Under the pieces are notes generated by a model that did not search any database, was not told where the DNA came from, and worked only from the letters and a program-made list of their open reading frames with translations. DNA of 64,000 bases from an uncultured Methanoregulaceae archaeon (GTDB lineage: Archaea > Halobacteriota > Methanomicrobia > Methanomicrobiales > Methanospirillaceae). Of this stretch, positions 1-64,000 are shown in pieces. A program made the position numbers and the translations under genes. The DNA lies in contig OY969564.1 of the NCBI GenBank assembly GCA_963701095.1, positions 320,001 to 384,000 on the forward strand, read 5' to 3'. Within the stretch, counting starts at the first letter, position 1, and each line of letters starts with the position of its first letter.

Positions 1-553
1 GGGTGGGAATCAGCCTTGTTGGGCAGGTAAAATTTACCTAACTCTCCAATCCACTTTTCAACCACTTTCCAAAAAAAAATAAGCCCGTATAATGGCTAGG
101 GGCAGCAAGGGGCAGATAATTATCTATTTCCGTAAAGTCTTCATGAAGAATCCTATAGAAAAAGTTTACAAAATAGGTATCTATGTGCCCTCTTCTGCCC
201 TTTTCAAAAAAGAACCTCAAATTATAGAAATACGTTCCAATAAGCAATCTCTCCTGCCCTTTGTGAAATGGACGGTAGGAAAAACGCTCCTTTCTTCCCC
301 CAGGTCCTTGCAACGAGGTAAGCATAGAGGTAATTATAAAGGCCATCATCACCAATGAAAACTTTTTTCATTCAGATACATGAGATCCCCGGACAACTTA
401 ATTCCTGTAACGACTGATGACCGGGTCTCTCACACAATTATCTTATTGTAGAAAAATATGGGGGATTTTTACCCAAAAGTAAAGTGGACTTGGATAAGGA
501 CAACCCCGCTTCAAAGACCCGGCCGGGGATCTCCAATGGAAATATACCCCAAC

Positions 554-581
554 CTTTCACAAAACGAACGTTTATTGAAAG
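554..581. promoter_or_regulatory. Serine recombinase crossover/binding site (hix/res-like) abutting a TATA box
   Basis: CTTTCACAAAACG-AA-CGTTTATTGAAAG: 13-bp inverted arms (11/13) around a central AA, followed directly by TATATAAA and the recombinase ATG. Confidence 0.65.
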
Positions 582-614
582 TATATAAATACAACAACCA
601 ACAAAGGTAGTATT

Positions 615-1199
615 ATGAAAGAAGTGGGGTATGCAAGGATAAGTACCGATAAACAGGTACTTGATGGCCAGTGTGAAGCTCTTCTCAAAATAATGCCCCG
701 GGGGGATATCTACGCGGACACCTGCTCCGGTACAATACCCGCCAAAGAACGCCCGGGCTTTACTGCACTAATGGCAGCGGTGAAAGCGGGAGGAGTGAGT
801 ACGGTTGTGGTCTATGAATTCTCCCGGCTGGGACGCTCGTATGCGGATTCAGTCCGAACAGTTCTCGACCTTGAGGATCTCAACATCACGGTCCGGTCTC
901 TCTCCCCCAAAGAGGCATACATTAGCACTTGCGCTGATAAAGGCATGAAACGCATAATGCTGACGATCGCGCTGACATCGGCAGAGCGGGAGCGGGATCT
1001 ATTAAGCGAGCGGACAAAACAGGGCCTTGTGGCAGCCCGGGCACGCTTGAAGGTATCTGGCCGGGAACTGGGACGACCCACAATACCGTTTAACCGTGAA
1101 TTTGTCGAGGCAGAGAAGGCACGAGGGCAGACACACAAACAGATAGCCGCATCGTTAGGAATGGGTGTTACAACTCTCTGGAAGCGCATGAACGAATAA
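615..1199 (+). CDS. Small serine recombinase (resolvase/invertase) with C-terminal HTH
   Basis: GYARIST catalytic motif, SRLGRS, ERTKQGL, GRP, C-terminal HTH. Confidence 0.95.
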   Translation: MKEVGYARISTDKQVLDGQCEALLKIMPRGDIYADTCSGTIPAKERPGFTALMAAVKAGGVSTVVVYEFSRLGRSYADSVRTVLDLEDLNITVRSLSPKEAYISTCADKGMKRIMLTIALTSAERERDLLSERTKQGLVAARARLKVSGRELGRPTIPFNREFVEAEKARGQTHKQIAASLGMGVTTLWKRMNE

Positions 1200-1654
1200 G
1201 AGCGATCAACCCACCATTCTTTTTAATCATCACCCCCAACGCACAATAACGCCCGTATATGGCAGCAATAGCCAATCGGAGCCCGTATTTTCGTTTCACA
1301 GGCGAAAAACGGTTTTTATATACTGCCAGGGAGGCCAGATAAAAATCCGGGAATTTTCACCTTTTTGGAGGCCTACCCGCTTCTACAAAAATCTTAAAAA
1401 AATGGGTTTTTTTGAGGTCGTTATAAATTGGAAAGTGCCCCGAGTCCAAAACAAAAGACCACCAAGGCGATCAGGGCGATGAAACCCAGTACGATCGCTA
1501 CGGATATCCCGGTGGCAAATTTCCCGCAGAAAGATAGCAGGTCCATTCTCTCAAACACTCTTTGATTGGGTTTTTCCCCTTGACACGATAAAACGTGTGG
1601 GGGCTCTGGATAAAATAACAAGATTAATCCCAATCGAGTATCTAAAACGACATT

Positions 1655-2260
1655 ATGAAAAAGAGCATTATTTTTACTGGGGTATTGCTTTTGATCATCG
1701 CGGTATTTGTTGCCGGGTGTACATCAAATTCCCCGGCCAGCACCACCACTCCGGTACCAACAACCCCCCAATTATCAACGGTTGACCCCGCAGATATGGC
1801 ACTAACGTTATCAGACGTGCCTACAGGTTTCACGATAAAAGAGGGATCAGAAAAGACGTCTTCAGATGTTAGTCAAGAATATATTAGAGATGGGTGGGAA
1901 AAGGGATATTATGTACAGTTCGACCGAGTGAATACTGCCACTCAAGATTTCGAAATTTTAGAACAAACACTGAGCGTTTATCCAATTGGTCACGTGAACT
2001 TGGTCATGACACAGGCGAGTACCGAAATACTACAAACGGCAAATGCGACCAATACCGTTGAAAAATTATCAGATCCTAGCATTGGTGATTCGAGTGCGGC
2101 ATTTAGGACAAAAACCAGCATCGATGGTTTTCCGGTCACAGGGTTTACAATATTTTTTGTAAAAAAAGACGTATTTGAAGCGTTAGACCTAGAGGGCACA
2201 TCGGCGGATTATGCAACGCTCAAGAACTTGGCAAACGTTTCAGTCTCGAAGATCAGATAA
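1655..2260 (+). CDS. Secreted lipoprotein (paralog of 44397-45059)
   Basis: Signal peptide with VAGC lipobox, Pro/Thr linker, motifs shared with the 44397 protein. Confidence 0.8.
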   Translation: MKKSIIFTGVLLLIIAVFVAGCTSNSPASTTTPVPTTPQLSTVDPADMALTLSDVPTGFTIKEGSEKTSSDVSQEYIRDGWEKGYYVQFDRVNTATQDFEILEQTLSVYPIGHVNLVMTQASTEILQTANATNTVEKLSDPSIGDSSAAFRTKTSIDGFPVTGFTIFFVKKDVFEALDLEGTSADYATLKNLANVSVSKIR

Positions 2261-2403
2261 ATAACCAATCATATTTTTCGTTTTTTTAGCAAACTCACGT
2301 CAGAAAAGTTACTGTTTACGCTGTTCAGGCTGTTCAATAAAACAAGTAAAGTTGTTATTAACGCAAGTGTACTTTATATCCTTTGAAAGTCATATGGCAG
2401 GGT

Positions 2404-2571
2404 ATGGCAATACAACACGAGCGAGCAGGCGTTGTATATCAGCGTACCTCCGTGGATATACCCGCCGATGTAAAGGCCGATGTCGATAAGTACGGAATCA
2501 ACGTCACGCAGACATCAGTGGAAGCCCTGAAAAAGGCAGTAGAACAGAAGAAGGCAGAGGTGCCGGCATGA
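2404..2571 (+). CDS. Small ribbon-helix-helix / CcdA-like DNA-binding protein
   Basis: RTSVDIPADVK...GINVTQ...EALKKAV pattern. Confidence 0.55.
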   Translation: MAIQHERAGVVYQRTSVDIPADVKADVDKYGINVTQTSVEALKKAVEQKKAEVPA

Positions 2572-2708
2572 GCACCGATTACAACGACTTAAATAAGATC
2601 GACAATGACGGGAATCCGCTTGTTGGTAACGCCGGTGCGATTGCCATCCAACAGAGGATACTAACCGCACAAATCAAGAGCAGGGGGCCAGCACATGACC
2701 GACAGTAA
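2568..2708 (+). CDS. 46-aa hypothetical protein (not in ORF track)
   Basis: ATGA overlap with the previous gene, GAGGTG RBS; MSTDYNDLNKIDNDGNPLVG... Confidence 0.5.
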   Translation: MSTDYNDLNKIDNDGNPLVGNAGAIAIQQRILTAQIKSRGPAHDRQ

Positions 2709-2925
2709 CCCCGAAGAAGAAGCCGGCCAGAACTCCGCCGACGTGATGAACACCGGCAGAGACGTGCCCCTGACTCCCGGCGAGATCATGAACAGAGACC
2801 GAAAACAGCGGGCAGAGGCAGCCCTCCGGGAAAACGAAGCGTACCAGCGCGGTATGGCCGAAGGGATGCGGAAGTTTAACAGCACACTGTTGAATCCCGA
2901 GAACAATCAGGAGAAGGTGCAATAA
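2695..2925 (+). CDS. Hypothetical protein
   Basis: Coupled ORF in the small-gene operon. Confidence 0.55.
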   Translation: MTDSNPEEEAGQNSADVMNTGRDVPLTPGEIMNRDRKQRAEAALRENEAYQRGMAEGMRKFNSTLLNPENNQEKVQ

Positions 2926-2926
2926 T

Positions 2927-3434
2927 ATGGCCGTTTCCGAAATGCAGATCGAGTACCGGGTCCGGCCCGTCATAGCCGAGATGGAAAAAGGGCTTTTTAA
3001 GGTCGTGGATGAACTCCAGAAGGAAACACTGGCTATAAACGTTGCCCGGGTCCGCTCGGATTTCATGCAGGACCTGACATCTTCACTAGGGCAGTACCCG
3101 GGAGCTCCGGTACTTTGGAGACGACGCCCCGGAGATTCATGCAGTCCCGCCTTCACAGCGAGAGAAGGAAAAGATAACGCTGAACCGGCCGGTCCGGGAA
3201 GTCCTCCGGGTTGTCAAGTACTGTCAGGACAATCCCCGTGTGACCGGCGAAGATTTACAGCGGCTCCGGTCCACGGCATTCAGGTCCTTCCCCCCGCATC
3301 TGAACATCCAGATCATCCCAATTCTTACCGCTTACGGTGAGATTTTCGTGAAGCTCGCAGAGTTCCAGCGGCTGTTACGGTTCGATGCGGAAGAAGAGCC
3401 GGCGGACAGCATTCTCAAGGCCCCCAAACGATGA
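2927..3434 (+). CDS. Hypothetical protein, one apparent frameshift near 3110
   Basis: The frame of the 3240-3434 ORF is open back to ~3113 (FGDDAPEIHAVPP...) and so joins the 2927 ORF. Confidence 0.45.
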
Positions 3435-3565
3435 CACCGCCGGGGCACAGCACCCGGAGGCCAAAGGGGATCGTGTGCAGACAATGCGGACGGAGGTTCG
3501 CGGACTGGATGACCTTAATCCTGCACAAACCCTGTAAGGGCGTACCAGTCAAAACCAAACCATGA
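3431..3565 (+). CDS. 44-aa zinc-finger microprotein
   Basis: ATGA overlap; CRQCGRRFADWMTLILHKPC (C-x2-C-x12-H-x2-C). Confidence 0.5.
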   Translation: MTPPGHSTRRPKGIVCRQCGRRFADWMTLILHKPCKGVPVKTKP

Positions 3566-3813
3566 CCGGGGGGGCGAGCGGGTTTGTTACATTTTCCCGC
3601 GATGAACCCCTGCAGCGCCACCGTTACTGCATTTTTTACACACCCTGGGGGGGAAATTACAACCCCCCGGGGATCGTGCCGTTTTGTAACCGCAATTATC
3701 CGTCAATAAAGCCCCACCAAGGCACTTCTTTTGGCAAAAGTCCCTGCCGATGGGTAAAAGTATGCGGTAAGTGAAAGAAAGGCCGGTTTTAAGAGAAACA
3801 AACTTCAGAAAAG

Positions 3814-3898
3814 TGCGAGGGATGGGATTCGAACCCAAGAACTCCTACGAGATTAGGCCCTCAACCTAACGCCTTTGACCTGGCTTGGCTACCCTCGC
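3814..3898 (-). tRNA. tRNA-Leu(GAG)
   Basis: 85 nt, acceptor stem GCGAGGG/CCCTCGC, anticodon arm TTAGG-TTGAGGG-CCTAA, long variable arm, GGTTCGAATCC. Confidence 0.97.
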
Positions 3899-3955
3899 CC
3901 TTTACTTTTTTTGAGGGATTATCTTACCGAGCAACGCAGTGCCTAAACCTTGTCA

Positions 3956-4002
3956 TAGGCCCTCAACCTAGCGCCTTTGACCTGGCTTGGCTACCCTCGC
4001 CC
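3956..4002 (-). repeat. Duplicated 5' half of tRNA-Leu(GAG)
   Basis: 47-nt copy with one mismatch, ending in the anticodon stem. Confidence 0.9.
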
Positions 4003-4258
4003 AGATAAGAATTGCACTGCGACTGTCGCCGGTGAGGCCGGCTTATCCCGCTTCTGTGCCATAACAAAAAGGTTGTCTATCTAAAAGAATGTTATGGCCA
4101 TTTTTTCGTAATCCACGTCAGAACACGTATTCCGGAATCAGGTTGGCTAGTAAACACCGGTTATTTTCAAACAGAATATATTTTCCTATTGTTTGTATAC
4201 GTTAATGGCATGCCGGAAGCATACATGTATATTTATCTACGTTATACCCGGTGAACAT

Positions 4259-4760
4259 ATGTGGTCAGATATTATCCACGAATTTGCAGACTCGCCGTCC
4301 CAGGGTCGCGTTGTCCGGTTCCTCCTTGAAAACGGTTTTGGGGTTAACGAGGAAGGAAGGATCTGCTGCAATGATATAGAGATCCCGGCAACGTCAGTCG
4401 CAAAAGCGATTGGTTCGGATCGCCGCGTCGTGGATTCTACTGCACGACGCATACTGGACCGCCCTTTCCTGCGGGAGATCTTTCTTAATATGCGGGCGAC
4501 GCCGGACCTGAGCCGGGTTGCAGAATCCTTGGGGTTCTCAGTTATTGTTGTCATGCCCCGGGATGCGAATGAGCGTGGTATCATCGGTTCCGCCATCCGT
4601 GTTATTGCTGACCATTCTCTTGCGATCCGTCAGATATTTGTCACTGACCCCCAGTCTGTCTGAGGATCCCAAATTGGTAATCATTGTCGAGGATCCGTTA
4701 CCTGCAGGTGTGGTAAATGAGATCCGGTCCCTCCCGCAGGTGCGTCAGGTCATCATTTAA
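4259..4760 (+). CDS. ACT-domain regulator of amino acid metabolism (COG2150), frameshift near 4655
   Basis: RVVRFLLENGFGV, IRQIFVTDP continuing in another frame as LSEDPKLVII. Confidence 0.85.
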
Positions 4761-4766
4761 AAAACG

Positions 4767-5264
4767 TCAATGCGTGAGCAGTTCCACGTCGTTAGCCAGC
4801 CGATACATCCGTTTTCGGATCTTCCGGGGAAGGTTAACGGCAGCGGCAATTTCCTCCTCGATGATTACCCGATTAGAACCGGCAATAAGGTTGTCACTGT
4901 GCGTGACGATTTTTTCCTCGATAGTTTGTGGCATACAATCACGGGGTAAAAGTCCAAGCAACGTGCATTCATCTGCAGTCAGGCCGGCTCCGGTGTGACA
5001 TTCCACGATTCTTGCTATCTCTTCACGAAATCCCTTTTCGCGCAGGAGATCTGCACCCCGTTGTGCATGACCGATTGAATGTGTATTCCCGCGACCAATA
5101 TCATGGAGCATCGCGCCGATAGTTACAAGATTTCTATCAGCGAGATCGGACCGCTTGGCATACTCCTCTGCGCAAGTGCATACCGCTTTACAATGAGCGA
5201 TTACCTTCGGTCTGACGCCGCCCTTACGGAGCAGGGAAATACAACGAATCCGGTTCTCAGGCAT
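4767..5264 (-). CDS. HD-domain protein (TIGR00295-like)
   Basis: HCKAV, LHDIGR, ECHTGAG, EEKIVTHSDN. Confidence 0.9.
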   Translation of the reverse strand: MPENRIRCISLLRKGGVRPKVIAHCKAVCTCAEEYAKRSDLADRNLVTIGAMLHDIGRGNTHSIGHAQRGADLLREKGFREEIARIVECHTGAGLTADECTLLGLLPRDCMPQTIEEKIVTHSDNLIAGSNRVIIEEEIAAAVNLPRKIRKRMYRLANDVELLTH

Positions 5265-5778
5265 GTCCCAAGGTTTTCTTCATGCTCTCGATGCGGTCCC
5301 GTAATGCTTTTACCAGCATTTCATTTTCAAAATGGGAAAGCGGGACGTCGCAGTTCGGGCACTTGAAATCGTTACCAATCGCTACCGTGAAGGTGTAAAT
5401 GTCGTGGCATTCCTTACAGATGTAGAAATCGTTCTCTTCTTCAAACATGATCCTGCGTTCAAGTTTATGAAGCACCATTTCCATTTCTTCACGGATTGCG
5501 TCATGGATATGATCTATCCGCAGCTGCCAGAGATAGGTCAGCCATCCGGTTTCGTTGTTCTTGATCCTGTGGTATTCAGCTAGTCGTTTCTCGTACAGTG
5601 TATACAGGGTATGCCGTACTGAGTTCAGGTTAATGCCGGTTTTAGCGGCTAGATCTTCGTCGCTGTGTTCGCCTTCTTTGGGGAATTTCTCAAGAAGATT
5701 GAGTCCCTCGTCACCCACCAGCCGGTGAATATATGATCGCATTGCGGGATTATTGAGTACTTCTTCCACTGGATCCAT
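5257..5778 (-). CDS. tfe: Transcription factor E alpha
   Basis: Winged helix, GWLTYLW, Zn ribbon CKEC...CPNC. Confidence 0.95.
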   Translation of the reverse strand: MDPVEEVLNNPAMRSYIHRLVGDEGLNLLEKFPKEGEHSDEDLAAKTGINLNSVRHTLYTLYEKRLAEYHRIKNNETGWLTYLWQLRIDHIHDAIREEMEMVLHKLERRIMFEEENDFYICKECHDIYTFTVAIGNDFKCPNCDVPLSHFENEMLVKALRDRIESMKKTLGHA

Positions 5779-6851
5779 CAGCGCATATATTGTCGGACGG
5801 TGCTAATATTCTTATCCAGCGTACCAAATGCTGCATTGCGGGATGGACCTGTGCCTGAGACACTCGTAATTGCCTGGCCCTCTTCAAAAAAAGTCCCGGG
5901 CCACGGGATATCCGAAACGACCGGTGCAAATACTTTTAAATCTGCATCAAGGGTCAGGTCCCGGTCAGCAAATAGGATCCGGCGTGCAGCAAATATCTGT
6001 GGCCGTGGTGGTTCAGGGAGCATTCCTGCACAGGCATTGACATGAAACCGGAACAGGTTACAGGCATATGCAGCCTCGATGGTATCAAGGGTACCCTGGA
6101 ACCGGGGATTCATTTCTATGACATATGGCACATCGTTGCCAACGACAAAATCGATGCCCAGGCAGCCGATACAACCACTTGCTCCCGCAACCTTTTCGGC
6201 AATCTTAACCATTTCTTTCGCCAACGGGTGGTCAAAGGGTGTTACTGATCCTGAGAAACCAAACGCCGATTCACCGGTTTCCCGAAGTATCTGTTCATTT
6301 ACTGCAATCGCCTTTGCCGCATAGCCGTTTGCGATGCAGCAGACGCTTGCCGGGACACCTTCGGCAACCTCTTGCCGGATGTAAGGAATATCCGGGAAAA
6401 GTGCTGCCCATTTTTTTTCTGCCAAGTTATCGTTTAGTATAGCATTACGCCAGCCTCCGGCACCCCGGCGCGGTTTTGCCATCACCGGATAGTGACCATC
6501 ACCAGCAATGCGGGGGACAGGGACCTTAAGTTCTTCAAAAAAATGCTGCATCGTGAGCTTGTCAAGGAAACGTTCGATGCGGTCCCGCGGCGTCCCGCAG
6601 AGCGGAACAGGAAAAGAGATATCTTCCGCACCAGAAGTAGCCACAGCGAAATCAAAGGAGTACCGGTTGCAAAGTTGGGAAATCGCGCCGGGAATGTCGC
6701 TGATATCCTCAAACCGTATCCGATCCCGGGTATACCAGGAAAGATCCTGGTCGCAGAAATGGTCAACCGCACAGACCTCGTACCCGGCAAGAGTAGCGGA
6801 CTGCGCTACATGCCGTGTAGTAAAACCGACAACAAGAACCCGTCCTTTCAC
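5778..6851 (-). CDS. ATP-grasp family protein (COG2232)
   Basis: [23 protein letters not shown]. Confidence 0.88.
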
Positions 6852-7378
6852 AGTTCCTCCGTTTGTTTTCCGGCCTGCGATGGTATAATACGGATCTTCG
6901 CACCGGGAAATGTCCGGTTGAATTCTGACCCTTCATAGAAGCGATCGAGAAACAGCGCAAGACTTGCTATTTCTGAATGCGGCTGGCCGGTGACAGAAAC
7001 ATTGTAATCCGCTAGCCCGTACATCTCGCCGGGAACTTTTTCGGCCCCCACTACCACTAGCAGTTTCTCACACGGTTGAATTTCACCAATAATATCAGGA
7101 AGGTTAATTCCGTACATTGTGAGATGAACAACCTTCCCCCCGGCTGCTTTCCATTCCTTGATGCAGGTTCGCCACTTCACATCGTCGGTGCAGAAAAAAT
7201 TACCGCCCCACCGTTCTGCAACGTCAGCAACACTTTGCACTACACCCTTATCGCGGGTTGCAAGAAACATACCTGAGGCGCCAAGTGCCCGGCCAGTTAA
7301 TGCTACGTGAGTGGTAACCCGCTGGTCCCGTTCCGGCCGGTGACCTATCCTGAGTATCGCTACTTCTTTTTCCGTCAT
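6848..7378 (-). CDS. trm56: tRNA (cytidine(56)-2'-O)-methyltransferase
   Basis: [35 protein letters not shown]. Confidence 0.95.
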
Positions 7379-7653
7379 AGATCTTTTTTCCGTGCCTTTA
7401 TCATGCCGTCTTCAATGATATACGGGAGTGTATTATCATATTTTGCCTGGCATTTTATGAGTGCTTCTCCTATGGAAAGCACTCGTACGGCGCCGTCTTT
7501 CCGGTCGATAAGGAAGGAACGTTCGAGCCGGTCCAGTGAGGTTGCAATTTCCACCTCACTAATCCCGCTTTTTTCTGCAAGCCCTGCAGCAGTTATGGCC
7601 GGCTCCTGCGCGATGATGTGATAGACCAGCCAGTCCGTATCCGATTCTTTCAC
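7375..7653 (-). CDS. Small winged-helix protein
   Basis: HTH-like segment, operonic with trm56. Confidence 0.75.
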
Positions 7654-7751
7654 CTTTACACATTCCGCCGCAGCCCCATTAAAATTTATTGCCCTTGTCT
7701 TTTACTGTCCGAACACGCACCCTTTTTGCTCATCAGGGCTTACCGTATGCC

Positions 7752-8156
7752 ATGGATGAAGAAGATCCTTCGTTTACCGAACTTGTCCGGATCGCAGACT
7801 GCCTTCTCGAAGAAAGTGGCGATGATGAAGATGCATTAGTGCGCAGGCTTGAAACCATGCCTCTGCCGGTCCTCCACGAACTGATAGTCTCGGATCTCCT
7901 GAACGCGTGGCAGGTTTTTTATTATTTTTTCCGCACCACGCCCGAAGAATTAATACGGGAACGTCTTGAACTCGAACCCGCGTCCTCACTTGTAGATGGG
8001 ATCGAGATAGATGAGATCGATCTCCTGATCCGGGTATTCCGGGTGAGAAATAGTATACCAGAGATTTTAGTTACTGACGGTAAAGAAACCCTCAAAACTT
8101 TTTCCGGCGTGAATGCATTTGACGATAGTTTTTCCTATATCGAATCGACTTCATAA
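7752..8156 (+). CDS. Acidic hypothetical protein
   Basis: ORF with plausible ATG at 7752. Confidence 0.7.
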   Translation: MDEEDPSFTELVRIADCLLEESGDDEDALVRRLETMPLPVLHELIVSDLLNAWQVFYYFFRTTPEELIRERLELEPASSLVDGIEIDEIDLLIRVFRVRNSIPEILVTDGKETLKTFSGVNAFDDSFSYIESTS

Positions 8157-8863
8157 ACGATCGCCGGCAGTAATCAGCTGTTCATCGACCCGTGCTGGGA
8201 CAACCGGGGGACTGTTCCCCACTCAATAATCGTTTCTCTCATGATGGCATAGACACCCTGGACCGTCGTCGGGGGAATGCTATCAAGGATACGCCGGTCA
8301 TCCGGCCGCAGCTCATTGCAGACAGCAGTCGCCCAGGCATCGGCGACAAGCGGGTCCTGCGCAAAGATTGTGACTGCGTCGGCTATACCAAATGATATGG
8401 AGGGACCGACGGTCGCTGATGACGTACAGATCCCAAACGGTTCTTTTTGTGGAGGGATAATAAATGCGATCCGGTCAGAGGCCGGGGCTGTTCCTGCATG
8501 AACACCTACGGTTAGTTCGCGTTCGCTCACAAGGGCAATATCGCCACCGTTATCGATGACCCCAAACGAAGCCCCTGCTTTTATCATGGCGTCAATGCCG
8601 GCAGCTGCTATGGCACCAGCTACCGTTGCCATCGGTCCGACACCCGCTTCAGCTGCTGATTCTGCCATGTGGCAAATAAGGGGGTCATCTGTATCCGGTT
8701 TGTACGGGAAAAAAGTACTGGCAAAAAAAGGGTCACGGGCGATATGCGCTTCAAGAACGAGCCGGGCGGAAATCATACCCTCCTTTGCAGCGGCCGCGTG
8801 AACCGGAGAATCGGCCAGGATCGCGGCAAAGGTTTCGCGGTACCGGAACGGCTCGCGGATCAT
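8151..8863 (-). CDS. UPF0280 (ApbE-like) protein, probable frameshift near the C-terminus
   Basis: GVGPMATVAG, DNGGDIA, GICTSSATVGPSISFG; an alternative frame gives PPVVPARVDEQLITAG*. Confidence 0.9.
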
Positions 8864-9246
8864 AGAGGAAGCGAAAGCGCCTGGTGGGGGCATGCCGGGA
8901 CGCATTTACCGCAAAGGATACACTTTTCTTCTGCTATAGAAAGTTTCCAGTCTTTGTCAAATGTGAAAACTTCCCGGGGGCAGATAGCAATACAGGCACC
9001 GCAGTCCACGCATTCGCTGAGATCGAGACTGATTCCGTGTTCGAGCAATCTAACCGTTGCCCCCAGCCGGGTCAGACTGTCCCGCACGAGTTTGCACTGT
9101 TCCTGGGGGACTTCAATAAGCGCTTCACCTTCAGAAGTATCAATAACGGCCCGTTCTACATTGATAAGCACTCCGGTGTCCTTTACTGCCTGGGCAATAA
9201 TGGGGGCATTTTTCCGTCCTTTGGAAAAGTTTACCAGGAGTTTCAT
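8860..9246 (-). CDS. NIL-domain 2x[4Fe-4S] ferredoxin (homocysteine synthesis partner)
   Basis: INVERA NIL-like segment plus two CxxCxxCxxxCP motifs. Confidence 0.9.
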   Translation of the reverse strand: MKLLVNFSKGRKNAPIIAQAVKDTGVLINVERAVIDTSEGEALIEVPQEQCKLVRDSLTRLGATVRLLEHGISLDLSECVDCGACIAICPREVFTFDKDWKLSIAEEKCILCGKCVPACPHQALSLPL

Positions 9247-10751
9247 TTCAGCCACCTCCCGCCAAAGAGTTTCCCGAGATTTATTGCAGTAAGCATACCT
9301 ATAACGTGGCCTTCAGCATCTAACACAGGTAATGCACTGATGTTATTCTGTTCAAGTTTCCTGACAGCAATGTCAACCGCTTCATCAGTTGTCGTTGTCA
9401 CGACTTTCTTTTTCATGATATCATGTACCGTGCTAGCATTGCCCGGGTTTGCGACCGCTTTTGAAATGTCAAAAGTGGTCACGATCCCGACAAGCCTGTT
9501 GTCGCTGCCGATGACTGGCAGGTGATTGGTTTCTCCTTTGAGGAGTTTTTGTGCGGCAGTACGGATCTCCTCATTCTCACCAACACTTACGACCTGCCGG
9601 TCCATGATGTCCATGACGCGGGGACCTTTTTTACTTTCATGCATCGGGTGCACTTTCTTTACCGGATCTATGGGGCGGGTGGGGAGGTCGAGCTGCATCT
9701 TTCCCTGTCCGATCCAAGACTTGAGCTCTTCGGCCACTTTTCGGGCCCTACGGAAGCTTGAGAGGGATGAGGTTCGCACCTGTTCACCGTTTACCTCCAC
9801 CGAGCCGGACCTGAGTTCTGCGTAAGTTACGCTCCGGACCTGTGGGCGGGCCCGGCTTGGCACACCGTAGTCGAGCAGGTCAACCGATATGTCTTCGTCA
9901 CAAATAGCGGTCGAGCGGACGACATCGATATCAAGCACGGGAAGTGGCACGCCAAGCCCAACGTACAAGGTGACACCGTACCCGGTCATGGTAGCGGCGC
10001 GGAGATAATCCGGGTTCATCTCTTTCAAGTTCCCGGTCACCATGAGAGTTCCAAAACCGCCAGCCGGTGAATGCCGAGTACCTTCGCCAATAATCATACC
10101 CTTGGCACCGCATAAAAAGATCGGAACGCCACTGCCGATAAGCCTGAGTTTGGGGTCGTTTGTGATTGGGTTGAGGAGTCCTGCACCGGAGTACGTGATA
10201 TTCCCGGTATTGGGAAGGAGCGTACCCATATAGGTATGGAGGAGGCGGTCGGTGGTATTGGTCGCTGCATTATACCTCTGGTAAGCGTTTCTCGGGTTGC
10301 ACATGATCGCCTGGTTAAGATTTTCAAGCAGCAGTTCGGTGGTTATATTCCTGCGAGGGTAACAGTCAGTGCCCCGGGAGGCCGCTCGCAGTTCCACAGA
10401 TTTCCCCGAGACAAGGTCTTCCAGGACATGTGCACCACCATATTTCTCTTCAAGGGTGTCCGACTGCTGCGTTGCTCCGATATAGGTATCGACAGCGGCA
10501 AGACCGCCGTATGCCTCAACACCGTTAAGCCAGATCCGTTCCATACGGATGGGAGGCTCCGAATGGCCGAAATTTAAAAATGCCCCGGATGAACACATTG
10601 CACCAAACGTACCGGTGGTAACAACATCTACCTCTCTTAACGCGCCTTCTTCGCCAAGCTCGTCAACGATAGCCGGCATCTCTTCTGCGGTGACGACGCG
10701 GGCGTTACCGTCACGGATGTGCTCGTTGATCTGACCGATGGACTTGTGCAT
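9243..10751 (-). CDS. L-aspartate semialdehyde sulfurtransferase (DUF39 + CBS pair)
   Basis: VDVVTTGTFGAMCSSG, PRNAYQRY, C-terminal CBS domains. Confidence 0.92.
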   Translation of the reverse strand: MHKSIGQINEHIRDGNARVVTAEEMPAIVDELGEEGALREVDVVTTGTFGAMCSSGAFLNFGHSEPPIRMERIWLNGVEAYGGLAAVDTYIGATQQSDTLEEKYGGAHVLEDLVSGKSVELRAASRGTDCYPRRNITTELLLENLNQAIMCNPRNAYQRYNAATNTTDRLLHTYMGTLLPNTGNITYSGAGLLNPITNDPKLRLIGSGVPIFLCGAKGMIIGEGTRHSPAGGFGTLMVTGNLKEMNPDYLRAATMTGYGVTLYVGLGVPLPVLDIDVVRSTAICDEDISVDLLDYGVPSRARPQVRSVTYAELRSGSVEVNGEQVRTSSLSSFRRARKVAEELKSWIGQGKMQLDLPTRPIDPVKKVHPMHESKKGPRVMDIMDRQVVSVGENEEIRTAAQKLLKGETNHLPVIGSDNRLVGIVTTFDISKAVANPGNASTVHDIMKKKVVTTTTDEAVDIAVRKLEQNNISALPVLDAEGHVIGMLTAINLGKLFGGRWLK

Positions 10752-10843
10752 AACTGGATATATCGTTTCGTGAATGTTAAAGGTTACTGTAATTACTATC
10801 AGTAATATATGGTATATATCTTCGTTCAGCAATATTCCTGTAT

Positions 10844-11551
10844 ATGCGCCTGCGTGCCTTTGCAGAAGAGATGGAATTGCTTGCCCCTTCAGCGCTTGCC
10901 GAGGATTTCGACACCGGGAGAATTGGGATTATCGTTGAAGGGAAACCGGATATAGAGAAGGTTTGCTGTGCCCTTGACGCGACGCCTGTGGTGGTCAGGC
11001 AGGCAGTCGCCGCGGGCGCTGATATGCTGGTCGTCCATCATACCCCCCTCTGGAAACCGGTGACTTCTCTTACAGGAACTACTGCCGCACTGATGCGTGA
11101 GATCTTATCCGGTGGATTGAATGTGTATGTCATGCATACGAATTTTGATCACGCAGCTGGCGGTGTTAACGATGTCCTCGCTGATCTTCTCGGTCTCCAA
11201 AACCGGCAACCGTTGTCTCTGGGTATGGTGGGATCCTGCGCAATTTCTCTCCCGGAGATCTCACAGAGGCTGGGTGGCACCCTCCGTATCTGGGGAAACC
11301 TCGCCCCTACCCGGAAGCTTGCTATAGTTGCCGGCAGTGGTTTTGATCTTGAAATTATTACAGAATCTCAGGGACTTGGGGCTGATACTTTCCTTTCTGC
11401 TGAGATGAAATTATCTGTTGCCCGGGCTTCGCCGCTTCCCTGTATAGAATCCACACATTATGCATTGGAAGCGCCGGCCATGAAACATCTTGCCGCACAG
11501 AACGGGTGGCAGTATATTGACGATCCCCCCCTTCTGTCCGTATACCCATGA
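10844..11551 (+). CDS. Nif3-like dinuclear metal centre protein
   Basis: LVVHHT, HTNFD, THYALE. Confidence 0.92.
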   Translation: MRLRAFAEEMELLAPSALAEDFDTGRIGIIVEGKPDIEKVCCALDATPVVVRQAVAAGADMLVVHHTPLWKPVTSLTGTTAALMREILSGGLNVYVMHTNFDHAAGGVNDVLADLLGLQNRQPLSLGMVGSCAISLPEISQRLGGTLRIWGNLAPTRKLAIVAGSGFDLEIITESQGLGADTFLSAEMKLSVARASPLPCIESTHYALEAPAMKHLAAQNGWQYIDDPPLLSVYP

Positions 11552-11865
11552 ATGATCCCTGGCAGTTGATAAATGACAGAAAAGAGCCTGACAAAGAAAG
11601 TCGGGCCGCACTCATAGCTCTGTACAGTACGCGGGGGAAAAAAGCAATTGATGCAATCGATTCCCACCTGGTCAAAAAATATCTCGATTTTTTTGTGGTA
11701 ACCGGTTCTTCAGCAAGGTATGTAGTCTGCGAAGAGGTCTGCACGTGCCGTGATTTTGCGTACCGGCAAAAACCCTGCTGGCACCTTATTGCCGTACGTA
11801 TAGCAGAAGCAACCGGGATATATGAGACAATCGACACCTGGTACCAAGAAAAGGGAAAGATATAG
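11548..11865 (+). CDS. SWIM zinc-finger protein
   Basis: CTCRDF...PCWHLIAV. Confidence 0.88.
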   Translation: MNDPWQLINDRKEPDKESRAALIALYSTRGKKAIDAIDSHLVKKYLDFFVVTGSSARYVVCEEVCTCRDFAYRQKPCWHLIAVRIAEATGIYETIDTWYQEKGKI

Positions 11866-12107
11866 GTAATGCTTACCGGTTATCATCTTAATGGATTTAT
11901 TTCATATGACACCGCCAAGATCTTTTTTCAAAAGAGTCTTTCATCGCAAACCCTTTTTCCCTTCACGGTTATATTATGGTTAAATGAGTGGAAAACCAGA
12001 CTGTCGTACGGATTATTATTCAGGATCGATCCTGAAATATCTGATGGCAGGATGGGCTTCCTCTGTTACCGTAACTTCCTGATATATATACTATGGACGT
12101 GCGTTTG

Positions 12108-14853
12108 ATGCTCGAAGAAGAATACAAGCTCGACTATTTCAAGAAACAGGGGATGATGCGGAAGATCTGTAAATCCTGTGGCTCTGCCTTCTGGACACGG
12201 GACAGTTCCCGCGAGGTCTGTGGTGACGCACCCTGTGAACCTTATACTTTTATTGGAAATCCTGTTTTCACCTGCCATTCTGTCGATGAGATGCGGGAGG
12301 CATATCTTTCTTTTTTTGAAAGAAATGGTCATACCCGGATTGAGCGGTACCCGGTTGCCGCACGGTGGCGGGATGATATCTACCTGACCATTGCATCCAT
12401 TGCTGATTTCCAGCCGTTTGTGACTGGAGGTGTTGTTCCGCCGCCTGCAAACCCTCTTACTATCTCTCAACCCTGTATACGGCTTAATGACCTTGATTCG
12501 GTAGGAAGATCGGGTCGGCACCTGACCACATTCGAAATGCTTGCCCACCATGCGTTTAACACTCCGACCGAGGAGATTTACTGGAAAGACCGTACGGTCG
12601 AGCTGTGTGATCAGTTCCTAGCCTCGATTGGTGGCGATTTAAACAAGGTCACGTATAAGGAGCATCCGTGGATCGGTGGCGGTAATGCCGGTCCGAGCGT
12701 AGAAGTAATGATTGGCGGTCTTGAGGTTGCAACCCTTGTTTTCATGAGCCTCGGCCGCCAGAAAACCGATCATCCGGGTTATGACCTCAATGGTGAGAAA
12801 TATTATCCGATGAAGCTCCGCATTGTTGATACCGGTTATGGACTTGAACGGCTTGTCTGGGCATCGAAAGGATCCCCAACGATCTATGATGCAGTTTTCC
12901 CCAATATGGTCAGCCGGGTCATGAGCTCAGCTGGTATTTCCCACCTTCTTGAGAATAAGGATTATACAAAAATCCTCTCATTAAACGCCAAGTTTGCCGG
13001 ACTCATGGATATCTCCGGTTCCAATCTTTTTAACCTGCGAAAGAAAGTCGCTGCCGCCATTGAGATCTCCCCGGAAAAGCTCGACCGGATGATTACACCT
13101 ATCGAGAAAGTGTACGCGATTGTCGATCATACACGGTGTCTTGCGTACATGCTCGGTGATTGCATTGTACCATCAAATGTCCGCGAAGGCTATCTTGCCA
13201 GACTCGTCATCCGGCGGACTCTCCGGATGATGAATGAGTTTAAAATGCAGGATACTCTTGCTGATCTCATTGAGGAACAGATGAAGATCATCGGCCTTAA
13301 CAAATTCCAGCAGGATATCGCGATTGTCAGAGAGATTGTGGACAGGGAAGTGGAAAAATACGCCGTTACTCTCGACCGGGGAACACGAATTGTCCAGAAG
13401 GTCGCAAAGACCTACAAGGCAAAGAGCCAGCGGGTACCGCTTTCAGAGATCATTACGTTGTACGATTCCCATGGAATTCCCCCGGAGATGATAAAAGACA
13501 TCGCAGCAAAAGAAGGCGCCGTCATCGATCTCCCGGACAACTTCTATTCCCAGATTGCCGACATGCATTCTGAGTCAAAGAAAGAGGTTGTCGTTGACAA
13601 GACTGCAGTATATGCAGACCGGGTCCGGGGACTTCCCCCGACAAAGAAACTCTTTTATGATCAGCCCGGGGATACCGAGTTTGAGGCAATGGTCATCGAT
13701 TTCTTTGACGAATTTGCAGTGCTCGATCAAACCCTTTTCTATCCGGAAGGCGGCGGCCAGCCGGCAGATACGGGTAGCCTTGTCGGGCCGGAAAGTATGG
13801 CACGGGTAGATGATGTCATAAAAGACGGTGAAGTGATCCTTCATCACATAAGTGGCGGTGTCCTGCAGCGCGGCGAACGGGTGAAAGGGATGGTTGATGA
13901 GGAACGTCGGTTCTCGCTGATGCGCCACCACACAGCCACCCATATCCTGCTCCACGCGGCACAAGAGGTACTCGGTGTTCATATCCACCAGTCCGGTGCA
14001 CAGAAAGGACCCGAAACCTCCCGTATCGATATCCGGCATTTCAAACACATTACTCCTGATGAGCTACGAAAGATCGAGATCGCCGCAAACCGGATGGTGA
14101 TGGCTAATCAGGAAGTCGAAATTTCTGTAGAGAACCGCACAAAAGCTGAGCAGGAATACGGTTTTTCCCTGTATCAGGGTGGCGTTCCTCCAGGTAAAGA
14201 TCTCCGTATTGTAAAAGTGGCCGGCGATATAGAGGCTTGCGCAGGCACCCACTGCCGGAGCACCGGTGAGATTGGCGTTATTAAAATCATCCGAGTCGAA
14301 CATATTCAGGACGGTATCGAACGCATTGAGTTTGCGGCAGGAACAGCAGCGGTCTATTATATGCAGCACCTGGAGCAGATTGCCGCATCATCAGCTGAGG
14401 GTACTTTCTGTCCAACTTGAAAACCTTCAACCAACAGTCCAGCGGTTTTTCTCCGAATGGAAAGACCAGAGAAAAGATCTCGATCGCTTAAGCCAGAAAC
14501 TGGTCGACCTTGAGATAAAAACAATTCTTGCCGAATCGATCTGTGGCATTCCGGTTACTGTAAAACGCATTGATCTTCCCGCCCGGGAACTCACGATAAT
14601 AGCAACAGCACTTGCCGAAAAAGGCGGTATTGCCCTTCTTGCTATGTCCGGTGAAACTGCCCGGGTAGTCCTTGCTTCCGGTGATCCACGGGTTAACGCT
14701 GGAGAGATTATCGGACAGGTATGCGGCCTTCTCGGTGGTAAAGGTGGCGGAAAACCCCAGATGGCTCAGGGCGGTGGACCCGATAATGATAAACTGGACC
14801 TTGCCCTCAATGTCGGTCGCGAACGCATCATTGCAGCTCTTCAGAATAAATGA
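12108..14853 (+). CDS. alaS: Alanine--tRNA ligase, frameshift near 14400
   Basis: Archaeal AlaRS motifs ASIADFQP, DTGYGLER, HHTATH, ACAGTH; the DHHA1 tail GGKGGG is in the next frame. Confidence 0.97.
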
Positions 14854-15437
14854 CCGGAACAGTTACAGTTCTTGAACCAGGCGATGAACGGGCCCAGAAG
14901 ATAGCAAAAGCAATGGCAAGTCAGACAGCAAATGACATTCTCTCGCTACTTGCAGCTGGATCCATTAGTCTATCAGATATTACAGAAAAGCTCAAGATTC
15001 CGCTTACAACCGCAAAGTATCATGTTGAAAATATGCTTGATGCCGGTCTTATAACGGTATCTGAAACCCGGTACAGCGTCAAAGGGCGTGAAGTAAAGTT
15101 GTACGCGCTCACCGATCAGCTGTTGATTGTTGCGCCAAAAAAGACCAATATCCGGGATCTCCTTCTCAAATACGGCTCTCTCTTTGGCATAGTAGTTGCA
15201 GGAACGCTTGTTGTATTCGCGCTTGCACCTCTGTTTTCTTCAGCCGTTACACCGGAGGCAGCCGCCCTCATGACTACTAATGGGGGTGAGGTTTCCGGAA
15301 TTCCTGGTGCAATAAGGGAAAATATGATGGTCCAAGGAACATACATTGACCCGGTTTTTACTTTCTTCCTTGGTGGCATTCTTGTTATCGGCGCCCTGTT
15401 CTGTTACGAAATATTTCTCTGGAACAAGGGACGCTGA
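14850..15437 (+). CDS. ArsR-type HTH protein with two TM helices
   Basis: TAKYHVENML...YSVKGRE plus hydrophobic C-terminal helices. Confidence 0.85.
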   Translation: MTGTVTVLEPGDERAQKIAKAMASQTANDILSLLAAGSISLSDITEKLKIPLTTAKYHVENMLDAGLITVSETRYSVKGREVKLYALTDQLLIVAPKKTNIRDLLLKYGSLFGIVVAGTLVVFALAPLFSSAVTPEAAALMTTNGGEVSGIPGAIRENMMVQGTYIDPVFTFFLGGILVIGALFCYEIFLWNKGR

Positions 15438-15558
15438 AATAGGAATTAGGGAAAGATAAGGAAACATAGAAGGGTATTCTGTCTTTAGAAGGAAGTAATA
15501 ATTTTTTTAAAGTCTGTTATTAAAGACGGAATATGCCGGAGAAAAAAGATTATTGACT

Positions 15559-16392
15559 TCACTCATTTCTGATTTTATTCAGAACAAGCATGGCGATCCC
15601 CAATGCACCGATAACTACTACCACAGAAAGAGGTGATTTGGTAGGTGTCGGGTGGATAATGGGTGTGTAGGTCACCATTGGCGTTGTTGTAATAGGAGGA
15701 GGGGTTATAGTCGTAGGTATTGTTGCAGTAAATGTCGGGGAAATAACATGATACACGACCGAAGTAATTAAGCCGTTTTCATCGGAAAATTTGACGGTAT
15801 AGTCATCCGGCTGGGTAACTGGCACGGTTTGGGTGAAGATCCCATCTCCGGTCTGGAGATTTGCAACAGTCTGGATATATTGCGGACCGAATACCCGACC
15901 TGATGATGCACCATCGATCTGAATTTGAATACCACTATTCCCCGCGTTTTTGTGTGAACCGGAAATAACAAGTGCATCTGCTAGGTTTTGGGTAGTAGCA
16001 GAAGTGAGAGTAAGCTCAGCAGAACGATCTGTCAGCATAATAATCTGGCTTGCAACCGAGTCAGAGCGCATGGCAGGGACAGCACCGTTCCATTCAATCT
16101 CTACATCGTACTGGCCACCTTTGAGTCCGGTTGTATCAAAAAGTGCATATTGAGTCTGCTGGCTTGGCTGGATGGTCATAACCTGGTTGTTGATTTGTGT
16201 GGACGTATACTGTTTCTGGTAAAAAACCAGGTTGAAACTTGTTCCTGGGGGGAAATCGGAATCAATCGAGCATTTTATGGTCTGGCCGACCGGGATTGTT
16301 GTCGGGGAGCAGTTGAGATATATCCCGTACGCTGACGCTGAACCCACAACGAACATGGTGAGGAGGGCTAGGAAACAGAGAATCTTTTTCAT
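15559..16392 (-). CDS. Exported protein with Thr/Pro linker and C-terminal membrane anchor
   Basis: Signal peptide; TPTKSPL-TM-basic tail. Confidence 0.8.
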   Translation of the reverse strand: MKKILCFLALLTMFVVGSASAYGIYLNCSPTTIPVGQTIKCSIDSDFPPGTSFNLVFYQKQYTSTQINNQVMTIQPSQQTQYALFDTTGLKGGQYDVEIEWNGAVPAMRSDSVASQIIMLTDRSAELTLTSATTQNLADALVISGSHKNAGNSGIQIQIDGASSGRVFGPQYIQTVANLQTGDGIFTQTVPVTQPDDYTVKFSDENGLITSVVYHVISPTFTATIPTTITPPPITTTPMVTYTPIIHPTPTKSPLSVVVVIGALGIAMLVLNKIRNE

Positions 16393-16481
16393 GCCTAATT
16401 GGTCGAATGCCCGGACATTAAAAGGTTACCAAAAGGATAGCGGACATTTCCTTTGCCTGAAATTAAAACCGATTTTTAAAC

Positions 16482-17091
16482 CTAAACCAAATCGATAAAA
16501 TTTTTGAGGAGGCACAGACCTAAAGACCCGCTTTTTTCCGGGTGGAACTGGACACCGTATACATTTTCCCGGACTATGGAAGAAGCAAAAGGAACAATAT
16601 ATTCAGTCGAGGTAAGGGTGTATTGGAGTGTTGTATCTGCATAAAAGGAATGAACAAAATACACATACGCTTCACGGGGCAGTCCCGCAAAAAGCGGGCT
16701 GTCTTCTTTTTCAAGTCTTATAGTATTCCAGCCCATATGCGGGACTTTGACGCCGGGGACGACCGGGAAACGCCGCACGCGGCCCGGGATAAGACAAAGG
16801 CCCTCGTGCAGTCCGTGTTCTTCGCTTGAGTCCATAAGCATCTGCATGCCAAGACAGATCCCCAGAAGCGGAACATCTTTTATTGCAGCACAGACCGTTT
16901 CCCTGAGTGTTCCTCAGCTGTTCCATGCCTTCGTGAAAAGCACCGACTCCTGGAAGCACAATTCCGTCGGCTGCCGCGATTTCTTCAGCGTTACCGGTGA
17001 TAACTGCCTCTGCTCCTGCAGCCTCTATCCCGCGCATGACACTACGCAGGTTTCCAAGGCCGTAATCAATAATGGTGATTTTTTTTCTCAT
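16482..17091 (-). CDS. hisH: Imidazole glycerol phosphate synthase glutaminase subunit, frameshift near 16910
   Basis: IIDYGLGNLRSV, LPGVGAF, VPHMGWN, YFVHS, QFHPEKSG split across two frames. Confidence 0.95.
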
Positions 17092-18493
17092 GCATATCGT
17101 CCCGGATTCTCCATGCCCCGCTTTCGATCCACTCCTCGGGCAGATCCTGCTCTCTTTGCCATGTTTCGAGATGTGCCTGCCATCCTTTCCAGAGACCGGC
17201 AAAATCGGTCTCAATCATGTGTATCAATGCCATATCACTTGACGGGCACATGAAACATCCGATCCGATCCAGCCGGTGTGCGTAAAGCCGGTTGTACGGT
17301 GCCTCTTCCCGGAAAAGATAAAGCCAGACGTGAAGCGCGGTCCATTCCTGAATAGGTGCCGCTGATACCTGGACTTTTACCGTGGGGTTTCTCCAGACCC
17401 GGTCACTTTTTGCACGAGAAAGCGATTCATACCGGCGCTGGCCAATAAAGGAAAGACACTCGCCCCATGTAGAACGGATCGTCTCTGCAACAGGAATGAG
17501 CTTGCATACACTACAGCACCAGCGGGCGTTTACGGCTGGGGGACCCTGCTCGGCAAGGGTTGCATAAAATTTATCGGTAGTTGTAGTCCGTATTACGGTC
17601 ACCTGGTACTGGTTCTGCACATCGAGGATATTTTGATAGGTTTCCGGGAACTCCAAGCCTGTGTCGGCAAAGAGGAGTGGTACATTTCCCAGTGCTTTTT
17701 GTACCACGAGGAAGGTTGCAAGACTGTCTTTTCCACCGGAATAGGAGATTGTTGGTTGGAGTGGATATGTGGCGGCAACTGATTTTACGAATTGAACTGC
17801 CTCGTCTTCTGTATTTTTGATGGTTTCTGCATTGGACAATACCGCATCCGACCATGTGGCTTCACCGGTTATAATGGTTGATGAGATGTTTTTTCGGTTC
17901 CTTACGACTTGTCCTTTCTGGAGCATCATTGCTTCAGTAACTCCCAGTTTAGCCCTTCCGGCACCAATGCATTTCCCGTATTTATCGAGAATAAATACCT
18001 CATCTCCCTTACAAATTTCCTTATCTATTTCCTCGAGACCAGGCCGGAGAACGCTCATTCCCCGATCCCGTATGAAAGGGACGGTGCTGTCGTCGACAAC
18101 AACGAAACGTTTTTTTGGGCGGAATACATTGCAGGCTTCAGGACGAGGAATGGGTTCCCACCGGCGTTCTTTTGGGATATACCGTATTGATCCGGCAATT
18201 CCGCCGCCAATCACGATCTCTTCCATCCGGTCAGTATCTGGAACCTTGTTTAACAGAACAAGCTGATTATCGGGAATAAGCGGTGCACCAAAGTGATCTT
18301 CAAAAATGCTATTGATGAGTGCGATGTCAGCGGGAAAGGCCGGTCGTGCATCACCAGGTGGGGTGAGTGGGACTTCACGGGTAGTCGACCCGCAGGCGGT
18401 ACAAGTTTTTGCAAGGACAGGTGTATGGCACTGGTCACACCAACGGAGCAGGATTTTTCCCAGGTAGGGGCGCATTCCCACATCTGTACGCAT
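17066..18493 (-). CDS. PAPS reductase-family protein with PUA domain
   Basis: SYSGGKDS, DTGLEFPET, RWCCSVCK, RIGCFMCP. Confidence 0.9.
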   Translation of the reverse strand: MRTDVGMRPYLGKILLRWCDQCHTPVLAKTCTACGSTTREVPLTPPGDARPAFPADIALINSIFEDHFGAPLIPDNQLVLLNKVPDTDRMEEIVIGGGIAGSIRYIPKERRWEPIPRPEACNVFRPKKRFVVVDDSTVPFIRDRGMSVLRPGLEEIDKEICKGDEVFILDKYGKCIGAGRAKLGVTEAMMLQKGQVVRNRKNISSTIITGEATWSDAVLSNAETIKNTEDEAVQFVKSVAATYPLQPTISYSGGKDSLATFLVVQKALGNVPLLFADTGLEFPETYQNILDVQNQYQVTVIRTTTTDKFYATLAEQGPPAVNARWCCSVCKLIPVAETIRSTWGECLSFIGQRRYESLSRAKSDRVWRNPTVKVQVSAAPIQEWTALHVWLYLFREEAPYNRLYAHRLDRIGCFMCPSSDMALIHMIETDFAGLWKGWQAHLETWQREQDLPEEWIESGAWRIRDDMHEKKNHHY

Positions 18494-18668
18494 TTGGTCT
18501 TAAAAAAATGGTGCCGTACACGTCAATTCGCGGCAATTTTCTGTGTGTTAATTGATACTTCTTAGAGTAAGACCGATAGGATTGATATGGACTGCCTCTC
18601 CACATTGATAGTACGAATTCGACTGCCGGAAAAACCGGCTTTTCCGGACTTCCGGGGTGTGATTAACC

Positions 18669-18917
18669 ATGAGTGTAGATATCTGGCTCTTTACAGCGGT
18701 TGTTTTTTTCATCCTTACTATTTGTGCAGTTCTACGTATTATCCCCGGCCCGACATTGAATGACCGGCTGATCGCCATCAATGTAGCGGCCACTCTTGCT
18801 TGTGCCGGGGCCCTTGCTCTCACCGTCAGCTGCCGGCAGTCTCCTTATTGTCCTGATTGCTGGCCTGTTCGCGTGCATGGTATTTGCTTTTACGATACGC
18901 AGCTTCCAGACACGTGA
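18669..18917 (+). CDS. MnhF/MrpF-like antiporter subunit, probable frameshift
   Basis: RIIPGPTLNDRLIAIN motif. Confidence 0.75.
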   Translation: MSVDIWLFTAVVFFILTICAVLRIIPGPTLNDRLIAINVAATLACAGALALTVSCRQSPYCPDCWPVRVHGICFYDTQLPDT

Positions 18918-18929
18918 GAGGTCATCAGC

Positions 18930-19283
18930 ATGAATGCATTGATCCTTGATATAATCCTATATCTCCTGCTTTTGGCAGGACTCGGGTTTGGCGCCATCAG
19001 TGTAATTGGTCTTCTTCTTTTTCCTGATATCAGAAGCCGATCCTTTACCGGCCTTCGCGCAGGCGTCCTTGCTATAACGCTTGTAACTATAGCCGGTGCA
19101 AGCTATGGTATCTATGAATGGATCATGAGTGGCGATATTCAATATCAGTACCTGTTTTATGCTATCGGTTCAATCCTGATGCTTGTCCTTATAGTAGTCC
19201 TCAACCGGATTGCCGTCGACATTGTTTGCCGGTCTTCGATTCCGGTGTTCTTACCTATTCCTGACGAAGAAGAAAAGAAATAA
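18930..19283 (+). CDS. MnhG/MrpG-like membrane protein
   Basis: VIGLLLFPDIRSR motif, 3 TM helices, follows mnhF-like gene. Confidence 0.65.
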   Translation: MNALILDIILYLLLLAGLGFGAISVIGLLLFPDIRSRSFTGLRAGVLAITLVTIAGASYGIYEWIMSGDIQYQYLFYAIGSILMLVLIVVLNRIAVDIVCRSSIPVFLPIPDEEEKK

Positions 19284-19326
19284 TAAAGCCTGTCTCTTTT
19301 TTATCTAAATTACAGGAAGTGACTAC

Positions 19327-19674
19327 TCAGGACACTTGTTCCTTTTGATCTGTATTTTCCTCTTCCGGTTCGATGAAACAGAGAAGAGACGCCACTCCCA
19401 GAAAAATGATGGCCGGCAAATAAATGGTGATAAGAGTAAAAGTTCCCGCAAGGGGAACCGAGCATAAAATACAGGCCCCCGACGATAGAAGCATCCACCC
19501 GGCAAACCGCGTATCCGTGTTTGCAATTGCTGCGCCCATCAGACCAAGACTAGAGAAAAGAGCGGCTTGTACACCAGAAAGTGTTATATCTGACGATATT
19601 GAGGAAAAAATCACCAGTGCTGCTGATGCTATTCCCAGAAATCCCCCTATTACACCAAGTACAAACTGTTTTTT
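19327..19674 (-). CDS. Small multi-TM membrane protein (DUF4064-like)
   Basis: FVLGVIGGFLG, four hydrophobic segments. Confidence 0.65.
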   Translation of the reverse strand, partial: KKQFVLGVIGGFLGIASAALVIFSSISSDITLSGVQAALFSSLGLMGAAIANTDTRFAGWMLLSSGACILCSVPLAGTFTLITIYLPAIIFLGVASLLCFIEPEEENTDQKEQVS

Positions 19675-20062
19675 CATCAGTAACAGATTGAATAACAAAT
19701 GCCTTTAATCTTCCTTTTATAATACTATACAAAATAGACTCTGCTGGATGAAGGCGCGGATATGATTTTTTTCGAAAATGTCCCCCAAAATACAGTTTTT
19801 GGCTTAATTTATAAGACCTTTCTCAATCGAAATTTGGCGTATTTAAGGCTTATTTTTGCAATTGCGGCTTATTTGTTATGATTGCGCATTTTGCACCTAA
19901 TCGTTCTGAATATCAGTTGTATTCCGGAGTCTCGCTTTTTGTGAGGGACAAAAGTTCGGTTTATACCAATTCTATGCAGGAAAACCCCTTTTCGACCAAA
20001 ATATTTATTTATTCAAAGATTAATGAAAATTATAACCCTTTCCGGTGGGAGGTGGATCGAAA

Positions 20063-20146
20063 ATGGTTGCAGCAAAGAAACCGGCCGCAAAAAAGGCCCC
20101 AGCAAAAAAACCCGCCGTAAAGAAGGCAGCCCCTAAGAAGAAGTAA
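20063..20146 (+). CDS. 27-aa Lys/Ala/Pro-rich histone-H1-like microprotein (not in ORF track)
   Basis: MVAAKKPAAKKAPAKKPAVKKAAPKKK*, strong GGGAGGTG RBS. Confidence 0.75.
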   Translation: MVAAKKPAAKKAPAKKPAVKKAAPKKK

Positions 20147-20223
20147 TTTATGGGGTTTAATTAATGTTTTCTCTCTATTTTTTATGATTCTCCTGTAATT
20201 GAAACGGTATATGGAAATGAGTA

Positions 20224-20886
20224 TTATTCCAGCCAGGTTGTAACTTCACGAACCGAAGGCCTGATTGAAGGAGACAACGTTTCTGCCGGGTATCCAATGG
20301 CACATCCCATAAGCGCCCAGGTACCCTTTTCAATCCCAAGGATACTACAAAACCGGGCATTTTCTGCCATTTGTGTCGTAACTGATACAATCTGGAAACC
20401 AAGATCGAGAGCAGTCGCCTTCAACCACATATTTTCCAGACAGTGAGCAAGGGACTGCAATTCTACCGGGGGGAATCCTTTCTTTTCCGTGACGACAATA
20501 TAGAACGGTGCGGTACCGACACCCGGTACCATACCCATGGAATTTATAGCGTTAAGTCGGTTCATGAATGATGCTGCCCGGTTTTGCAAGTCGGCATTTT
20601 TTTTCACTTCATTTGCCAGATTATCGCGCATCTCAACAACTTCTGCATATACAAGCGGTATAAGCTCCTTCATAGCCTTTGAATCCTTCCTGATGACAAT
20701 AAATCTCCGGAAATAGTCATCCCTGCTGCCAATCGCTGAAGCGGCGAACGGAGCATGAAGTCCGGCACGGATTATACTCTCGATCATCTCATCCGGGGGA
20801 ATTTTTTCAGTAAATTTCCGGTGGGAGCGTCGTTCCCCTATAATCTTGTCAAAGGCTGCATTTGCAGGGTCAATTTTTCTTGCCAT
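20224..20886 (-). CDS. Nitroreductase family protein
   Basis: RRSHRKF, ENMWLKATALDLG, AIGYP. Confidence 0.9.
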   Translation of the reverse strand: MARKIDPANAAFDKIIGERRSHRKFTEKIPPDEMIESIIRAGLHAPFAASAIGSRDDYFRRFIVIRKDSKAMKELIPLVYAEVVEMRDNLANEVKKNADLQNRAASFMNRLNAINSMGMVPGVGTAPFYIVVTEKKGFPPVELQSLAHCLENMWLKATALDLGFQIVSVTTQMAENARFCSILGIEKGTWALMGCAIGYPAETLSPSIRPSVREVTTWLE

Positions 20887-21004
20887 AGGTTCTCAACTTA
20901 ACATCTCATCATTGCTGGATATATTTCAAATTAACTTTATGATGGTCAGGATGAATCGAATGTCCCCGCTTTTTTTATATGTCATCCCGTTAAATCCCTG
21001 ACGT

Positions 21005-21586
21005 ATGACACCAGGGATAATTCTGAAAGCGATGGATTTTCTCACCCATCCTCTGGAAGCATTCAAAAAATCACGGGAAGACGATATGCGGTCAGTCATC
21101 AGATTTTATTTCGCATTCCTGCTGGCAAATGCGGTTCTGACTGCTCTAGCCTCTCTTACGGGTGTTGGTATTTTCGGACTAATCCGGCGATCACTGTATA
21201 TCCACAACCCGGTAATAATCTTTTTCCTTGTCATTCTTAGTGGCATTATCGGCATCCCGCTTCTGGGCGCATGGCTTCATTTGTGGGTCTATATTGCTGG
21301 CGGACGCAAGGGATTCACATTTACTCTAAAAGCTGTGATGTACGGATCAACGCCCGTCCTGCTCTTAAGCTGGATTCCCTTTATTGGAATTATTTTTTAT
21401 CTCTGGGGTGTGATCCTCACTATCTTCGGGATCCATGAGCTTCACGAGATTGATGGTGATCAGGCTGCTTTTGCCGTAATTGTCCCAATTGTTATTGTTG
21501 TTGTCATCATTGTGCTTCTTATTGCACGCTTGTTCCTTGCTGGTGTCCTCACAAATATGCCCCTGACGAGGTTCAGGTATTTCTGA
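21005..21586 (+). CDS. Yip1-domain membrane protein
   Basis: LTHPLEAF, TLKAVMYGSTP, GIHELH. Confidence 0.85.
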   Translation: MTPGIILKAMDFLTHPLEAFKKSREDDMRSVIRFYFAFLLANAVLTALASLTGVGIFGLIRRSLYIHNPVIIFFLVILSGIIGIPLLGAWLHLWVYIAGGRKGFTFTLKAVMYGSTPVLLLSWIPFIGIIFYLWGVILTIFGIHELHEIDGDQAAFAVIVPIVIVVVIIVLLIARLFLAGVLTNMPLTRFRYF

Positions 21587-21699
21587 GCATGACAATCAAC
21601 GAGGAGGATACAAACTCATTGAGAACCAACATGAAAACCATATATGTATGTGGTATGCCTGAGTTGAATACAAAACCAGATCCGATATCGAATAAATAA

Positions 21700-24150
21700 A
21701 TGAGATTGAGAATGCCAGCATCACGAGATTCCCATGAGACTATTGACCGTTATGAGGACATGGGAATCGATGAACTTGTTTCCCGTCTGGCGATTGACAT
21801 TACATCTGGTTTATCTTCAAATGAGCATAAAAAAAGGATTGTTATTGAAGGCTACAATGAAGTCCCGGAAAAAAAAGCCAATCTTTATCTTAATTTTGCA
21901 AAAAAATTCTCTGGTCCCACTGCATGGATGCTTGAAACGGTTATTGTCCTTTCGCTTGTTTTGAGGAATTATGCTGACGTCTATGTGGTCATTGCACTCC
22001 TAATATTAAACGCAGGTCTTGGTTACATTCAGGAACTAAAAGCGTCAAAGGCCGTTGATGCGCTGAAAAAACAGTTGCAGATCAATGCGCGTACTTTACG
22101 CGACGGAATCTGGCAGCTTATTCCAGCGCGTGAGCTCGTTCCTGGCGACATAGTTAGGATACGAGCTGGTGATTTCGTTCCGGCAGATATCAAAGTTCTT
22201 GACGGTAATCTCAATGTCGACCAATCTTCCTTGACTGGAGAATCTCTTTTGATTACAAAAGATCGTTCTCACATGTTATTTTCTGGTTCTATAATAAAAA
22301 CCGGCGAAGCAACAGGCCTTGTTGTCCTGACAGGAACGAAGACTTATTTTGGGAAAACTACTGAGCTCGTGCAGTTTGCCCGCCCACGTCTCCTGGCTGA
22401 GGAAGTAGTATCCCAGGTTGTGAAATGGCTTCTTTTGATTGTCGGTTTTGCACTTGCCATCACTTTCGCCATGTCCTCACTTTCCAGCATGAATATGTTT
22501 AATATTCTTCCCCTGGCGCTCGTACTTCTTGCCTCATCTATCCCAGTCGCTTTACCGGCGATGTTTACCATTACCATGGCTCTTGGATCGGTGGAACTTG
22601 CTAAACACGGTGTCCTGGTAACACGACTGAGTGCATCAGAAGATGCCGCAACCCTGGATACTCTTTGTTTGGATAAGACCGGCACAATAACAATGAACCG
22701 GCTTACAGTAGCCGGCATCGTTACAGAAAACGGCATGAGCGAAGAGGAAGTCCTTATGTACGGAGCGTTAGCGTCTGAAGCTGCAAACCATGACCCAATC
22801 GACTGTGCCTTCCTAGTTACGGTTGACGACCGGAAAATTTCTATGGAGGGATTCGCCCGGCAATCATTTATCCCGTTTGATTCAGCGACCCGGCGAACAG
22901 AAGCAATTATCGAAAAGGACGATAATCGCTACCGTGTTGTAAAAGGTGCAATTGGTGCTGTTGTTGAGCTGACCAGTACCAATCCAACGATTTTGAGAAC
23001 CCAATCGGCCGGATTTGCAGCGAAAGGGTACCGCACTCTTGCCGTTGCCTTAGGTATTAACGAACAACCCTTACGTGTTATCGGTTTGGTCGCCTTGTAC
23101 GACATGCCACGGTCGGACGCCGGGAAACTGATTAGAGATCTCCAGGATCTCGGTATATCGGTCAGGTTGCTGACCGGCGATGCGCTTCCTATAGCTCAGG
23201 AAACAGCACGGCAGGTTGGTTTGCCCGGGATTATCACCGGTGCAGAAGACCTGAAAAAAATTCAGAAAACCGATCCTGTAAAGGCATCTCAGATTATTGA
23301 AGAAAGTGCCGGTTTTGCCAGAATCTATCCCCAAGATAAATACGTGATCGTAAAAAAACTGCAGGAATCCGGCCATGTAGTAGGTATGACCGGAGATGGC
23401 ATAAACGATGCACCATCACTCCGGCAGGCTGAGGTGGGCATCGCAGTCAGTAACGCTACCGATGTTGCAAAAGGGGCGGCAAGTGTTGTCCTGACTGGCG
23501 AAGGACTGGGAAATATTATTAACCTTATCCGGGTAGGTCGGAAAATCCACCAGCGAATGCTGACCTGGATCTTCAACAAGGTTGTAAAGACATTCCAGAT
23601 TGTGGTCTTTGTTGTGGTGGCGTTTCTCATAACCGGACAATTTATTGTCTCGGTGTTCGATGTAGTGCTCCTGCTTTTTGTTATAGATTTTGTTACATTA
23701 TCACTTTCGACTGACAATGTGAGAGGATCAAAACAACCAGACAGCTGGGACATATCGGGACTGGTGAGATCGTCTCTTGTCCTCGGTGTTCTTGTGGTCC
23801 TGGAATCCCTAGCGATCCTTGCTGTCGGTCTCGGACCTCTAGGCCTCACCGGAAAAACGGCAGCAATCCAAACCTTCTCCTTTGCCATTCTTTTCTACTT
23901 TGGTATGCTCACCGTTTTTGTCGTCCGGGAGCGGGGACATTTTTGGGATTCTTTTCCAAGCAGGTCGCTGTTCCTTATCATGCTTGCAGACATGGTTGTC
24001 GTAGCTATACTGGTTACAGTGGGTATTCCCGGGCTAACTGCAATCCCGCCGGTAGATTTACTGACCGTTATCGCTATGTCTGTGTTCTTCTCGTTTTTCA
24101 TCAACGACTTTGTCAAATATTTTATGCTGAGGCCGGGAAAAGACGATTAA
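21700..24150 (+). CDS. P-type ATPase, P3A (H+-efflux) type
   Basis: TGES, IPVALP, DKTGT, KGA, TGD, MTGDGINDAP. Confidence 0.92.
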   Translation: MRLRMPASRDSHETIDRYEDMGIDELVSRLAIDITSGLSSNEHKKRIVIEGYNEVPEKKANLYLNFAKKFSGPTAWMLETVIVLSLVLRNYADVYVVIALLILNAGLGYIQELKASKAVDALKKQLQINARTLRDGIWQLIPARELVPGDIVRIRAGDFVPADIKVLDGNLNVDQSSLTGESLLITKDRSHMLFSGSIIKTGEATGLVVLTGTKTYFGKTTELVQFARPRLLAEEVVSQVVKWLLLIVGFALAITFAMSSLSSMNMFNILPLALVLLASSIPVALPAMFTITMALGSVELAKHGVLVTRLSASEDAATLDTLCLDKTGTITMNRLTVAGIVTENGMSEEEVLMYGALASEAANHDPIDCAFLVTVDDRKISMEGFARQSFIPFDSATRRTEAIIEKDDNRYRVVKGAIGAVVELTSTNPTILRTQSAGFAAKGYRTLAVALGINEQPLRVIGLVALYDMPRSDAGKLIRDLQDLGISVRLLTGDALPIAQETARQVGLPGIITGAEDLKKIQKTDPVKASQIIEESAGFARIYPQDKYVIVKKLQESGHVVGMTGDGINDAPSLRQAEVGIAVSNATDVAKGAASVVLTGEGLGNIINLIRVGRKIHQRMLTWIFNKVVKTFQIVVFVVVAFLITGQFIVSVFDVVLLLFVIDFVTLSLSTDNVRGSKQPDSWDISGLVRSSLVLGVLVVLESLAILAVGLGPLGLTGKTAAIQTFSFAILFYFGMLTVFVVRERGHFWDSFPSRSLFLIMLADMVVVAILVTVGIPGLTAIPPVDLLTVIAMSVFFSFFINDFVKYFMLRPGKDD

Positions 24151-24160
24151 ATAGAGAACA

Positions 24161-25216
24161 TCACCCGTTAAGATTTGCAATCCAGTCCCGGGTCATCATC
24201 ACGGATGAAAACCGCATTGCCTGGGTGACGCAGATCGCCCGGTGCAGTTCTTCTGCTTTTACCGTTCCAGCATAGTTGGTTATATCAAGTGTCCCGGTGG
24301 CATCGGCTATGAACTGAACGGTATATCCCCGGTGGAATGCCTGGCGTGCCGTGGTATCGCAGCACATCTGGGTCATATAGCCAACAATAGTAACTTTAAC
24401 GATCCCGCGCTCCTTGAGCCATCTCCCAAGGCCGGTACCGGAGAAACTTCCCGGCAGGGTCTTTTGGATGAGGACGTCATAAGGACGGTTCTTTATTTCA
24501 TTGAGCAGTTCATACCCTGGCGATCCGATCCGGAATGTCTTGGCATCTGGTGCAGTGCTCCCATGCTGGATCACAACAATGGGAATATGATGATCTTGTG
24601 CGGTATCCATGATCAAAAGAATATTGTTGAGACTGCCCGGCGGGTAAGTAATGGGAATATTACCGGTAAAATACTCGTTCTGGACGTCTATGACGAGTAC
24701 TGCCTCCTTTCCCTCTTTTTCCCGGGCTGCCGGATCTTTATCCTCCGCGGCAAACTGATCACGACTGATTATCATCTGGTAGAACTCTACCGGTTTTCCC
24801 TGAATATCTTCGGTACATTCTCCAACAATCTGGAACGATAGTGATGAATAGAGTTTCTGCGCCCGGAGATTTGTTTTACGTACTATCAAACGGATTGACC
24901 AGATATCCGGGTGGGAAAAACCGTGCCGGAGAGTTAGGAGTGTAATTGTTTTTCCAAGGCCGTGTCCGACCCGTTCCGGGTGCAGAGCAATTCGGAATTC
25001 GGCACTCCCGCCAATTTCGCAGGAAAGGATGGAAAAGCCAACGATGGTATCTGAGTCTTCGGCAATAAATAGCTCGGTTCCCGCTTTTTCGACATATTCA
25101 CCGAGCCAGCCGCTGTCACGAAGGGTATAATCAAGCCCGGAAAACTCTGCGGGATACGGTGGCCACGCTTTGATGATGCTTATATCGGATTTTTGTAAGG
25201 GACGCAGGGAGATCAT
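24161..25216 (-). CDS. GNAT acetyltransferase fused to isochorismatase-family cysteine hydrolase
   Basis: RVGHGLG...NLRAQKLY (GNAT); [22 protein letters not shown] (hydrolase). Confidence 0.88.
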
Positions 25217-25541
25217 GCATGATATTTTTGGTGAGGATATTGAAAAGAGATGTTGTTGATCGTAAAGGAAGTTCTTATCTCGCTATCTTAAACCTATCTT
25301 CTGGAATGATGTGAGTAAACATTGGATGTGTCGGAATTATCCATTATTGTTGAAAAAAAGATTGTTACAATTTTTGATTTTCAGGTAAACATCTTTTAGG
25401 ATCTTTTTTAATTAGAGTTCTAGGGACTGAATTTGTCCTTAAGAAAATCTCAGGATTCAGCTATCTGTCCGAGATCCTTTTGAAGGTTTGTGACGTTGGG
25501 CGGATAGCATTCACGAGCAAAAGCAACAGAGAGTGGAAAGT

Positions 25542-25703
25542 ATGATAGAGATTGTAACCATCATCGAGGGAATTATAGCACTTATAGTGGGGGTCGCCCT
25601 TTTGGCATCTCCTTTACTTGTCATTCAATTACTAGGAATTTTTGTGATTTTAGTGGGCGGGATTGTCGTTAGTAAAGGTCTTGTCAAAAAGTTTAGAGAT
25701 TGA
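25542..25703 (+). CDS. 53-aa two-TM membrane microprotein (not in ORF track)
   Basis: MIEIVTIIEGIIALIVGVALLASPLLVIQLLGIFVILVGGIVVSKGLVKKFRD*. Confidence 0.6.
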   Translation: MIEIVTIIEGIIALIVGVALLASPLLVIQLLGIFVILVGGIVVSKGLVKKFRD

Positions 25704-25845
25704 CCGGAGATTGATTCTTTTTCACTCTATCCGGAAAGTAAAACAAACAGACTTTTCAATATCTCTTAATTTTTAATATTCTTAATATTGCAAATTTTGC
25801 AAAAAATGGGGAGATTTTTATTTTCCATTAATGAAAAGAAGTTTG

Positions 25846-25883
25846 TCCCCGTATATAGTAAAAATGATATGTGGGGAATGGAG
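25846..25883 (+). promoter_or_regulatory. 5'-leader hairpin, copy 1
   Basis: TCCCCGTATAT / ATATGTGGGGA stem with two G-U pairs, loop AGTAAAAATG, followed by GGAG. Confidence 0.55.
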
Positions 25884-25889
25884 TCGTAT

Positions 25890-26105
25890 ATGCCTGTAAA
25901 AAAACCAAAGATCAGCAAGGCCGGGAAAGCACAAAAAATATCTGACAAGGCTACGCTAAAAATGCATAACGATGTCACTGCATCACTTGAGCAGTTGGAA
26001 CATCCTGAAGTGAAAGCGAAGAAAAAATCAGGTTTCCATAATGCCATTTCTACAGTTAGAAATGTAGTAGCACGGAAGCCAGAAAAAAAATTGAAAAGGA
26101 AATGA
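25890..26105 (+). CDS. Lys-rich hydrophilic small protein (family with 52909 and 53578)
   Basis: GGAG RBS; KAQKISDKATLKMHNDVTASLEQLEHP motif. Confidence 0.75.
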   Translation: MPVKKPKISKAGKAQKISDKATLKMHNDVTASLEQLEHPEVKAKKKSGFHNAISTVRNVVARKPEKKLKRK

Positions 26106-26119
26106 TTGCCGGGTGAGTT

Positions 26120-26275
26120 ATGTTTGATCTAATCTATCTCGCGGTAATTTTCCTTATCCTTGCCCTGATTTTTTATATAGTAGGTGCTCGGGGTATAGCC
26201 GGCTTTTCCATGGAAATCGCAAAGTGGCTCGTAATTATCTTTGTTATAGTTGCTGTAATCACATTTCTGTTGTAA
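26120..26275 (+). CDS. DUF1328 / UPF0391 (YtjA-like) small membrane protein
   Basis: [38 protein letters not shown]. Confidence 0.85.
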
Positions 26276-26408
26276 CGGGAGGAACAAAGAAAATAAAAAC
26301 TTTTTCCAAGGTTATTGCTAAGGTACTGAAACCGGGCGTTCTGATACAAAAATTTTGGAACATTAGGTCAGATGGAAATTTGAAGAAAATTCAGGGGAGA
26401 AACAAACA

Positions 26409-26564
26409 ATGGCTGATCTCATCCAATTTGCTGTGATTTTTCTTATACTTGCTCTGATTTGTTTTATGGTGGGTATAAAAGGTATAGCCGGGCTCACTAT
26501 GGATATCGCAAAATGGCCCGTCGTGATACTCATTGCAATGGCTATACTCCTTCTCGTATGGTAA
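26409..26564 (+). CDS. DUF1328 / UPF0391 small membrane protein, second copy
   Basis: [29 protein letters not shown]; same 156-nt length as the first copy. Confidence 0.8.
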   Translation: MADLIQFAVIFLILALICFMVGIKGIAGLTMDIAKWPVVILIAMAILLLVW

Positions 26565-26727
26565 CCGGGAGATAAGAGAAAAATCAGTCCAGGTGTATAT
26601 TTAGCAGTGCTTTGAACTGTGGTCATTCATAGGGGCACTCTTGGATTGTATACACTTGGATTTAGGATTATGATACAGATGCTATTATATGGGAAGATAG
26701 AAATCCCCATACCGAGGTAACCATTCT

Positions 26728-27063
26728 ATGAAAATCTTTAACAGCGCATTTCTGGGAAGGACGTATTATAAATTTACTTTAGGATGGCAGATTATCAATC
26801 TCCCTCTCGCTTTCATCGGTTTTCTGACCTTTGCTAAAGTCTGGCAACCCACCATTGAATATTTCAAAATACCCTTTATCGCGGTGCTCATCGGATTTCC
26901 TCTCGTACTCATATTGATCGGTTTTGTAATTGGCGATCTAATGATTAAAAAGAAAGTTCAGTCGGAAATAAACAGTTTGGTAAACCAAGAAGCCAATCCG
27001 CAGTTTTTTGAGTTGTGCGCCGATGTAAAAGACATCAAAGAAAAGCTACGGATCAAAGAATAA
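26728..27063 (+). CDS. Two-TM hypothetical protein with charged C-terminus
   Basis: GAGGT RBS, two hydrophobic helices. Confidence 0.7.
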   Translation: MKIFNSAFLGRTYYKFTLGWQIINLPLAFIGFLTFAKVWQPTIEYFKIPFIAVLIGFPLVLILIGFVIGDLMIKKKVQSEINSLVNQEANPQFFELCADVKDIKEKLRIKE

Positions 27064-27145
27064 AATTTATGATGCGGATTTACGATAAATTACCAAAAAG
27101 CCGGATTTGAAAAAATGGATGTGTGAGCACACAAAACTATATTCA

Positions 27146-27161
27146 GGATGCGCCGACCGGG
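27146..27161. repeat. att direct repeat (distal copy of tRNA-Gly 3' end)
   Basis: 16-bp exact match to 42168-42183. Confidence 0.88.
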
Positions 27162-27327
27162 CTTTAGGCCATTACGTCAGAAGCCCTTACCAAAATTATA
27201 TGTCTTTATTGCAAACGCGCATAAAAAAAAATAAAAAATAACAAATATTCGAAATATGCCGCACTCATTATTGAAAGGACCACGAAGGAAAGGTTCCGAT
27301 TGAAAAGGTAGTATCTTTACTCTCATG

Positions 27328-29214
27328 TTATAATCCCGGAAATCCTCCATGTGGCAGAGGTATATCGGTTTCTGGAGGAGAATCCATATGGAAGATTTTC
27401 GCATGCATCCAGATGCAACGTAAAAGTTGATTTTCATCTCCATTGAAGAAATCGGATCCTTTGATTTTCTTACCAATATTCATTAAGTACGCTTTGACAG
27501 GGTCGGGAAATTTCAATTTCACACCTTCTCTGCTGAAACCACCAGAGTGAATCCATACACGGGACATCAATGGATAAGATGGTGATGTTACAACCTCATC
27601 ATGTGCATTTAGATATGAAAGCCCGGATAAGTATTCAAAAATGTCAAACGCCGAATCAAAATAGATCTCGCTTGGGATAAGCGGTTTGATAATATTGTGG
27701 ATAACTTTGGCGGGATAAGAAATAGGGTCTTCTCGCATTCCAAATCTTTCTAAACAGAAATCAAGTATCCACTGCTCACTTGTCCATAAAATACTCCAGA
27801 CATTTACGTCTTCAATGTATGGAAAATATTTCCAGGCAAATAACACATCAGCATCATATCGCCTTTGCCGTGGCTTCTCCAAAACAGCTGTAAGACTATT
27901 AAAGTTTCCCTTATGGACAGCTGTGATTCCTGAAGCATAGATCACAAGTAATCCCGGGTAGAATCGTAATTTATTGAGATATTTGTTTAAATCCGTTGCA
28001 TAAGTTCCATTAACTCTTTGTCCGTCATGAAGAAAAGAAGGATCGATTGTCTGCAAATTGATTAACCGATCAATTGTTTCAGTTATTAAATCTGAATAAG
28101 TTCCATTGTCATAATAGGATATTGTTGCAACCATCGCAACGAGAGGAGCAGATATTCGTTCAAGTTCTTCCAACCGGTTCTTAAAACACGTTTTCCCATC
28201 AATCGGGCCATGAGGGACAAAATCAGAACGATTCACTTCCGAAAAGATCCGATCTGTTTCATTACGAAGGAGGTCGGATAGAACCATTTCCGGTCTAGGA
28301 TCTCTAAATGCATCCTTGGCCTTTTTGATAGCACTTTCCGCTGAAAGAGGAGCAATTCTTTCATGTCGCCGTAATATATCTATCCTTGATTCGAGATCCT
28401 CAAAAAACTCATTTGCTGAAATAATACCTATAGTCGAAAGATGTAGTTTGGATCTGATTTCTTCCGGAATTGTCTCGGGCGACTCTCTGACGCACCAAAA
28501 GATCGCAAATCTTCGAATCCTCTTACCGGTCAAAATTTTTACAAGACCAGTATCATGTTTTCCAGACCATCCACAAATGACCAAACCATATTCTGAAAAG
28601 ATACGATCAAGATAATCTGAAAGTTTTTCATCGTATGTGTTGAGATCATCCGGGGTTAACTTCAAATCGGTGGTGGGATATCTTCCATTAACCATTACAA
28701 TTCGACACCGATCTCCGGTAACTTCCATCACTCTGAGATCGCTTTCATGAGTGATGACAACAGGAGTTTTTCCCGTTTCTTGTTTTATTGCTTCTTCAAT
28801 AAGTGGATCAAAATTCGTCGTAATAATCATACTGATTATGCCGTCTCTAACGAGCCTTGCAATACTTACATGCGCAGGAGTTGGTGTAATCTTGGGGGGT
28901 TGATCCGGTGTAATATCCGGTTCAAAATAACGACTGAGAATGGCTTTGCGATCATCGTCAGATTTTGCTAACTCGTCAAATAGCCGGGAAAACGTCGGAG
29001 CCCTCCCGTCATGTGTTTCTTTATACCAATCTTGAGGGTTCTGACCGGATTTTATCCCTTTTCCGGCTATTTGGCGAATCAGATCATCGGTTATATCCCC
29101 AGCAGTAGGAATGCCTGCCTCTTGGGAGATACCAGAGCCAACAAGAAGGGCATATCTTCTTGGAGAGTTATGTAAGGCAAGAGCGACAGGAATTACTTCG
29201 TCGGGGGATGGCAT
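27328..29214 (-). CDS. SIR2-like (SIR2_2) domain protein with long C-terminal region
   Basis: ALLVGSGIS...AGIPT, ITTNFD, VICGWSG. Confidence 0.88.
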   Translation of the reverse strand: MPSPDEVIPVALALHNSPRRYALLVGSGISQEAGIPTAGDITDDLIRQIAGKGIKSGQNPQDWYKETHDGRAPTFSRLFDELAKSDDDRKAILSRYFEPDITPDQPPKITPTPAHVSIARLVRDGIISMIITTNFDPLIEEAIKQETGKTPVVITHESDLRVMEVTGDRCRIVMVNGRYPTTDLKLTPDDLNTYDEKLSDYLDRIFSEYGLVICGWSGKHDTGLVKILTGKRIRRFAIFWCVRESPETIPEEIRSKLHLSTIGIISANEFFEDLESRIDILRRHERIAPLSAESAIKKAKDAFRDPRPEMVLSDLLRNETDRIFSEVNRSDFVPHGPIDGKTCFKNRLEELERISAPLVAMVATISYYDNGTYSDLITETIDRLINLQTIDPSFLHDGQRVNGTYATDLNKYLNKLRFYPGLLVIYASGITAVHKGNFNSLTAVLEKPRQRRYDADVLFAWKYFPYIEDVNVWSILWTSEQWILDFCLERFGMREDPISYPAKVIHNIIKPLIPSEIYFDSAFDIFEYLSGLSYLNAHDEVVTSPSYPLMSRVWIHSGGFSREGVKLKFPDPVKAYLMNIGKKIKGSDFFNGDENQLLRCIWMHAKIFHMDSPPETDIPLPHGGFPGL

Positions 29215-29215
29215 A

Positions 29216-30014
29216 TTAATGTCTCTGACTGATATTCATCGTCTGGTAACAATCGTAACAAACAGGTTTCGCATACGAGATTGAACCTTTCTTTTCACCA
29301 CATGAATGACAAAAATGCTCTTTGTAGTTAGGATCCTTGTATTGTGCCCAGATAGGGTAGCAGTTGTTACAGAGGGGCCTGTCAGTGTTAAACTTATCCA
29401 TTGGAGTACCACATCGGATACAATACGCCTCTTCACCTAGTACCTGACTCAACCAAATTATCAATCAGGCCTTTATTTTGTGTCATCTTCGGCTTCCGCA
29501 GTGGTTTTTGCGGAGTGTATTTCGAAGAAGCATCATGAGGTTTGGATATAGCAGATTTACGAACTATTTTCGGGTTCTCCTGGCTCTGTTTCAAGATCAT
29601 CTGAACCTCCTCATAGGCTGAGCCGTATATCCCGGGATCTTCGGCTTTGGTAAATCGAATCCCCATTTCCCAGTTGTGTGTCTGTGAGTGTTCATGCAGA
29701 TTCATTGAAGTTATAAGGCCCTCATTTTCGTTGAGAAAACACTTTGCATGGAGATCTGCGCAGACACGGATGTTGGCATTCTTAAGATCTCGAAAAAATT
29801 GCATGTCGGCGTCGTCAACGTTTTTATCGGTTCCACTCTCCACGCGTGAGATTATTGTGAAGTTGATCCCGCGAGTATCGATGTTTTTCAGATAATTCTT
29901 GGTTTGTTGCGGAATTTTGAGGTACGGCGCTACGATGAAAAGTTCAGTGCGTGCCCCATTAATGATTTCAGTAATCGTGCCGTAAGACATTGCACCATTT
30001 ACAAACTTAGCCAT
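29216..30014 (-). CDS. PLD-family nuclease fused to C-terminal Zn-ribbon repeats, frameshift near 29450
   Basis: IVAPY, LHAKCFLNE, ITSMNL, NWEMG; then CIRC, CNNC, CHSC, CYDC in the next frame. Confidence 0.8.
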
Positions 30015-30272
30015 GTTTTCTCAATCTGCTATGTACTTGGACTAGGGATAAGATTTTGGCTCATATGGATACAGATTACGCTATAGATTTAATGAAGAAA
30101 GGGGAATGATGTGAAGAAACAACACGCTCCAACGCCCCAAAACAACAAGCCCTGTGGGACGTAAGACTATTCAAGTATAAGCCTTTTGTCTTTTGAAATA
30201 TCTTCAATATCCGTAGTGGCACTCTACAATTAACAATAAGATTATTTCGAATGGCTTAAAATTATAAAATAT

Positions 30273-31106
30273 ATGAAAAAGTGTCCAAAATATGGGGAAT
30301 CACTTCTATCTGACGATACTAAAAATTGCAATGATTGTAAAACTATCCTATTGGTTATAATATTTGTTTTGATGTTGGGCTCTTTATTAATTGGGATATT
30401 TATTGGATACCTGATTGAAGAGAACCTCTATTCTGATAACCAAAAGATGGACACAGCAATTCAATTTTTATTACCTGCAATTCATGATGCCGGCCAAATG
30501 AGAATAAACCAAATTGTAAACCAAACCTCTGATTTGGGTCAAAATTCGACTAGATTGAATGCGATGGCTGAATTAATCAAAAACGATTTTACTTCACCCG
30601 ATTGGAATAATGCAATTTACACTCAAATGTCTCCAACAGGATCATCTTATTTAGTTGATGCACGAGGTCGTATAAGGCAAAATATTCGCGATAATGATAC
30701 CTTTGATTTAAGTACAATTCCTGATTGGGTTGCCTTTGAGAGAACCGGAAGATGTGAAGAAATGTCTGTTTTATTTTATGCTGTGGCTACCAAAGCTGGA
30801 TTTAATATGCATGTTGTCGGAGCTGCTGGAATAGGTCATTGGTGGAACGAGGTGGAAATTAACAACGATTGGAAATACTTCGATCTCCAACGATATGGTG
30901 AAGTCAATGGAGTGGGAGATCAATCCCAATGGTTTGGAAATAGATCTAATTTTTCTAAAAACGTTGGATATCCAATTGACAATTTAACCAAATCTGGTAT
31001 TTGCGTTCATGATTTACAAGAAAATGCCGATATCGAAGACATAACAAATGCATATGACCCTCTTAACACGTCAATGCACGGAAGTTGCAAGGTTATGACC
31101 AACTAA
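30273..31106 (+). CDS. Membrane-anchored transglutaminase-like protein
   Basis: N-terminal TM helix; GRCEE, HWWNEV, WKYFD Cys-His-Asp triad. Confidence 0.8.
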   Translation: MKKCPKYGESLLSDDTKNCNDCKTILLVIIFVLMLGSLLIGIFIGYLIEENLYSDNQKMDTAIQFLLPAIHDAGQMRINQIVNQTSDLGQNSTRLNAMAELIKNDFTSPDWNNAIYTQMSPTGSSYLVDARGRIRQNIRDNDTFDLSTIPDWVAFERTGRCEEMSVLFYAVATKAGFNMHVVGAAGIGHWWNEVEINNDWKYFDLQRYGEVNGVGDQSQWFGNRSNFSKNVGYPIDNLTKSGICVHDLQENADIEDITNAYDPLNTSMHGSCKVMTN

Positions 31107-31117
31107 TTTTTTATTCG

Positions 31118-32396
31118 TCAGTCGTATTTCTTATAATAGTTCAGTTGTTCATCTGTGGGTTCCAGAGCCCGAATTTCTCCCTTGGAGTTCTTGATTAGCA
31201 GACCCTCTTCATTAAGACGAGAGAATGACTCCCTATACTGATCTATACTCATAGGGATCTTGTTCAGGTTCTGGATTATTAACTCCTCAGGAAGGTACAC
31301 ATCAACATTGTCCATTTTTATAATGAAGAGATACAGCTTTCGATCACGAGGTTCCCGGGTCATCATGGCAGACCGGGGATATTTTGTTGAGTAGAGATCA
31401 TTTGTGAGGGTAATCATATCCTCCAGATGTTCAAAGGCCATTTTTATCTCATCAGTTCCGGCTTCCCGTTTGGCAAATAACCTCGAAATGGACGTCGCTG
31501 CTCGCGGTATACTCGTTCCCAGATCAAATCTGCAGGGTACTTTGTTCGTCTCAAACAGATTTTTTAAAGCGTAAATCTCGTCAATTAACAGTTTTTCGTG
31601 TTCTTGCGGAATATTGGGACGATAGAGTACCGAATCGATCAGATATCCGGTGACAAAAGGTTCGTCAGCTCTCCTGTGCTTCCCGATACCATCCGGTTCC
31701 TTTTGCCTCACAATCAATCGTCAAAGGATTATGCATTACTGTATTTTCAGGGAGATAAATGGCATAACTCACCTCGATGTTTCGCGATAGTCCTTCTGCC
31801 CCCTCCTCTTTTGATATTTTATAATAATAGGGGGAACTTGTTTTCCGAAACTCCATCGGAATGATTTGCATAGTTCTGCTGTATGCAGTCCAACCAGATT
31901 TATCGGAGAACACTGCGGTATTTATTCCGCCCATATTTGACATCAAAGGTGGGGCAGAGAGGCACGATAAGGCGGAGCAGAGTGCTATGCTTTTCAGGTC
32001 ATCAATCTCCCCTTTGTAGGGGGCCATAAAAAACCAGAGGAGTTCGTATGGATCAATAAGTTTCCGGCTGGGTATTATCGTCGTTGGATCGATACATTTC
32101 CAAGAATTGATGATCTTGACGTTATACAGTTTGCCGTTGATTGTATCCGGTTTTTCATTCTCAACAGTAACTTCAACCAAGTCACCGGCAGCTGGTGGAG
32201 AGCCGTACGGTGCGACATAGATCTCCTCTCGGGGCGTCGGAAGAAACGGCGATGGATCGAGGTAGAAAAGCCATGGTTGACCTTCTATGGGCCGGACAAA
32301 ACCCGTATCCTGTCGATCAAAGATAAGTGCTCTTTCAATCTGAGCAAACTGATATCCGTTGTATCGTTCACCTAGGGATGGTTTCTTTTTTACCAT
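31118..32396 (-). CDS. Degenerate MCM-like protein, frameshift near 31670
   Basis: OB-like GDLVEV, SCLSAP..GGINTAVF, lid-like PRAATSISRL, C-terminal winged-helix-like RLNEEGLLIKNSKG; no intact Walker A. Confidence 0.5.
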
Positions 32397-32420
32397 TTAA
32401 CCTACCTCTTTTCTCCTTAC

Positions 32421-35210
32421 CTATCTGTGGGTCTCTATAATCTCCACGATATCTTTTGGGTTCTTCGATACAGCCCATTCCCATTTGCCAAAACCACCCT
32501 GCGAGTTTACTGCTCGAATCCATTCGTCGAGGAACTCCCGTTTCGTTCGGTCTTGTTGGGTATCTTGTCCTTTAACTTCGAGGACAAGATGTTTACCACT
32601 CTTGAGCTTGATGATAAAGTCCGGACGGTATTTATGGATAATACCTTGGTACGTGTAGGTGATCTCGAAGCCGAGGTGATCGTTCTTGACCCAGGCCTCT
32701 ACATTCTCGTTTCGGTCGAGTTCCCAAGATTCGCTGGCTTCCCAACGGCTGTCATACACGCAATGGTTGATATGAGATTTCTTCGTATACTCGCATGGCT
32801 TGCTGGTATACCATGGACGCATATCGGACGTGCTTTTGATCGGATGCTCACGGTCATAGTTGGGCAAGAGTGTCTGAGTATTCTCGAACCGGATAGCCTC
32901 CCAGATGTGCTGGACCACCTTGTTCATGTTGAGGGTAATGATGATCCGACGTCTCATATCCTCCTTGTCATAGAAGTCAGGATCCACCCTGATCTTACGG
33001 GACCGGACGACTTTTTCAACGAGGGGAATGATCTGGGCGATGAGGACATCCTTGTTACCATTCCATGAGGGCTGTACCTGCTCGTAGACCTCTTTGGCGG
33101 TATCGAAGATGATCTTCTGCATCCGGAACTTCTCGGAGAGTTTCTGAAGGTCTATAGTTGTGATCTTGGTGATGTCCGGCTTGCCGTCAAGTAACGGCGC
33201 GAGTTCGGCAAGGGTTGCTGTATCCTGAGCGCGAAGAACCAAGGGCTTCACTCTCTCAATATCGATGGACAATACAGGTCTGTACATGTGGTAGATACTG
33301 AGGATATTGGGCCAGTGGATCTCAAACTTCTGTTTTTCTGGGGCAGGATTGATCTGCATCTTGGGTGCTGGGGGTGGCGGAGGTCCGTCCTGTGATGTTT
33401 CATGGGGCAGGAATGTGAACGGCACTCCAAAAATGTTGACGTATTCCGGATCAAAGAATCCCTTATCGTTCAGTTCGTAGGAGGTTCTGCGGAGCCCCCG
33501 GCCCACTACCTGTTCACATAACAGCTGGCTTGTAAATGCACGTAGCCCGAGGATGTGAGTGACGGTCTTGGCATCCCACCCCTCGGAAAGCATTCCGACC
33601 GAGATGATGTTCTGGTATTGTTCGCCAGGTTTACCGAGCTGCCCGACGGTATCGACAATCATACGGAGTTGTTCGGCATTCTGTTGTTTGGTTAGCTTCG
33701 GACTAATTTCCTCGGGTGTATCGTCCTGTTCTGCCGGGACTTCCCCTAGTTCGATAATGTCATCTTGTTCTTCCGCTTCACCAAGGAGCTTTGAATCAAT
33801 GCGGAGTGTCCGGTCCGGGTTACAGAGTTCAGGGATACGAACCTTGTTCTTATCGAAGGAATACTTGATCCGCGCTGAGGTCTCGACACGGTTTGCAACC
33901 GTGATCATGACGGGAGGGGTCTTGTAGCCTTCCTCTTCCCAGCGTTTCTTGGCTTCGAGCCAGTCGAGTCCCAGAAGGTAGTACGCGTGGATGATCAGGT
34001 CCGGAAGCGGCTCATTCTCAGCAGCCCTGCGGTTGAGATCTTCCCTGACTTCGGCATCGTTGTAGATGTGGTATAACCGCGATTTGAAGTTTGCAGCCAC
34101 ATTACTATCATCACGGACAACAACACGGGGAGTCTTGACCAAGCCTGACTCTATGGCATCGTTGAGTCCGAAGTCGCTGACAATCCAACCGAAGAGATCC
34201 TCGTTCTTGCTTTTCAGGCCCATTGGGATGAACGGTGTCGCCGAGAAGTCGTAACAAGTCTGGATGGTCCGGGCTTTGTGGATCCGGTCGAGTGCACCGA
34301 TCCAGACGGTTGCCTCCTCGATATCCTTCTTCTTTTTACCGATCTCCACGTCTTGTGCAGGTACGCGCCAGGCATGGTGAGCTTCGTCATTTATGACAAG
34401 GATGTTGTTCGTTGTACTAAGCTCTCCCATCACGCTGCGGACATACGCCTCGTCGCTCAGGGCACCACGTTTGTCCACGCTATGCCGCTTTTGGATCTGC
34501 TCTTCGGAGTCCCACTGGAGTGCATGTCTGTTGCGGACGAGAACCTTGCCCTGCCGGAGTTTGTCATCAAGGCCCTGCGGAATGATGCTGAACTCTTCGT
34601 AATAGTTGCCGTTGTACGATGGTATCAGAACCTGCAACCGGCTCCTGATGGTCAACCCAGGTGCAATAACAAATACGTTCTTTGAGAACCGAGCGTCCTG
34701 CGGGTAGGTTACTTTGTTGAGGATCTGCCACGCGATAAGCATGGACATGACGATAGTCTTGCCGGATCCCGTCGCCATCTTGCAGCAGATACGCGGGAAC
34801 AGACTGCCATCGTTGGGAATATCGATGCCTACTCTCTGTGATTCTGGAGCTTCGATGAGCCAGATGAGGGTTTCAATGGCTTCGAGCTGGCAGAAGAAGA
34901 ACCGTCGGTTTTCCCGCTCCTCGGGATTGTACCAATATTCGAGGAGCCGCCGGGTTATACCTGTTACACCTGGGTATCCTGCCTCCCGCCATTCTTTGAC
35001 ACGTTTCCGGATAGTATTTACCAATGGGATCTCGATGAAGTGTCCTGCATCGTCAAAGGACTTGGAGTGCTCTGATGCAACCAGATATCCCGCTCTCCGT
35101 CGCCCGACCTTTTTCTCGAACCGCTTGGTCTTGAAGTTGTAATCCCAGTATAGTTTTGGTTCGTCAAACGGGTTGTTGAGGATGAGCTGGTCGATTTCAC
35201 CGGTTGCCAT
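32421..35210 (-). CDS. res: Type III restriction enzyme Res subunit
   Basis: KMATGSGKT, INDEAHH, LSEGWD, QVVGRGLR, C-terminal YRPDF...LEVKG nuclease. Confidence 0.93.
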   Translation of the reverse strand: MATGEIDQLILNNPFDEPKLYWDYNFKTKRFEKKVGRRRAGYLVASEHSKSFDDAGHFIEIPLVNTIRKRVKEWREAGYPGVTGITRRLLEYWYNPEERENRRFFFCQLEAIETLIWLIEAPESQRVGIDIPNDGSLFPRICCKMATGSGKTIVMSMLIAWQILNKVTYPQDARFSKNVFVIAPGLTIRSRLQVLIPSYNGNYYEEFSIIPQGLDDKLRQGKVLVRNRHALQWDSEEQIQKRHSVDKRGALSDEAYVRSVMGELSTTNNILVINDEAHHAWRVPAQDVEIGKKKKDIEEATVWIGALDRIHKARTIQTCYDFSATPFIPMGLKSKNEDLFGWIVSDFGLNDAIESGLVKTPRVVVRDDSNVAANFKSRLYHIYNDAEVREDLNRRAAENEPLPDLIIHAYYLLGLDWLEAKKRWEEEGYKTPPVMITVANRVETSARIKYSFDKNKVRIPELCNPDRTLRIDSKLLGEAEEQDDIIELGEVPAEQDDTPEEISPKLTKQQNAEQLRMIVDTVGQLGKPGEQYQNIISVGMLSEGWDAKTVTHILGLRAFTSQLLCEQVVGRGLRRTSYELNDKGFFDPEYVNIFGVPFTFLPHETSQDGPPPPPAPKMQINPAPEKQKFEIHWPNILSIYHMYRPVLSIDIERVKPLVLRAQDTATLAELAPLLDGKPDITKITTIDLQKLSEKFRMQKIIFDTAKEVYEQVQPSWNGNKDVLIAQIIPLVEKVVRSRKIRVDPDFYDKEDMRRRIIITLNMNKVVQHIWEAIRFENTQTLLPNYDREHPIKSTSDMRPWYTSKPCEYTKKSHINHCVYDSRWEASESWELDRNENVEAWVKNDHLGFEITYTYQGIIHKYRPDFIIKLKSGKHLVLEVKGQDTQQDRTKREFLDEWIRAVNSQGGFGKWEWAVSKNPKDIVEIIETHR

Positions 35211-37831
35211 CAGTCAACCTCGATGATCTTGATACTCTCTATGCCTCGGTCATCGACAATCTTTACTGCGATGGTATTGTAGGTCCCGAGTTTGAAAGGC
35301 AAGGATGTTGTCCCATGGTATGCTTCCATGAGCTCTTCATCAATCTCGGCCTTGAGGTTATTTGCCAGTCGTGACCAGCCGCCCTTCTCGTCTGCCATCG
35401 GGAAGAAAACCTGCTTGGGATAGAGGCTGCGGCCATCGTAATCGGTGTCCAACATCCAGACAGCAATATTGTGGGCTCCACCCGATACCACCGAGCCATT
35501 CTTAGTATCGTAGTAATCAAACCCGAGCACCTGCACCTTGTATTTGCCCTTGTCATCCCCATCCTTGATCTTATCTAATTGCACATCCGGCTGTCCGATC
35601 AACCAGAAGCTCTCGTTGCTGATCCGTTTCTTCTTCAGGTCATCAGTAAGGAGGTCGGCGTTCATCTGGACCTTGAGGAGCGTGACATCTTTCCAGTTGG
35701 TCTCATCGACATTCTTGGCAGCTTCAGGATCAAACTGGAATGCCACGAATAACACGATGTTGGGTTTGGGCACACGTCGCTCTGCTTCCTTAATCGCCAG
35801 CTCAACCTGTTTCGGCTCCAACGGTGCGTGTTCCGGCCCGAATGAAATTACGACGGTCTGCGGATTTGTTTCTTTTGTTGCTGCCTCGGCATGGAGCCAT
35901 CGTGCGCCGGATATCGGTTCAACACGGGAGAACTCGATCTTTTGCCCACCTTTGCCTCGGATACCTGTGCGGAGTAGTTCGTCCCTCCAATCGCTCTGAC
36001 GCAGAGTTTCTCCACTGCGAGCAATTGAATCATCTGCGGGGGTTTTCACATCGGGTTCAAAGAGGGGTTTGACAGTGGGGGATGGAACTGCTTCAACGGT
36101 GAATGGGCCAGTTACCCTAATTCTAGACTTATCGAGTATAGGCTGATCAAACAAAGTTTCAGAGGATGGAGGTTCGAGATTTGCAATAGAGCGTAGTGTA
36201 ACGTGCGGAACGGTCTTGTATCGGAATCCACTTCCAACACCCTCCTGATGGCTCTGGAGTTCATAATATTCAAAGATCGAAGTCATGAGTCGTTGTCTTG
36301 TGAGGGTAATTGCAACCCGGGATGTATCACAGGAAATCCAGCGACGGCCCCACTGTTCAGATACAACTGACGTTGTGCCAGAACCACAGGTTGGATCAAG
36401 AATGAGGTCTCCTGGATCGGTCGTCATTAAAAGACAACGCGCAATTACCTTTGTTGATGTTTGAACAACATACTGTTTATCGACGGCAAATGTACTCTGA
36501 ATTGTGTCGTCCCAGAAATTATTGATCGTAGAAACCGGGAAATCATCTGCATATCGTTTAAACGCCAAAGTATTGCCTATACCAATCAATCGGGTCATCT
36601 TGGCAAGATTTTGCATCCCTGAAAGATTGGTTTTCCATGAGTTATTTTTTGAAGGTAAATACTGTTTATTATTGAATGTAAACGGAAATGTGGTCGTTTC
36701 TGATTTACCTTGAGATGTCAAATTGTCCGATCTGAATAATTTACCTTTGACAAGCTCATTTTCATTATCTTTAACAGTGTGACGCTTTACTGTTCCATCA
36801 GGAAGTTCAATCCAACTAAAGGATGCAAGTTCTTTCCGCGTATACTCTTTAAATATTTGATGATATTTGAGATTGTTCTTGGATTTTGCATACCACAATA
36901 GAATATCATAAACCCCTGCAAGCAATTTAGTTGGACTACCACTTGTTTTTAGGAACGGGATTTGTGCAACAAAATTTTCTTTTCCAAATACCTCGTCCAG
37001 AATCTCCCGAACGTGATGTAAATTTTCATCTGAGATCTGAACGAAAACGCTACCACTATCAGTGAGTAATTCACGGGAGAGCAGTAGCCTGTCCCGCAGG
37101 TATGTCAGATAGGAATGGATACCGAGTTCCCAAGTGTCTCTGAATGCCTTAACCATCTCCGGTTCCTGTGTCAGGTCCTCGTCCTTTCCATCAACGACGT
37201 TCCGTTTATTAACAAAAGGCTGGAAATTTGACCCATACTTGATCCCATACGGCGGATCGATATATATCATCTGAACTTTGCCAGCCATACCCTCCTTCGC
37301 CAGCAGGGAGTTCATCACCAACAGGGAATCCCCGGCAATCAGTCGGTTTGACCAACCGTGTTTGTGCTTGTAGAATTCGATGGCTTCACGGATGGGGGGG
37401 TTTTCCCCGGCATATTCAAAAAGGGAGACCTGGCGTTCACCAGCGCCATTGCGTTTCTTTACGGCATTGATGAGGGTATAGGGGTCGATACGTTCGTGGA
37501 CATGCAGAGAAACGGTGGGAACGTCAAACGAGGTGTGCTCCACCTTGCCGGCCCATTGCAGTTGGGGATCAAGGTGGGGATCGTACTGGTAGGTCTTCTT
37601 CTCACCTTCAGGATCAGTCTCTGCACGTACAAGGCCGATGGGGGGATTGTTGCAGCGTGTCTTATCCTTATGGTCGTATTGCTCGATCTGCTTCTTGGAC
37701 TCGGCCTTGACCGAGCTGGCCTTCGTGATTTTGGTCTTTGTCTCGTCTGGTGACCGCGTATCTGCGGTTATCTCGTATTCTGCGGTGGTTTCTGATACTC
37801 CAGTAGTCTTCGGTTTGCGTCCCCGTGGCAT
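35210..37831 (-). CDS. mod: Type III R-M Mod DNA methyltransferase
   Basis: IYIDPPY, DPTCGSGTT; stop overlaps the res start. Confidence 0.93.
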   Translation of the reverse strand: MPRGRKPKTTGVSETTAEYEITADTRSPDETKTKITKASSVKAESKKQIEQYDHKDKTRCNNPPIGLVRAETDPEGEKKTYQYDPHLDPQLQWAGKVEHTSFDVPTVSLHVHERIDPYTLINAVKKRNGAGERQVSLFEYAGENPPIREAIEFYKHKHGWSNRLIAGDSLLVMNSLLAKEGMAGKVQMIYIDPPYGIKYGSNFQPFVNKRNVVDGKDEDLTQEPEMVKAFRDTWELGIHSYLTYLRDRLLLSRELLTDSGSVFVQISDENLHHVREILDEVFGKENFVAQIPFLKTSGSPTKLLAGVYDILLWYAKSKNNLKYHQIFKEYTRKELASFSWIELPDGTVKRHTVKDNENELVKGKLFRSDNLTSQGKSETTTFPFTFNNKQYLPSKNNSWKTNLSGMQNLAKMTRLIGIGNTLAFKRYADDFPVSTINNFWDDTIQSTFAVDKQYVVQTSTKVIARCLLMTTDPGDLILDPTCGSGTTSVVSEQWGRRWISCDTSRVAITLTRQRLMTSIFEYYELQSHQEGVGSGFRYKTVPHVTLRSIANLEPPSSETLFDQPILDKSRIRVTGPFTVEAVPSPTVKPLFEPDVKTPADDSIARSGETLRQSDWRDELLRTGIRGKGGQKIEFSRVEPISGARWLHAEAATKETNPQTVVISFGPEHAPLEPKQVELAIKEAERRVPKPNIVLFVAFQFDPEAAKNVDETNWKDVTLLKVQMNADLLTDDLKKKRISNESFWLIGQPDVQLDKIKDGDDKGKYKVQVLGFDYYDTKNGSVVSGGAHNIAVWMLDTDYDGRSLYPKQVFFPMADEKGGWSRLANNLKAEIDEELMEAYHGTTSLPFKLGTYNTIAVKIVDDRGIESIKIIEVD

Positions 37832-38016
37832 TGGATCCCTCTCTCGTTGAAGAGAGATGGAATCGCATCAGCGTTAATGTTTGTGAAATATATTGATATT
37901 GAGAATTATTGGATTTCGACAATAAGTTCATTGTTTGAAATAGGGATTTACTGAACACTAAATTTTGTTGAGCTTAATATATCTAATAAGAAAATCCCTA
38001 AATGAGTTCGGATCAG

Positions 38017-38230
38017 CAACTTTCCCGACTTTTTTTGTCCGATTGTAAAACAGAGAGAATTTTTACGTAAATTTAATAGAGCAAAAGGACACTAGTCACG
38101 TAATCTGATTACCTATTGTTACAATCTGGTGTAAAAAATTGGAAAAATCGCTTAATACGGGCTCCTATTGACAACTTTCCCGAGCTTTTTTTGCCCGATT
38201 TCAAAATGAGGGAAATATTCACGTGAACCT
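38017..38230 (+). repeat. Imperfect ~57-bp direct repeat pair
   Basis: CAACTTTCCCGA.CTTTTTTTG.CCGATT..AAAA at 38017 and 38172. Confidence 0.75.
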
Positions 38231-38276
38231 TATCTAATAACTCATATCATTCGGTAAATGCCTATTACGAAATTGC

Positions 38277-39186
38277 ATGATTGTGAGCACAGGTTCACGT
38301 CGTCGGATACATCGACCAGTCAGTAACCACAACCACCGCACTCGACACCGCAGCCCGGTTCTACGACAATGCCCTCGTAGACCCGCTTCGCCAGACCCTC
38401 ATCGGTCGGAAAGTTATCGCAGACAACCCCTCCGTAAAGGGAGACGGTATCTTCAACGTGGATGTCAACTACATCCGCGAAATGAGCTCCGGCACTATCG
38501 CCTACTCCCTGCCCTCTGGCAGAGAAGGACGCGACATGATCCGGGTCGACGGCACGAATGTCAACCTGCCGATCCTCTTCAAAGAGTTTGAAGTTCCCCG
38601 CATGGACTTTGAGGCATGGTCAACCAAGAACGTTCCGCTCGACGCAGCCGCCGCGATCTCCGCCGCGCAGATGGTCGGCGTTCAGGAAGATCAGCTCATC
38701 CTCAAGGGATGGAACCCGAACAACGACGGCACCACCTTCACGATCCCCGGTATGCTCAACGTAGCCAGCGCACAGGCCATCACGACCTCGCTCTCGTTCG
38801 CAACCGCAGGGAACGCAACCAAGGCAATCGCCGCCGCGTTCGCAGCCTTTGAACAGGCAAATGCACTGTCACAGGCATACAACCTGATCATCAACCCGAC
38901 ATCATGGGCGAACCTGCTCTCTGCACGGTTCCCGACCTCGAACCAGCGTGAAATGCCCGAAATCATGGAGCTCATCAACTTCGGCAACGCAGACGGCCCC
39001 GGTCGCATCTACGTTACCCCTGTGTTCTCCGCAGGTCAGGGCGTCCTCGCACCGGTCGATCCCGGTCGCGTGAACATGGAAATCTACGTTCCGCGTGAGA
39101 TCAGCGTCGATCTCGGCTACGACTCACGGATGCCGAACACGTCGAACATCTACGGTATGGTCTGGGGACAAAATTTACTGACCTAA
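38277..39186 (+). CDS. HK97-fold major capsid / family-1 encapsulin-like protein (5' end frameshifted or truncated)
   Basis: LRQTLIGRKVI, LPILFKEFEV, PLDAAAAISAAQMVGVQEDQLILKG, IPGMLN; frame open from 38287. Confidence 0.75.
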
Positions 39187-39285
39187 ATCCGCGATATAAT
39201 CCATTGTCCAACCTCGCACACCCGCTCGCCATACAGCATATATAAGACCACATCTCTACGTTGAAACACAACCAGAGGAAACACC

Positions 39286-40449
39286 ATGATATCGAGCGAT
39301 TTTATGAATGATTCAGAAATCAGGAAAGGCCTTCAACGACGAATAAGGGAAGCACGAGGCCGTGCAAAAAAAGGATCTGACTTTGATCTCACCGTTGAGT
39401 ACCTTCAGGCCTTGTTCGTTAAACAGGACGGCCTTTGCTACTACACGAAGAAACCAATGACTTGGGCCTCAAACGTATACAATACCGTTGCAATTAGCAG
39501 GTTGGATCCGGATGGGCCATTTACACAAGCAAATGTTGTCTTGAGCTGCTTAATTGTTACAAATATGAAAAATTCGTATAGTGATGAGACTACCTTTGAA
39601 TACTGCCAATCTGTTGTTAATAATCCCCTTCCTCTGAATGAGCACCGCCTTATGAAACGTTATGATGAAGAGTCTCATCTTTTACTGCGTCCATCAAGTC
39701 ATGGCACCGGTCTAACCGATATAAAAAATCAGCAAAGCCTGAAAGGAACTCGTCTATCATTAAAAATCATATCAACATCCCCTCGTAAGGACAGAAAGAA
39801 AAGCAATGAAGAGCTTGCACCATATTACTTGAAAGAATGCAGTGATTGTGAGAAAATTTTACCGTTGGATTGCTTTGGATCTGATCGCACCAGACCAGAT
39901 GGTCGGGATTATAAATGCCGAGAATGCGAACGGCAACGAAGCTTGGGAAGAGTAAACCTCGAAGAGCTTATAAAGGGAAAAGCATGGAATGCCAAAATTC
40001 GGTCGTCGAAAAAAGGGATCGCATGTGGCATTTCAGTTGACCTCCTGATGTCGATATTGGAACAGCAAAAGGGACTATGCTATTACACAAAAAAACGTCT
40101 AACAGGTGTGCCTGGAAATCTCGATAACGTTTCAATCGATCGCGTCGACTCTACGAAACCTTATGTCCGAGAAAATGTAGTCCTGTGCTGTGAAGCCATC
40201 AATATAATGAAAAACGAGATGAGCTATGAAAATTTCTTAGACTACTGCAATGCAATTGTCGCCCATCCGCTGTCTCTCAATGATCCACGTCTTCAAAAAC
40301 GTCCCAACGAAAGTCAAGGCTCGAAACGACGGAAGGCAGCGGAGGATAAGAAACCCGACCTTCATGATTTTATATTCGAAAAACACGGAATCGGTGGGTT
40401 TAGTGTTAGGAAAAGACTTCCTGAACAGAACCCCCAGATTGTTCTCTAA
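39286..40449 (+). CDS. Tandem His-Me (HNH-like) endonuclease with central Zn finger
   Basis: Two CYYTKK...SIDRVD...NVVLCC...N.MKN-type repeats; CSDC...CREC. Confidence 0.78.
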   Translation: MISSDFMNDSEIRKGLQRRIREARGRAKKGSDFDLTVEYLQALFVKQDGLCYYTKKPMTWASNVYNTVAISRLDPDGPFTQANVVLSCLIVTNMKNSYSDETTFEYCQSVVNNPLPLNEHRLMKRYDEESHLLLRPSSHGTGLTDIKNQQSLKGTRLSLKIISTSPRKDRKKSNEELAPYYLKECSDCEKILPLDCFGSDRTRPDGRDYKCRECERQRSLGRVNLEELIKGKAWNAKIRSSKKGIACGISVDLLMSILEQQKGLCYYTKKRLTGVPGNLDNVSIDRVDSTKPYVRENVVLCCEAINIMKNEMSYENFLDYCNAIVAHPLSLNDPRLQKRPNESQGSKRRKAAEDKKPDLHDFIFEKHGIGGFSVRKRLPEQNPQIVL

Positions 40450-40540
40450 TGGGATTAGGGATACTAGATATAATGAACAAAAAAATTTTGTTAAGGCTTT
40501 TTATTTAAACATACCATTGCGAATCGTTTCGAGACTGATA

Positions 40541-40711
40541 TTATGACGATACCTCCATTGATTCCGTGATGGTGATGTAACCAAGTTCAGCTGCTATACG
40601 TCCCCAACCAGCCAATCCATAGAACTTCTCAAAGTTTTGAATGGCGTTCCGGGAAATTTTTACTGGATACTTAAGAGTACAAGTTTTTTCTGTCTGTACG
40701 ATGCATGACAT
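40541..40711 (-). CDS. 56-aa hypothetical protein (not in ORF track)
   Basis: GGTGA RBS; MSCIVQTEKTCTLKYPVKISRNAIQNFEKFYGLAGWGRIAAELGYIT... Confidence 0.45.
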   Translation of the reverse strand: MSCIVQTEKTCTLKYPVKISRNAIQNFEKFYGLAGWGRIAAELGYITITESMEVSS

Positions 40712-40886
40712 TATGTCACCAGGTCTGTCTGTGTGTCACCCGGCGGGAGCGGGAACTGTCGCCGGGTTTACGGATTCTACAACAATACAAAATAAATAAA
40801 AAAAAAGGATGGTCTGACTCGTTATCACCTCGGAACGAGACAGGGAGAGTTGATCATCTATTTATGAGTAATTGAAGTTTGCATAA

Positions 40887-42104
40887 TTAGGTGGGTACTT
40901 GCATCTGATTCTGGGCCATCCGTTCCTGGGCGAGGCGAAGCATGATTTCAGGTTTGTCCTCAGAAATTCTTCGTAGTGTAGTGAATTGAGCTGCAGCATC
41001 ATCCGTGAGCTGGTGTCCGCATACATAGCAATAACCGGAAAATGGAGGGTTCACCGTTTGACAGTGTGGACATTGCTTAGGAGTCATTTGTTGTTCTTTT
41101 GCCTTTTTTTGCGGCTCAATGCCGTACAGGCGTAAAACTTCGTTATCAACATCTAAACCTGTCAGATGAAGGTATGTTTTAAACATTCGGGAATCAACGG
41201 AACCCCACATAATTTGACTAATAACGCTTTGCGCCATACCTTGTTTCATCAAGTCGGTTACCCGTGTGTGCCTGAAGAAGTGCGATGTAATATGTCTCTC
41301 GATACCAGCCCGTATTATGATACGGTCAATGGATCTCGATACTGAACCATGTGTTAGAGGCTTGTCACGCTTAGTCAGAAAAACCAATGCCGATCCTTCA
41401 GGTACTTCCGGATATATTGACTTCCATTTTGCCAAATATCCTACTGACATTATGAGCCGAACGTACCGCGGTTTATTGGTTTTAAAATTCACGTTAACAA
41501 CCACACCATAATCATCGAACTTGACCTGCGACCATGTAAGTGTTCCAAGTTCTCCGATTCTAAAGCCCCCTTCATAGAGCATCATAAAAAGGGCACGATC
41601 ACGGTCACTTAAACAGGCTTGGATAAATCGGGATAGCTCATCAGGTGTGATAAGATCGGCAGCCGTTTTTGTCATTGCATCCTTCGACGGATTTTTTATT
41701 GCCCTGACCTTCTCAAGTGGGATCGAAGAGTGGTTATTGATAATGGCCCAAGTATAAAATTGTTTTAAAATTTTTATAAAATCTACAATAGTGTTTTGCT
41801 TATACGGCTTGCCTTTTTCGTTGACTGCGTTTTTGATTGTTGGTATAGCCTTATGGAGATCAGTAATCGTATTTTTTGAATATTCACCAACAAACCGCCG
41901 CAGTGATACGAGCGTAAAAGTGAGTTTATTGACCCGTTGGATACTGATATCGTTCGTGGCCTGCATCTCAGCGCAAAAAGCCTTAATTAAATCTGCGTCC
42001 TGTTGTGTTAACCGACCTTTTGCGATGGCAGCATTGATTGAGTTGTCCGCATATTCGGGGCGTACCAGATTAAAGGCGGATGCAACAGGCTTGTCTCGGC
42101 TCAT
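40887..42104 (-). CDS. Tyrosine integrase with C-terminal Zn ribbon
   Basis: GGFRIGEL, FKT, HFFRH, IMWG, TYLHL; CPHC...CYVC. Confidence 0.95.
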   Translation of the reverse strand: MSRDKPVASAFNLVRPEYADNSINAAIAKGRLTQQDADLIKAFCAEMQATNDISIQRVNKLTFTLVSLRRFVGEYSKNTITDLHKAIPTIKNAVNEKGKPYKQNTIVDFIKILKQFYTWAIINNHSSIPLEKVRAIKNPSKDAMTKTAADLITPDELSRFIQACLSDRDRALFMMLYEGGFRIGELGTLTWSQVKFDDYGVVVNVNFKTNKPRYVRLIMSVGYLAKWKSIYPEVPEGSALVFLTKRDKPLTHGSVSRSIDRIIIRAGIERHITSHFFRHTRVTDLMKQGMAQSVISQIMWGSVDSRMFKTYLHLTGLDVDNEVLRLYGIEPQKKAKEQQMTPKQCPHCQTVNPPFSGYCYVCGHQLTDDAAAQFTTLRRISEDKPEIMLRLAQERMAQNQMQVPT

Positions 42105-42170
42105 CTGGAGCAAAATGAGCGTTAAGTTCTATATATGCTGTGTGGCAGAGACTCTAACCTAATGGCCGGA

Positions 42171-42242
42171 TGCGCCGACCGGGACTCGAACCCGGGTTTA
42201 GGCGTTGGCAACGCCTAGTGATAACCACTACACTATCGGCGC
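42171..42242 (-). tRNA. tRNA-Gly(GCC)
   Basis: 72 nt, GCGCCGA/TCGGCGC acceptor stem, AGGCG-TTGCCAA-CGCCT, GGTTCGAGTCC. Confidence 0.97.
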
Positions 42243-42416
42243 AGTGTGCTCTAAAGTGTGGTCATTCATAGAATTTAAGTATATCGACCTTTTGGGCATA
42301 AAACAGGCTTATTTGCTGGTTGGTGTCCTCGTAAGACACGTTTCAAATGTAAGAAGCATCTTTTCAGATTCAAATGCCATATCTTAAAGTAACGCAATCG
42401 CTCTATGTATTGATCA

Positions 42417-43040
42417 ATGATTCCGCTCTTCGTGGAGTGCACGGGAAAACGAGTGGTCATTTTCGGGGGAGGAGAAGTAGCGGCACGGAAAGCTGGGCAT
42501 TTTGCACGGGAGGCGGATGTCCTGATGGTAAGTCGGACATTCAGGCCGGCCTGTAGGATGCTCCCGGTCCAGCTTCAGACCCTGAACACTCGTGCGGCCC
42601 CGGATGCGGAACTTGGACTCCTCATTGCACCAGCATTTCTTGTGATTAGCGCGCTTTCCGATCGGTCCGAGAACGATCGGATCGGAGCAATCTGTAAGGA
42701 ACACGGTGTCCTCTTCAACAATGCTGATGGAAAACCTGGCGATGTTGTTATCCCAGCAATGACAACGGGAACCCATTATACCGTTGCCGTCAGCACCGGA
42801 AGCGGAAGCCCTGCTGTGTCGCGGTTCATCCGGGAGGAGATAGAGAAAAATTATCCGGCGATGGATACTATGGTTGCGCTTCAGCACCGGCTGCGTGCGA
42901 CGTTGAAAGAACGCATGACAACCCCGGAAGTGCGTAAAAAGATTCTCTGGTCAGTACTTCGTGACAAACACATCTGGTCAATTCTCAGTAAATCCCCGGA
43001 CAAAGCGTGGGAACGGGTAGAGGAAAAGTATCTTTTATGA
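42417..43040 (+). CDS. sirC: Precorrin-2 dehydrogenase / sirohydrochlorin ferrochelatase
   Basis: GGGEVAARK, VSTGSGSPAVSR. Confidence 0.9.
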   Translation: MIPLFVECTGKRVVIFGGGEVAARKAGHFAREADVLMVSRTFRPACRMLPVQLQTLNTRAAPDAELGLLIAPAFLVISALSDRSENDRIGAICKEHGVLFNNADGKPGDVVIPAMTTGTHYTVAVSTGSGSPAVSRFIREEIEKNYPAMDTMVALQHRLRATLKERMTTPEVRKKILWSVLRDKHIWSILSKSPDKAWERVEEKYLL

Positions 43041-44324
43041 ATAAGTATAGTTCGCGGATTGCAATTGCCGGGGTCAGCCACCATACCGCTAATGTAATGG
43101 CGCTTGAAGATTTCCGGTTTCCTGATGAACCGGCATTTCTTGTCGCAGCGAAAAAGAAATTCTCTGGCGTGCTTCTCCTCCAGACCTGCAACCGGGTCGA
43201 AGTAATTGTAGAAGGTAATGCCCATGCACTTCGGGATTTTCTTGAAAGCCAGTTGAGATCGGAATTCTTTCTTCTTGAAGGCCGCGAGGCTTTACACCAC
43301 CTTTTTTCTCTTGCAGCGGGTATCGAGTCAATGATTGTTGGTGAAGATCAGATCATCGGGCAGTTAAAAAAAGCAGTTGCAGATGGCGAAGTAGCTGGTA
43401 CGGCAAGCCCGTTTCTTGCACTCTGCGTTAACAAAGCCGTTCACGTTGGGGTGGGTGTCCGCAAGAATACCCGGATAAACCGGGGAGCAGTCTCAGTCGG
43501 CTCGGCCGCGGTTCTCCTTGCCGAAGCCGAAATCGGGACACTTGAGGGGCGCCACATTCTTGTTGTAGGGAGCGGTGAGATGGGTCTTCTTGTCGCACAA
43601 GCACTTGCAGCTGAAGCAGCTGACTGCAATGTATGTCGCAAACCGAACATTCGGCCGGGCAGTCAAACTCGCAGAAAAGATTGGCGGAAAAGCGGTACGG
43701 ATGAATGAATTGTATCATTACATCACGCTCTCTGATGTGGTGATTTCCTGCACATCGGCTCCACATCCGGTCATCCATAAGGAAGCGTTAAAAGAGGCGA
43801 TGCAGGCACGCTGCTGGCCGGTCGAGGGGCATCCTCGGCCGCTTATCCTGATCGATATAGCCCAGCCCCGGGATGTCGAAGAAGGTTCCGGTGCAATAGA
43901 TGGTGTCCGGCTCTTTACCATCGACGACCTACGGCGGGTCAACGAACAGACCATGAGCACGCGAAGGGTTGAAGCTGAACGGGCAGCAGACTTTGTAAAT
44001 GAAGAACTAGATCTCTTTATTCGGCAGCTGCACCGAAAATCTGCTGACGATTGTATAGCCGCCCTTCACAGTTGGGCGGAATCTGTCCGCCTGCGTGAAC
44101 GAAACAAGGCGCTTGCACGACTTGGCGATACCGATGAACGGACCACAGAAATAATCGACGATCTCTCAAGAGTCCTCACAAAGAAAATTCTTACCGATGC
44201 AACGGCATCCATCCGGGCGTGTGCGGAAGAAGGGGATCATGGCTCTGCGGAAGCATTAGTCCATGCTCTCACCCGGGGAACGACTTCAACGGAACCACCT
44301 AAAAATAAAGGATCGACCGAATAA
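43037..44324 (+). CDS. hemA: Glutamyl-tRNA reductase, frameshift near 43610
   Basis: QTCNRVE, ESMIVGEDQI, GSGEMG, ANRT, DIAQPRDV. Confidence 0.95.
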
Positions 44325-44396
44325 ATAGCCGGGCCACTACGGAAAAATTTCCCGGCAAATTCAGATAAAAAGAATACGTTGGGATAATTTCTGTGA

Positions 44397-45059
44397 TTAC
44401 CCGATTTTACTGTATGCCGTTTCAGCAAGTGTCTTAAGGGTACTATATTGTGCACCGGTTCCGGTAATCCTTATTACTTCAAGGATGTCGCCCTTTCCAA
44501 AGACCACTTCGCTAAATCCTATTGGAGGCGGAGCTGTGGCATTAGTGGACGAGGAAGACAAGAATGGATTATTTTCTGTTTTTGCAGTTGCTGCGTTTGC
44601 CATTGCTGAAAAAGCTTGGGTTTCGGGTCCGGTGTTTGGTGATGGCAAGTCATTATAGGAGAACCCTGTTACTTGCCTGTCGTTGACATTAATAAGTGAA
44701 ACGAGACTAGGAATATTTCCTGCCGGATATTCCGTAATAGTCTGTGTTATGACAGTCGGATTTACAGTTTCGTTCCCAGATGACGAGTATGTAGCAACGT
44801 ACCCTCCCACCCAACCGAGATCTTTTGCTTCTCCACCGAGCTCACTTATTGATTTCTGTCGACCGGATACTTGGATAAAGCCTGGTGGTAGATCCGCTTG
44901 AGTAAACACAAGTCGTGCAAGTGATACCGAGTTTGCCGCAGAGCCGGTTGCCGGTGCTAATGTAACATTTCCCGGAGAACCGGAAGGTGAGACACAACCG
45001 GCACACACGGTAATAGCACATGCCACAAAAATATAGACGAAAAATGCAATTCTCTGCAT
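44397..45059 (-). CDS. Lipoprotein (paralog of 1655-2260)
   Basis: CAGC lipobox; DLPPGF, GWVGGY, LKTLAETAYSKI. Confidence 0.8.
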   Translation of the reverse strand: MQRIAFFVYIFVACAITVCAGCVSPSGSPGNVTLAPATGSAANSVSLARLVFTQADLPPGFIQVSGRQKSISELGGEAKDLGWVGGYVATYSSSGNETVNPTVITQTITEYPAGNIPSLVSLINVNDRQVTGFSYNDLPSPNTGPETQAFSAMANAATAKTENNPFLSSSSTNATAPPPIGFSEVVFGKGDILEVIRITGTGAQYSTLKTLAETAYSKIG

Positions 45060-45198
45060 GGGAAGTAGTAAAGTCGGAAACAGGATATAACTTTCCGCTT
45101 ATGCTTTCCGGAAACCGGGATAAATTTCTCCTGATAATATAACCATAAATACCATGCATCTGCAAACTGTACTTGATAACGTCCAAGGTATGGTGCCC

Positions 45199-46176
45199 AT
45201 GTTCCTTCAGCGACGAATGCGGCGGGTAAGGTCCCGCACTATCCAACCCCTTCTGCGTGAAACAACCCTGACAAAAAACGACTTCGTCGCTCCCCTTTTT
45301 GTAGATGAAACGGCAGCGGCCCCGGTGCCTATTGAGTCCATGCCCGGGCAGTCCCGGTATCCTGTTAGTTCTATAGCTACAGTTGCCGGAAAACTGTGGG
45401 AACGGGGTATCCGGGCTGTTCTTCTTTTTGGAATTCCAGCCCAAAAGGATGAAGCAGCAACTGGTTCCTATGACCCCGAAGGAATAGTGCAGCAGGCAGT
45501 GCGGCGGATAAAATCTGAATATCCTGACATGGTGGTCATAACCGATGTCTGTGCCTGCGAATACACAAGCCATGGTCATTGTGGAATTGTCGGTGGGACC
45601 CGGTGTGGGGGAAAGGACCTCTTAAATGACGAGTCCCTACTTCTCATGAACCGGATCGCAGTCAGCCATGCTGAGGCAGGAGCGGATATTGTTGCCCCGT
45701 CTTGTATGCTTGACGGGATGGTAGCGTCGATCCGGGCTGCGCTCGATGACAGTGGATATGAGGATGTCCTGATCATGTCGTATTCGACCAAATTTTCGTC
45801 AGCACTCTATGGACCGTTCCGGGAAGCTGCGGAATCAGGGTTCACGTTTGGTGATCGCACGACATACCAGATGAACCCCGCAAATGCCCGTGAGGCCTTC
45901 CTTGAGTCACGACTTGATATGGAGGAGGGGGCAGATATTTTGATGGTCAAGCCTGCAGGACCCTACCTTGATATCCTCGCTGACATTGCAAAATTAGGTC
46001 TCCCCGTGGCGGGTTACCAGGTTAGTGGAGAATACTCAATGATTAAGGCTGCATCGGAACGGGGATGGATTAAGGAAAGGGAAACGGTGCTTGAGCTCCT
46101 TACCTGTATCAAACGGGCCGGGGCTGATCTTATTATCACCTATTTTGCATACGATGCCTGCGGGTGGCTGGAATGA
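45199..46176 (+). CDS. hemB: Porphobilinogen synthase
   Basis: [33 protein letters not shown]. Confidence 0.97.
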
Positions 46177-47409
46177 AAAGTCAGGATCTATTTGATCAAG
46201 CCAGAACTCTTATACCGGGCGGTGTCTCAAGCCCCGTCAGGGCAATAAAACCGTATCCGTTTTATACGGCCTACGCTCAGGGAGCACATCTTTCAACAGT
46301 CGATGGTTCAACCCTCATTGACTGCTGCATGGCATACGGACCACTGCTTCTCGGTCATGCACACCCGGAGATCAAAAAGGCAATTACGGATCAGCTTGAA
46401 AAAGGGTGGCTGTATGGTACTCCAATATCGAATGAACCTGAGTTTGCCCGACTCATCACCAGTGACCACCCTGGCATGGATATGGTCCGTTTTGTGTCGA
46501 GCGGTTCGGAAGCGACGATGGCCGCGATCCGGCTTGCCCGGGGTTTTACCTGTAAATCAGATATCATAAAAATAGAGGGAGGATTTCACGGCGCACACGA
46601 TGGTGTTCTGGTAAAGGCCGGTTCAGGAGCCACGACAATGGGTGTTCCTGATTCTGCCGGGTACCGCCGGCCGTGGTTGCCCACACCCGGCAGCTTCCGT
46701 ATAATGATGCAGAAGCGCTTGAATCTCTCCTTGCACGGGATCATGATATTGCTGCCCTTATTATTGAACCGGTCCTTGGAAATATCGGGCCTGTGCTCCC
46801 GGAAGAGCGTTACCTGAAAGATATCCGAGAGATTACCAAAGCCTACGGTGTCCTTTTAATCTTCGATGAAGTAATTACCGGCTATCGCCTGGGTATTGGC
46901 GGGGCTCAGGTAATGTTTGGTGTGAAACCGGATATTACAACATTTGGGAAGATTATCGGTGGCGGTCTTCCCATTGGTGCATTCTGCGGTCGCCGGGAGA
47001 TAATGTCGCTTGTTGCGCCACAGGGCCCGGTATACCAGGCCGGCACTTTCTCGGGTAATCCCCTCTCACTTGCAGCAGGACTCGCAACTATCCACTGGAT
47101 CCATAATCACCCTGAGATATACCGGGATCTTGATGAAAAAACCGGGCTATAGAAGAATCCGTGGGGAATGGAACGGGATCGTTTGTACGCATTGGTTCAA
47201 TGTTCAAGTATTTCTTCCGGGAAAAAGTACCGAAGAATTACACCGAAGTTAAGGAATGCGATACCGCTGCTTTTGGCAGATTCTGGCAGAACACACTTTC
47301 CCGCGGAATTTTCCTTCCGCCTTCACAGTTTGAAACAAACTTCCTTTCGGTGGCACATTCCAATAAAGATCTTGAATCTATTGCTGGGGGGTATGCTGCG
47401 TGTCTGTAA
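46173..47409 (+). CDS. hemL: Glutamate-1-semialdehyde aminomutase, frameshifts near 46660 and 47145
   Basis: [46 protein letters not shown]. Confidence 0.95.
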
Positions 47410-48291
47410 GGGTCGGGACCCGGGGCAGCAGGCTCGCTCTTGCCCAGACGGCGACCGTCATAAAAAAGATCCAATCGTTAGGTATTGAAGTTGAACAAAA
47501 AATTATTAACACGCAGGGCGATGAAGTAACTGGTATCCCTCTCCACGCGATTGGAAAACAGGGAGTTTTTGTCCGTGCCCTTGACGATGCTATACTCAAT
47601 AACGAAATTGACTGTGCTGTACATAGCATGAAAGATATCCCTGCTCTTCGTCCTTCAGGTTTGATCACGTCAGCGATCCTTCCCCGGGATTCCCCTGCCG
47701 ATTTTCTTGCTTATTCCGGTCCTGTTTCATCAGTCAGGATCGTCGGCACTTCAAGCACACGGCGGCGGGCCCAGCTCCTGCGACATGATCCAGGTCTTGA
47801 AATTAAAGATCTCCGGGGGAATGTCGATACAAGAGTCAAAAAACTCAGCGAAGGTCAATTCCATGCAATCGTCCTTGCAGAAGCAGGGCTTTCACGGCTA
47901 GGCATCCGGATTCCGGGTGACCGGCTTCCCCCGGAAAAATTTGTTCCGACAGCAAACCAGGGTACTATCGCTGTCGTCAGCCGGGCAGATCCTTCCCTAA
48001 TCGAGGGTACTATCCTCTCTCGATCATCCTGTCACCCGGAAGGATGTTGCCATTGAGAGGGCCGTCATGGAACAGATCGGTGCCGGCTGCTTCACACCTA
48101 TGGGCATTTATTGTAAAAATGGCCACCTTATTGCTGAGGTTCTTTCTCTCGATGGAAAACGGACGGAACGTATCGAAAAGAACATCGGAACATTAGAAGA
48201 TGCACGTGCAGAGGGAACGGCGTTTCGATCAGTGGCAGGCGACCTGATTGCTGAGGCATATCACACATTAGGGATTTCTTATGAACGGTAA
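47400..48291 (+). CDS. hemC: Hydroxymethylbilane synthase, frameshift near 48005
   Basis: GTRGSRLALAQ, AVHSMKD, GTSSTRR, LRGNVDTR, GAGC. Confidence 0.95.
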
Positions 48292-49045
48292 AGTGTATCT
48301 TGTTGGCTCAGGCCCTGGCGGTACAGGACTTCTGGCGCAGCATGCAGCGGAAGTGATTGAAATAGCAGATGTCATCTTTTATGACCAGCTACCTGGTGAA
48401 GAAATCCTTTCGTCTCTCCCGGTAAATGTCGAGAAGATTGACTGCGGAAAATACGGTGGCCGGCATACACTCGAGCAGCAGGAGATAGAGTCCCTGATGG
48501 TTGAGCAGGCAAAAAAAGGGAAAATTGTTGTCCGACTAAAGGGAGGCGATCCCTTCCTTTTTGGCCGGGGCGGAGAAGAGCTGGAGACCGTACAGGCCGC
48601 CGGTATCGCGGTCGAGATGGTGCCGGGCATTTCCAGTGCACTTGCAGTGCCGGCGTCGGTGGGTATTCCGGTTACACACCGAAAATATTCCTCTCAGGTT
48701 ACCATTCTCACAGGTCACGAAGATCCTACAAAACCGGAACCTGCGCTTGACTGGCAGTTACTTGCCAGAAGCCGGGGGACAATAGTAATCCTTATGGGGG
48801 TCGCAAATCTTGGTAATATTGCACGGGCCCTGCTGGACAACGGTAAAAATGGAAACATACCGGTCGCTATAATCGAACGGGGTCTGCGAAAAGACCGCCG
48901 GGTTACAACCGGTCCCCTTTCAGACATTGGAAAAATTGCACTCCAGGCTGAAGTAAAACCACCGGCCGTCATTGTTATCGGGGAAGTTGTCCGGTTATAT
49001 GATCCAAGGCAACCGGATCTTATTCCTCCGGGGGAGAGAAAATGA
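48281..49045 (+). CDS. cobA: Uroporphyrinogen-III C-methyltransferase
   Basis: VGSGPG, RLKGGDPFLFGRGGEE, PGISSA. Confidence 0.95.
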   Translation: MNGKVYLVGSGPGGTGLLAQHAAEVIEIADVIFYDQLPGEEILSSLPVNVEKIDCGKYGGRHTLEQQEIESLMVEQAKKGKIVVRLKGGDPFLFGRGGEELETVQAAGIAVEMVPGISSALAVPASVGIPVTHRKYSSQVTILTGHEDPTKPEPALDWQLLARSRGTIVILMGVANLGNIARALLDNGKNGNIPVAIIERGLRKDRRVTTGPLSDIGKIALQAEVKPPAVIVIGEVVRLYDPRQPDLIPPGERK

Positions 49046-49497
49046 TTGAGCAGATTGACAGGTTTGAACGCATAATATATACCATCCTTATTGTCCTTCT
49101 CGGTGTTGTGCTTATCTTTGCTTTGATCGGCATGGTTTATCTGATTATATCAAGCATTATTTCACCGTCTATAGGACTACTGTCTAACACGAATATTGTT
49201 TCAATCCTTGGCTCATTTTTACTTGTGCTCATCACTGTCGAGCTTTTGGATACGATGAAGGCGTATATTGCAGACAATGTAGTACATGTTGAAGTGGTTG
49301 TGCTTTTGGCAATCATCGCAATCGCGCGGAAAGTAATTCTGCTGGACCCGGCATCAGCTGATTCCACGGAACTTATCGGGTTCGGCGTGATTATTGTCGG
49401 GCTTGCAGCTGCCTATTACCTCATTAAAAAAGCGGGTGTTCAAATAGGATATGGCTTTAACAAACCCCCTCAGGAAAAGCATCAGGTCAAAGAATAA
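49042..49497 (+). CDS. PsiE-family membrane protein
   Basis: LLVLITVELLDT, AIIAIARKVI. Confidence 0.85.
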   Translation: MIEQIDRFERIIYTILIVLLGVVLIFALIGMVYLIISSIISPSIGLLSNTNIVSILGSFLLVLITVELLDTMKAYIADNVVHVEVVVLLAIIAIARKVILLDPASADSTELIGFGVIIVGLAAAYYLIKKAGVQIGYGFNKPPQEKHQVKE

Positions 49498-49622
49498 CCT
49501 GTAGTCTGAAATATTTCAGGTCGTTCAACATTTTTTGGTAATATGATGATATACCAATTTTTCGTCAGGGAAAACAAGTCTGTTTTATTCAACCAATTCA
49601 ATGGTATTAATCCAGCACGCCT

Positions 49623-50762
49623 TTAAAAGATGGATTTCCCGCCAAACCGGAAGCAGCCGTCCGGGATTTCAATCTCAAAACGCACACCACTACCAAAGTT
49701 CCCACATTCCCTGATAGACAACCCGGTAATCGAGAGAATTTCCCGGCTGATAAACAATCCAAGCCCGGTGTTTTTACCAAAACCTTTTTCGAATATCTTC
49801 TTTTTATCTGTTTCAGGGACGCCTGCTCCATCATCCTCATAAATGAGTAGTAATCTAGATCCTGATTTTTCGTATTTGACTGTAACCTGCCGGACATGTT
49901 CGCCATGCCGTATCGAATTATCAACCATGTTCTCGAAAACTTTTTCAAGGAGTGGATCAGCGAATATCTCGAGATTTCCGGTCAAGATGCGGAGCTCGAT
50001 ACCAGCTCGCACGAGAATTGGTGAAATAAGGGCTATAATCTGCTCTATATTATTCCACTGGGCTGCTTTTACACCGATATCCTCATATGTCCTAGTGAAC
50101 TCTATCTGACGAAGGATGTTGTTTGCAACAATTTCCTCTTTGTCGAAATTTGTTTTCATCTCTACGCTCTGATCAATCATTTTGGAGAGCTCGATGTACG
50201 CTAAGAGTGCCGTCAACTGGTTTTTGATATCATGTCGGGTAATGCTCGACAACAGGTTGAGTTTTTTATTTGCGTTAACAAACGCTTTCTGTGTACTATC
50301 AAGCTGCGAGTTCAGAGCCGTCAATTCCCTATTCTTGGCAAGCACTTGTTTATGGTACCGTTTTATTTCCTCAACAAGCTTCCAGATAACGATAGCAACA
50401 ATCAGAAGAATCAAAGCGCGAAGGATCGGTTCGTACGGGATAATATGCGGTTCTAGTACCATGCTAATGAAAATCTGGAGACCGCCAAAGAATAGGGCAG
50501 TTGCGATTGCCGCCCTTCCATACCAGAGCCCGGCAACTGCTACAATCAGGTAATAAAACTGGGTATATACAACAGTTATGCCGAATATGAGATGGACTAC
50601 ACTTTCAAGAAGGATGCCCGAAAGAATGAGAACGGAAAAAACAACAAGTTTTAGTTTCTCTTGTCCCTGCGGTACAACTTCCGATGTTTTGATCAGGTTC
50701 AACACGTTTACTCCAGCAATAATACCCACTAGGTTTGTTATCATGTGCCATATATATCTCAC
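49623..50762 (-). CDS. Membrane sensor histidine kinase
   Basis: ITRHDIKN, NMVDNSIRHG, DDGAG, GLGL. Confidence 0.93.
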   Translation of the reverse strand: MRYIWHMITNLVGIIAGVNVLNLIKTSEVVPQGQEKLKLVVFSVLILSGILLESVVHLIFGITVVYTQFYYLIVAVAGLWYGRAAIATALFFGGLQIFISMVLEPHIIPYEPILRALILLIVAIVIWKLVEEIKRYHKQVLAKNRELTALNSQLDSTQKAFVNANKKLNLLSSITRHDIKNQLTALLAYIELSKMIDQSVEMKTNFDKEEIVANNILRQIEFTRTYEDIGVKAAQWNNIEQIIALISPILVRAGIELRILTGNLEIFADPLLEKVFENMVDNSIRHGEHVRQVTVKYEKSGSRLLLIYEDDGAGVPETDKKKIFEKGFGKNTGLGLFISREILSITGLSIRECGNFGSGVRFEIEIPDGCFRFGGKSIF

Positions 50763-50889
50763 GAAACAATTCGAAATGATTAATTCGCTTGCTTAAACTT
50801 ACTGTTATCAATTAAGGTAACTTTATATCATTTCTCTGGGGTCTGGCTTATATAAAATCCAGATTATTGAACAGGACTAAAAGAATGCA

Positions 50890-51387
50890 TTATCGATCGT
50901 TTTTCAGATTTTCAAAACTATCCTTACTCCGGAGCAAAAACGGATTCAGCTCAGGGATCTCATCTATCCAATCCAGATCTTCCACGCCGGACTGGTGGGG
51001 TTGATAATTGGCTTTGCTTATATTCTTTAAGTCCGCTCGAGGTACTAGGTTGCCTAGACAGAATTCTCGGGAATTCAACGGTTGATCTCCGGCAATAGGC
51101 ATGGAAAGAGGGTTCATTGCGGTATTGTTGTCATGCCAGAATGAATCATTATGGTCAAAATACCATGATCGTAACTGCTTGATATATTCAGCAGATGCAG
51201 GCCGGTAGAGATACTCAGGAATATCGAATTCTGTCTGCTGGACTTTTCTCTTAACCTTTGACCTGCCAAGTATGGCAGGAATTATAACAAACAGGAATTC
51301 AATAGATGCAAATAATACGATGAAGAAAAAAAGAACCAAATATCCGAAATTTACAGCCATATTTATATTATTATACTTCATCTCCAA
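50890..51387 (-). CDS. Hypothetical protein with N-terminal TM helix
   Basis: ORF track; hydrophobic N-terminus. Confidence 0.5.
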   Translation of the reverse strand: MEMKYNNINMAVNFGYLVLFFFIVLFASIEFLFVIIPAILGRSKVKRKVQQTEFDIPEYLYRPASAEYIKQLRSWYFDHNDSFWHDNNTAMNPLSMPIAGDQPLNSREFCLGNLVPRADLKNISKANYQPHQSGVEDLDWIDEIPELNPFLLRSKDSFENLKNDR

Positions 51388-51581
51388 TTAAGGACTTTTC
51401 GGTTTACTCTCGGAAATAACTATCTTTTGAACCCATATTGAGCCTTTCCTTTCTTTGGGATAAAAATCAGGATGTAGCTTATCAATATTTCACTACGTCA
51501 ATCCCTTTCTCCCGGCTAAAATGAGATATATTTTATTATTCATTATCTTCTCCGAAGTGTTCGGAAAATATACTCCTTCAA

Positions 51582-51666
51582 AAAAGGGTAGCCAAGTCAG
51601 GTTAAAGGTGTTAGGTTGAGTGCCTAATCTCGCAGGTGTTCTTGGCTTTGAATCCCTTCCCTTACA
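51582..51666 (+). pseudogene. Degenerate tRNA-Leu(GAG) copy
   Basis: Ungapped 71/85 match to the tRNA at 3814-3898; outer acceptor stem and T-arm broken. Confidence 0.85.
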
Positions 51667-51808
51667 TTTTTTCCGTCAGTTCTTGAACATATTCTCTGGG
51701 ACAAGATTCTCCCCAAGAATGGTATGGAAATGCAATTGAGTAGGCCTCATTCGTTATCGGTGTTTTGGATCTGATTTTCCTATGGCAATTTTCCAGAGCA
51801 GGAAAAAA

Positions 51809-52570
51809 TTACTGGTAGTAGGTGGGTTTATCCGTTTCGGTACCGGGAGCCGTGCCAATTGTTTTACTTGGGTAATACTGGAACGACATGATCATGTTTT
51901 CATAGGTCCCCCGGTTTATGATGCCACCAGGAGTTACCGAGTAAATCATTTCCGGAAGATATCCCTTTTGGTTTGCATTTGCCTGGTTGCCGACATAGAT
52001 GACGGTTTCGTCCGGTGTTCCCGTAAAGGGATCGGTCCTGGTATCAAACCGGGTGTAGGTGATCCCGTTCAAAGATGTAACCGTAGATTCATCAAATACC
52101 GTACCGGAATTTCGCAGGAAAGCTCTGAGATTCTGACTTACGTCAAGAGAGGTGGAATAGGAGAAGATGGTCAACGAATCGGCAAGTTCAGAATAATTTC
52201 CGCTTTGGTCATCAATTATCTGACTGCTTCCTTGCGTAGCGGGGTTATATATGGTTGTTTTATAGTCGTTGGTGTACCCGGTTGAAATCACCCTGATTGA
52301 AGTGCCTGTATACCCTTCCGGTGCTGAGATGGTAAAGAGCAGAGGCGTGTCTTTGATGGTTGTCGGGAGGGAAATGGCTGGGGCAATTGTTGTTGGTGCG
52401 GGAACCGGGATTGTAGAGACAGGTGTCGGAACTGCAGTTGGTATTTCGGTTGGGACAATCGTTTGCGAAGGTATAGGTGTCGGTTGAGACTGAGGAGTCT
52501 GGGTGCACCCGGCGGTTGCAAGCAGAACCACTATCGCACATGAAAGTGCGACAAAAATCGAAATTTTCAT
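51809..52570 (-). CDS. Lipoprotein with Pro/Thr linker
   Basis: TAGC lipobox. Confidence 0.8.
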   Translation of the reverse strand: MKISIFVALSCAIVVLLATAGCTQTPQSQPTPIPSQTIVPTEIPTAVPTPVSTIPVPAPTTIAPAISLPTTIKDTPLLFTISAPEGYTGTSIRVISTGYTNDYKTTIYNPATQGSSQIIDDQSGNYSELADSLTIFSYSTSLDVSQNLRAFLRNSGTVFDESTVTSLNGITYTRFDTRTDPFTGTPDETVIYVGNQANANQKGYLPEMIYSVTPGGIINRGTYENMIMSFQYYPSKTIGTAPGTETDKPTYYQ

Positions 52571-52812
52571 ACACGTGGATACATCTCGAAGTTAATATAA
52601 ATTTCTGAAGGTACGAGATCGGTTTGGGAAGGACTTCCCTCTCCTTAAATCATAAAAAAATGGAATGAAGAATTTTACATTGTATTCATAAAGATTCCAT
52701 TTATCGACAAATTTCTCTTGGAGGAACAGTTCAGCCTTTTCTTAAAAAAAACGACAAAACAGGTGTTGCATCTTTGTACATTTATCGTTCCAAAATCAAC
52801 AATCGTATCGTT

Positions 52813-52908
52813 TTTTGCAATAACAGCACATGCTTATCCACTATCTCGTTCAATGGTGGCCTGTTCTGATAGATAAAAATCAATATCAGAACAGGAATTG
52901 GAAACATA
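52813..52908 (+). promoter_or_regulatory. Conserved upstream box plus 5'-leader hairpin, copy 2
   Basis: Perfect 12-bp stem CCTGTTCTGATA/TATCAGAACAGG, loop GATAAAAATCAA. Confidence 0.7.
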
Positions 52909-53163
52909 ATGACTGACACCCCGAAAGTAAAGGCAAGCAAAGCTGTAGATGACGCACGCGTAGCTTCACATGCTACGAATGATGATGCGAAACTCTCGTC
53001 ACATAATACCCTCAAGGATGCGAAGACCTCTGCATATTCCACACGCAATGACGCAGTAAAAGCACAGAATATATCAGATAAATTCAACATCCATGCTCAC
53101 CAGGTCGATTCCCGGGCGAAAATTGCGGCACACGAGTCTCAATCAGAATCGATGATGAAGTAA
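52909..53163 (+). CDS. Hydrophilic 11-mer-repeat small protein (LEA-like)
   Basis: DDARVASHATN/DDAKLSSHNTL/KDAKTSAYSTR repeats; KAQNISDK. Confidence 0.75.
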   Translation: MTDTPKVKASKAVDDARVASHATNDDAKLSSHNTLKDAKTSAYSTRNDAVKAQNISDKFNIHAHQVDSRAKIAAHESQSESMMK

Positions 53164-53481
53164 TGGTGAAATAAATTGATCTCTGAAGTAATTGTTTAGA
53201 TAAGTTGGATAAAAGTGAGGTATTTTTCAATAGGAAAAACCAGAGATCTTCAACCAACTTATCAGAACTGTCATTCTCAAAATTTCTTCCTGCCGTTTTT
53301 ATTGAAATCCATTCTTCCTAGGGGCACATCCATGGCGTTGTATGCGCTTAACGGAACTTCAAGAACGTAATGTCGTCCTACTGCACCAGTCCTGCGGGTA
53401 ACGAGTTTCCGAGATGTACGAAAACCTATCTGCAGAAAGGATCGAACAGATCGTTTTTCAGAAAACAATAATTGTAACGTT

Positions 53482-53577
53482 TTTTGCAATAACAGCACAG
53501 CCTTAACCGCCAGGCAGCTCAATGGTGGCTTGTTCTGATAGAGAAAAATGATTTCGGGACAAGGAGTTGAAAACATT
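53482..53577 (+). promoter_or_regulatory. Conserved upstream box plus 5'-leader hairpin, copy 3
   Basis: CTTGTTCTGA/TCGGGACAAG stem overlapping AGGAG; collinear with copy 2. Confidence 0.7.
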
Positions 53578-54102
53578 ATAACTGACACGAAACAAGATGC
53601 GGCCAAATCCGCAAAAGCCAAAAGAACTGCTGACAAAGCTACGCTTAAAATGCATGATGACGTAACCACATCGCTCGAGCAGCTGGAACATCCCGGAGTA
53701 ACAGCCAAGAAAGTACCAGAAGAGCCAAAAACCGGTGCCCATAAACACATGACCGGTGAAGAAAAGATTGCCACTTTCAATCAGCACAAGCATGCCGGAG
53801 GTGAAAATCATAAGGGCTCCCCAGCTACAAGTGCCCACAAAGATGTTCCCGGCCATTCAAAGACTGAGATCCAGAAACTAATGTATTCACATATTTCTAA
53901 GGCACTTGCGAAAGCGAAGTTCCCCATCTCCACCCGTGCAGAGTTCATATCTGCTTTTCCACACGGTGCAGAAACAACCTGTCATGTGGGTAACTGCACA
54001 ATGACCGCCGGAGATGCGGAAAAACTTATAAGACCCACAGACTTCCCGTTCAGGAATGTGAAGTCAGTTGCTGATGTTATCATTGCGCGGACTGAATCAT
54101 AA
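53578..54102 (+). CDS. MTH865-family protein with N-terminal hydrophilic extension (start uncertain: ATA at 53578 or ATG at 53548)
   Basis: AKFPISTRAEFISAFPHGAETTC...DFPF (MTH865); DKATLKMHDDVTTSLEQLEHP. Confidence 0.8.
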   Translation: MTDTKQDAAKSAKAKRTADKATLKMHDDVTTSLEQLEHPGVTAKKVPEEPKTGAHKHMTGEEKIATFNQHKHAGGENHKGSPATSAHKDVPGHSKTEIQKLMYSHISKALAKAKFPISTRAEFISAFPHGAETTCHVGNCTMTAGDAEKLIRPTDFPFRNVKSVADVIIARTES

Positions 54103-54343
54103 CCTCGATTTTTTCGGTTCTAAAATAACCGAGACTGATGACCATAAGTTCGGCAAGTGATCGTTTCCTGAGGTGCGCGCAAATGGCACCAAGTAGAGGA
54201 ACGGTAATAATCCCTCCAGATTATTATATCATAGGAATTCAATTTATTCTCGTTTTTTTAAGATTCTGCAATAAGACGGGAATCAGATTTTGCAACTTTA
54301 GTGCAAGATTATCCAGTAAACCGGAATTCACTGTTTGCTGTAG

Positions 54344-54985
54344 TCAGGCAAAACGTCCGATTATATAAATTACGATGGGGATCATCAGGTATAGTGATAA
54401 ACTCCAGATGCTCCCCTCCAGTGCGAAAATGATGCACGCAATGGAGATCCCGGGGACGACAAGGTTTTGTAAACTGACTTTTCTGATGTATTCTGGTCTC
54501 AGCGTTGACTCTATAAGCCGGTAGTCGTGCGATGCGTACCACCAGAGGAAGCATATACAGACACCGATAGCAAAGAGATTTGCTTCAAATACCATTGGAC
54601 CGATCGGGATTGTGGAAAAATCGCCAGAATATGATGTTGAAAAAGGAAGGAGCGCAACAAACATGAGCATAACGAGATTAATCCAGGTGAATATTGTATC
54701 ATGAGCCCGTATTGAATAGAACAGTGTGCGTTGGCTGAGCCAGAATACCCCGAGAATAAGAAACGCGAGAACATAATTCAAGAAAGCAGAACCAAGGGAG
54801 ACGAGAACATGAAGTGCATAATAATCTGATGGTATTAGTGATGTTTTTTCCGGCAGGCCCAGTCCAATGACAAGAAGCGTCATCGCGAACGCGAAGATAC
54901 CGTCAGAAAGTGCTTCCAGTCTGCCTTTGAGGAGATGTGATACGTTCTCGGTATTTTCTTCTGTCATAATTTTCCTCGTCTCCAT
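54344..54985 (-). CDS. TMEM175-family K+ channel (DUF1211)
   Basis: RLEALSDGIFAFAMTLLV, LLPFST. Confidence 0.9.
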   Translation of the reverse strand: METRKIMTEENTENVSHLLKGRLEALSDGIFAFAMTLLVIGLGLPEKTSLIPSDYYALHVLVSLGSAFLNYVLAFLILGVFWLSQRTLFYSIRAHDTIFTWINLVMLMFVALLPFSTSYSGDFSTIPIGPMVFEANLFAIGVCICFLWWYASHDYRLIESTLRPEYIRKVSLQNLVVPGISIACIIFALEGSIWSLSLYLMIPIVIYIIGRFA

Positions 54986-55243
54986 ACTGCGAAGTGATCG
55001 GATTTATGTTCTTGGGATTTTTGCAAAGAAAATAATTGGATCGTGCAAAAAAATTTATCTGAGGTTCTTTTGTCTGGCTAATATTTTATAAAAAAATTGG
55101 ATTGGATAAGATACTGATTTTTGCCGCATGATTGCACCCATATTGCAGCAGATGCAAAAAGATTGAATATCATGAAGGATCATTTCTGTTTTCTCGCTTG
55201 ATCGCCCGGGTGCTTATATTCGTTCCATGATAAAGGACCGGTT

Positions 55244-56314
55244 CTATGAACTAGAGGGAACAGACCTCCACACATCATTCAGATATCCGTTGCTGTAACC
55301 GCCCATCAACACTATGCTGTTATCCGGCATTGCCACAATGCTCTGACCTTCTCTTCCCGACCAACCGGCGTGGGCGATTATCTCAGCCCAGGTGGCGCCG
55401 TTATCTGTAGAGCGCAATACATTATCCGGATGTCTGCCTCCGGTATCCTCGCCTCCCACAAGCACTATGCTTCCGTCTTGCATCGCCACGCTGCTTTGGT
55501 ATGATCGTGGCGGCCAACCGGCATGAGCGGTCATTTCAGTCCATGTGGCGCCGTTATCCGTTGACCGCCATACGTCATTGTAATGGGAAATGTTATTGTT
55601 CGCATCCCCAACACCACCCATGAGCACTATGCTACCGTCAGACATTGCTACACTGCTTTGGTATGATCGTGGCGGCCAACCGGCATGAGCGGTCATTTCA
55701 GTCCATGTGGCGCCGTTATCCGTTGACCTCCACACGTCATTGTACGTGGTAATAACATTGTTTGTATTCCCTACACCACCCATGAGCACTATGCTGCCAT
55801 CCGGCATTGCTACACTGCTTTGGTATGATCGTGGCGGCCAACCGGCATGAGCGGTCATTTCAGTCCACGTAGAGCCGTTATCTGCTGACCTCCATACGTC
55901 ACTTTTATCTCCGTTAAAATCGTTACCACCCATCAGCACTATGCTGTTATCCGGCGTTGCCACAATGCTCAGACCGTTTCTTCCTGACCACCCGGCATCT
56001 GCAGTCATTTCAGTCCATGTAGCGCCGTTATCTGTAGACCTCCATACATCATTGTAACTGGGAACTGTATCGCTTGAACCCCCCATGAGCACAATACTGC
56101 CGTCCCGCATCGCCGCGCTACTCTGGAAAAATCGTGGCGACCACCCGGCGTGTGTGGTCATCTCAGTCCAGTGCGTTGTATTGAATGGATGGGTTCTGTT
56201 AGATCCAGTGGGTCCATGAGAGGTAAGGTTCGTTGATCCTGTGGTTGTGCACCCGGCAACAATTATCGTTCCCATGTAAATGATCATAAGAATGAAGATT
56301 GTTTTTTTCAGCAT
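55244..56314 (-). CDS. Kelch/BNR-like beta-propeller lipoprotein
   Basis: VAGC lipobox; six GW.PR..S.A..DGSIVLMGG...NDVWRS.DNG repeats. Confidence 0.88.
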   Translation of the reverse strand: MLKKTIFILMIIYMGTIIVAGCTTTGSTNLTSHGPTGSNRTHPFNTTHWTEMTTHAGWSPRFFQSSAAMRDGSIVLMGGSSDTVPSYNDVWRSTDNGATWTEMTADAGWSGRNGLSIVATPDNSIVLMGGNDFNGDKSDVWRSADNGSTWTEMTAHAGWPPRSYQSSVAMPDGSIVLMGGVGNTNNVITTYNDVWRSTDNGATWTEMTAHAGWPPRSYQSSVAMSDGSIVLMGGVGDANNNISHYNDVWRSTDNGATWTEMTAHAGWPPRSYQSSVAMQDGSIVLVGGEDTGGRHPDNVLRSTDNGATWAEIIAHAGWSGREGQSIVAMPDNSIVLMGGYSNGYLNDVWRSVPSSS

Positions 56315-56720
56315 ATCTCCCTCATACTATCCTGATATGATAATGATTGTCGTTGGAATCAAATTGATCTACTGAACCATCCTTGGAATTGTCCATTAAA
56401 ATTTTTATCCGGCTTTATCAAAACGACGAGTAAAGTAACCGTGAGTTGAGTGTGTTTCAGCCAATAATCCAACGCTACCATGTGTTCCGGGCAGGAGGAG
56501 CGAGCCCCAGTTTCTGTCCGTTAGACCGCCACCAGATATAAAGAAAACTGATATATGGATCTCTTTTATCCGCCAGCGTCGTCATGGTTCCATAAAAGGA
56601 AAATCAACAACAGTCCTGTTCCTTCTCTGTTTTCAATAAACACATTTCCAATAATGTATCCCTCAACGCGTTTTTGTTATGATATCGGTTGTTTCCTTAC
56701 AGCCAAATTCTTTGTATTAG

Positions 56721-57995
56721 TTATTCCGTCTTATACCTGAGGATTGCTCCAATTCCCCCATACAACGACAGGAATGTTAGCCCCTCTTCAGTAGCATCAG
56801 AAATAATAACCGTCTTCGCATGGGTTTGATCGGCCATGTGTGTCAGTTCTTCTGTTATGTCCATCTGTTCGTTTTCCAGAACAGGATCTGTGCAGACACG
56901 GCACGTATGTACAAGGATATCCTTTATTCCGGATCCCGGTTCCAGATTAAACGTCCGCTCTTCCCCATGCCCGCATTCCTGGCATGTGACGCGAAACCGG
57001 TTTTTGCGAAGGGATGCTGACAGAAGAAGTGTTCCTACGGCTCCGTCTGCAAGGTTTTTACGAACACTTTCTTCACCTTGCACTGCAACCCCGCCTCTGT
57101 TTTCGAGATCTTCGAAAAACCTCTTTATGAGAACCTTTTGGTTTTCGGTGTCTGTTCCTTTGATGATTTCCTGTGCTTTATTCGCAAGCTCCCACAACCC
57201 CGCCTTGTCCGTACGTGCTACTTCGACAAGGCCAATAACTCTTTGCCGGACTTCATGATTGAGGTAATCACCTTCGAGGAAATTTTCCCGTGTTGGTGTC
57301 TGTCCCCCAATCATGACTCCCCGAAATCGTTTGAAATAATCTCTCTCAGAAAGGAAAACCGTGCTTGCGTGTTCACCAACCCGGGCAAAAAACTCATTGA
57401 TTGCAATCTGCCGTCCACGCTGAAACCGGGGTGCAGACTGCCCCCCTTTTTTCTGTTTACTTGAAACATTTGCAGTGGCACTCCCTTTAAATTCAATATG
57501 ATCGCCACGAAGAAAGCCCCAATATGCTTCACGCACATCGATTGTAATCAAACCGTAAACATTCATCATCCCCAGCATCTGTTTGAGAGGTTCTACATCG
57601 TACATCGATGCACAACGGTAGAGATATATGTTGAGCGATTCAGGCGGTTCAATAACGGTGCAGGGAAGATCAGTTCCGTTTATGTCAGTCAGGTTTTTTC
57701 CGCAGAACAGTGCGACGCCGTGCGGCGGAATGTGTTCGTAATTTTTCAAACGCGAAAGAATCGAAGAAATTGTCTTTTGCACATGGGTACGCGTCTCTTT
57801 ATCACTGATAAGTTCCGTTTTTGTATATTCATCTTTCAGGTATTCTGTCACTTCAGAGAGATTTTTGTCCGGAGGGATATACAAGGTGATGAGTTCATGC
57901 CCATCCGCTTCTTCTGATTCGAGTTTTTTAAGTGTTGCCTCAAATTCGTAAATTTTTTGGGATTCCTCAACCTCTCCGGGTTCCGGCTTTTTCAT
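56721..57995 (-). CDS. Peptide chain release factor aRF1 paralog
   Basis: ELITLYIPP, YLYRC, KKGGQSAPRF, GGIGAILRY; NIKS position reads LISD. Confidence 0.9.
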   Translation of the reverse strand: MKKPEPGEVEESQKIYEFEATLKKLESEEADGHELITLYIPPDKNLSEVTEYLKDEYTKTELISDKETRTHVQKTISSILSRLKNYEHIPPHGVALFCGKNLTDINGTDLPCTVIEPPESLNIYLYRCASMYDVEPLKQMLGMMNVYGLITIDVREAYWGFLRGDHIEFKGSATANVSSKQKKGGQSAPRFQRGRQIAINEFFARVGEHASTVFLSERDYFKRFRGVMIGGQTPTRENFLEGDYLNHEVRQRVIGLVEVARTDKAGLWELANKAQEIIKGTDTENQKVLIKRFFEDLENRGGVAVQGEESVRKNLADGAVGTLLLSASLRKNRFRVTCQECGHGEERTFNLEPGSGIKDILVHTCRVCTDPVLENEQMDITEELTHMADQTHAKTVIISDATEEGLTFLSLYGGIGAILRYKTE

Positions 57996-58898
57996 TTTCC
58001 TGTCCTCCTGAAATTTTAAATCGGTTTATTTCACCTTCAATGTAAATTTGAAAATGTGTGCTCCGATTTTTGTACGGGAATCAGCCTGGCGAGTTCGATA
58101 GTGAATTTACCTGATTTTTCCTGTGATTTGATTTCATCATTGCATGTAGGTCTGTAGCGACCTTTGCCTCCCAGCGGGTTGATGGGGATGAACACGGGGC
58201 CCCCTCACTCACGTTATGGGATGCCATGCGAGAGTTATTGACGAAATTGCAGCCTTTTTGGGATTGCCCGATCTGATTTCCGACTCTTTTATACGGCTAT
58301 TTTTAATTCTTTATAGGCGTAAGCCACCATGGTGTGAAGAAGTGGATAAGCCTGTCCTGTTGTTACAAAATTTGCAGTAAAAATAATCAGGTTCTGCACA
58401 AATCCCCTCTCAAGAAGTGCATAGAAAGCGAAAAAGGATGGTGTTCGGTGTCTTTTATCAATGCGATTGGTTGATCCGATATAATGTCTGTGAACATAGA
58501 GCCTATTGATAATGTATCGCAGCGTTCTGGTGTTTAATCTGTGACTGTTATATCTACCAGGTCGAATTCATTCCATTCGCCTTTGATCGTTAAATATCTC
58601 GTTCCGGGTTCACGTACGGCAAAAAGAATAAAAAAATGAAACGGTTACCATAAACGTCAGTCCGTTAATAAAAAATTTCCAAAAGAAGAAGTCTCTAAAG
58701 AAAGGACAAACAGACTTAACTCAGAACCAATCTGGAACCTATGATAAATTCTTTGGATTATTATATCATAGAACTTTTTTTTCTGATTTTATTAGTGAGA
58801 TCTCCTGTAAGAGTGCACGAATCAGATTTTGCAACAACGGGACATACTTATCCGTTTACCCGCTGGAATGGCTGGCGGGAATTAAAGATTGATTTGCC

Positions 58899-59564
58899 AT
58901 GTTTCCCCTCATAGCATTCCTGTTTCCGCTTACCAGCCTTTCTATCTCAAATCTGATTCTTCAGTATGGGATATGGGTATACGTCTTAACCTTTGTCATT
59001 ATCTTACTCTCATCTACTGTCGTTGGTGGGACGATTCCTGACAATACGTTCCTGATCCTGGCCGGAGCAGTTACTAATGGGACCAGTTTGTCTATGACAT
59101 GGTTGTTTGTCGCAGCGGTCGGAGGTGGGTTTGTGGGTTACGAGATCAACTACTGGAGTGGGGAGAGATTCGGGTTACCGATTAGCCGAAAAATATTCCC
59201 GGCGGTGCTTCACGACAAAAATGTAAAGAAGGCTCTTGATATGATGAATCGGTTCGGCATCTCTGCCCTTATCTTCAGCCGGTTCATGCCGGATCTGAAC
59301 CTGCCTTCATTCCTCGATGGAGTGAACGCGATGGATTATCGCAGATATGTAGTATTTAATCTCGCAAGTGCTGTCGTATGGTGCGGGATTCTTTTGATGC
59401 TGGGATATTATATCGGGAGTCTCCCTATAATCAACGCGTACCTGGATTATGTCACGGATCTCTTCATTGTTATGCTGGTAGCAGGGATAATCTTTATAAT
59501 CGTTATAGCCGCCCGAAATTACATGAAACGAAAAAGCAGCGGCTCACCGCAATTAAAGGAATGA
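58899..59564 (+). CDS. DedA-family membrane protein
   Basis: IPDNTFLILAG, GYEINYWSG, SRFMP, FNLASAVVW. Confidence 0.88.
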   Translation: MFPLIAFLFPLTSLSISNLILQYGIWVYVLTFVIILLSSTVVGGTIPDNTFLILAGAVTNGTSLSMTWLFVAAVGGGFVGYEINYWSGERFGLPISRKIFPAVLHDKNVKKALDMMNRFGISALIFSRFMPDLNLPSFLDGVNAMDYRRYVVFNLASAVVWCGILLMLGYYIGSLPIINAYLDYVTDLFIVMLVAGIIFIIVIAARNYMKRKSSGSPQLKE

Positions 59565-59830
59565 CATAAAACTCCCCATTTCGAAGAATATCCGCTCCCT
59601 AAAACTCTGGGAAAATCTGACACGGATTTTCGGGTAAAATAGTGCTTTTCAATCTCGATTTTATGCGTTTGACCCGTTTGCTAGAAATCGGCTCACAAGA
59701 ACTCGATAGCTTGGCTTGCAGTCGGTAGTTAACCATTAACTCACCTTTAATCCACCGTCACTACCACTTTTAAGAGAGAAATAAATGCCCCGGTCCTCCC
59801 GGGATTAGGGGTTCTTAACTTGAAAAAAGA

Positions 59831-61705
59831 TTAATTCCGGTTCTTCCGGGCCAGAACTATCAGGCCGCATAATGCAAACGCTCCAATGACCGGAACTGCA
59901 TCAAGTCCTGATTGTGTACTGACGGGCATTGTCTGCGTAGTCATCACAGGTGTTATTGTGGATTGAGCGAATACTGTAATCGATTGTGTAAAAGCATTGT
60001 TGCTGCTACCACCATTATTATTCGTCGTTAACGACACTGTATAGGTGCCAGCTCCCTGGTAAGTATGCGAGGGGTTTTGTATCGAGCTTGAACTGCCATC
60101 ACCAAAGTTCCAATTCCATGATGTAGGTGAATTGGTTGACGTGTCGGTAAACTGGACCGTAAGCGGAGCCGGACCGGAAGAGGGTGAAGCAAGGAAGCTC
60201 GTAGTCGGGGCTGTCGAGATTACGGCAGCATAGGTAAATTGGCTGCTGGATGAACTCGTTGTTGTACCATAGGGCGTGGTGACTGCAACACTTACGGTTC
60301 CAGCTGCTTCATCCGGGCTTATTGCGGTAATCTCTGAATCGCTTATGAACGTAACCGAAGTTGCCTGGGTGCTGCCAAACATGACATAATTCACGTCACT
60401 TGCACCAGCACCGTTTGAAAAGCCGCTTCCATAGATAGCTACCGATGTGCCACCATTTAGCGGGCCGGAAGTAGGTGAGATGGTATAGAGTGTCGGGGCT
60501 GAGCTTACGGTGGAATAGGTAAATTGACTCCCGGAGGAACTCGCTGATATTCCAACGGGCGTGTTAACAGCGATATTAACCGTTCCATATCCACCGGGGC
60601 TGATCGCTATAATCTCCGAATCGCTGATGAACCTAAATGAGGTAGCCTGGGTACCACCGAACATGACATAATTCACGTTACTTGCACCGGCACCGTTGGA
60701 AAAACCGCTTCCATAGATAGTCACCGAGGTACCACCATTTATCGGGCCGTTGCTCGGTGAAATACTGGATACTGACAGGCTTGAGGCTCCGCCGGTATAG
60801 GTAAATTGATCGCTGGATGAAATCGATGAAGTGCCCGCAGGTGTGGTGACGATGACGTTCACGGTTCCTGCCGACGCAGCCGGACTGGTGGCGGTGATCT
60901 CGCTATCGCTGATAAACGTATTTGAGGTCGCCTGGATGCTGCCGAACTTGATATAATTCACATTGCTTGCCCCAGCACCATTCGAAAAACCACTTCCATA
61001 AATAGTCACCGTCGTACCACCGGACGAAGGTCCAATGATCGGTGAAAGGCCGGTAACCGTCGGGATCGAAGCTGATGCGACATAGGTGAATTGGCTATTG
61101 GATGAACTAGCTGATGTCCCTGCAGGTGTAGTAACACCGATATTCACCGTTCCTGCTGATGCAGCCGGGCTGGTGGCGGTGATCTCGCTATCGCTGATAA
61201 ACGTATTCGAGGTTGCTTGGATGCTACCGAACATGACGTAATTCACGTTGCTTGCACCGGCACCGTTGGAAAATCCACTTCCATGGATAGTCACTGTCGT
61301 GCCACCGGTCGAAGGCCCTGAGCTCGGTGAGATAGAAGTTACTACCGGGGTTGCTTCAGTTACTGGACCTACGGCTCCACTTGTAGCTGCACCGGTATAG
61401 CTGCCTGTACCAGTAACTACAACTTCAATAAACTTCGAAGCATCCCCAGCAACCACAGTATAAGAGGTTGTTGTTGCACCCGCAATGGAGGTGTATGTCC
61501 CTCCAGATGTGGGAGATTCCTTCCATTGATAACTTGCAGTTGCACCTGATGGTACCAATGATCCCGCTACCAGCACACTACCGACTTGCGGTGAACCGGA
61601 AATCGGACCGATTCCTGAAATCGCTGTTGCTGCAGATACCGGTAAAACGACAATGCCGAAAAGTACAATCATCACACAACAAAAGAAGACAGTTTTAAAG
61701 TTCAT
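59831..61705 (-). CDS. Surface protein with four IPT/TIG repeats, PKD domain and C-terminal anchor
   Basis: SGP..GGT.VTI.GSGF x4, WNWNFGDG, TM-basic tail. Confidence 0.9.
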   Translation of the reverse strand: MNFKTVFFCCVMIVLFGIVVLPVSAATAISGIGPISGSPQVGSVLVAGSLVPSGATASYQWKESPTSGGTYTSIAGATTTSYTVVAGDASKFIEVVVTGTGSYTGAATSGAVGPVTEATPVVTSISPSSGPSTGGTTVTIHGSGFSNGAGASNVNYVMFGSIQATSNTFISDSEITATSPAASAGTVNIGVTTPAGTSASSSNSQFTYVASASIPTVTGLSPIIGPSSGGTTVTIYGSGFSNGAGASNVNYIKFGSIQATSNTFISDSEITATSPAASAGTVNVIVTTPAGTSSISSSDQFTYTGGASSLSVSSISPSNGPINGGTSVTIYGSGFSNGAGASNVNYVMFGGTQATSFRFISDSEIIAISPGGYGTVNIAVNTPVGISASSSGSQFTYSTVSSAPTLYTISPTSGPLNGGTSVAIYGSGFSNGAGASDVNYVMFGSTQATSVTFISDSEITAISPDEAAGTVSVAVTTPYGTTTSSSSSQFTYAAVISTAPTTSFLASPSSGPAPLTVQFTDTSTNSPTSWNWNFGDGSSSSIQNPSHTYQGAGTYTVSLTTNNNGGSSNNAFTQSITVFAQSTITPVMTTQTMPVSTQSGLDAVPVIGAFALCGLIVLARKNRN

Positions 61706-62209
61706 TCCTATTACCTCCTGAGATAATTTACCCTTCAATATCCCGGAGGATTATTAATTGTATGGTTATTTTACAAATTATAGAATTGAGGACTTGGTGA
61801 TTTTACATTGAGGAGTTTCTCTTTCATTAAACCTTAGATTCAATAGAAATCAAGATTCCTGATAGATATTATGTTCAACGTACTGGTCATGAATATGAAA
61901 ATATATTTTTGACACACAAAAAACGCGAACAAATGCTGTCATTTCGCAAAAATCGAAAAGAACCGGGCATGTCTTGTCCCATGCCCGGAGTTACGTGGTT
62001 GTACTGCGTGCTCATGGTGACCGCCCTTCTTGCGGTCGGATTCTTATAATTTTGAGAGGTTAAAAATTAATGGATATCTTCTATTTTTTGCAATAATTTT
62101 CAGTTATCTGGTTCTACTACGGATTCAGAATGCTAAATTAGTGTATGTTGACGAAGCACACCAATTTTATTTTTCGTTATATTCTGGAACCGATGTACCG
62201 GAAAAGAAA

Positions 62210-63468
62210 GGTAGTGTCTCTATAATGCTGTAAAATCAGCACACCCAGTATCCAAAGAGATCATCTCACTCTTCACAGATAAATACCGGTTACCCGTGAT
62301 CCACTCCTCATTAATATCGATAAGGATCGAACCGGTAAGTCTTAACAACGAAGCATCATTCGGGAAAGCCCCTATTTTTCTGCTCCGTCGTTTGAGTTCT
62401 TTATTAACCCGTTCCAGGAGATTAGTAGTCCGGATCTTTTTCCAGTGTTCCGGGGGAAATGCCCGGTAATTCATCAGGCCGTGCTCGAACCGGTAGATGG
62501 TATCAGCAGCCCGAGAGAGCCCGAAATTCTCCAGTTCCTTCGCATAAGCAAGTAAGAGAGCATGATCACTGAGACATTCTTTGAGTCGTTCGGCGATCGA
62601 CTTGTGATATTTTCGGGAGACTTTTCTCAGAACTGCCCGGATAAAATGAACGTGACAAAGCTGCCATGATGAGCCAGGGAACATCCTTTCGGCAGCCGAT
62701 TGGATCCCGGAATGTCCATCTGAAATAACGAGATCCACCTTACTGAGACCACGATCCTTGAGGTCGGAAAATATTCCTTCCCAGGTAAGTTCATGTTCCG
62801 CATCAGCTACACGAGCTCCGAGGATCTCCCGGTATCCGTCTTCCCGTACCCGGCTACTACGAGAAGAGTCTTTGTTGACGTACTTGACTCCATCTCTTAC
62901 TTTGAAGTACGATGCATCGACGAAAAGATACGGAAAGTGTGAGTCGATGGTTCTTTCCATAAACTCCGTGATTTTCACATCGAGTTCCTGTGCTACCTTC
63001 GAGACGTAGGACGCCGAAATCTGGGTGACGCCCAGATGTGAGATTACTTTCTCGACATTCCGGGTCGATACGCCCTGAAGATACGATTCGATGATCGCGT
63101 TCACGAGCGCTTTCTCAGCCCGGGAGTATCGTTCGAATACTTTTGTCTCAAACGGGATCTCGCGTAACTGCGGTTTCTGGAGCATGAGATCCCCGAACCG
63201 GGTCTTCAGGGACCTAGACCGGTACCCGTTCCGATGCGCTCTTCTCGAACTCGATCTCGCGTGTTTCGGTACTCCGGCTTGTTGGGCCACTTCCTCGTTC
63301 ATCACATCGTTCAGAAACCACGTGATGAGCTGTTGCATTCCCTTCTCGTTATCGGTAAGATAATTTAGTACGATGTCGTTTAGATTCATTGCCCTGTATT
63401 CTCCTTGTTGCAATCTGATGTTGGATACAGGGCGTCTTCACTTTTTACAGCACTTCGTGTACACTACC
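62210..63468 (-). mobile_element. IS256-family insertion sequence
   Basis: 26-bp terminal IRs GGTAGTGT...TGCTGTAAAA (19/26) enclosing the transposase. Confidence 0.92.
62220..63389 (-). CDS. IS256 DDE transposase
   Basis: RNGYR, YLQGVSTR, FVDASY, ISDGH, CHVHF, TTNLLERVNKELKRR. Confidence 0.95.
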   Translation of the reverse strand: MNLNDIVLNYLTDNEKGMQQLITWFLNDVMNEEVAQQAGVPKHARSSSRRAHRNGYRSRSLKTRFGDLMLQKPQLREIPFETKVFERYSRAEKALVNAIIESYLQGVSTRNVEKVISHLGVTQISASYVSKVAQELDVKITEFMERTIDSHFPYLFVDASYFKVRDGVKYVNKDSSRSSRVREDGYREILGARVADAEHELTWEGIFSDLKDRGLSKVDLVISDGHSGIQSAAERMFPGSSWQLCHVHFIRAVLRKVSRKYHKSIAERLKECLSDHALLLAYAKELENFGLSRAADTIYRFEHGLMNYRAFPPEHWKKIRTTNLLERVNKELKRRSRKIGAFPNDASLLRLTGSILIDINEEWITGNRYLSVKSEMISLDTGCADFTAL

Positions 63469-63470
63469 TG

Positions 63471-64000
63471 ATGGCATCCGGCAATCTCGAATTCAAACTG
63501 GATCTTAAGCCGCCTACAGAAAACACAAGATCTGCTTACGAACAGTTCGTCATTATAAATTCAATGATCGAGAAAGTCCGCGAAGCACTCATACTCATGA
63601 TTGCTGATGCCAATATGCTCGCCGATGCTGCCGTAGCAGGAAAGCTCGAAACCCGTGCTGATGCCTCTCGTCACGAGGGAGATTTCCGTAAAATTGTCGA
63701 AGGTGTCAATGTCACACTCGATTCTGTAATCAGGCCGGTCAACGAAGCCCTCCGAATGTCCCAGGAATACGCAAAGCAGAACTTCTCAGCCAGAGTGGAT
63801 GAAAACCTCAAAGTAGCTGGCGATTTCTTGGCATTTAAAAATGCCCTTAACAATATCGGGATTGCCGTATCAGCTGCTGTGAAAACCGTGAATATGCAAA
63901 CGGGAAATCTGTCAGTTTCTTCGGCGAAAGCACTCTCAAATCTTAAAGATGTATCAACTGCATCTGATCGGATTACTGCCAATGCCCAAAAAGTCAATGA
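63471..64000 (+). CDS. Methyl-accepting chemotaxis protein (poly-HAMP), 5'-truncated by IS256, runs off the window
   Basis: Open frame MASGNLEF...AAVAGKLETRADASRHEGDFRKIVEGVNVTLD...NFSARVDENLKVAGDF. Confidence 0.85.
   Translation, partial: MASGNLEFKLDLKPPTENTRSAYEQFVIINSMIEKVREALILMIADANMLADAAVAGKLETRADASRHEGDFRKIVEGVNVTLDSVIRPVNEALRMSQEYAKQNFSARVDENLKVAGDFLAFKNALNNIGIAVSAAVKTVNMQTGNLSVSSAKALSNLKDVSTASDRITANAQKVN

Follow-up and report, generated by a model that had tools for sequence, protein, structure and literature searches.

The hairpins that precede two genes in the 64-kb window (the whole stretch of DNA analysed here) belong, with good support, to a conserved family of leader stem-loops present in some Methanomicrobiales, mostly Methanoregula/Methanoregulaceae. 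The hairpin is part of a cassette that is equally well supported: a TTTTGCAA(C) box at -53, a TATA element at -31/-32, a helix of ~10 bp (5' CUCUGAUAUG ... CAUAUCAGGG 3') enclosing a variable A-rich loop, then 2-4 nt, an extended Shine-Dalgarno (SD) sequence GGAGUUGA, 7-8 nt and the AUG. The cassette precedes several unrelated small genes. Promoter positions are counted throughout from the invariant C of the CUG in the 5' arm. The RNA motif is new, though of a familiar kind: a literature search found no earlier description of it from Archaea, and returned nothing on the motif, the promoter box or the downstream proteins.

Three leader hairpins in the window, designated c1, c2 and c3 (Table 1), had been proposed in an earlier note, and their coordinates and pairing were verified in the sequence. 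The c1 stem consists of 12 perfect pairs, that of c2 of 10 pairs, of which 2 are U-G and one represents a C-G to U-A swap relative to c1, and that of c3 of 11 pairs, 2 of them G-U. None of 200 shuffles was as good as the c1 hairpin (dG -21.2, z -3.86), whereas c2 (z -0.94, 33/200 shuffles equally good) and c3 (z -1.32, 19/200), each taken alone, are not clearly beyond shuffled sequences. Since only c1 clearly beats its shuffles, the case against chance rests on conservation in other genomes. The promoters and leaders of c1 and c2 are 80% identical across 127 nt and represent a tandem duplication, so that these two copies are not independent. A fourth copy of the cassette architecture (c4) lies on the opposite strand; neither an SD nor an ATG directly follows its hairpin, and its helix sequence is unlike that of the other copies.

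Table 1. Cassette elements and genes of copies c1 to c4, in window coordinates.
Copy	Feature	Position	Strand	Details
c1	upstream promoter box	52813..52824	+	TTTTGCAATAAC; at -53
c1	TATA-like hexamer	52834..52839	+	TTATCC; at -32
c1	leader hairpin	52860..52895	+	arms 52860-52871 (CCTGTTCTGATA) / 52884-52895 (TATCAGAACAGG); loop 12 nt, 52872-52883; family core helix 52863-52871 / 52884-52892
c1	weakened SD	52893..52902	+	AGGAATTGGA; aligns with family AGGAGTTGA; first 3 nt inside extended stem
c1	gene	52909..53163	+	84-aa hydrophilic protein, DDAxVAAH repeats, histidines every 11 residues
c2	upstream promoter box	53482..53493	+	TTTTGCAATAAC
c2	TATA-like hexamer	53503..53508	+	TTAACC; at -32
c2	leader hairpin	53529..53563	+	arms 53529-53538 (CTTGTTCTGA) / 53554-53563 (TCGGGACAAG)
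c2	SD	53563..53570	+	GGAGTTGA
c2	gene	53578..54102	+	N-terminal segment common with c3, then MTH865-like domain (PF07747, E 9.9e-23)
c3	upstream box	25795..25802	+	TTTTGCAA; second TTGCAA ahead of box
c3	leader hairpin	25846..25877	+	arms 25846-25856 (TCCCCGTATAT) / 25867-25877 (ATATGTGGGGA)
c3	gene	25890..26105	+	71 aa; segment DKATLKMH.DVT.SLEQLEHP common with c2
c4	upstream box	58363-58370	-	TTTTGTAA
c4	TATA-like hexamer	58344-58349	-	TTATCC
c4	hairpin	58293..58320	-	ACGCCTAT / ATAGCCGT, one mismatch, 12-nt A-rich loop

Whole-leader MAFFT alignments (A1-A3) misplaced the 5' arms because loop lengths differ, and a covariance model (R1) was hence seeded with four consistently aligned leaders (A4), the remainder being aligned by Infernal; a second covariance model (R2) comprised 13 sequences. 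In the host genome, R1 found five sites, namely c1 (54.4 bits; 58.3 bits with R2), c2 (68.8 bits), sites at 432.9 kb and 442.7 kb and one chance-level match (794062, E 0.7). The c3 leader scored just 13.9 bits with R1 (E 0.49) and was not recovered by R2 at E <= 0.001. R1 aligns it in the family register, with G-U and U-G replacing the U-A and G-C of the family, and c3 is a divergent copy with the same architecture.

Of 151 genomes sampled from the order, R1 matched 8; R2, run on 151 sampled genomes belonging to the family, matched 30, which fall into 11 of the 19 genera sampled. Outside the order, a sample drawn from the whole phylum yielded just three marginal matches (E ~0.007 per genome), which were taken as chance. 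The G010 match, which has no ATG, was also taken as chance. The c1 protein has homologues in 13 of the 151 sampled order genomes; of 19 upstream regions of c1-type homologues, ~10 carry a like hairpin, 1 carries a weak one (L022) and 8 carry none (L018:708, L020, L021, L023 and L025-L028). A further 74 loci were picked from titled genome records by protein similarity, not by hairpin. They are mostly from Methanoregula/Methanoregulaceae, and also from Methanosphaerula subterraneus, Methanogenium marinum and Methanospirillum. Searched with R2, the loci yielded 64 sites, of which 61 end at a gene start; the choice of Methanomicrobiales as the group to examine, made in the earlier note, is thereby borne out. 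The leaders have a common anatomy, in which a 5' arm resembling CUCUGAUAUG is followed by a variable loop, a 3' arm resembling CAUAUCAGGG, a gap of 2-4 nt, GGAGUUGAAA and finally the AUG. Some leaders are cleanly without the hairpin (L021, L074, L102, L108, L109, L111 and L153), which is therefore dispensable.

Pairing is maintained across the family. In two alignments, which lean towards structure because they were fitted to the model, 84.0% of 382 cells (38 sequences) and 84.3% of 626 cells (64 sequences from the 74 loci) were paired, compared to 34-50% and 33-50%, respectively, with slid partners; both sides had changed at 9 of the 11 pairs in the former alignment and likewise at 9 of 11 in the latter (41 cells). 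As a control, the promoter-side and SD-side halves were aligned apart, by sequence only, and 74.7% (286/383) of the cells were paired versus 24-49% with slid partners. The aligned sequences are mutually related, and shuffle counts are thus not probabilities. Single pairs show graded series in the 64 sequences, such as A-U 25 / G-U 15 / G-C 11 and U-G 35 / C-G 15 / U-A 9. The arms are paired in the minimum free energy fold of 33 of the 38 and 52 of the 64 sequences. The helices are rich in A-U and G-U, with G-U making up ~13-17% of helix pairs, and G-U by far outnumbers A-C (66 vs 7 in the 38 sequences, 83 vs 14 in the 64). Given this asymmetry, an antisense RNA could not fold, and the helix is selected as sense-strand RNA. 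The compensatory changes and the G-U excess thus bear out the view of the earlier note that selection acts on RNA rather than on DNA structure. The helix core is kept in sequence as well as in pairing, with C-G in 59 of 61 and G-C in 56 of 58 cases in the 64-sequence alignment.

The loop varies from 5 to 59 nt among the 38 members and from 3 to 73 nt (median 37) among the 64, and no conserved loop sequence was found in either set. Adenine typically makes up 0.4-0.6 of these A-rich loops and is more frequent than T on the sense strand, and in 21 of the 38 members an A-run lies within the last 10 nt of the loop, adjoining the 3' arm. The conserved A-rich apex described previously, ATAG-x(1-2)-AAAAAT[GC]A, is indeed found in c1, c2 and c3 but does not extend to the family, in which only the A bias is general; an apex of this type is a feature of the short-loop copies of the host genome. 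The related word ATAGNNAAAAAT occurs three times in the window (0.31 expected); one occurrence (42840) coincides with none of the c1-c3 hairpins, and c3, in which the spacer is 1 nt, is missed.

Upstream of the helix, a TATA-like hexamer is located at -30 to -33 in 32 of 38 members and a TTTTGCAA-type box at -51 to -54 in 25 of 38; in the host copy at 441.4 kb, the hairpin lies ~20 nt farther from the TATA box. One account of Methanolobus psychrophilus promoters places the BRE/TATA ~19-22 nt from the mapped transcription start site (TSS) (PMC5378194). Transferred from that other methanogen order, this geometry would put the TSS 1-6 nt before the invariant C, which corresponds to 0-4 nt before the helix. 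Because the distance to the TATA element and box is fixed, a few nucleotides at most should separate the hairpin from the mRNA 5' end. On this placement, the 3-4 additional pairs at the base of the c1 and c2 stems, which overlap the SD, may lie upstream of the predicted TSS and be partly untranscribed.

Contigs from wetland RNA-seq libraries cover the c1 gene, an observation that shows neither transcription nor its level. The coverage derives from four runs, all consisting of assembled contigs, of which three covered only small shares of the region, and the contig-free stretches 52596-52817 and 53262-53557 carry no evidential weight. An RNA-library contig from a wetland community, representing a ~94% identical relative, begins inside the c1 loop and spans the 3' arm and the gene; the contig of this relative over c1 ends 47 nt past the stop codon and, being assembled, carries no 5' end or strand. 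If this contig derives from RNA, transcription would begin upstream of the 3' arm, which speaks weakly against a TSS downstream of the stem.

The 3' end of the host 16S rRNA is GGAUCACCUCCU, and GGAGUUGA pairs with it at 7 of 8 positions, leaving 7-8 nt before the AUG. The earlier note had described the stems as ending at or overlapping the SD. This holds for c1 and c2, the only copies with an overlap (1-3 nt, through the extra outer pairs), but in most members the stem stops 2-4 nt short of the SD, which lies outside the consensus helix. In the 38 native leaders, the predicted unpaired fraction from SD to AUG averages 0.62; shuffling of the 5' arm gives 0.56 (native higher in 28/38) and its removal 0.59 (native higher in 23/38; p 0.065, not significant). 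In these predictions, the hairpin leaves the SD unmasked and would open it at most slightly, a small effect among related sequences. A switch in which the 3' arm (UAUCAG) pairs with CUGAUA at codons 2-4 was considered and rejected, as the Thr codons ACA/ACG of homologues break the complementarity.

The c1 protein has no Pfam match; of its 14 database relatives, one is labelled as an ATP synthase subunit and the others are unnamed or 'hypothetical'. In an alignment of 20 c1-type proteins, H21 and H65 are invariant, and H32 and H54 are present in at least 90%. The downstream genes had been taken to be three related genes, which is correct for c2 and c3, whose proteins are 64% identical across a 42-residue segment, but not for c1, which has only the first four codons in common with c2. 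In c2, the codon at the ATG position of the family is ATA, and an in-frame ATG is located at 53548, within the hairpin loop. The c3-type protein was found in just 2 of the 151 order genomes, too few for a separate alignment, and two DUF1328 genes lie downstream of c3.

Across the family, genes of at least four types lie behind the leader. Most encode the repeat protein of 70-84 aa; the others encode a protein of 120-133 aa whose N-terminus is related and whose CxxC tail resembles a zinc ribbon, proteins of the c2/c3 type, or a membrane-anchored protein that weakly matches the DUF883 C-terminal region (E 0.0044, under the Pfam cut-off) and is encoded at 442.6 kb in the host genome and in L065. 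Further sites of the promoter module in the host genome were located with nhmmer. The box is also found before a gene for a VTT/DedA-type membrane protein (window 58899-59564), before c4 and at several sites at 432-459 kb. Taken together, the genes that carry the box or the leader look like a stress-type regulon, a label borrowed from bacterial relatives of the matched families.

We tentatively consider that the most likely role of the hairpin is that of a 5'-terminal mRNA stabiliser and insulator of the ribosome-binding site. The stem-loop would cap the 5' end of the mRNA, because the promoter geometry sets the predicted TSS 0-6 nt before the helix, and, together with a ribosome on the adjacent strong SD, would shield the transcript from 5'-3' exonuclease decay of the RNase J type. 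The hairpin would also keep the purine-rich 3' arm from disturbing the ribosome-binding site. Transcripts induced from the common promoter would thereby be long-lived and well translated, and the hairpin would sense neither ligand nor temperature. The strong SD close behind the stem, a feature of the aprE type, is present in the form of GGAGUUGA 2-4 nt after the stem. A review attributes RNase J-like activity to all Archaea (PMC3997798), and the host has an RNase J-like ORF of ~450 aa (genome position ~1927030-1928364) with piecewise matches of 192, 164 and 73 bits, each under the 400-bit cut-off. Evidence against this role comes from the sequence conservation of the stem core, since a pure stabiliser would need pairing alone, from the dispensability of the hairpin in the leaders that lack it and from the displaced hairpin at 441.4 kb.

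Because the helix is conserved in sequence, beyond the needs of pairing, it stays conceivable, if on balance doubtful, that a regulon-specific RNA-binding protein recognises the CUGAUAU/AUAUCAG helix, perhaps together with the A-run, and either blocks or promotes initiation on every mRNA of the regulon; a protein-bound loop was among the options named in the earlier note. The A-run adjoining the 3' arm in 21 of 38 members, the A-rich sense strand of the loops and the position of the helix directly beside the SD (2-4 nt) are consistent with such an operator, and a leader common to at least four unrelated small gene types is what a regulon-wide signal predicts. However, the loop of 3-73 nt has no conserved unpaired nucleotides, half of the helix is replaced in divergent members (L033, L066) and no candidate binding protein has been identified; furthermore, conservation of the 5' arm may reflect its position at the transcription start, because the arm persists without a 3' arm in L074 and L109. 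We regard as rather unlikely the extended proposal of a two-level stress regulon in Methanoregulaceae-type methanogens, in which the palindromic TTTTGCAA(C) box would be the target of a transcription factor and the CUGAUAU/AUAUCAG helix, at the 5' end of each regulon mRNA, that of a dedicated RNA-binding regulator; if true, no cis-RNA operator serving a whole regulon would have been described in Archaea before it. The retention of the 5' arm in hairpin-less leaders would also fit a DNA element, with the inverted repeat serving as a dimeric transcription-factor operator or as a promoter-proximal or initially transcribed element and the RNA fold being incidental. The fixed TATA distance and the overlap of the inverted repeat with the predicted start site point in the same direction (archaeal repressor sites typically overlap the transcription start site). 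This explanation is improbable: a DNA palindrome gives no reason for G:T to exceed A:C (66 vs 7 and 83 vs 14), the spacing of the half-sites varies from 3 to 73 nt, and changes on both sides of a pair preserve complementarity.

We likewise give little credence to the possibility that the palindrome has no function of its own and is merely tolerated, having been carried along with a duplicated promoter-leader module, as the c1/c2 tandem duplication, the many members that are paralogues within one genome and the existence of hairpin-less leaders might suggest. Pairing has been kept across the 11 of 19 sampled genera with a match while the loop turned over completely, slid-partner controls pair at just 33-50%, and a single pair can run through a graded series (e.g., A-U 25 / G-U 15 / G-C 11). 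Finally, it is very unlikely that the hairpin is an RNA thermometer or a riboswitch controlling access to the ribosome-binding site, as the earlier note had suggested, even though the extended lower stem of c1 and c2 covers the first 1-3 nt of the SD and the A-U/G-U-rich composition (~13-17% G-U) would suit melting of this sort. The SD lies outside the consensus helix, and the SD-to-AUG segment is predicted to be mostly open (0.62), a value that neither shuffling nor removal of the 5' arm raises; the extra pairs of c1 and c2 may fall at or before the predicted TSS. Riboswitch features, such as conserved unpaired nucleotides or a multi-helix pocket, are absent, the structure being a single helix without a junction and with a loop conserved in neither sequence nor length, and there is no Rfam match. 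Two other candidates were rejected: a terminator or attenuator, as no U-run follows the stem, and a MITE-like mobile element, as the hairpin keeps a constant place with respect to promoter and SD.

A 5'-terminal stabiliser would have familiar counterparts in the E. coli ompA 5' UTR and the B. subtilis aprE leader, which also combine a simple stem-loop, here predicted to lie near the mRNA 5' end, with a strong ribosome-binding site close behind and lack conserved loop nucleotides. In these two systems, the 5' stem-loop, in the case of aprE together with ribosome binding, reportedly stabilises the bacterial mRNA. Unlike them, the methanogen hairpin is from an archaeal host, has no sequence similarity to either, has a sequence-conserved helix core across genera, and is tied to one promoter type and one gene set. 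As an A-U/G-U-rich leader hairpin beside the SD of stress-type genes, it also resembles the ROSE and fourU thermometers and the SD-masking leader stem-loops described for alternative 5' UTRs of Methanolobus psychrophilus (PMC5378194), but the SD and AUG of the methanogen family lie outside the helix and are predicted to be open. A search of the window against Rfam 15 returned two tRNAs only, with no family at the gathering score on the hairpin sites, and a search of two loci at permissive E-values gave only chance snoRNA-type matches (E 0.24-1.6), none of them on the hairpin strand. The motif thus has no credible Rfam match at either threshold, in keeping with the earlier note.

To our knowledge, few conserved cis-acting mRNA structures have been described in Archaea, and we are aware of little that explains how archaeal mRNA is protected from 5'-3' decay. 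The motif is short, covarying and clade-restricted, and is linked to a recognisable promoter and small proteins. It therefore offers a handle on the role of a 5' leader hairpin in an archaeon and on the organisation of a candidate stress regulon, both in peat and wetland methanogens. Should it prove to be merely a stabiliser, it would still be a useful expression part for methanogen genetics. As a minor observation on the loops, several of the long ones have a common inner palindrome of the TTATCATGATAA type.

A promoter box with the common, partly palindromic sequence …GATTGNTTCANATTTTGCAACAAC… lies upstream of scattered small stress-type genes in the window and elsewhere in its own genome, separated from the TATA box by a gap of ~12 nt, and its position is kept across genera. 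The box is a candidate binding site for a transcription factor, which would define a regulon.

Coordinates of the promoter boxes and of associated features
Feature	Position	Strand	Remarks
Promoter box	window 25795-25802, 52813-52824, 53482-53493, 58827-58834		
Promoter box	window 58363-58370	(-)	
Promoter box, further copies	own genome, about 433.0, 441.5, 442.8, 453.3, 456.2, 459.0, 2337.6 kb		
Hairpin of the fourth copy, c4	window 58293-58320	(-)	arms ACGCCTAT/ATAGCCGT, 12-nt A-rich loop
Two tandem genes for DUF1328 small membrane proteins	window 26120-26275, 26409-26564		directly 3' of c3
13-codon ORF MFMKMMQTPGEGV	own genome 442660-442626, outside the window	(-)	behind the SD of the leader

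In the fourth copy, c4, the promoter box and TATA box are as in the other copies and are followed by a hairpin of differing sequence, with the transcript directed towards about 58150. Neither an SD nor an ATG was found directly downstream of this hairpin, and the ORFs further downstream encode only 48-52 aa; c4 may specify a small RNA or else a small protein.

The second copy in the window, c2, carries ATA (53578-53580) where the family aligns ATG, and an in-frame ATG is present 10 codons 5' of it, at 53548, inside the hairpin loop. An RNA-library contig of a near-identical strain, an assembled contig showing neither transcript ends nor strand, covers the c2 ORF from 53604. ATA is likewise found in a further member of the family, L062, where an early stop comes after it. 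The 13-codon ORF stops 2 nt ahead of the ATG of a gene with a weak DUF883-type match and could represent an upstream ORF or a case of translational coupling.

In the long-loop members L032, L034, L057, L060 and L065, the loops have in common an internal TTATCATGATAA-type palindrome with A-runs on both sides, which may form a second small hairpin or be the remnant of a longer ancestral helix. In seven natural leaders (L021:1702-1751(-), L074, L102, L108, L109, L111 and L153) the loop and the 3' arm are gone, but the promoter and the SD are still present, as is the GCTCT that starts the 5' arm; these hairpin-less leaders could act as ready-made comparison alleles.

The small proteins of the c1 type (for example, that encoded at window 52909-53163), for which no family match was found, contain DDAxVAAH repeats with histidines spaced by 11 residues, a spacing reminiscent of the LEA-type 11-mer repeats. 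Across the alignment of 20 such proteins, H21 and H65 are invariant, and H32 and H54 are present in at least 90%; the regularly spaced histidines could bind metal.

In two loci (L122 and L143), the methanogen gene and leader reside on contigs titled as Saccharimonas and Bacteroidales bins, which are probably mis-binned.
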